Notes under the pieces: model-generated
What the model was told of the DNA's origin: nothing
Database searches by the model: none
Seen by the model: the letters and a program-made list of their open reading frames with translations, nothing else
Origin: a virus
Taxonomy: Duplodnaviria; Heunggongvirae; Uroviricota; Caudoviricetes
Direction: 5' to 3' (one strand)
Length of the DNA stretch: 13,967 nt
IMG/VR virus record: IMGVR_UViG_2703718846_000001
Position numbers and translations under genes: made by a program
Shown: piece by piece, positions 1 through 13,967 of the stretch
Layout of the letters: every line of letters starts with the position of its first letter
Numbering within the stretch: the stretch's first letter is position 1

Positions 1-456
1 GTGAACCTACCACAAGATGGCATCAAACTGCATCGCGGTAACTTCACCGCTATCGGCCAGCAGATCCAGCCTTATCTGGAGGACGGAAAATGCTTTCGCA
101 TGGTGCTTAAACCGTGGCGTGAGAAACGCAGTCTTTCCCAGAATGCACTCAGCCACATGTGGTACAGCGAAATCAGTGAATACCTCATCAGCAGGGGGAA
201 ATCGTTCGCTACCGCAGCATGGGTAAAAGATGCTCTCAAACACACATACCTCGGTTATGAAACCAAGGACCTGGTTGATGTCGTAACCGGCGAAATCACT
301 ACTATCCAGTCGTTACGCCATACTTCCGATCTTGATACCGGAGAGATGTATGTCTTCCTGTGTAAGGTTGAAGCCTGGGCGATGAATATTGGCTGCCACC
401 TGACTATTCCGCAGAGCTGCGAGTTCCAGCTGCTGCGCGACAAGCAGGAGGCGTAA
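1..456 (+). CDS. ybcN: NinB/Orf-family recombination protein homolog (YbcN-like, reported DNA base-flipping protein)
   Basis: 151-aa ORF starting with GTG at window position 1; translation (MNLPQDGIKLHRGNF...KRSLSQNALSHMWYSEISEY...) matches my recollection of E. coli DLP12 YbcN over its full length. Upstream context is not visible, so the start cannot be checked. Confidence 0.75.
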   Translation: MNLPQDGIKLHRGNFTAIGQQIQPYLEDGKCFRMVLKPWREKRSLSQNALSHMWYSEISEYLISRGKSFATAAWVKDALKHTYLGYETKDLVDVVTGEITTIQSLRHTSDLDTGEMYVFLCKVEAWAMNIGCHLTIPQSCEFQLLRDKQEA

Positions 457-457
457 T

Positions 458-625
458 GGCTACACCGCTTATTCGTGTCATGAACGGACACATCTACAGA
501 GTACCAAATCGTCGTAAGCGTAAGCCTGAGCTGAAGCCATCCGAAATACCAACACTGCTCGGATATACCGCTAGCCTGGTTGATAAAAAATGGTTGCGAC
601 TGGCAGCAAGGAGGAATCATGGCTG
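458..625 (+). CDS. ninE: NinE small phage protein
   Basis: 55-codon ORF absent from the supplied track (below its length cut-off): [56 protein letters not shown], basic, lambda NinE-like; overlaps the ybcO start by 7 nt. Confidence 0.65.
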
Positions 626-909
626 ATTTGAGAAAAGCAGCGCGTGGTCGGGAATGCCAGGTAAGAATCACTGGCGTATGTAATGGCAACCCTGAAACGT
701 CTGTACTGGCACATATCCGGCTGGCTGGATTGTGCGGCACCGGTATTAAACCGCCAGACCTTATTGCCACCATTGCCTGTTCTGCCTGTCACGACGAAAT
801 CGACCGCCGCACGCATTTTGTCGATGCTGAGTACGCAAAAGAATGCGCGCTGGAAGGTATGGCGAGAACGCAGGTTATCTGGCTGAAAGAGGGGGTAATC
901 AAGGCGTGA
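619..909 (+). CDS. ybcO: YbcO (DUF1364) Cys/His-rich putative nuclease of the nin region
   Basis: ATG at 619 preceded by AAGGAGG at 608-614; translation [35 protein letters not shown]...[11 protein letters not shown] matches YbcO. The track ORF from 580 is an upstream extension without an RBS. Confidence 0.8.
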
Positions 910-1268
910 ATACTTACCACATCACACTACCCTGGCCTCCGAGCAATAACCGCTATTACCGCCATAATCGCGGGCGCACACACATCAGCGCAGAAGGGCA
1001 GGCATACCGCGATAACGTCACCCGAATCATTAAAAACGCAATGCTGGATATCGGCCTGGCTATGCCAGTGAAAATCCGTATTGAGTGCCACATGCCGGAT
1101 CGCCGTCGCCGTGACCTGGATAATCTGCAAAAGGCCGCTTTTGACGCACTCACCAAAGCAGGTTTCTGGCTGGATGATGCTCAGGTCGTTGATTACCGCG
1201 TTGTGAAGATGCCTGTTACCAAAGGTGGGAGGCTGGAACTGACCATCACCGAAATGGGGAATGAATGA
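906..1268 (+). CDS. rusA: RusA Holliday-junction resolvase
   Basis: 120-aa product from GTG at 906 ([26 protein letters not shown]...[10 protein letters not shown]), near-identical to E. coli RusA as I recall it; GTG overlaps the ybcO stop (GTGA); GAGGGGG at 889-895. Confidence 0.9.
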
Positions 1269-1405
1269 TGTTTGAGTCTTATATGGCAGAGCGTCTTCGC
1301 CGCCGCTGGGTGCGCCTGCGCTTATATCGTTTTCCTGGTTCTGTTTTGACCGATTACCGGATACTGAAGAATTACGCCAAAACCCTGACAGGAGCAGGAG
1401 TATGA
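1265..1405 (+). CDS. ylcG: YlcG-like small protein
   Basis: 46-codon [49 protein letters not shown]; ATG overlaps the rusA stop (ATGA); same position as ylcG in DLP12. Confidence 0.5.
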
Positions 1406-1490
1406 AGTCAGAGATAACAATCAACTAATACTATTTTGTTGATTTTTGCTTGTAATTGGCGTTCTGGTCTGATTTTTGTGGAGTAAGTTG

Positions 1491-1874
1491 ATGCGTGATA
1501 TTCAGATGGTTCTTGAGCGTTGGGGAGCGTGGGCGGCTAATAATCATGAAGATGTGACCTGGTCGTCCATTGCCGCCGGTTTTAAGGGATTAATTACTTC
1601 AAAAGTAAAATCTCGCCCGCAATGTTGTGACGATGACGCGATGATCATTTGCGGGTGCATGGCCCGTCTGAAAAAGAACAACAGCGATTTGCACGATTTA
1701 TTAGTAGATTATTATGTAGTCGGTATGACATTCATGTCACTGGCAGGTAAGCATTGCTGCTCTGATGGTTATATCGGGAAAAGGTTACAGAAGGCTGAGG
1801 GTATAATTGAAGGGATGTTAATGGCATTAGATATCCGGTTAGAGATGGATATCGTTGTTAATAACTCTAATTAA
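1491..1874 (+). CDS. quuD: Late-gene antiterminator Q (QuuD/phage-82/21 type)
   Basis: 127-aa product [24 protein letters not shown]... with Cys-rich segment ([18 protein letters not shown]) typical of Q-family zinc-binding antiterminators; GGAG 9-12 nt upstream of ATG 1491. Confidence 0.85.
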
Positions 1875-1960
1875 TATGCCAGTTGTTTACTAAAAGTTAT
1901 TAAAAATGGGGCGTTGCAACGCCCCCAAAAATAAAGGGTAATATATAACAGAAGGTTTAT
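1875..1960 (+). promoter_or_regulatory. Putative late promoter PR' with qut site just downstream of Q
   Basis: Position only: in lambdoid phages PR'/qut lies directly after the Q gene and before tR'. Candidate -35/-10 pairs (TTGCAA...TAATAT with 19-nt spacing) are weak and I cannot fix the hexamers with confidence. Confidence 0.3.
1907..1924 (-). terminator. Perfect 18-bp GC-rich palindrome followed by a T-rich tract on the minus strand; likely terminator of the nmpC transcript
   Basis: GGGGCGTTGCAACGCCCC at 1907-1924; on the minus strand it is followed by ATTTTTAATAACTTTT; lies ~140 nt downstream of the nmpC stop. Confidence 0.4.
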
Positions 1961-2013
1961 ATAGTTAGAAGCAAGGTTGTGCTCCTAAAGGAAGTGGCTT
2001 GAGGGAGCCACTT

Positions 2014-2053
2014 ATATGTTGGGGAGGCAAAGCCTCCCGCAACATATCTTTTT
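2014..2053 (+). terminator. Rho-independent terminator tR' for the short PR' transcript (read through when Q acts)
   Basis: ATATGTTGGGGAGGC-AAA-GCCTCCC(G)CAACATAT: 15-bp stem with one bulged G, followed by CTTTTT at 2048-2053, ~175 nt after the Q stop. Confidence 0.6.
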
Positions 2054-2063
2054 CGTAATCAGA

Positions 2064-3161
2064 TTAGAACTGGTAAACCAGACCTACAGCAACGATGTCA
2101 TCAGTGCTTACACCGAGTGCTTTAGTGAAGTCATTTTTGTCAAGCAGGTTGATTTTGTAATCAACGAAAGTAGACATATTTTTGTTGAAGTAATAGGTTG
2201 CACCTACATCAACATATTTGACTAAGTCCTGATCGCCCCATACTCCAAGATCCTTACCTTTAGATTGCAGGTAAGCAACGGACGGACGCAGACCGAAATC
2301 GAACTGATATTGTGCAACAGCTTCGAAGTTTTGAGCTTTATTAGCAACGAAGTGATCAGCAAATACAGTCATATTCTGGGTTTCAGAATAGGTAGTGGCC
2401 AGGTAAATGTTGTTAGCGTCATATTTCAGACCTGCGGCCCAAACTTCTGCATTTTTACCGGAAGCAAATACTTCAGGAAGAACTTTCCCTGCATTAACTT
2501 GAGTGTCGGTACGATCAGATTTCGCATAAGTTGCACCGATACCGAATCCTTCGTATTCATAGGTAGCAGAGAAACCGAAGCCATCACCGTTACCTTCAGT
2601 GTAGTTATCGAAATCGCTACGATCGTTTTTGCCTTGGTACTGAGCAGCAAAGTTCAGACCATCAACCAGACCAAAGAAGTCGTTGTTACGATAGGTTGCA
2701 ACACCAGTGGTACGACCAGTCATGAACACATCTGTTTGGGTCCAGGTATCGCCACCGAATTCTGGCAGAACGTCAGTCCACGCACCGATGTCGTATGCTA
2801 CACCGTAGTTACGGCCGTAATCGATTGAGCCGTAGTCACCGAATTTCAGGCCTGCAAATGCAAGACGGGTTTTGTCTTTGGAGGAACCTTGAGATTCAGC
2901 GCGGTTGCCTTTGAATTCATATTCCCACTGACCGAAACCAGTCAGCTGATCGTTGATTTGGGTTTCACCTTTGAAGCCAAGACGGGCATAAGTAGTATCA
3001 CCATCATCTGCATCATTAGAGGAGAAGTAGTGCTTAGCATTAACTTTCCCGTACAGATCCAGCTTGTTACTGTCTTTATTATAAATTTCAGCTGCCTGAG
3101 CAGACATCGCCATCAGTACTGATGCAGCTACAGCAGAAATTGCCACTGTTAATTTTTTCAT
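2064..3161 (-). CDS. nmpC: General porin NmpC/Lc (OmpC/OmpF family), intact
   Basis: 365-aa ORF; N-terminal signal peptide [23 protein letters not shown]|AEIYNK; porin-family sequence throughout; C-terminal ...VGLVYQF ending in Phe as in outer-membrane beta-barrels; no IS interruption. Confidence 0.95.
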
Positions 3162-3734
3162 CGTGAGCCCTTTTTTTTGAACTATTATTAAAAAATGATG
3201 TCACTGCGCGATAAATATTCATCTAATCAATGTGATTATTTCAAGATGTAAGTTTTGGTTTCTCGTTTGATTTGTGAAGTAGATCTCTATTTTTATCTGA
3301 ACTTTTTTCTATCGAATCCTATTTATAGCTCTTGGCTGAATAAAAATAAATCTATTAGCCAATTTATATTAACGGCTGTTATTTATAAGCGCTCTATAAT
3401 TTGAAGGTTCAATTTAAATTGGCTAAAAATAACACTGGAAATTATTTGTTGGTTATTTGTTGAGATTTGCTTATGTATTTGTAGTGGTGTTTTCAATACT
3501 CGGTAGCATTCTCGCAAATATCATTTAGTGGTTTACGTACGTAAAAAATTGGTTATGCTGTTAAGAGTGGTTACTTCGTCACACAGCTTAAACCCGCCGT
3601 CGAGCGGGTTTTTCCATTTTTTGAGTCTCGATATTAGCTGATAACCCAATACCTGAGTTATTCACTGACTCCGAGTCTGTTACGTTTCGTAGTATTCCCT
3701 CAATTTACACCCGCTTTGTCTGCGAGGTGGGGTT
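3162..3734. promoter_or_regulatory. AT-rich 573-bp intergenic region holding the nmpC promoter (minus strand) and the lead-in to the lysis cassette
   Basis: No ORF of 60 aa or more on either strand; long A/T runs; tandem repeat TTATTTGTTG x2 at 3443-3462; 10-bp inverted repeat TAGCCAATTT / AAATTGGCTA at 3356-3365 and 3416-3425. Confidence 0.4.
3590..3626 (+). terminator. Candidate rho-independent terminator ~110 nt upstream of the holin start
   Basis: AAACCCGC-CGTCGA-GCGGGTTT (8-bp stem) followed by TTCCATTTTTT. Confidence 0.35.
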
Positions 3735-3950
3735 ATGAAATCCATGGATAAGTTAACAACGGGTGTCGCCTATGGCACCTCAGCAGGTAGTGCCGGGTAC
3801 TGGTTTTTACAGCTGCTAGATAAAGTCACGCCCTCACAGTGGGCGGCAATTGGAGTGCTGGGTAGCCTGGTATTTGGCCTGCTGACGTACCTGACAAACC
3901 TTTATTTCAAGATTAAAGAAGATAAGCGTAAGGCTGCGAGAGGTGAATAA
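3735..3950 (+). CDS. essD: Phage-21-type class II holin (pinholin S21) with dual-start motif
   Basis: 71 aa, [26 protein letters not shown]...: Met1-Lys-Ser-Met4 dual start (antiholin/holin forms), two TM segments; strong SD GAGGTGGGG upstream. Confidence 0.9.
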
Positions 3951-4447
3951 TGTCGCCATCATTACGCAAGGCTGTAGCAGCTGCTATTGGTGGTGGGGCT
4001 GTTGCCATAGCGTCTGTGCTCATCACTGGTCCGAGTGGTGACGATGGTCTGGAAGGTGTCAGCTACATACCATATAAAGATATTGTTGGTGTATGGACTG
4101 TATGTCACGGGCATACAGGAAAAGACATCATGCTCGGTAAAACGTATACCAAAGCAGAATGCAAAGCACTCTTGAATAAAGACCTTGCCACTGTCGCCAG
4201 ACAAATTAACCCGTACATCAAAGTCGATATACCGGAAACAACGCGCGGCGCTCTTTACTCATTCGTTTACAACGTGGGTGCTGGCAATTTCAGAACATCG
4301 ACGCTTCTTCGCAAAATAAACCAGGGCGATATCAAAGGCGCATGTGATCAGCTACGTCGCTGGACATATGCTGGCGGTAAGCCATGGAAAGGTCTCATGA
4401 CTCGTCGTGAGATTGAGCGTGAAATCTGTTTGTGGGGTCAGCAATGA
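3950..4447 (+). CDS. rrrD: SAR endolysin (phage-21 R-type lysozyme with N-terminal signal-anchor-release domain)
   Basis: 165 aa; N-terminal Gly/Ala-rich weakly hydrophobic segment [18 protein letters not shown]; lysozyme core with [26 protein letters not shown] (E-D-T catalytic motif); start overlaps holin stop (TAATG). Confidence 0.9.
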
Positions 4448-4905
4448 ACAGAGTAACCGCGATTATCTCCGCTCTGGTTATCTGCATCATCGTCTGCCTG
4501 TCATGGGCTGTTAATCATTACCGTGATAACGCCATTACCTACAAAGCCCAGCGCGACAAAAATGTCAGAGAACTGAAGCTGGCGAACGCGGCAATTACTG
4601 ACATGCAGATGCGTCAGCGTGATGTTGCTGCGCTCGATGCAAAATACACGAAGGAGTTAGCTGATGCGAAAGCTGAAAATGATGCTCTGCGTGATGATGT
4701 TGCCGCTGGTCGTCGTCGGTTGCACATCAAAGCAGTCTGTCAGTCAGTGCGTGAAGCCACCACCGCCTCCGGCGTGGATAATGCAGCCTCCCCCCGACTG
4801 GCAGACACCGCTGAACGGGATTATTTCACCCTCAGAGAGAGGCTGATCACTATGCAAAAACAACTGGAAGGAACCCAGAAGTATATTAATGAGCAGTGCA
4901 GATAG
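4444..4905 (+). CDS. rzpD: Rz i-spanin (inner-membrane spanin subunit)
   Basis: 153 aa from ATG 4444 ([23 protein letters not shown]...): N-terminal TM anchor then coiled-coil-like periplasmic domain; start overlaps endolysin stop (ATGA). Confidence 0.9.
4664..4846 (+). CDS. rzoD: Rz1 o-spanin lipoprotein, embedded in the +1 frame of Rz
   Basis: 60 aa, [24 protein letters not shown]... with lipobox VVGC and proline-rich mature part ([16 protein letters not shown]); lies entirely inside Rz in another frame, as in lambda Rz/Rz1. Confidence 0.85.
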
Positions 4906-4907
4906 AG

Positions 4908-4929
4908 TTGCCCATATCGATGGGCAACT
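4908..4929. terminator. 22-bp near-perfect palindrome between convergent Rz and bor; candidate bidirectional terminator
   Basis: GTTGCCCATATCGATGGGCAAC (9-bp arms) directly after the Rz stop and before the bor stop; flanking T-richness is modest. Confidence 0.3.
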
Positions 4930-4936
4930 CATGCAA

Positions 4937-5230
4937 TTATTGTGAGCAATACACACGCGCTTCCAGCGGAGTATAAATGCCTAAAGTAATAAAACCGAGC
5001 AATCCATTTACGAATGTTTGCTGGGTTTCTGTTTTAACAACATTTTCTGCGCCGCCACAAATTTTGGCTGCATCGACAGTTTTCTTCTGCCCAATTCCAG
5101 AAACGAAGAAATGATGAGTGATGGTTTCCTTTGGTGCTACTGCTGCCGGTTTGTTTTGAACAGTAAACGTCTGTTGAGCACATCCTGTAATAAGCAGGGC
5201 CAGCGCAGTAGCGAGTAGCATTTTTTTCAT
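4937..5230 (-). CDS. borD: Bor outer-membrane lipoprotein (serum-resistance moron)
   Basis: 97 aa, MKKMLLATALALLITGCAQQ... with lipobox LITGC; matches lambda Bor closely as I recall it. Confidence 0.9.
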   Translation of the reverse strand: MKKMLLATALALLITGCAQQTFTVQNKPAAVAPKETITHHFFVSGIGQKKTVDAAKICGGAENVVKTETQQTFVNGLLGFITLGIYTPLEARVYCSQ

Positions 5231-5520
5231 GGTGTTATTCCCGATGCTTTTTGAAGTTCGCAGAATCGTATGTGTAGAAAATTAAACAAACCCTAAACAA
5301 TGAGTTGAAATTTCATATTGTTAATATTTATTAATGTATGTCAGGTGCGATGAATCGTCATTGTATTCCCGGATTAACTATGTCCACAGCCCTGACGGGG
5401 AACTTCTCTGCGGGAGTGTCCGGGAATAATTAAAAACGATGCACACAGGGTTTAGCGCGTACACGTATTGCATTATGCCAACGCCCCGGTGCTGACACGG
5501 AAGAAACCGGACGTTATGAT

Positions 5521-5931
5521 TTAGCGTGGAAAGATTTGTGTAGTGTTCTGAATGCTCTCAGTAAATAGTAATGAATTATCAAAGGTATAGTAATATCTTT
5601 TATGTTCATGGATATTTGTAACCCATCGGAAAACTCCTGCTTTAGCAAGATTTTCCCTGTATTGCTGAAATGTGATTTCTCTTGATTTCAACCTATCATA
5701 GGACGTTTCTATAAGATGCGTGTTTCTTGAGAATTTAACATTTACAACCTTTTTAAGTCCTTTTATTAACACAGTGTTATCGTTTTCTAACACGATGTGA
5801 ATATTATCTGTGGCTAGATAGTAAATATAATGTGAGACGTTGTGACGTTTTAGTTCAGAATAAAACAATTCACAGTTTAAATCTTTTCGCACTTGATCGA
5901 ATATTTCTTTAAAAATGGCAACCTGAGCCAT
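5521..5931 (-). CDS. ybcV: YbcV (DUF1398) uncharacterised prophage protein
   Basis: 136-aa product from the ATG at 5931-5929 ([18 protein letters not shown]...), with GGAAGG 8 nt upstream. The track ORF extends to a GTG at 6054 (177 aa); the longer form cannot be excluded. Confidence 0.75.
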
Positions 5932-6216
5932 TGGTAAAACCTTCCATGTGATACGAGGGCGCGTAGTTTGCATTACCGTTTTTATCGTTTCAATCTGGTC
6001 TGACCTCTTTGTGTTTTGTTGATGATTTATGTCAAATATTAGGAATGTTTTCACTTAATAGTATTGGTTGCGTAACAAAGTGCGGTCCTGCTGGCATTCT
6101 GGAGGGAAATACAACCGACAGATGTATGTAAGGCCAACGTGCTCAAATCTTCATACAGAAAGATTTGAAGTAATATTTTAACCGCTAGATGAAGAGCAAG
6201 CGCATGGAGCGACAAA

Positions 6217-6423
6217 ATGAATAAAGAACAATCTGCTGATGATCCCTCCGTGGATCTGATTCGTGTAAAAAATATGCTTAATAGCACCATTTCTATGAGT
6301 TACCCTGATGTTGTAATTGCATGTATAGAACATAAGGTGTCTCTGGAAGCATTCAGAGCAATTGAGGCAGCGTTGGTGAAGCACGATAATAATATGAAGG
6401 ATTATTCCCTGGTGGTTGACTGA
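6217..6423 (+). CDS. ybcW: YbcW small acidic uncharacterised protein
   Basis: 68 aa, [40 protein letters not shown]...; GGAG 8 nt upstream; divergent from ybcV across a 285-bp intergenic region. Confidence 0.7.
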
Positions 6424-6587
6424 TCACCATAACTGCTAATCATTCAAACTATTTAGCCTGTGACAGAGCCAACACGCAGTCTGTCACTGTCAGGAAAGTG
6501 GTAAAACTGCAACTCAATTACTGCAATGCCCTCGTAATTAAGTGAATTTACAATATCGTCCTGTTCGGAGGGAAGAACGCGGGATGT

Positions 6588-6782
6588 TCATTCTTCATCA
6601 CTTTTAATTGATGTATATGCTCTCTTTTCTGACGTTAGTCTCCGACGGCAGGCTTCAATGACCCAGGCTGAGAAATTCCCGGACCCTTTTTGCTCAAGAG
6701 CGATGTTAATTTGTTCAATCATTTGGTTAGGAAAGCGGATGTTGCGGGTTGTTGTTCTGCGGGTTCTGTTCTTCGTTGACAT
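6588..6782 (-). CDS. ylcI: YlcI-like small DNA-binding protein with Arc/Mnt-type ribbon-helix-helix signature
   Basis: 64 aa; basic N-terminal tail (MSTKNRTRRTTTRN) then IRFPNQMIEQINIALEQKGSGNFSAWVIEACRRRL, which follows the beta-strand / helix / G-x-S turn / helix pattern of Arc (NLRWPREVLDLVRKVAEENGRSVNSEIYQRVMESF). Confidence 0.7.
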   Translation of the reverse strand: MSTKNRTRRTTTRNIRFPNQMIEQINIALEQKGSGNFSAWVIEACRRRLTSEKRAYTSIKSDEE

Positions 6783-6929
6783 GAGGTTGCCCCGTATTCA
6801 GTGTCGCTGATTTGTATTGTCTGAAGTTGTTTTTACGTTAAGTTGATGCAGATCAATTAATACGATACCTGCGTCATAATTGATTATTTGACGTGGTTTG
6901 ATGGCGTAGATGCACGTTGTGACATGTAG

Positions 6930-7170
6930 ATGATAATTATTATCATTTTGCGGGTCCTTTCCGGCGATCCGACAGGTTACGGGGCGACGACCTCGCGGGT
7001 TTTCGCTATTTATGAAAATTTTCCGGTTTAAGGCGTTTCCGTTCTTCTTCGTCGTAACTTAATGTTTTTATTTAAAATACCCCCTAAAAAGAAAGGAAAC
7101 GACAGGTGCTGAAAACGAACTTTTGGGCCTTTGTCGTTTCCTTTCTCTGTTTTTGGCCGTGGAATGAACA
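6930..7170 (+). other. Cohesive-end site cos (cosQ region, cosN 6982-6993, cosB with R3, IHF region, R2, R1) upstream of nu1
   Basis: ...CGACAGGTTACG|GGGCGACGACCT|CGCGGGTTTTCGCTATTTATG... is near-identical to the lambda right-end/left-end junction as I recall it; CGTTTCC-type R elements at 7035-7044 (R3), 7094-7100 (R2, inverted) and 7135-7141 (R1); R2/R1 sit in a 15-bp inverted repeat (7090-7104 / 7132-7146). Confidence 0.8.
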
Positions 7171-7690
7171 ATGGAAGTCAACAAAAAGCAGCTGGCTGAC
7201 ATTTTCGGTGCGAGTATCCGTACCATTCAGAACTGGCAGGAACAGGGAATGCCCGTTCTGCGAGGCGGTGGCAAGGGTAATGAGGTGCTTTATGACTCTG
7301 CCGCCGTTATAAAATGGTATGCCGAAAGGGATGCTGAAATTGAGAACGAAAAGCTGCGCCGGGAGGTTGAAGAACTGCGCCAGGCCAGCGAGGCAGATCT
7401 CCAGCCAGGGACTATTGAGTACGAACGCCATCGACTTACGCGTGCGCAGGCCGACGCACAGGAACTGAAGAATGCCAGAGACTCAGCTGAAGTGGTGGAA
7501 ACCGCATTCTGTACTTTCGTGCTGTCGCGGATCGCAGGTGAAATTGCCAGTATTCTCGACGGGATCCCCCTGTCGGTGCAGCGGCGTTTTCCGGAACTGG
7601 AAAACCGACATGTTGATTTCCTGAAACGGGATATCATCAAAGCCATGAACAAAGCAGCCGCGCTGGATGAACTGATACCGGGGTTGCTGA

Positions 7691-7716
<26 letters not shown>
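7171..7716 (+). CDS. nu1: Terminase small subunit Nu1
   Basis: 181 aa, MEVNKKQLADIFGASIRTIQNWQEQGMPVLRGGGKGNEVLYD... (N-terminal winged HTH); lambda Nu1-like over full length; DLP12 equivalent is nohD. Confidence 0.9.
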
Positions 7717-11400
<3,684 letters not shown>

Positions 11401-11417
<17 letters not shown>

Positions 11418-12717
11418 TCTCCCGCATATTGCCAGCATGGCCTTTAATGAGCCGCTGATGCTTGAACCCGCCTATGCGCGGGTTTTCTTTTGTGCGCTTG
11501 CAGGCCAGCTTGGGATCAGCCGCCTGACGGATGCGGTGTCCGGCGACAGCCTGACTGCCCAGGAGGCACTCGCGACGCTGGCATTATCCGGTGATGATGA
11601 CGGACCACGACAGGCCCGCAGTTATCAGGTCATGAACGGCATCGCCGTGCTGCCGGTGTCCGGCACGCTGGTCAGCCGGACGCGGGCGCTGCAGCCGTAC
11701 TCGGGGATGACCGGTTACAACGGCATTATCGCCCGTCTGCAACAGGCTGCCAGCGATCCGATGGTGGACGGCATTCTGCTCGATATGGACACGCCCGGCG
11801 GGATGGTGGCGGGGGCATTTGACTGCGCTGACATCATCGCCCGTGTGCGTGACATAAAACCGGTATGGGCGCTTGCCAACGACATGAACTGCAGTGCAGG
11901 TCAGTTGCTTGCCAGTGCCGCCTCCCGGCGTCTGGTCACGCAGACCGCCCGGACAGGCTCCATCGGCGTCATGATGGCTCACAGTAATTACGGTGCTGCG
12001 CTGGAGAAACAGGGTGTGGAAATCACGCTGATTTACAGCGGCAGCCATAAGGTGGATGGCAACCCCTACAGCCATCTTCCGGATGACGTCCGGGAGACAC
12101 TGCAGTCCCGGATGGACGCAACCCGCCAGATGTTTGCGCAGAAGGTGTCGGCATATACCGGCCTGTCCGTGCAGGCTGTGCTGGATACCGAGGCTGCAGT
12201 GTACAGCGGTCAGGAGGCCATTGATGCCGGACTGGCTGATGAACTTGTTAACAGCACCGATGCGATCACCGTCATGCGTGATGCACTGGATGCACGTAAA
12301 TCCCGTCTCTCAGGAGGGCGAATGACCAAAGAGACTCAATCAACAACTGTTTCAGCCACTGCTTCGCAGGCTGACGTTACTGACGTGGTGCCAGCGACGG
12401 AGGGCGAGAACGCCAGCGCGGCGCAGCCGGACGTGAACGCGCAGATCACCGCAGCGGTTGCGGCAGAAAACAGCCGCATTATGGGGATCCTCAACTGTGA
12501 GGAGGCTCACGGACGCGAAGAACAGGCACGCGTGCTGGCAGAAACCCCCGGTATGACCGTGAAAACGGCCCGCCGCATTCTGGCCGCAGCACCACAGAGT
12601 GCACAGGCGCGCAGTGACACTGCGCTGGATCGTCTGATGCAGGGGGCACCGGCACCGCTGGCTGCAGGTAACCCGGCATCTGATGCCGTTAACGATTTGC
12701 TGAACACACCAGTGTAA
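11401..12717 (+). CDS. C: Head maturation protease / scaffold C
   Basis: GTG at 11401 gives MTAELRNLPHIASMAFNEPLMLEPAYARVFF..., the lambda gpC N-terminus; overlaps the B 3' end by 17 nt. The track ORF from 11263 is an in-frame upstream extension. Start codon uncertain by one codon. Confidence 0.85.
12112..12717 (+). CDS. nu3: Scaffolding protein Nu3, in-frame internal start within C
   Basis: ATG at 12112 in the C frame yields a 201-aa product (MDATRQMFAQKVSAYTG...), the size and position of lambda Nu3. Confidence 0.65.
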   Translation: MDATRQMFAQKVSAYTGLSVQAVLDTEAAVYSGQEAIDAGLADELVNSTDAITVMRDALDARKSRLSGGRMTKETQSTTVSATASQADVTDVVPATEGENASAAQPDVNAQITAAVAAENSRIMGILNCEEAHGREEQARVLAETPGMTVKTARRILAAAPQSAQARSDTALDRLMQGAPAPLAAGNPASDAVNDLLNTPV

Positions 12718-12726
12718 GGGATGTTT

Positions 12727-13059
12727 ATGACGAGCAAAGAAACCTTTACCCATTACCAGCCGCAGGGCAACAGTGACCCGGCTTATACCGCAACCGCGCC
12801 CGGCGGATTGAGTGCGAAAGCGCCTGCAATGACCCCGCTGATGCTGGACACCTCCAGCCGTAAGCTGGTTGCGTGGGATGGCACCACCGACGGTGCTGCC
12901 GTTGGCATTCTTGCGGTTGCTGCTGACCAGACCAGCACCACGCTGACGTTCTACAAGTCCGGCACGTTCCGTTATGAGGATGTGCTCTGGCCGGAGGCTG
13001 CCAGCGACGAGACGAAAAAACGGACCGCGTTTGCCGGAACGGCAATCAGCATCGTTTAA
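12727..13059 (+). CDS. D: Head decoration protein D
   Basis: 110 aa from ATG 12727 ([27 protein letters not shown]...), lambda gpD-like; the track ORF starts two codons earlier at 12721. Confidence 0.9.
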
Positions 13060-13078
13060 CCTGACCCTTCATCACTAA

Positions 13079-13099
13079 AGGCCGCCTGTGCGGCTTTTT
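13079..13099 (+). terminator. Small GC hairpin plus T7 tract in the D-E intercistronic region (attenuator/terminator-like)
   Basis: GCCGC-CTGT-GCGGC followed by TTTTTTT (13093-13099). Confidence 0.3.
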
Positions 13100-13114
13100 T
13101 TACGGGATTTTTTT

Positions 13115-13372
13115 ATGTCGATGTACACAACCGCCCAACTGCTGGCGGCAAATGAGCAGAAATTTAAGTTTGATCCGCTGTTTCTGCGTCTCTTTTTCCG
13201 TGAGAGCTATCCCTTCACCACGGAGAAAGTCTATCTCTCACAAATTCCGGGACTGGTATTGGTGCTCATACGCACTCCGTTGCGATTGGCTCACATGGAC
13301 ACACCATCACCGTTAACGCTGCTGGTAACGCGGAAAACACCGTCAAAAACATCGCATTTAACTATATTGTGA
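13115..13372 (+). pseudogene. E: Truncated major capsid gene E (first ~48 codons only, then out-of-frame readthrough into stf DNA)
   Basis: ATG 13115 gives [48 protein letters not shown] (lambda gpE N-terminus); after ~13258 the translation becomes [37 protein letters not shown] and stops at 13372. Full-length gpE is ~341 aa. Confidence 0.8.
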
Positions 13373-13383
13373 GGCTTGCATAA
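13259..13383 (+). pseudogene. stf: 3'-terminal remnant of side tail fibre gene stf (~40 codons)
   Basis: In the frame ending at TAA 13381-13383 the sequence reads [40 protein letters not shown], the His-rich C-terminus of lambda Stf as I recall it, with the stop overlapping the tfa start (TAATG). Confidence 0.65.
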
Positions 13384-13967
13384 TGGCATTCAGAATGAGT
13401 GAACAAGCACGGACCATAAAAATTTATAATCTGCTGGCCGGAACTAATGAATTTATTGGTGAAGGTGATGCATATATTCCGCCTCATACAGGTCTGCCAG
13501 CAAACAGTACCGATATTGCACCACCAGATATTCCTGCTGGCTTTGTGGCTGTTTTCAACAGTGATGAGGCATCGTGGCATCTCGTTGAAGACCATCGGGG
13601 TAAAACGGTTTATGACGTAGCGTCAGGGGACGAGTTATTTATTTCTGAACTCGGTCCGTTACCGGAAAATGTTACCTGGTTATCGCCGGAAGGGGAGTTT
13701 CAGAAGTGGAACGGCACAGCTTGGGTGAAAGATGCAGAAGCAGAAAAACTGTTCCGGATCCGAGAGGCGGAAGAAATAAAAAACAGCCTGATGCAGGTAG
13801 CCAGTGAGCATATTGCGCCACTTCAGGATGCTGTAGATCTGGAAATCGCAACGGAGGAAGAAACCTCATTGCTGGAAGCCTGGAAAAAGTATCGGGTGTT
13901 GCTGAACCGTGTTGATACATCAACTGCACCTGATATTGAGTGGCCTACGAACCCTGTCAGGGAGTAA
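13383..13967 (+). CDS. tfa: Tail fibre assembly protein Tfa
   Basis: 194 aa, [54 protein letters not shown]..., lambda Tfa-like over full length; stop at the last base of the window. Confidence 0.9.

Follow-up and report, generated by a model that had tools for sequence, protein, structure and literature searches.

The stretch of DNA analyzed here (IMG/VR virus record IMGVR_UViG_2703718846_000001; 13,967 nucleotides; hereafter, the window) contains a spacer between the convergent genes quuD and nmpC, and this locus raises the question of which RNAs the spacer specifies and from which strand. The original prediction placed signals of opposite polarity in it, i.e., a short Q-regulated PR' transcript on the plus strand and a structured nmpC 3' UTR on the minus strand. 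Based on sequence comparisons, we conclude that the spacer is the known locus of the small RNA IpeX itself and corresponds to the 3'-terminal portion of the mRNA for the prophage porin; as an element, ipeX is already known and an ordinary prophage sRNA locus. Altogether, we consider it very probable that positions 1875-2063 represent ipeX in a moron between Q and PR', a joint reading that includes a proposed pairing of IpeX with host porin mRNAs.

According to the comparisons, the window is a lambdoid prophage of the DLP12 type from E. coli, and its nmpC is intact. It is 100% identical to the DLP12-type prophage of E. coli C41, in which quuD, a porin gene at the position of nmpC, and essD are annotated. 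quuD (RefSeq name; 1491-1874, plus strand), which lies upstream of the spacer, encodes the 127-aa late antiterminator Q. QuuD matches Pfam PF06530 (E = 3.5e-53) and the PDB Q21 structures 6p18 and 6jnx (E = 7.6e-7), and based on tblastn against phage records, it is 78-81% identical to Q of 933W, phi24B, H-19B-type Stx phages, and VT2-Sakai. nmpC (2064-3161, minus strand) is intact and encodes a 365-aa prophage porin (Pfam Porin_1, E = 1e-156). The spacer comprises positions 1875-2063, in agreement with the annotation of C41 and of the K-12 DLP12 prophage.

The spacer shares 97% identity with its counterpart in K-12 DLP12 and 96.8% with the sequence downstream of PA-2 lc (J02580). It lies directly downstream of the nmpC stop codon (2064-2066), on the porin strand, in a DLP12-type prophage, and the nmpC mRNA extends into it. 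IpeX has been described as a 167-nt RNA from DLP12 that is part of the porin transcript and then processed (PMC12197685), and repression of OmpC and OmpF by IpeX has been reported (PMC5069750). Measured on the minus strand, with the stop codon at one end and the last base of the terminator U-run at the other, ipeX, i.e., the nmpC 3' UTR, spans 2066 to 1900, which is 167 nt and equal to the published length; we infer that the published RNA corresponds to these end points and that they represent its 5' and 3' ends. The identity to the loci that define ipeX, together with this length, argues that the minus-strand reading is correct but that the element is already known. Thus, in likening the spacer to the region from which IpeX derives, the original prediction understated the relationship. 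The locus in K-12 DLP12 and PA-2 was reportedly described as the 3' UTR of nmpC/lc by Castillo-Keller, Vuong and Misra in 2006 (J Bacteriol 188:576). The spacer is present in 2,510 of 5,426 complete E. coli genomes, i.e., in nearly half of them, while an nhmmer search of the 3' UTRs that follow the 80 most closely related porin genes of Enterobacteriaceae gave ipeX-like matches in E. coli and E. albertii only. In Rfam, IS009 was the only match in the whole window at gathering thresholds; with E up to 10, the spacer gave only chance matches (TarB and AniS) driven by the terminator, and a family for IpeX is absent from this database. Exact ipeX coordinates or primers were not found in the supplements of the literature.

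The dense RNA structure proposed for the spacer is borne out by folding. The minus strand folds with -62.4 kcal/mol (z = -7.76), a value matched by none of 200 dinucleotide shuffles, and the plus strand also folds better than its dinucleotide shuffles (z = -4.44). Following the minus strand from the stop codon, hairpin 1 (2014-2047) has 15 bp, a 1-nt bulge, and a UUU loop (-23.3 kcal/mol; z = -6.0). It is abutted by hairpin 2 (1992-2013), AAGTGGCT-TGAGGG-AGCCACTT (z = -5.5), which is the hairpin AGTGGCT-TGAGGG-AGCCACT of the original prediction; it was proposed near 2000-2020 and exists with a stem of 8 bp, not 7, closed by a 6-nt loop. The spacer fold adds two minus-strand helices, namely, hairpin 3 (1965-1988; 9 bp, 6-nt loop), which is present in both the MFE and centroid structures, and a weak hairpin of A-U pairs only (1942-1963), whose loop, ACCUUCUG, exposes the anti-Shine-Dalgarno portion of the seed proposed below. 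Finally, the 18-nt perfect palindrome GGGGCGTTGCAACGCCCC with a T-rich tract on the minus strand was correctly recognized but lies at 1908-1925 rather than at 1907-1924; as RNA, it forms a stem of 7 bp (6 of them G-C) and a loop of 4 nt. ATTTTTAA (U-run at 1902-1906; tail AUUUUUAA) follows it on the minus strand, and this combination of a G+C-rich stem-loop and a U-run is that of an intrinsic terminator. Consistently, the terminator scan called 1908-1925 on the minus strand only, in line with the proposed structured 3' UTR of nmpC. On the plus strand, A-runs flank the palindrome on either side, arguing that it cannot stop plus-strand transcription. We take these hairpins to be unlike the REP consensus. 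A REP call has been published for ipeX (PMC12306157).

According to this model, leftward transcription from the nmpC promoter would proceed through the stop codon, and the RNA would include the three stable hairpins and the weak A-U one and end at 1908-1925 and its U-run; processing from the porin mRNA would then yield a structured RNA of ~167 nt. The same terminator may also insulate quuD from antisense read-in.

An alignment of 26 distinct alleles (mean column identity, 97%) supports the individual hairpins. In it, 97.2% of cells are paired compared with 40-55% in slid controls, and the differences fall in loops and in the bulge. The terminator stem is invariant while its loop varies; the palindrome is perfect in the window allele only (loop TGCA), and the other alleles have the loops CTCA, TTCA, or TGAC on the same stem. 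Hairpin 1 varies in its loop (T, G, or A) and in its bulge (C, T, or deleted), and in E. albertii, its loop-closing pair has undergone a compensatory C-G to U-A change; the A-run before this hairpin is one base longer in the window than in most alleles. Hairpin 2 has one T-A to G-C double change, in a single locus (L081). In hairpin 3, 99.6% of cells are paired, and three pairs vary, only to G-U. Two further uses of the alignment were set aside. Covariation was underpowered because of the high column identity and because only two pairs have double changes (shuffles reached the observed values in 5 of 500 cases), and G-U wobbles did not discriminate the selected strand, with five sites fitting the minus strand and four the plus strand.

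Hairpin 1 is also the element from which a plus-strand function was proposed. Read in this direction, the 15-bp stem and the T-run of the original prediction are both present: the hairpin occupies 2014-2047, with a bulged G2039 (-22.7 kcal/mol; z = -6.1), and CTTTTTCG (2048-2055; tail CUUUUUCG) directly follows. If PR' were located just 3' of quuD, a short transcript would end at this hairpin and its T-run as tR', and antitermination by QuuD would extend it through antisense nmpC to the late genes. Lambda-type phages normally have PR' and tR' straight after Q, the hairpin is strong and followed by five plus-strand T, and a remnant of a PR' -35 element (GTTTAC..TAAAAGTTAT), found by aligning the 3' end of quuD with the Q/PR' region of VT2-Sakai, is present at 1885-1899 on the plus strand. 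However, this remnant lacks a -10 element, and a promoter scan of the plus strand between quuD and the hairpin (1875-2013) detected no sigma-70-like site. Moreover, the base of the stem is rich in A-U, and most alleles have four consecutive T (CTTTTAG).

More importantly, the alignments identify the PR'-qut-tR' cassette at 3532-3619, between nmpC and essD and not in the quuD/nmpC spacer. In VT2-Sakai and phi24B, a late promoter, qut, and a terminator are annotated, and positions 3531-3613 can be aligned with them base for base (~78% identity); the homology to the Stx-phage late cassette is confined to these positions. In this segment, the PR' promoter (3532-3559, plus strand; TTTACG, a 16-nt spacer, and TATGCT) aligns with the "putative late promoter" of the two phages. 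The initial transcribed block TAAGAGTGGTTAC and the qut position of the Stx-phage annotations follow at 3562-3580 (plus strand); TAAGAGTGGTTAC is conserved just downstream of the PR' -10 element, runs into the annotated qut, and has a single occurrence in the window (3562-3574). As for tR' (3590-3619, plus strand), the terminator to be overridden by Q, the terminator scan called it ~115 nt before essD, and it aligns with the annotated Stx-phage terminator, from which it differs in the loop but not in the stem. Thus, a complete homologue of the late leader of the Stx phages, which carry the closest relatives of this Q, is located directly before essD, 1.5 kb beyond the spacer.

Q and the late promoter are separated by a 1.65-kb nmpC-ipeX insertion with the -35 remnant at its left junction, and the comparisons identify nmpC-ipeX as a moron that entered between Q and PR'. 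The unit is missing from Stx phages with a related Q (tblastn against phage records), which represent the state before insertion. Conversely, porin and ipeX adjoin ycgN in E. albertii (L092), where Q is absent and the homology ends right after the U-run, and they are present without quuD in a second locus (L007); the hairpins are therefore linked to the porin and not to Q, as a late leader would be. The IMG/VR relatives of QuuD were considered as a further source of the ancestral arrangement, but QuuD is identical in 80 of the 80 loci listed, and those long enough all carry nmpC-ipeX, so that the state before insertion is not visible there. A locus with quuD and the terminator but no nmpC (H186) proved to be merely an IS5-associated deletion. 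In view of all these observations, the proposed Q-regulated PR' transcript ending at 2014-2053 is not supported for this spacer, and we consider a tR' at hairpin 1 extremely improbable. Because the Q-dependent late leader of DLP12/PA-2-type prophages lies beyond the porin moron and does not abut Q, a hairpin adjacent to Q is not to be taken for tR' in these prophages.

A different plus-strand function is conceivable, i.e., that hairpin 1 has a second role as the terminator of the early rightward operon ending in quuD. In that case, the quuD and nmpC transcripts would overlap by ~155 nt, each ending past the terminator of the other, and the quuD tails would be antisense to IpeX. The hairpin lies at the very point of entry of rightward transcription into antisense nmpC, at least five T are present among the next eight plus-strand bases in the window and most alleles, and the terminator at 1908-1925 could not serve this purpose given its flanking A-runs. 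However, the same bases have an explanation in IpeX, where they form the A-rich sequence 5' of hairpin 1, the T-run varies from three to five among alleles, the stem has an A-U-rich base next to the T-run, and, because its bulge interrupts the stem, the hairpin was not called by the terminator scan. We therefore regard this second role as possible but somewhat doubtful: the hairpin may terminate rightward quuD transcripts that are not antiterminated, and it is not tR'.

Having assigned the spacer to IpeX, we addressed how this RNA might act on host porins. Within IpeX, the segment of highest conservation (1929-1957, minus strand) is predicted to pair with ompC from -32 to -6, i.e., with the Shine-Dalgarno (SD) sequence and the MicC site. 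Here, the proposed seed helix A, 5'-AACCUUCUGUUAUAU (1943-1957, minus strand), forms 15 contiguous bp (one of them G-U) with ompC -21 to -7, which include the SD sequence GAGGG, and the proposed seed helix B, 5'-CCUUUAUUU (1929-1937, minus strand), forms 9 bp with ompC -31 to -23 (AAAUAAAGG) in the MicC target site. Helix A lies in the longest run of invariant columns (24) of the 26-allele alignment. None of 3,000 shuffles of the leader reached 15 bp (maximum, 13), and among matches of at least 14 bp in 654 kb, the helix A class was the only one besides the antisense strand of ipeX itself. Energies were calculated from windowed duplexes and opening energies; this method replaced whole-molecule RNAduplex, which gave meaningless long-range duplexes. 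For the combined IpeX-ompC duplex, the hybrid energy is -26.4 kcal/mol, of which -16.6 kcal/mol remain after opening costs (z = -4.7; none of 150 shuffled leaders as good). However, a weak hairpin sequesters part of the seed. For ompF, pairing is predicted over the SD/AUG region from -15 to +10 with an accessibility-corrected energy of -11.8 kcal/mol (z = -3.9; none of 150 shuffles as good); judged by helix length alone, this match is not significant because 10 bp were reached in 389 of 3,000 shuffles. Scored identically, the validated pairs MicC-ompC and MicF-ompF gave -17.4 and -18.7 kcal/mol, while pairing was weak for IpeX-ompA (-3.4) and IpeX-nmpC (-4.4) and ranged from -3.7 to -9.8 kcal/mol for other noncognate pairs. 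The predicted IpeX-ompC interaction has an accessible seed, a target in the translation initiation region, and complementarity beyond chance, as RBS-occluding sRNAs do. The literature search returned no report of IpeX-ompC pairing, and the 15 + 9 bp match to the ribosome-binding site has apparently been overlooked so far.

Based on these predictions, we lean toward the idea that IpeX is a conventional antisense RNA that occludes the RBS of ompC and, by a shorter duplex, the SD/AUG region of ompF, while sparing the nmpC leader. The weakly structured segment 1929-1957, between the hairpins and the terminator, would pair with the RBSs of the host porin mRNAs and block their translation, whereas the phage porin's own leader is unmatched; in this way, we propose, a lysogen making the phage porin would turn down the host porins.

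According to two reviews, base pairing with ompC and ompF is not how IpeX acts (PMC3617542; PMC12197685), and its effect on ompC has been described as Hfq-independent (PMC8313858). Accordingly, IpeX could repress OmpC and OmpF without RNA-RNA pairing, e.g., by hairpins that titrate a protein factor, and the complementarity would then be a relic, possibly an inverted fragment of a porin leader. The plus strand at 1928-1960 resembles a degenerate ompC-type leader (AAATAAAGG..ATATAACAGAAGGTT), and common descent could thus explain the match. However, 15 + 9 bp over the SD sequence of ompC, the genetically defined target, should block ribosome binding regardless of their origin, the energy is like those of the validated MicC and MicF pairs while the scores of the nontargets ompA and nmpC are poor, no other block of IpeX is as conserved as the seed, and a long duplex also fits Hfq independence. 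We therefore view action without pairing as a serious alternative that is nevertheless on the improbable side. As for Hfq, the primary abstract on IpeX reportedly describes OmpC repression as Hfq-independent and OmpF repression as Hfq-dependent. If IpeX occludes the RBSs as we propose, the long ompC duplex would explain the former and the short ompF duplex the latter, and the reported lack of an effect on OmpA would also be accounted for.

For 20 years, IpeX has been cited as a porin regulator that functions without base pairing. If the duplexes with ompC and ompF are real, its "novel mechanism" reduces to canonical RBS occlusion, and IpeX would join MicF and MicC in a common pattern, with an RNA for the silencing of rival porins attached to each porin gene. 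In the case of IpeX, the silencer would be delivered by a phage as the 3' UTR of its own porin mRNA. Because OmpC and OmpF are phage receptors as well as routes of antibiotic entry, such silencing would bear on superinfection exclusion and permeability in lysogens.

Compared with known systems, the window matches IpeX of K-12 DLP12 and PA-2 in position, strand, convergence with quuD, and the 167-nt distance from stop codon to terminator. It differs in the terminator loop TGCA, which makes the 18-nt palindrome perfect, and from K-12 in its intact nmpC, whereas K-12 nmpC is split by IS5 58 bp before the stop codon; with nmpC intact, the porin promoter can drive IpeX synthesis, as it does in PA-2. 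In ompC, the predicted duplex with IpeX spans the MicC site (-31 to -14) and reaches across the SD sequence, and the strings GUUAUAU and CCUUUAUU are common to IpeX and the 5' end of MicC. Like MicF (next to ompC) and MicC (next to ompN), IpeX is linked to one porin gene and would target others; unlike them, it is the cotranscribed 3' UTR of a porin mRNA rather than a divergent gene with its own promoter, its seed blocks are split by a 5-nt bulge, and its pairing is predicted here and denied by reviews. The late leader of lambdoid phages has the order PR'-qut-tR' and gives rise to the 6S RNA of lambda and to StxS, the short PR' transcript of Stx phages. The cassette at 3532-3619 is of this type and lies outside the quuD/nmpC spacer. 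Finally, phage morons have their own promoter and terminator and bring about lysogenic conversion. Likewise, nmpC has its own upstream region and an intrinsic terminator and is located between phage genes (Q and PR'), antisense to the phage operons; what would set this moron apart is that its 3' UTR itself regulates host genes.

The spacer between quuD (1491-1874, plus strand), which encodes the late antiterminator Q (PF06530), and the convergent and intact porin gene nmpC (2064-3161, minus strand) is widespread in Escherichia coli. The C41 prophage is 100% identical over 2.4 kb around the spacer, thousands of E. coli chromosomes match the same 2.4 kb with quuD, the porin and essD annotated there, and the spacer itself is found in 2,510 of 5,426 complete E. 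coli genomes. The corresponding spacer in the cryptic K-12 prophage DLP12, in which nmpC is split by IS5, is 97% identical, and the original PA-2 lc sequence (J02580) has 96.8% identity. In the laboratory phage 434B (OL657227.1, 41277-44868), the K-12 DLP12 quuD-ipeX-nmpC::IS5-essD segment replaces the phage's own, and the annotation of the record labels this part as a region of 434 non-homology; the replacement exemplifies qsr'-type recombination with the host cryptic prophage.

Reviews describe IpeX as a DLP12 small RNA of 167 nt produced within the porin transcript (PMC12197685) that reduces OmpC and OmpF (PMC5069750; PMC7177473). Counted from 2066, where the nmpC stop codon begins, to 1900, where the terminator U-run ends, the minus strand spans exactly 167 nt; from this length and the spacer identity to DLP12 and PA-2, we infer that the stretch 1900-2066 is IpeX. 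Thus, what was originally predicted to be a possible IpeX-like RNA is the ipeX locus itself and, similarly, a structured nmpC 3' UTR was correctly proposed, but the locus is an ordinary, known element. Rfam contains no model for IpeX; the sole Rfam match at the gathering threshold in the window is RF02111 IS009 (13726-13924, plus strand, 227.8 bits, E = 2e-56), which falls within an ORF of that strand close to the end of the window.

All three hairpins noted before are real, with slightly corrected positions: the 18-nt palindrome, placed at 1907-1924, is at 1908-1925; the AAGTGGCT/AGCCACTT hairpin, placed near 2000-2020, has 8 bp and spans 1992-2013; and the long hairpin, placed at 2014-2053, spans 2014-2047 with 15 bp and one bulge, followed by CTTTTTCG on the plus strand. 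On the minus strand, IpeX folds into hairpin 1 (2047-2014), hairpin 2 (2013-1992), hairpin 3 (1988-1965), a weak hairpin of only A-U pairs (1963-1942), a U-rich single strand, and the terminator hairpin (1925-1908) with its U-run. The spacer is much more stably folded than its dinucleotide shuffles, with z = -7.76 on the minus strand and z = -4.44 on the plus strand (hairpins taken singly, z = -6.0, -5.5, and -3.0). Based on a terminator scan, 1908-1925 is called on the minus strand only; on the plus strand, A-runs flank this hairpin on both sides. An imperfect, A+T-rich inverted repeat of 20 nt (1855-1874/1887-1906, 80% complementary) lies across the quuD stop codon. A 69-aa ORF (2016-2225, plus strand), antisense to the nmpC 3' end and starting inside hairpin 1, is probably not a gene; the 434B record lists its counterpart as a hypothetical protein and marks an RBS.

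Across 26 aligned alleles, all distinct and drawn from IMG/VR and E. coli loci, the differences sit in the hairpin 1 loop, the hairpin 1 bulge, and the terminator loop, where TGCA, the source of the perfect palindrome, is one of four alleles. Paired cells amount to 97.2%, versus 40-55% with slid partners; double changes occur in just two pairs, and these alleles diverge too little for real covariation statistics. In E. albertii, a C-G pair at the top of hairpin 1 is replaced by U-A, a compensatory change. Wobble-type changes among the alleles do not discriminate which strand is selected.

A short Q-regulated PR' transcript ending at tR' next to Q had also been proposed for the plus strand of the spacer. 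This reading is wrong, because the late cassette is located at 3532-3619. QuuD distantly resembles Q21 and is 78-81% identical to Q of 933W, phi24B, and VT2-Sakai; in these phages, the late promoter is annotated across the end of Q, with qut and a terminator after it. The homologue of this cassette aligns at 3531-3613 in the window, with PR' (TTTACG-16-TATGCT, 3532-3559), the conserved block TAAGAGTGGTTAC (3562-3574, unique in the window), and tR' (3590-3611 plus T-run, also found by the terminator scan), all on the plus strand, with tR' ~115 nt upstream of essD. The cassette at 3532-3619 is complete and ~78% identical to that annotated in VT2-Sakai/phi24B; its ~50-nt terminated transcript would correspond, in DLP12-type prophages, to the Stx-phage PR' short RNA (StxS). 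A tandem direct repeat of TTATTTGTTG with one spacer base (3442-3462, plus strand), which precedes PR' by ~70 nt and lies ~280 nt upstream of the nmpC start, is possibly a regulator binding site. Beside quuD, a promoter scan found no promoter-like site between 1875 and 2013. After the quuD stop, there is only a fragment, GTTTAC..TAAAAGTTAT (1885-1899, plus strand), which lacks a -10 and is similar to the PR' -35 region, present in intact form at 3531-3549; this fragment is apparently a junction or duplication from insertion of nmpC-ipeX. We conclude from the distant cassette and this fragment that nmpC-ipeX (~1.65 kb) is a moron inserted at the Q/PR' junction. In line with an insertion, the hairpins accompany the porin where Q is absent, as in locus L007, which has the porin and ipeX without quuD, and in E. 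albertii, where both lie beside ycgN without Q and homology ends directly after the terminator U-run. The remnant prophage of E. albertii NBRC 107761 (L092, 231-2670), without Q or lysis genes, contains a bor/iss-like lipoprotein gene, a 96%-identical porin, and an ipeX-like 3' UTR, and directly adjoins chromosomal ycgN and ycgM-like genes. It is conceivable, if somewhat doubtful, that hairpin 2014-2047 has a second role in stopping rightward quuD transcripts that escape antitermination: in most alleles, its tail passes a simple T-run threshold; however, the base of the stem is rich in A-U pairs, and the length of the T-run ranges from 3 to 5 among alleles.

The one point worth pursuing is a predicted antisense pairing of IpeX with the ribosome-binding sites of ompC and ompF, which has apparently been overlooked so far; reviews describe IpeX as acting without base pairing (PMC3617542; PMC12197685). 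Comparing IpeX with K-12 leaders, we found an uninterrupted 15-bp helix, including one G-U pair, between 5'-AACCUUCUGUUAUAU (1957-1943) and ompC -21 to -7 (AUAUAACAGAGGGUU), which covers the Shine-Dalgarno sequence. None of 3,000 dinucleotide shuffles of the ompC leader reached 15 bp (maximum, 13). Moreover, in 654 kb of enterobacterial DNA, helices of at least 14 bp with at most one G-U occur, the antisense of ipeX itself aside, only in 26 ompC-type leaders, all with the identical 15-mer. The seed falls within 24 consecutive invariant columns, the longest such stretch in the 26-allele alignment. Read on the plus strand, 1928-1960 resembles a degenerate ompC-type leader (AAATAAAGG..ATATAACAGAAGGTT) without a start codon, which suggests that the seed may have arisen from an inverted porin-leader fragment. 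The match could, therefore, be a relic; however, relic or not, a duplex of this kind should still block the RBS. Ten Enterobacter-type genomes (L168:816-828, L164:813-825, L160, L155, L153, L144, L141, L136, L130, and L124) share a conserved site (AUAAAGGGUAAUA), on the same strand as ompC and ~680 nt upstream of it, that is perfectly complementary to IpeX UAUUACCCUUUAU over 13 nt.

In a windowed duplex search with opening energies, the predicted scores for IpeX are -16.6 with ompC, -11.8 with ompF (over -15 to +10), -3.4 with ompA, and -4.4 with its own (nmpC) leader. Against shuffled leaders, ompC has z = -4.7 and ompF z = -3.9, with 0 of 150 as good for each. The predicted pairing with ompC and ompF fits the reported phenotype, in which OmpC and OmpF are reduced and OmpA is not. 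The primary IpeX paper reportedly agrees with the reviews that IpeX acts without base pairing; reportedly, too, the effect on ompC is Hfq-independent, which fits the long ompC duplex, and that on ompF Hfq-dependent, which fits the short ompF duplex. The same search recovers the validated pairs MicC-ompC (-17.4 kcal/mol, nt 1-17 with -31 to -14) and MicF-ompF (-18.7 kcal/mol). Beyond the 15-bp ompC helix and a 5-nt bulge, IpeX CCUUUAUUU (1937-1929) would pair with ompC AAAUAAAGG (-31 to -23), within the MicC site, and the 5' end of MicC has the strings GUUAUAU and CCUUUAUU in common with IpeX.

Follow-up and report, generated by a model that had tools for sequence, protein, structure and literature searches.

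The locus considered here raises the question of what role an intact porin gene plays when it lies in a lambdoid prophage between the antiterminator gene Q and the lysis genes, in the reverse orientation to both, and whether the late transcripts that depend on Q have to cross it. The DNA analyzed is a stretch of 13,967 nucleotides, referred to below as the window. A sequence-only reading of this stretch had proposed that it carries an intact nmpC/Lc porin in the classic slot for toxin cargo, that late transcripts must cross this gene antisense, and that the gene could be expressed in the lysogen. What the analysis described here observes directly is the anatomy of the locus, the identities at sequence level and where the homologue of the late promoter pR' lies. 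The explanation to which they lead is, taken as a whole, very probable: the gene is an intact lc/nmpC moron, an autonomous minus-strand unit located in the gap between Q and pR', which would exchange porins in the lysogen.

The porin gene and the segment coding for its signal peptide occupy the following positions.

2064 to 3161, minus strand: porin gene nmpC/lc, 365 codons with an ATG start, from the list of open reading frames
3093 to 3161, minus strand: region coding for the porin signal peptide, 23 residues, followed by AEIYNK

No frameshift, stop or IS element was found within 2064 to 3161. The protein matches the Pfam profile PF00267 (Porin_1) over positions 1 to 337 of 337, with an E-value of 1e-156 and a score of 522 bits, for which the Pfam cut-off is 23.7 bits. 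NCBIfam assigns it to its 'porin OmpC' subfamily, at 526.5 bits for a cut-off of 484, and it scores under the equivalog cut-offs for PhoE and OmpF. It is similar from end to end to solved OmpC, OmpK36, PhoE and OmpF chains, with E-values from 1e-135 to 1e-110; the best solved relatives of residues 24 to 365 are OmpC/OmpK36 chains, with E about 1e-135. The signal peptide is identical to the 23-residue leader annotated for the lc gene of phage PA-2 (GenBank J02580), and the C-terminus reads ...GLVYQF, ending in Phe. These matches point to a 16-strand trimeric beta-barrel general-diffusion porin of the OmpC/OmpF/PhoE family.

The identity of the gene can be defined more closely. The protein agrees with PA-2 Lc at 363 of 365 positions, and the same number of positions is shared with NmpC of K-12, compared after removal of IS5 in silico. 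All features of the Lc/NmpC family that can be examined at the level of sequence were found, namely near-identity, position, strand and an uninterrupted reading frame. The earlier description of an intact porin with a signal peptide and a C-terminal Phe is thus borne out, as is its orientation opposite to Q and the lysis genes, which follows from the list of open reading frames and the Pfam matches. Such an arrangement is far beyond chance. An additional plus-strand open reading frame of 69 residues (2016 to 2225, 'ORF1' in J02580) overlaps the 3' end of the porin gene. It was rejected as a gene, being antisense to a clearly real porin gene and without family support.

The segment is the intact form of the long-known lc/nmpC gene of DLP12/PA-2-type lambdoid prophages, and it is common and ordinary. 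The 2.4-kb block comprising Q, porin and holin was found in one piece in 2394 of 5426 complete E. coli genomes, and 36 phage records contain it as well, with the gene annotated as porin, OmpD or NmpC. In the record of phage 434B the block is likewise present, and IS5 follows codon 346 there, as it does in K-12. The window is colinear with DLP12 in the order ybcN-ninE-ybcO-rusA-ylcG-quuD-nmpC-essD-rrrD-rzpD/rzoD-borD-ybcV-ylcI-nohD, and its closest genome match is a lambdoid prophage beside tRNA-Arg/intD, which is the DLP12 site. The gene, its place in qsr'/DLP12 and in PA-2, its regulation, the associated sRNA and its expression in lysogens are already known.

The position of the porin relative to its neighbours is described by the features listed below.

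1491 to 1874, plus strand: Q antiterminator of the QuuD/933W-Q type, 127 aa (Pfam PF06530 Phage_antitermQ, 3.5e-53)
1851 to 3531: cargo segment (moron) of 1.7 kb, between Q codon 120 and the -35 element of pR'
3735 to 4905, plus strand: lysis cassette, the first genes of the late operon (Pfam PF04971, PF00959 and PF03245)
3735 to 3950, plus strand: S21-type holin
3950 to 4447, plus strand: SAR-type lysozyme
4432 to 4905, plus strand: Rz, with an embedded Rz1 at 4664 to 4846

The Q gene of the window has 99.7% DNA identity to quuD of K-12. At the protein level it is 78% identical to Q of 933W and 85% identical to Q of PhiR40_1, and it shows a distant match to the Q21 structures 6jnx and 6p18. 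The homologues of the lysis genes in the phage 434B record are annotated as antiholin/holin, SAR endolysin and spanins. The porin is, as had been suggested, prophage cargo, lodged between a QuuD-type Q and S21-type lysis genes. The left edge of this cargo was defined as the end of the alignment of the 3' ends of Q: the similarity between the window, 933W and PhiR40_1 stops at ...LEMD, codon 120, at about window position 1850, and while codons 1 to 120 are common to the relatives, the last 7 codons come from cargo DNA. The right edge was defined as the start of homology to the pR' region of 933W, SfII and PhiR40_1, at about 3531.

The central question is where pR' is located. In lambda, 933W and 82 it lies directly after Q, and if this were also the case here, late transcripts would traverse the porin antisense and collide with its expression. 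The gene order on which such a reading relies (Q, porin on the minus strand, holin) is correct in the window. However, the 189 bp that follow Q are found in phage records only together with the porin (36 of 36), and they hold the terminator and the 3' UTR of the porin. A simple scan detected no sigma70-type site in 1875 to 2063, although the same scan is also blind to pR' and to the porin promoter PnmpC, because both have 8 of 12 matches or weaker; over 1300 to 3800 it returned two sites, both within Q, which is fewer than expected by chance. Identification of the pR' region, on the other side of the porin, came from a search for distant DNA matches in which the spacer between porin and holin served as query.

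3532 to 3574, plus strand: pR' with the initial transcribed/qut region, from homology to the annotated pR'/qut of 933W
3532 to 3537 and 3554 to 3559, plus strand: -35 element TTTACG and -10 element TATGCT of pR', with the start near A3566
3562 to 3574, plus strand: invariant motif TAAGAGTGGTTAC, from a four-phage alignment
3590 to 3621, plus strand: hairpin AAACCCGCCG...CGGGTTT followed by a T tract, at +25 to +56 of the late transcript, from the terminator scan

Window positions 3531 to 3613 are homologous to a stretch of 933W, VT1-Sakai and phi24B that is annotated as pR', qut and terminator and lies directly after Q in these phages, and the alignment of pR', qut and the first hairpin spans 3531 to 3621. 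The hairpin looks like a terminator; it is kept in 933W, SfII and PhiR40_1 with changes only in the loop, and its equivalent in the 933W record is labelled 'possible rho-independent terminator'. In K-12 the pR' segment is 100% identical. The motif TAAGAGTGGTTAC has a single exact match in the window. For Sakai Sp5, the start of pR' was determined by dRNA-seq to lie 258 nt upstream of the 3' end of tR' (PMC7547250), and this start falls on the fifth base of the motif, which corresponds to A3566 of the window.

The linkage of this motif to Q was surveyed by scanning viral contigs, which yielded 120 motif-bearing loci. A Q gene of this family is present upstream of the motif and on the same strand in 96 of them. 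Q abuts the motif (42 to 93 bp) in 23 of these 96 contigs, just as pR' abuts Q in 933W, and to this extent the survey favours a promoter directly after Q. In another 29 a minus-strand porin occupies the gap, which then measures 1693 to 1712 bp, and in the remaining 44 other inserts of 0.6 to 2.5 kb are found. All 29 of the sampled porin-bearing contigs read Q, porin (minus), motif, holin. Since the Q proteins of the window and of 933W are 78% identical, the region would be the cognate promoter of this Q family.

By homology and by linkage to Q, pR' of this prophage is assigned to 3532 to 3566. On this assignment, the porin was inserted on the Q side of pR' and not on the side of the lysis genes. 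A promoter directly after Q, with late transcripts colliding with porin expression, is highly improbable, and the earlier statement that late transcripts must cross the gene antisense is not supported: pR', qut and the first hairpin lie past the porin and read away from it. Because pR' is located about 405 bp past the porin ATG and points in the other direction, late transcripts would diverge from the porin. Q would act in trans at pR', with the start near 3566, and the late transcript would run rightward into the holin gene. Consequently, with the porin and the late operon divergent, there is no antisense conflict with Q-dependent transcription to explain.

The region between the porin stop codon and Q contains elements that terminate transcription or are predicted to do so.

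1897 to 2063, minus strand: porin 3' UTR and region of the IpeX sRNA, about 167 nt, from fold and identity
1908 to 1925, minus strand: intrinsic terminator for the porin/IpeX transcript, a GC-rich hairpin GGGGCGTTGCAACGCCCC and then ATTTTT, from terminator scan and fold
2014 to 2055, plus strand: 15-bp hairpin followed by CTTTTTCG, with a fold of -22.7 kcal/mol and z = -5.6

The predicted fold of the 3' UTR has a minimum free energy of -62.4 kcal/mol (z = -8.5 relative to shuffles), and the 189 bp beyond the porin stop are 96.8% identical to K-12 and to PA-2. IpeX has been described as an sRNA that represses OmpC and OmpF (PMC12197685, PMC5069750). We infer from its reported length and origin that the 3' UTR corresponds to IpeX; the ends given above are estimates derived from this length and from the terminator. 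A search of the whole window against Rfam at E<=1 matched no family in the porin 3' UTR; its sole hits were IS009, within the tfa gene, and an miRNA match attributable to chance. Two further sources, on svsR (PMC12247714) and on an EHEC phage (PMC12502783), proved unrelated to the porin locus.

The plus-strand hairpin at 2014 to 2055 was missed by the simple terminator scan owing to a bulge. It is a candidate terminator, which probably stops read-through from Q ahead of the porin reading frame. This hairpin with its T tract is also the sole plus-strand barrier to a different kind of antisense transcription, one independent of Q. N-modified polymerase might ignore terminator hairpins, and at induction N-antiterminated pR transcripts would then pass through Q and the hairpins and cross the porin antisense. 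Q is indeed transcribed toward the porin 3' end; the window, however, spans no N, nut or immunity region, and the prophage has lost its capsid and tail genes, which leaves this course of events with a low probability. The loss can be followed at the right-hand end of the window, where one further feature is needed.

13383 onward: tail-fibre assembly gene (Pfam Caudo_TAP)

Gene E breaks off after about codon 48 (13257), where it joins the final ~115 bp of a tail-fibre gene. The best E. coli genome matches to the window end at 13258, where E is truncated, and none of the complete E. coli genomes holds the whole window in one piece. With capsid gene E cut and the capsid and tail genes lost, the prophage is defective and cannot make particles.

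As a side observation, neither this defect nor the 3' UTR with its IpeX RNA formed part of the earlier reading.

Upstream of the porin, transcription of the gene itself is expected to start within the following region.

3162 to 3531, minus strand: porin regulatory region, AT-rich (27-33% GC), from composition
3244 to 3239 and 3220 to 3215, minus strand: predicted -35 element TTGAAA and -10 element GAATAT of PnmpC, with the start at G3209 or G3207

The positions of the two hexamers are a prediction based on our own reading of the sequence. The region upstream of the porin is 97.9% identical to that of K-12, in which PnmpC has been mapped by 5' RACE; the K-12 promoter is active, starts at a G, is activated by CRP and is repressed by OmpR, IHF and MprA (PMC11677980). 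CRP sites are also annotated in the upstream region of PA-2 lc in J02580. The gene has two features that characterize a moron: a terminator of its own was found, and a promoter of its own can be assigned through the identity to K-12. To judge from its sequence, the porin unit is self-contained: a CRP-activated promoter, a terminator and a structured 3' UTR all belong to it.

In the proposed mechanism, a sigma70 promoter about 50 bp upstream of the ATG would drive the porin mRNA, and this promoter would respond to temperature and pH, as in K-12. The transcript would run on into the structured 3' UTR of roughly 165 nt (IpeX) and stop at its own terminator. In this way the unit would be expressed from a repressed (here defective) prophage under its own control. 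In the lysogen, insertion of the porin in the outer membrane would go together with a lowering of OmpC and OmpF by the IpeX portion of the transcript, and the host porin set would be partly swapped for that of the phage. As an intact reading frame places porin and sRNA on one transcript, porin replacement would be built into the unit. Lysogeny by PA-2 brings production of 'protein 2' (Lc) and loss of OmpC, the receptor of this phage, and IpeX would provide the mechanism for this loss. Permeability would be changed, and removal of the OmpC receptor for OmpC-dependent phages such as PA-2 would amount to superinfection exclusion. The price of the swap would be sensitivity to agents that use NmpC (discussion in PMC11677980).

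What can be said about expression, regulation and the porin swap in this strain draws on published work on near-identical copies. The nmpC homologue in prophage Perceval of LF82, in which the spacer between Q and porin is 93.7% identical to that of the window, is transcribed about 10-fold above the local background (PMC9928086). Both nmpC copies of CFT073 are induced at 37 C at the level of RNA and protein (PMC12890032). The interrupted K-12 gene is translated, with a ribosome-profiling signal that falls at acid pH in parallel with CRP-dependent genes (PMC10746267), and PnmpC of K-12 is a strong promoter, the main source of IS5 transposase mRNA (PMC11677980). By analogy with these copies, expression of the intact porin in the lysogen is plausible, in line with the earlier suggestion that it could occur.

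The same observations from K-12, LF82 and CFT073 argue against an opposite reading, in which the porin is intact but silent in its host and ordinarily makes no contribution to the outer membrane, being repressed either by nucleoid proteins acting on the AT-rich upstream region or by OmpR, IHF or MprA. The low GC content of that region and the repressors reported for K-12 PnmpC are in keeping with silence, and the title of Prilipov et al. 1998 (cited in PMC3333887) describes an intact nmpC of E. coli B(E) as 'quiescent'. Under many conditions there may be no expression; as a general account of the locus, silence is unlikely, although it deserves to be kept in mind. Expression under the control of PnmpC remains the preferred reading.

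The DNA of the porin leader may contain a second promoter, directed toward the lysis genes.

3178 to 3210, plus strand: putative sigmaE-like promoter, TGAACTA, 16 nt, TCACT, with +1 near 3210

In the window, TCACT is followed by 4 nt and then a G. The regulatory region of the DLP12 lysis cassette has been cloned as -121 to +650 in a study that cites Rueggeberg 2015 for RpoE control of this cassette (PMC7918800). The forward primer of that study begins at window position 3089, and the reverse primer has a fuzzy match near 3859; an exact match of the reverse primer was found neither in K-12 nor in the window, probably because of a typographical error. Taken together with the cloned interval, these primer positions place the published +1 near 3210. 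Since the reconstructed +1 of the lysis cassette would be near 3210 and not at 3566, at least one further intergenic promoter, of the sigmaE type, is suggested in addition to pR'. On the basis of this secondary source, 3178 to 3210 would be a good sigmaE-type promoter toward the lysis genes. If this is right, it would fire back to back with PnmpC, starting beyond the porin coding region.

The cargo in the gap between Q and pR' varies, and in other phages recognizable defence genes are found there. The cargo found in the gap at these loci includes the following.

Locus L101: KwaB with a membrane partner (Kiwa)
Locus L027: KAP NTPase / PDC-S20
Locus L058: HNH-like PDC-M68A
Locus L011: NYN nuclease
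Loci L014 and L122: NA37 pairs

A more far-reaching interpretation regards the gap as a dedicated, mostly reverse-strand defence hotspot, of which the porin with IpeX is one occupant and in which the sigmaE promoter couples envelope stress to lysis. This interpretation is tentative and on balance doubtful. If it were true, the porin with IpeX would be a receptor-swap exclusion device, interchangeable with Kiwa, the KAP NTPase (PDC-S20), HNH, NYN and NA37, and the sigmaE promoter in the leader would also interfere with the porin promoter.

As a discovery, the locus has little weight: descriptions of it date from the 1980s-2000s onward, and thousands of genomes carry annotated intact copies. Unlike K-12, the strain can probably make NmpC and co-transcribe IpeX, and its porin set, its uptake of antibiotics and colicins, and its sensitivity to OmpC-dependent phages may thus differ from those of K-12. 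What is added here is a corrected transcription map and the view of the Q-to-pR' gap as a variable cargo site, which is worth recalling in the annotation of related prophages.

Comparison with known systems places the locus more precisely. The host porins OmpC, OmpF and PhoE, as well as OmpD of Salmonella, belong to the same Pfam family and share the organization with a signal peptide and a C-terminal Phe. In contrast to the host porins, the window porin is a distinct prophage-borne paralogue with its own regulatory region and an sRNA-bearing 3' UTR.

The comparison with the stx slot of 933W and Sakai Sp5 bears on the earlier proposal of a classic toxin slot, which is only partly upheld. In both cases the cargo is flanked by the lysis genes and by a Q of one family (78% identity), and pR' and qut are the same. 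The stx genes, however, are Q-dependent and follow pR' and tR' on the late strand. The window porin is neither downstream of pR' nor on that strand; it precedes pR' on the other strand, has a promoter and a terminator of its own, and would be independent of Q.

The nmpC gene of K-12 DLP12 (qsr') is found at the same type of locus, with the same gene order and a coding region of 98.2% nucleotide identity to the window; for pR' and the leader to essD the identity is 100%. The K-12 gene carries IS5 after codon 346, whereas the window copy is uninterrupted and retains an unoccupied target.

2122 to 2125, minus strand: unoccupied IS5 target CTAA, from alignment across the K-12 IS5 site

CTAA is the IS5 target site in K-12 nmpC (PMC11677980). 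The late region of K-12 DLP12 has also suffered a larger deletion, which joins terminase A' to tfaD, at positions equivalent to 7998 and 13529 of the window; the window, unlike K-12 DLP12, keeps A, W, B, C, D and the start of E.

Unlike the viable phage PA-2, the window prophage is without the genes from E to the tail fibres. Apart from this, the lc locus of PA-2 (J02580; Blasband, Marcotte and Schnaitman 1986) differs from that of the window by two amino-acid changes in the porin, R99H and V154F, and by an indel of 16 bp in the DNA that separates pR' from the holin gene. The coding region has 99.5% nucleotide identity, the 3' UTR 96.8% and the pR' segment 98.8%, and the porin gene of PA-2 has the same orientation and the same neighbours as that of the window, with the end of Q on one side and the lysis genes on the other.

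The interval (1851-3531 in the window) that separates a QuuD/933W-type Q gene, the late antiterminator, from its pR' motif, the invariant initial transcribed stretch of the late promoter, is a variable cargo site. The survey of this gap covered loci L008-L127 without de-replication, and at least 96 viral contigs were found to have both Q and the pR' motif. In this sample, the gap holds no insert in at least 23 contigs, is filled by a minus-strand porin in at least 29, and carries other inserts of 0.6-2.5 kb in at least 44. Among the matches listed, most of the non-porin inserts also lie on the minus strand. The cargo other than porin includes KwaB with a TM partner (Kiwa), a KAP NTPase (PADLOC PDC-S20), the HNH-like PDC-M68A, an NYN nuclease, NA37 nucleoid-protein pairs, and an alpha/beta hydrolase.

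Two features of the opposite strand lie close to the window's own porin gene, one within its leader DNA and the other early in the late transcript:

3178-3210, plus strand: sigmaE-like promoter (TGAACTA, 16 nt, TCACT) within the porin leader DNA
3590-3621, plus strand: hairpin and T tract, at +25 to +56 of the late transcript

The sigmaE-like promoter is directed toward the lysis genes, and its +1 near 3210 agrees with the '+1' implied by the primers in PMC7918800, which cites Rueggeberg 2015. This promoter would fire divergently from the nmpC start predicted at 3209 or 3207, the two lying back to back. The hairpin and T tract are kept in 933W, SfII, and PhiR40_1, and may act in termination, pausing, or Q loading. 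In Sakai, the mapped pR' RNA (the StxS precursor) extends 258 nt, past this first hairpin to a later terminator.

After the lysis cassette, two more cargo genes are present, both on the minus strand:

4937-5230, minus strand: Bor/Iss serum-resistance lipoprotein (Pfam Lambda_Bor, 1.9e-30)
5521-6054, minus strand: DUF1398 (YbcV-like) ORF

The latter is listed at 177 aa, whereas ybcV is annotated at 411 bp in K-12; the longer N-terminus may reflect an upstream GTG picked by the mechanical ORF list.

Two further features are found near the end of the window:

13088-13383: E/tail-fibre junction region
13726-13924, plus strand: IS009 (RF02111; Rfam, 227.8 bits, E 2e-56)

The IS009 match falls wholly within the tail-fibre assembly ORF and is probably a conserved coding segment, not an independent RNA gene. 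The gene for the major capsid protein, E, runs intact as far as about codon 48 (13257), past which the truncated gene is joined to the 3' end of a tail-fibre gene; the tail-fibre assembly gene follows this fusion from 13383. Because E breaks off there and fuses to tail-fibre DNA, the prophage has lost the whole stretch from E through the side tail fibre and is defective. The exact junction was not found in one piece in any complete E. coli genome of the collection. In K-12 DLP12, the aaaD::tfaD junction (L003 9660-9662) joins the equivalents of window positions 7998 and 13529, so the K-12 deletion covers that of the window and reaches farther. These nested deletions are compatible with one ancestral prophage decaying stepwise.

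Follow-up and report, generated by a model that had tools for sequence, protein, structure and literature searches.

To our knowledge, the lysis module of prophage DLP12 is routinely annotated in Escherichia coli genomes, and in the lambda qsr' hybrids of the 1970s the Q, S and R genes of DLP12 were reportedly able to replace those of lambda. In strain K-12 the module is a transcribed operon, and a plasmid copy of it lyses the cells, which release nucleic acids (Pasqua et al. 2021, PMC7918800). The same study found that deletion of the operon raises vesicle output 4- to 5-fold and that its transcription drops at low pH, at high osmolarity and at low temperature. Passages of that paper also cite a role of the module in biofilm (Toba 2011), its control by the DLP12 Q protein (Rueggeberg 2013), by RpoE (Rueggeberg 2015) and by Hha, and its loss in Shigella (Leuzzi 2017), and Hha toxicity has been linked to the DLP12 lysis genes (Garcia-Contreras et al. 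2008). Low-level expression of the operon in K-12 is reported to affect peptidoglycan turnover, biofilm and vesicles, and its overexpression to lyse the cell. In phage 434B, about 5.5 kb of K-12 DLP12 substitutes for the phage's own Q, late promoter and lysis region, and the phage is reported to form plaques (Feiss et al. 2022, PMC9119081); the K-12 module is therefore able to drive phage lysis. The mechanism by which pinholins and signal-anchor-release (SAR) endolysins act has been summarized in a paper that cites the structure of the DLP12 endolysin, states the E-X8-D-X5-T lysozyme motif and describes energy-poison triggering assays of S21 (PMC9239132).

Here we compare with these systems a stretch of 13,967 nucleotides, hereafter the window, whose sequence matches E. 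coli chromosomes. Its gene order, ybcN-ninE-ybcO-rusA-ylcG-quuD-nmpC-essD-rrrD-rzpD/rzoD-bor-ybcV-ybcW-ylcI-nohD, matches gene for gene that of annotated K-12 DLP12 and of strain MFDS1019527, and also that of complete prophages at argU. Relative to the DLP12 (qsr') module of K-12, EssD, QuuD, the promoter, the terminator and the leader are identical, and the prophage is defective in both strains; RrrD differs by 5 residues, Rz by 7 (including the first, encoded by ATG here and by GTG in K-12) and Rz1 by 1. Judged by these comparisons, the cassette is essentially the allele set already tested in E. coli K-12, and we consider it very probable that the locus represents the late lysis operon of an E. 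coli lambdoid prophage of the DLP12 family, here in a copy which has lost capsid and tail genes over about 16 kb. In this respect the finding is already known, since lysis capacity, control by Q, RpoE and Hha, effects on biofilm and vesicles and the crystal structure of the endolysin have all been published for K-12. An earlier note on this DNA had proposed that an intact lysis module in a prophage without structural genes may still lyse its host, and both this hypothesis and the three checks proposed with it have already been carried out for K-12 (PMC7918800, PMC9119081).

The four-gene lysis cassette

Four lysis genes, intact and tightly packed, occupy positions 3735-4905 on the plus strand, as read from the list of open reading frames and the raw sequence:

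essD, 3735-3950, plus strand: class II holin (pinholin), 71 aa
rrrD, 3950-4447, plus strand: SAR endolysin, GH24 lysozyme, 165 aa
rzpD, 4444-4905, plus strand: i-spanin Rz, 153 aa counted from the ATG
rzoD, 4664-4846, plus strand: o-spanin Rz1 lipoprotein, 60 aa, inside rzpD in the +1 frame

The gene boundaries overlap in the manner that had been described for them, and this can be read directly from the sequence: in TAATG at 3948-3952 the essD stop TAA (3948-3950) and the rrrD ATG (3950-3952) have one base in common, and in ATGA at 4444-4447 the rzpD ATG (4444-4446) overlaps the rrrD stop TGA (4445-4447). The program-made list of reading frames starts rzpD at the GTG at 4432, and the ATG at 4444 was adopted here. 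Comparison with K-12, phage 21 and 434B revealed no internal stop or frameshift in essD, rrrD, rzpD or rzoD, and all four proteins are full length in the same comparison. The Pfam gathering scores of the four families concerned lie between 22 and 28 bits, and the matches are far higher: 121 bits against a cut-off of 26 for EssD (Phage_holin_2_1, PF04971), 153.8 against 22.3 for RrrD (Phage_lysozyme, PF00959), 181.9 against 25.4 for RzpD (Phage_lysis/Rz, PF03245) and 72.2 against 27.9 for RzoD (Rz1, PF06085). The four-gene cassette is real, far beyond chance. NCBIfam held no HMM for EssD, Rz, Rz1 or QuuD and gave for RrrD sub-threshold matches to unrelated equivalogs, and an Rfam scan gave no match within or near the lysis cassette. 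The cassette of phage 21 (OL657228) has the same four-gene architecture, the same MKSM dual start and the same gene overlaps as the window.

EssD is identical to K-12 EssD at all 71 residues and to phage 21 S at 61 of the 71, the two genes sharing 77% of their nucleotides. Its N-terminus reads MKSMDK (Met1-Lys2-Ser3-Met4), with a predicted start at 3735 for the antiholin S71 and at 3744 for the holin S68, and the MKSM dual start is likewise annotated in phage 21 and 434B. Along the protein the sole Kyte-Doolittle peak above 0.8 covers residues 36-54 (TMD2). The TMD1 segment, at about residues 8-27, is rich in Gly, Ala, Ser and Thr and weakly hydrophobic, with values below 0.8, and the C-terminal tail is basic (6 K/R, 3 D/E). 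By its family, its predicted starts and its TMD pattern, EssD is a pinholin of the phage 21 type.

The best PDB matches of RrrD, over residues 1-165, are 4ZPU (RrrD, 3.6e-109) and 3HDE/3HDF (R21, 1.4e-108), and 160 of its 165 residues (97%) are identical to K-12 RrrD and likewise to phage 21 R. The differences from K-12, given with the window residue first, are S2P, V18I, D31N, P145Q and I159V, which leave the catalytic residues unaffected. The E-X8-D-X5-T triad is present as E35, D44 and T50; across an alignment of 116 homologues (identity 77% or higher), D44 and T50 never vary and E35 occurs in 114 sequences. Residues 8-26 consist to 63% of Gly, Ala, Ser and Thr, a composition typical of a SAR domain, and over residues 1-26 the sole differences from R21 are S2P and V18I. 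On this resemblance, RrrD is predicted to be an R21-type SAR endolysin.

Residue 145 deserves a separate comment. Proline at this position (Q145P) is lineage-specific, and phage 21, K-12, 434B, MFDS1019527 and PhiR30_1 all have glutamine. The column is variable in the 116 aligned homologues (Q 84, E 18, K 7, V 4, P 2, T 1), one of the two prolines being the window's own allele, and the residue adjoins the invariant W146, G148 and L149. An AlphaFold2 model, which was built from a 29-sequence alignment, is of low confidence (mean pLDDT 62) and was used only for the placement of this residue, puts it in a non-helical stretch between two helices. Q145P is probably tolerated, and it is the only point at which the description of the cassette as intact could fail. 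Inactivating mutations in essD or rrrD, which the earlier note had named as a possible refutation, were sought by comparing alleles: there is no stop or frameshift, and the catalytic residues are kept.

RzpD has an N-terminal TMD (residues 4-23) and cysteines at positions 99 and 152, and 149 of its 153 residues are identical to phage 21 Rz. RzoD, identical to phage 21 Rz1 at all 60 residues, has the lipobox VVVGC with Cys20, a further cysteine at position 29 and 10 prolines among its 41 mature residues. Its start lies 220 nt past that of rzpD (1 modulo 3), which places it in the +1 frame, and the whole of rzoD (4664-4846) falls within 4444-4905. By these features, RzpD and RzoD are a putative two-component embedded spanin of the lambda/21 type. 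Reading frames, Pfam matches, motifs and reference alignments thus agree with the claim that the dual-start MKSM pinholin, the SAR endolysin and the nested Rz/Rz1 pair are intact.

Q, the porin gene and the late control region

The genes and signals that would control the cassette lie upstream of it:

quuD, 1491..1874, plus strand: late-gene antiterminator Q, 127 aa (Pfam Phage_antitermQ, 179 bits)
nmpC/lc porin gene, 2064..3161, minus strand: 365 aa, an intact moron between Q and the late promoter (Pfam Porin_1, 522 bits)
putative late promoter pR' (essDp), 3532..3559, plus strand: inferred -35 TTTACG at 3532-3537 and -10 TATGCT at 3554-3559
intrinsic terminator tR', 3590..3620, plus strand: 8-bp stem (3590-3611) and a T run, from a terminator scan

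QuuD has 100% amino acid identity with K-12 QuuD, 78% with the Q protein of VT2-Sakai and 29% with Q21. Around the 3' end of the porin gene, positions 1837-2070 are 97% identical to lc of phage PA-2, and whereas the K-12 copy of nmpC is interrupted by IS5, that of the window is free of it.

A search with the nmpC-essD spacer placed positions 3531-3613 in homology with the segment right after Q in Stx phages, where the depositors have annotated a late promoter, a Q-utilisation site and a terminator. In 933W, VT2-Sakai and phi24B the -35 and -10 hexamers, the TAAGAGTGGTTAC block and the terminator stem align with the window, and the two hexamers correspond one-to-one to those of the element that the VT2-Sakai and phi24B records label 'putative late promoter'. 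The position of pR' is taken from this homology; a sigma-70 consensus scan of the nmpC-essD interval flagged no promoter. Conserved with the Stx phages, the TAAGAGTGGTTAC block stands directly downstream of the -10 and differs from the 8-bp site that is annotated as qut in the Stx-phage records. The tR' hairpin is retained in the centroid fold and is conserved with the annotated Stx-phage terminator. Over 3515-3734, which comprises promoter, terminator and leader, the window is identical to K-12 at every base. Situated between the late promoter and essD, tR' is the presumed target of Q antitermination.

The arrangement of these elements differs from that of the named phages. The Stx-phage promoter adjoins Q, and tRNAs, stx and a lysis cassette of another kind are transcribed from it, whereas in the window the porin gene stands between Q and the promoter, and the promoter drives a cassette of the phage 21 type. 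The putative late promoter is found about 170 bp upstream of essD, beyond the oppositely oriented nmpC and away from Q. We considered whether transcription from a promoter adjacent to the Q gene might instead be carried by Q across the 1.8 kb of antisense nmpC, and rejected this, as the homologous promoter-terminator unit lies after nmpC. Phage 21 has a Q of unrelated specificity (29% identical to QuuD) and its own pR', QBE and terminator directly after Q; two tRNA genes precede S, and the porin gene is absent.

The same mosaic of the late region, Q-porin(lc/ompD)-S-R-Rz, occurs in PA-2, PhiR30_1, PhiR26_1, ev243 and others. Unlike the window, live phages of the PA-2/PhiR30_1 type have full sets of head and tail genes and form plaques. 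PhiR30_1 is 99.7% identical in nucleotides to window positions 3500-4960; its Q and S proteins are identical to those of the window, and its R protein differs only at residue 145, which is glutamine. In PhiR30_1, a 1-nt frameshift fuses Rz to the Rz1 frame.

On the basis of these alignments, the module is a mosaic that combines a lysis cassette of the phage 21 type with a porin moron and a putative switch of the 933W type. The description of it as a phage-21-type, Q-dependent module holds for the lysis genes; the regulator and the late promoter belong to the 933W type of Stx phages, with a QuuD that shares 78% of its residues with VT2-Sakai Q and 29% with Q21. By inference from this relationship, transactivation by a helper phage would need a 933W-type Q, and the Q proteins of lambda and phage 21 would not be expected to serve.

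The way in which the operon would work can be outlined from the described systems. RNA polymerase would start at the late promoter at about 3532-3559 and would normally halt at the terminator at 3590-3620, so that in a quiescent lysogen the operon would be largely off. QuuD, once made, would modify the polymerase and permit readthrough into essD-rrrD-rzpD/rzoD. EssD would be made both as S71, the antiholin, and as S68, the pinholin, and S68 would build up in the inner membrane until it triggers, with nanometre-scale holes and the collapse of the membrane potential as the expected result. RrrD would previously have been exported by Sec, and its N-terminal SAR domain, which is weakly hydrophobic, would hold it in the membrane in an inactive state; depolarisation would release the enzyme, which would then refold and cleave the peptidoglycan. 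The Rz/Rz1 complex, which would span the periplasm, might then disrupt the outer membrane. The cassette is predicted to be active in the window's own strain as well.

State of the prophage and fate of the block in other E. coli

The prophage is cut inside the major capsid gene, and the remnant of this gene is as follows:

truncated major capsid gene E, 13117..13258, plus strand: first 48 codons, fused to the last 129 nt of stf

A relative that still has E, L009, is 100% identical to positions 13000-13258, with a match that runs to nt 144 of E, and from 13255 to 13967 the window is 100% identical to another, L011, with the 3' end of stf (the last 129 nt) followed by tfa. The junction between the two, at 13255-13258, is a clean 4-bp microhomology, GGTA. 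Complete prophages carry E through stf at this place, and in comparison with them about 16 kb are missing from the window: E from codon 49, FI, FII, Z, U, V, G, T, H, M, L, K, I, J, lom and most of stf. The 40-nt junction of E' and 'stf had 0 matches in genome contigs and is absent from the complete E. coli genomes in the collection; the nearest junction is that of the NWU strains, in which E is broken at about the same point and a longer tail-fibre fragment is kept.

Nu1, A (641 aa), W, B (533 aa), C and D are intact in the window and are 99.9-100% identical to those of L009. The statement that the structural genes have been deleted therefore applies from codon 49 of E to near the end of stf, and does not apply to Nu1, A, W, B, C and D, which are intact reading frames. 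K-12 DLP12 has lost a different segment, from about codon 103 of A to the middle of tfa, whereas in the window the break falls in E and A, W, B, C and D are still present. Lacking tail genes and a complete major capsid gene, the element could not form virions alone, and the earlier description of it as a prophage unable to build virions is upheld by the cut after codon 48 of E and the loss of FI to J and most of stf. Within the window, the prophage is defective and, by its gene order and sequence, is assigned to the DLP12 family.

The window reaches neither end of the prophage and stops short of the immunity and early region. Three relatives with a 100% identical cassette (L008, L010 and L012) sit between fimZ-type and ompT/envY genes, and argU-intD is seen at another locus, H3. 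Two of the three, L010 and L012, are without cI, O and P.

The exact RrrD protein was found on 58 E. coli contigs, with several of the elements lying between fimZ and ompT/envY. In eight other E. coli assemblies the block Q-nmpC-S-R-Rz-Rz1-bor is 100% identical in nucleotides to that of the window, in a sample that was found through the exact RrrD sequence and is thereby biased towards retention. One of the eight, L009, has kept A to E, and the retrieved locus ends just as FI begins; in the others the breaks fall in Nu1, in B or at either of two sites in A. Six distinct morphogenesis deletions that spare the block are counted once K-12 and the window are added. Independent sampling of complete E. 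coli genomes indicated that the arrangement nmpC-essD-rrrD-rzpD-bor/iss is common. In the same species, essD is joined directly to gpJ in H65, H209 and H210, some lineages have a lysozyme or a spanin of another type instead, and the cassette is absent from the L002 remnant.

Between the essD allele of the window and that of K-12 there are 5 synonymous differences and 0 nonsynonymous ones, and the dN/dS of rrrD is 0.056. These diverged alleles are under purifying selection, a signal that is silent on the defective state because the alleles also circulate in live phages. The eight loci with an identical cassette were considered as evidence of selection and rejected, as they had been found through RrrD and show zero divergence. 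Since the sample came by way of RrrD and the sequences have not diverged, selection and recency are inseparable here.

Persistence of the lysis genes and its meaning

There is a substantial possibility, if one that falls somewhat short of an even chance, that the cassette is a recent neutral remnant, intact only because the deletion of the structural genes is very young; it would then have no host function and would be expected to decay. The identity of the block in eight assemblies, one of which (L009) still has A to E, is what would be expected of recent loss, as is the clean 4-bp microhomology at the junction. The low dN/dS could be explained by selection in live phages such as PhiR30_1, and the cassette is broken elsewhere (by the essD-gpJ fusion in H65, H209 and H210, and by its absence in L002). 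However, the K-12 operon is intact in a much more decayed DLP12, and its deletion there alters vesicles (PMC7918800). That six different morphogenesis deletions all spare the block also argues against mere recency, in a sample biased to retention. The same six deletions, taken as independent events in this lineage, speak for a domesticated envelope module that the host would retain not for lysis but for sub-lytic peptidoglycan turnover, biofilm and vesicle control. We hold this reading tentatively, as possible but more doubtful than probable. The vesicle phenotype of the K-12 deletion (a 4- to 5-fold increase) and the response of expression to pH, osmolarity and temperature are consistent with it (PMC7918800), as are the papers on biofilm and on regulation by RpoE and Q that passages of the same article cite. 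Against domestication, the loci compared are a biased sample, with sequences so alike that selection in the defective state would not be visible in them; moreover, a noticeable minority of E. coli genomes have lost the cassette or carry a replacement, and in Shigella it is lost, according to work cited in a passage of PMC7918800.

It is unlikely that the cassette is silent or crippled, that is, that it looks intact and could not lyse because of RrrD Q145P or of lost Q expression. Pro145 is indeed rare and lies beside the invariant W146, G148 and L149, the early region of the window's copy lies outside the window, and L010 and L012, with an identical cassette, are without the immunity and replication region. 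On the other hand, column 145 varies in close homologues (Q, E, K, V, T, P), and the residue is placed in a non-helical stretch, in a model of low confidence, and is far from the triad in sequence. The allele is present on 58 contigs, one of which (L009) also has A to E, and the promoter, the terminator and Q are identical to the functional K-12 versions. A more far-reaching proposal, that wild E. coli actively keep the block Q-nmpC-pR'-essD-rrrD-rzpD/rzoD-bor amid repeated morphogenesis deletions, with Q145P as an adaptive attenuation of RrrD to a housekeeping muramidase, appears to us very unlikely.

To conclude, under our preferred reading as the late lysis operon of a DLP12-family prophage, the window adds a natural variant that has decayed differently from K-12, with the porin gene and six head genes intact and the break in E. 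Together with the near-identical copies that carry different deletions, it may offer material to test whether the lysis genes of such prophages are retained by selection or by chance.

Deletions of the morphogenesis genes

Six distinct deletions of the morphogenesis genes were found, in the window, in K-12 (L003) and in the E. coli assemblies L007, L008, L010 and L011/L012, and Nu1, B and E each hold one break site, while A holds three at distinct positions. Of these deletions, five sit on a Q-to-bor block (Q-nmpC-essD-rrrD-rzpD/rzoD-bor) with 100% nucleotide identity, in a sample that is biased because most loci were retrieved via the exact sequence of RrrD, the SAR endolysin of the cassette; in contrast, the K-12 copy has 93-99.7% identity across the Q-to-bor genes. 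The early regions are likewise deleted to varying extent among these loci. With complete relatives as reference, the window lacks about 16 kb from within the major capsid gene E to near the end of the side tail-fibre gene stf, and codon 48 of E is fused to the final 129 nt of stf:

13255-13258: deletion junction, with the 4-bp microhomology GGTA

Variation of the lysis cassette

In three E. coli chromosomes (H65, H209 and H210), essD is fused straight to gpJ, with loss of rrrD and of the spanins, and one remnant at the DLP12 site, in strain NWU_3, begins in the portal gene and adjoins RHS/T6SS genes, without the lysis cassette. Retention of the cassette is therefore not universal. The plaque-forming phage PhiR30_1, whose cassette is near-identical, carries a 1-nt frameshift at about 17140-17255 of its sequence, which fuses the reading frame of Rz to that of Rz1 and leaves Rz1 truncated; the frameshift is either an error of sequencing or a spanin defect that occurs naturally.

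The porin gene and candidate RNA signals

The prophage porin gene is broken by IS5 in K-12, whereas it is intact in the window, where it is placed as a moron with Q on one side and the late promoter on the other. The convergent genes rzpD and bor are separated by a stretch with an inverted repeat:

2064-3161, minus strand: nmpC/lc, porin gene, 365 aa, intact
1925-1908, minus strand: terminator-like hairpin of nmpC/lc
4907-4932: perfect 11-bp inverted repeat, GAGTTGCCCAT ATCG ATGGGCAACTC

This repeat is probably a bidirectional terminator, which the terminator scan missed because it has no T run. Within the tail-fibre assembly gene tfa, a match to the Rfam candidate small RNA family IS009 was found (227.8 bits, 13726-13924, plus strand).

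Putative packaging site and remaining packaging and head genes

Upstream of the deletion junction, a cosN-like site is followed by a series of packaging and head genes:

6982-6993: cosN-like site GGGCGACGACCT, one mismatch vs lambda
7171-13059: Nu1, A, W, B, C and D, all intact

The element retains, in principle, a packaging site and the terminase, portal, protease/scaffold and decoration genes. With capsid and tails from a helper phage, packaging of the element might be possible.

Follow-up and report, generated by a model that had tools for sequence, protein, structure and literature searches.

The closest described counterpart of the locus considered here is DLP12 of Escherichia coli K-12, a lambdoid prophage remnant whose morphogenetic genes were lost by an internal deletion ending in the stf-tfa region; in MG1655, nohD is followed by aaaD' and tfaD. 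In textbook illegitimate deletion in E. coli, the choice of endpoints scales with repeat length and proximity. Site-specific inversion is also known from this part of phage genomes, with Pin/Gin/Cin/Min systems having their site in the 3' part of a tail fibre gene, beside tfa-type chaperone genes. Resident remnants exchange DNA with incoming phages, as experiments by De Paepe et al. have demonstrated for lambdoid phages recombining with K-12 DLP12 through homology in Rz, cos, Nu1 and A, and likewise with Rac and Qin through homology in stf and tfa (PMC3945230).

Here, we analyze a stretch of 13,967 nt (IMG/VR record IMGVR_UViG_2703718846_000001), referred to below as the window, with positions counted from its first letter. 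It is the late region of a DLP12 (argU) type lambdoid prophage of E. coli, and its junction between the capsid gene E and the tail fibre gene stf is compared with K-12 DLP12, with an undeleted relative and with other prophage remnants.

A lambda-like prophage at the DLP12 site

In alignments, the window matches both K-12 DLP12 and full-length argU-site prophages, and its genes follow the order of that site. One megablast piece spans positions 1-13258 in many complete E. coli genomes, with an identity of 97.5-99%; in 799 genomes, at least 80% of the window is covered at one place. In strain MFDS1019527 (NZ_CP169309), whose prophage adjoins tRNA-Arg and intD, the genes under the match run from ybcN, ninE, ybcO, rusA, ylcG, quuD, a porin gene (nmpC) and essD, through rrrD, rzpD, bor, ybcV, ybcW, ylcI and nohD (Nu1), to terminase A, W, the portal, an S49 protease, the decoration protein and the start of the major capsid gene. 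K-12 DLP12 shares the site and this backbone from ybcN to nohD, as well as tfa, ybcY, tfaX and ompT on the right. From Rz to nucleotide 144 of E (4444-13258), the DNA is 99% identical to that of phage lambda. Two twin contigs (L003 and L004), 99.98% identical to the window, continue downstream of tfa into ybcY, tfaX', a hydrolase gene, ompT, envY, ybcH and nfrA, the DLP12 right flank, while the argU/intD side is seen in relatives only, the left end of the prophage lying beyond the window and the twin contigs. The nmpC porin gene is an intact 365-codon ORF in the window (2064-3161, minus strand), unlike its IS5-interrupted counterpart in K-12 DLP12.

The head genes to the left of the scar, all on the plus strand, are intact, with lambda's lengths for Nu1, A, W, B, C and D and proteins 98.5-100% identical to lambda's. 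They comprise Nu1 (nohD; 7171-7716), the small terminase subunit of 181 aa (180/181 residues identical to lambda); A (7691-9616), the large terminase subunit of 641 aa (638/641); W (9613-9819), the head-tail joining protein of 68 aa (68/68); B (9816-11417), the portal of 533 aa (530/533); C (11398-12717), the protease of 439 aa with the nested Nu3 scaffold (437/439); and D (12727-13059), the head decoration protein of 110 aa (Pfam HDPD, E 3.6e-20). Intact as well is tfa (13383-13967, plus strand), encoding a tail fibre assembly chaperone of 194 aa with 181 of 194 residues identical to lambda Tfa and a match to Pfam PF02413 Caudo_TAP (E 1.6e-44) of 151.6 bits, above the cut-off of 22.1. A full-length match to the Rfam candidate sRNA family IS009 (RF02111; 227.8 bits; 13726-13924, plus strand) lies wholly inside the tfa coding sequence.

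The original prediction, drawn from the letters alone, had named a complete cos and a terminase, portal, protease/scaffold and decoration set retained together with tfa. The gene set is as described, and the cosQ and cosB regions flanking cosN are present and 99% identical to lambda, but cosN is not strictly complete: at 6982-6993 (plus strand) it reads GGGCGACGACCT, with a single mismatch, A replacing G at the sixth of the 12 cohesive-end nucleotides (G6A). The canonical lambda cosN, GGGCGGCGACCT, occurs in lambda, in a related locus (L002) and in 24 other sampled loci, and among the sampled loci the G6A variant was seen only in the window and the twin contig L003.

The junction between E and stf

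On the left of the scar, window 13000-13258 corresponds to lambda 6020-6278 at 99.2% identity and to phage 434 at 100%. Lambda E starts at 6135, so that window 13115-13258 (plus strand) equals lambda 6135-6278, or E nucleotides 1-144, which places exactly 48 codons (MSMYTT...SQIPGLV) where E-like coding had been predicted to end, at about 13258 and codon 48. Only these codons remain of the 341 that encode the full-length, HK97-fold shell protein. The fragment aligns to Pfam PF03864 Phage_cap_E over residues 5-48 with 19.5 bits, below the curated cut-off of 22.9 because only 48 residues remain.

On the right, window 13254-13967 corresponds to lambda 21844-22557 (the 3' end of orf-314 and orf-194/tfa) at 92.9% identity, and the 'stf-tfa segment is 99.86% identical to stf-tfa of E. 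coli O145 RM9872, with the first 246 nt identical. The stf remnant (13255-13383, plus strand) consists of 42 codons in the stf frame (13255-13380) and a stop codon (13381-13383) that overlaps the tfa ATG (13383-13385; TAATG). Positions 13259-13383 had been read as stf-derived, in a frame different from that of E and ending at the tfa start; the in-frame match to the end of lambda orf-314 and to RM9872 stf bears this out, and the predicted number of about 40 codons becomes 42. With hundreds of bases of near-identity to known genes on either side, a chance match is not an issue.

Because the two remnants are in different frames, the E frame continues through the stf sequence to a TGA at 13370-13372. 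The resulting fused ORF (13115-13372, plus strand) has 85 aa, 48 from E and 37 from 'stf sequence in the wrong frame; it stops 11 nt short of the tfa start and is probably a meaningless by-product. No Rfam family was found in the scar, the IS009 match inside tfa being the only hit.

The alignment to both parents places the breakpoint to within four nucleotides. The E parent reads ...CCGGGACTGGTA|AACATGG and the stf parent ...ACTGTCGGTA|TTGGTGC, and the window reads ...CCGGGACTGGTA TTGGTGC; since the parents share only GGTA (13255-13258, plus strand), the crossover is placed inside this microhomology, a feature that the original prediction had proposed looking for. E abuts stf directly, and no IS, att site, invertase-type site or inserted DNA is present at the window junction. 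An IS end, the mark of an IS-mediated adjacent deletion, is thus lacking there, and the direct join, the 4 nt shared and the absence of a mobile element or recombinase site are those of microhomology-mediated, RecA-independent deletion.

A deletion of about 16.3 kb

E. coli O145 RM9872 (NZ_CP028379, L007) has an undeleted prophage whose chromosomal site, right flank and gene order are those of the prophage studied here. On this locus, E lies at 3551-4576 and stf at 17169-20129; the left flank of the scar ends at 3694 and the right flank begins at 20001, with 16,306 bp between them (about 15.6 kb in lambda coordinates). Between these two points lie the remainder of E, the genes FI, FII, Z, U, V, G, T, H, M, L, K, I, J and lom, and the bulk of stf, of which all but the last 129 nt, about 96%, is lost from the window. 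A missing block of more than 10 kb had been estimated from gene order, and the relative bears this out. RM9872 and MFDS1019527 both resemble the window in site and gene order, at 98-99% identity over 1-13258 and 98.4-99.9% over 13255-13967, and differ from it by having the 16.3-kb E-to-stf block. The twin contigs pass from tfa straight into the DLP12 right flank, and no full-length E or tail gene is found elsewhere in the prophage, in keeping with the predicted absence of a major capsid and tail.

The collinear flanks in RM9872, the shared GGTA and the direct join without inserted DNA are the features expected of illegitimate deletion. With an ancestor reconstructed from relatives that are 98-100% identical, it is highly probable from the sequence comparison that the scar stems from a single short-homology deletion that took about 16.3 kb out of a lambda-like DLP12-site prophage. 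Illegitimate recombination at GGTA in the argU-site prophage would have connected E nucleotide 144 with the final 129 nt of stf, at the cost of the remainder of E, of FI and FII, of every tail gene, of lom and of about 96% of stf. No evidence contrary to the deletion itself was found. The event appears to be recent, since every head gene left in place is still intact and identity to the twin contigs reaches 99.98%.

The deletion is distinct from that of K-12. Aligned to the window, K-12 DLP12 runs to 7998 (A nucleotide 308) and resumes at 13529 (tfa nucleotide 147), which agrees with the statement in the original prediction that the K-12 remnant is truncated inside the terminase gene. Whereas K-12 lost this stretch, the window joins E nucleotide 144 to stf -129 (counted from the stf stop), keeping A, W, B, C, D and an intact tfa, and so retains about 5.5 kb absent from K-12. 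Because the window retains sequence that K-12 lacks and the junctions differ, the two deletions are independent, as had been suspected.

The original prediction had also proposed comparing the junction across E. coli genomes. No contiguous copy of the exact junction occurs in 5,426 complete E. coli genomes, and no match was found in a set with one genome per species. Six contigs from NCBI draft assemblies encode the exact 85-aa fused ORF, and both of the contigs that were read carry the DLP12 right flank.

Three other accounts of the junction were weighed. An assembly or sequencing artefact, in which a chimeric join formed across the multi-copy stf-tfa repeat, would fit the absence of the exact junction from complete genomes and the repetition of stf'-tfa in polylysogenic genomes; it is scarcely credible given the identical junction on six draft contigs (in assemblies including GCA_012349805.1 and GCA_002227105.1), the similar junctions at the same stf site in closed genomes (21EVA, MB19, FORC 064 and others), and a 4-nt overlap that cannot cause a graph mis-join. 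The repetition of these segments also invites the idea of a chromosomal rearrangement by recombination between two resident prophages, one supplying E' and the other 'stf-tfa, as E. coli genomes hold several lambdoid prophages with these segments (a median of three matching places per genome). Both flanks are, however, those of the DLP12 site, with ybcN...nohD upstream and ybcY, tfaX', ompT, envY and nfrA downstream; in RM9872, identical flanks at that site enclose the complete block; and homologous exchange is excluded by the mere 4 nt shared at the junction. An origin in two prophages is thereby largely refuted and very improbable.

The third account takes the remnant for a selected functional unit, either a helper-dependent packaging element, with cos, terminase, portal, protease and decoration genes but no capsid gene, or a tfa expression cassette that has been domesticated. 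In its favour, none of the six head genes is disrupted, tfa is intact both here and downstream in those remnants with the same stf breakpoint whose gene calls were read, and the end of the fused ORF 11 nt before the tfa start could let translational coupling persist. A recent deletion explains the integrity of the genes equally well, however, and the junction is rare, on six draft contigs and in none of the complete genomes. The cosN substitution is absent from 25 relatives, no promoter-like site is present on the plus strand of the retained 125 nt before tfa, and particles of an element without a capsid gene need a helper of the same capsid type. In comparison with phage satellites (PICI-like), which are recognised by an integrase and by regulation, replication and helper-exploitation genes of their own, together with demonstrated mobilisation, the window displays an ordinary lambdoid late region. 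Selection for such a unit is therefore highly unlikely, and the short-homology deletion, a well-known kind of ordinary prophage decay apart from its reused stf breakpoint, stands as the preferred explanation of the scar.

A recurrent breakpoint in stf

Several other remnants resemble the window in having D and a 5' fragment of E joined by short microhomology to the 3' region of stf and tfa, and differ from it in their E breakpoint. In NWU_3, at the DLP12 site, E nucleotide 191 is joined to stf -580 via the 7-nt TTATCCG; in 21EVA, at the Qin site, E nucleotide 464 is joined to stf -127; and in EC261 and ETEC4088, whose remnant lies beside pinR, ydfK and ompN, E is joined at about nucleotide 540 to the inside of tfa. 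The stf breakpoint of 21EVA lies within 2-3 nt of that of the window, and the fusion is in frame, unlike that of the window, which is out of frame. At 8216-8800 of the 21EVA locus (L005), E residues 1-154 (...FDPVEVD) are followed by IGAHTHS...RLA, and PGAP annotates two pseudogenes there; judged from this open frame, a capsid-tail fibre fusion protein could be made.

The shared stf breakpoint reads GTCGGTA|TTGGTGCTCAT and lies at about lambda 21845-21849. To see whether this agreement was due to chance, the upstream sequence was inspected in 240 loci, half of them from metagenomes (120) and half from IMG/VR (120), that contain the 31-mer immediately following the junction. Native stf precedes the 31-mer in 232 of these loci, as the canonical 12-mer in 222 and with a single-base change in 10, and five loci are too short to read upstream. 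In the remaining loci of this sample (L012, L039, L056, L080, L153 and L228), other prophage DNA is joined at these nucleotides.

At least 10 independent deletions with different left partners, at several chromosomal sites, end within 5 nt of the stf breakpoint. The left partners are E nucleotide 144 (window); E nucleotide 464 (21EVA, L039 and L249); stf-internal sequence (L012, MB19 and 20AR0354); Nu1 nucleotide 507 (L056); C (L080); the V/G region (L228); a point downstream of a divergent capsid gene (L153); codon 18 of a DUF1441 gene (L255-257, 11 contigs); codon 33 of a P-type replication gene (L258 and seven complete genomes); and codon 27 of a Z-like gene (L259). The DUF1441, P-type and Z-like partners were found by a protein search with the out-of-frame read-through peptide. 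The junctions with E nucleotide 464 (21EVA), with stf-internal sequence (MB19 and 20AR0354) and with the P-type gene (seven genomes) are contiguous in closed genomes. Nine of the 10 left partners end in TA and 8/10 in G(G/A)TA, giving 2-6 nt of homology with stf GGTA(T), and the fusions are found both in and out of frame.

In the same sample, the right endpoints of other deletions are spread between -7340 and -183, counted from the stf stop, and their microhomologies measure 0-9 nt. About 20 other deletions in related loci show this range too, so that junctions of this style are general in these prophages. In the unbiased sample, six of 22 distinct junctions fall in the prespecified 5-nt window (binomial P ~2e-12). 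This tight reuse indicates that the choice of endpoint is not random, and the stf site is a preferred deletion endpoint in lambdoid prophages. Unlike in textbook illegitimate deletion, one endpoint is reused with many partners at only 2-6 nt of homology. We found no literature on such a deletion hot spot in stf.

The breakpoint falls at the 5' edge of the part of lambdoid stf that is conserved in the long tail fibre genes (gp37) of T4-type phages. With L007 19600-20713 as query, the similarity to gp37 (74-80% identical DNA; query positions 381-530) is confined to the final 134-150 nt of stf, and in the case of one Klebsiella phage the alignment begins at -122. The scar keeps almost exactly the stf module shared with these unrelated T4-type phages.

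Three further endpoints recur. The 3' end of Nu1, at about window 7675-7683 (Nu1 nucleotides 505-513; L002 25675-25683), is a second recurrent endpoint, where four independent deletions in related loci retain Nu1 as far as ...GAACTGATA and continue in A (L039), a portal gene (21EVA), J (L061 and ML35) or the stf hot spot (L056). Within stf, positions -212/-213 (L002 47376-47377) are the right endpoint of two deletions with different left partners (L200 and L082), and positions -1198/-1199 (L002 46390 / L007 18931) are that of two more, also with different left partners (L180 and L201).

Possible causes of the endpoint reuse

Selection on a protein product cannot explain the precision of the stf endpoint, as out-of-frame fusions share the exact nucleotides; a DNA-level bias is more likely to lie behind the reuse. 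One refinement of the deletion account would have the right breakpoint set by a site-specific event and the left end by chance microhomology. Candidate events are a sequence-specific nick or break, arrest of replication or template switching at the site, and a recombination signal where the conserved His-box/C-terminal module of tail fibre genes has its 5' edge. The joining of at least 10 left partners within 5 nt of the site, the mixture of frames that speaks against selection on the protein, and the position at the edge of the segment conserved with gp37 argue for such an event, as do the recurrent endpoints at the Nu1 3' end (four partners), stf -212/-213 and stf -1198/-1199. The site is also never a left endpoint in IMG/VR, where all 18 matches are unrelated chance ones, although this one-sidedness could reflect the loss of deletions that reach rightward into tfa and host genes.

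Against a site-specific right end stand several searches for a signal. A serine-invertase (Pin/Gin/Hin) origin calls for a 26-bp site with AAACC..GGTTT-type half sites at the junction, and none is present: with the e14 pix repeat (sequence from PMC12529663) as query, no match within four mismatches, and no AACC..GGTT, was found at or near the breakpoint in the window, L002, L005 or L007, and there is no hix-like sequence within four mismatches either. The locus resembles Pin/Gin/Cin/Min systems in its place in the tail fibre gene and in having pin genes just downstream of tfa in relatives, and it differs from them in that there is no crossover-like site, the window locus has no pin gene and the partners are without dyad symmetry. 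No IS or inserted sequence lies at any junction, and predicted DNA folding at the stf and Nu1 hot spots is that of shuffled sequence (z about 0), giving no sign of a hairpin or cruciform. The left partners share only G(G/A)TA or TA, no Chi site was seen, and the laboratory lambda deletions b519 and b515 (phage O276) start elsewhere and leave the stf site unused; the h434 phage has a different stf. On balance, we regard a site-specific right end, added to the short-homology deletion, as an even bet.

Likenesses to Chi, EcoKI, LexA, IHF, dif/Xer and shufflon sfx sequences, judged by eye, amount to partial matches at best and were discarded as chance; the XerC arm GGTGCGCATAA, for instance, matches GGTGCTCATAC only partially, with the cleavage position in the wrong place. 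Just after tfa lies an invertase-crossover-like dyad, CTTGAACCTTGGTTTTAAC, at about 10950 of the twin contig L003 (~100 nt past the window end) and at 20810 of the RM9872 locus; from its sequence, it may be a vestige of an inversion system.

A bolder claim is that the 5' edge of the stf C-terminal (His-box) module is a one-sided, nucleotide-precise deletion hot spot, implying an undescribed sequence-specific break, arrest or strand-transfer activity. We put this forward tentatively, at slightly less than even chances. The Nu1 3' end may be a second hot spot, and both may channel decay toward loss of the morphogenetic block while sparing tfa.

Consequences for prophage decay and recombination

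Having lost the shell and all tail genes, the remnant would be unable to build capsids or tails on its own, and would act only as a reservoir of lambda-homologous DNA (Rz-cos-Nu1-A...D and tfa) for recombination with incoming lambdoid phages. As a recombination substrate it offers about 9 kb of DNA, from Rz to E', that is 99% identical to lambda, in addition to tfa. The complete genome deposited for phage PhiR26_1 (L006, PV340555.1; listed host MG1655) has, at positions 4768-8606, a tfa directly followed by ybcY, a fragment resembling tfaX, a hydrolase gene and ompT; this tfa is 99.6% identical to that of the window, and the genes that follow are those of the DLP12 right flank, including host-side genes. 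Records of this type, combining the tfa allele with ybcY and ompT, are compatible with exchange between prophage and phage.

The scar is one more example of resident prophages being whittled down, and documents a DLP12 lineage that decayed independently of that of K-12. In this, it adds to a known kind of remnant; the recurrent breakpoint is the unexpected part. If the stf hot spot is real, it would explain why many E. coli remnants consist of an upstream gene fragment, the last 42 codons of stf and an intact tfa. If specific nucleotides are indeed reused, the domestication of prophages would be channelled in part by hot spots at the DNA level, and not by selection alone.
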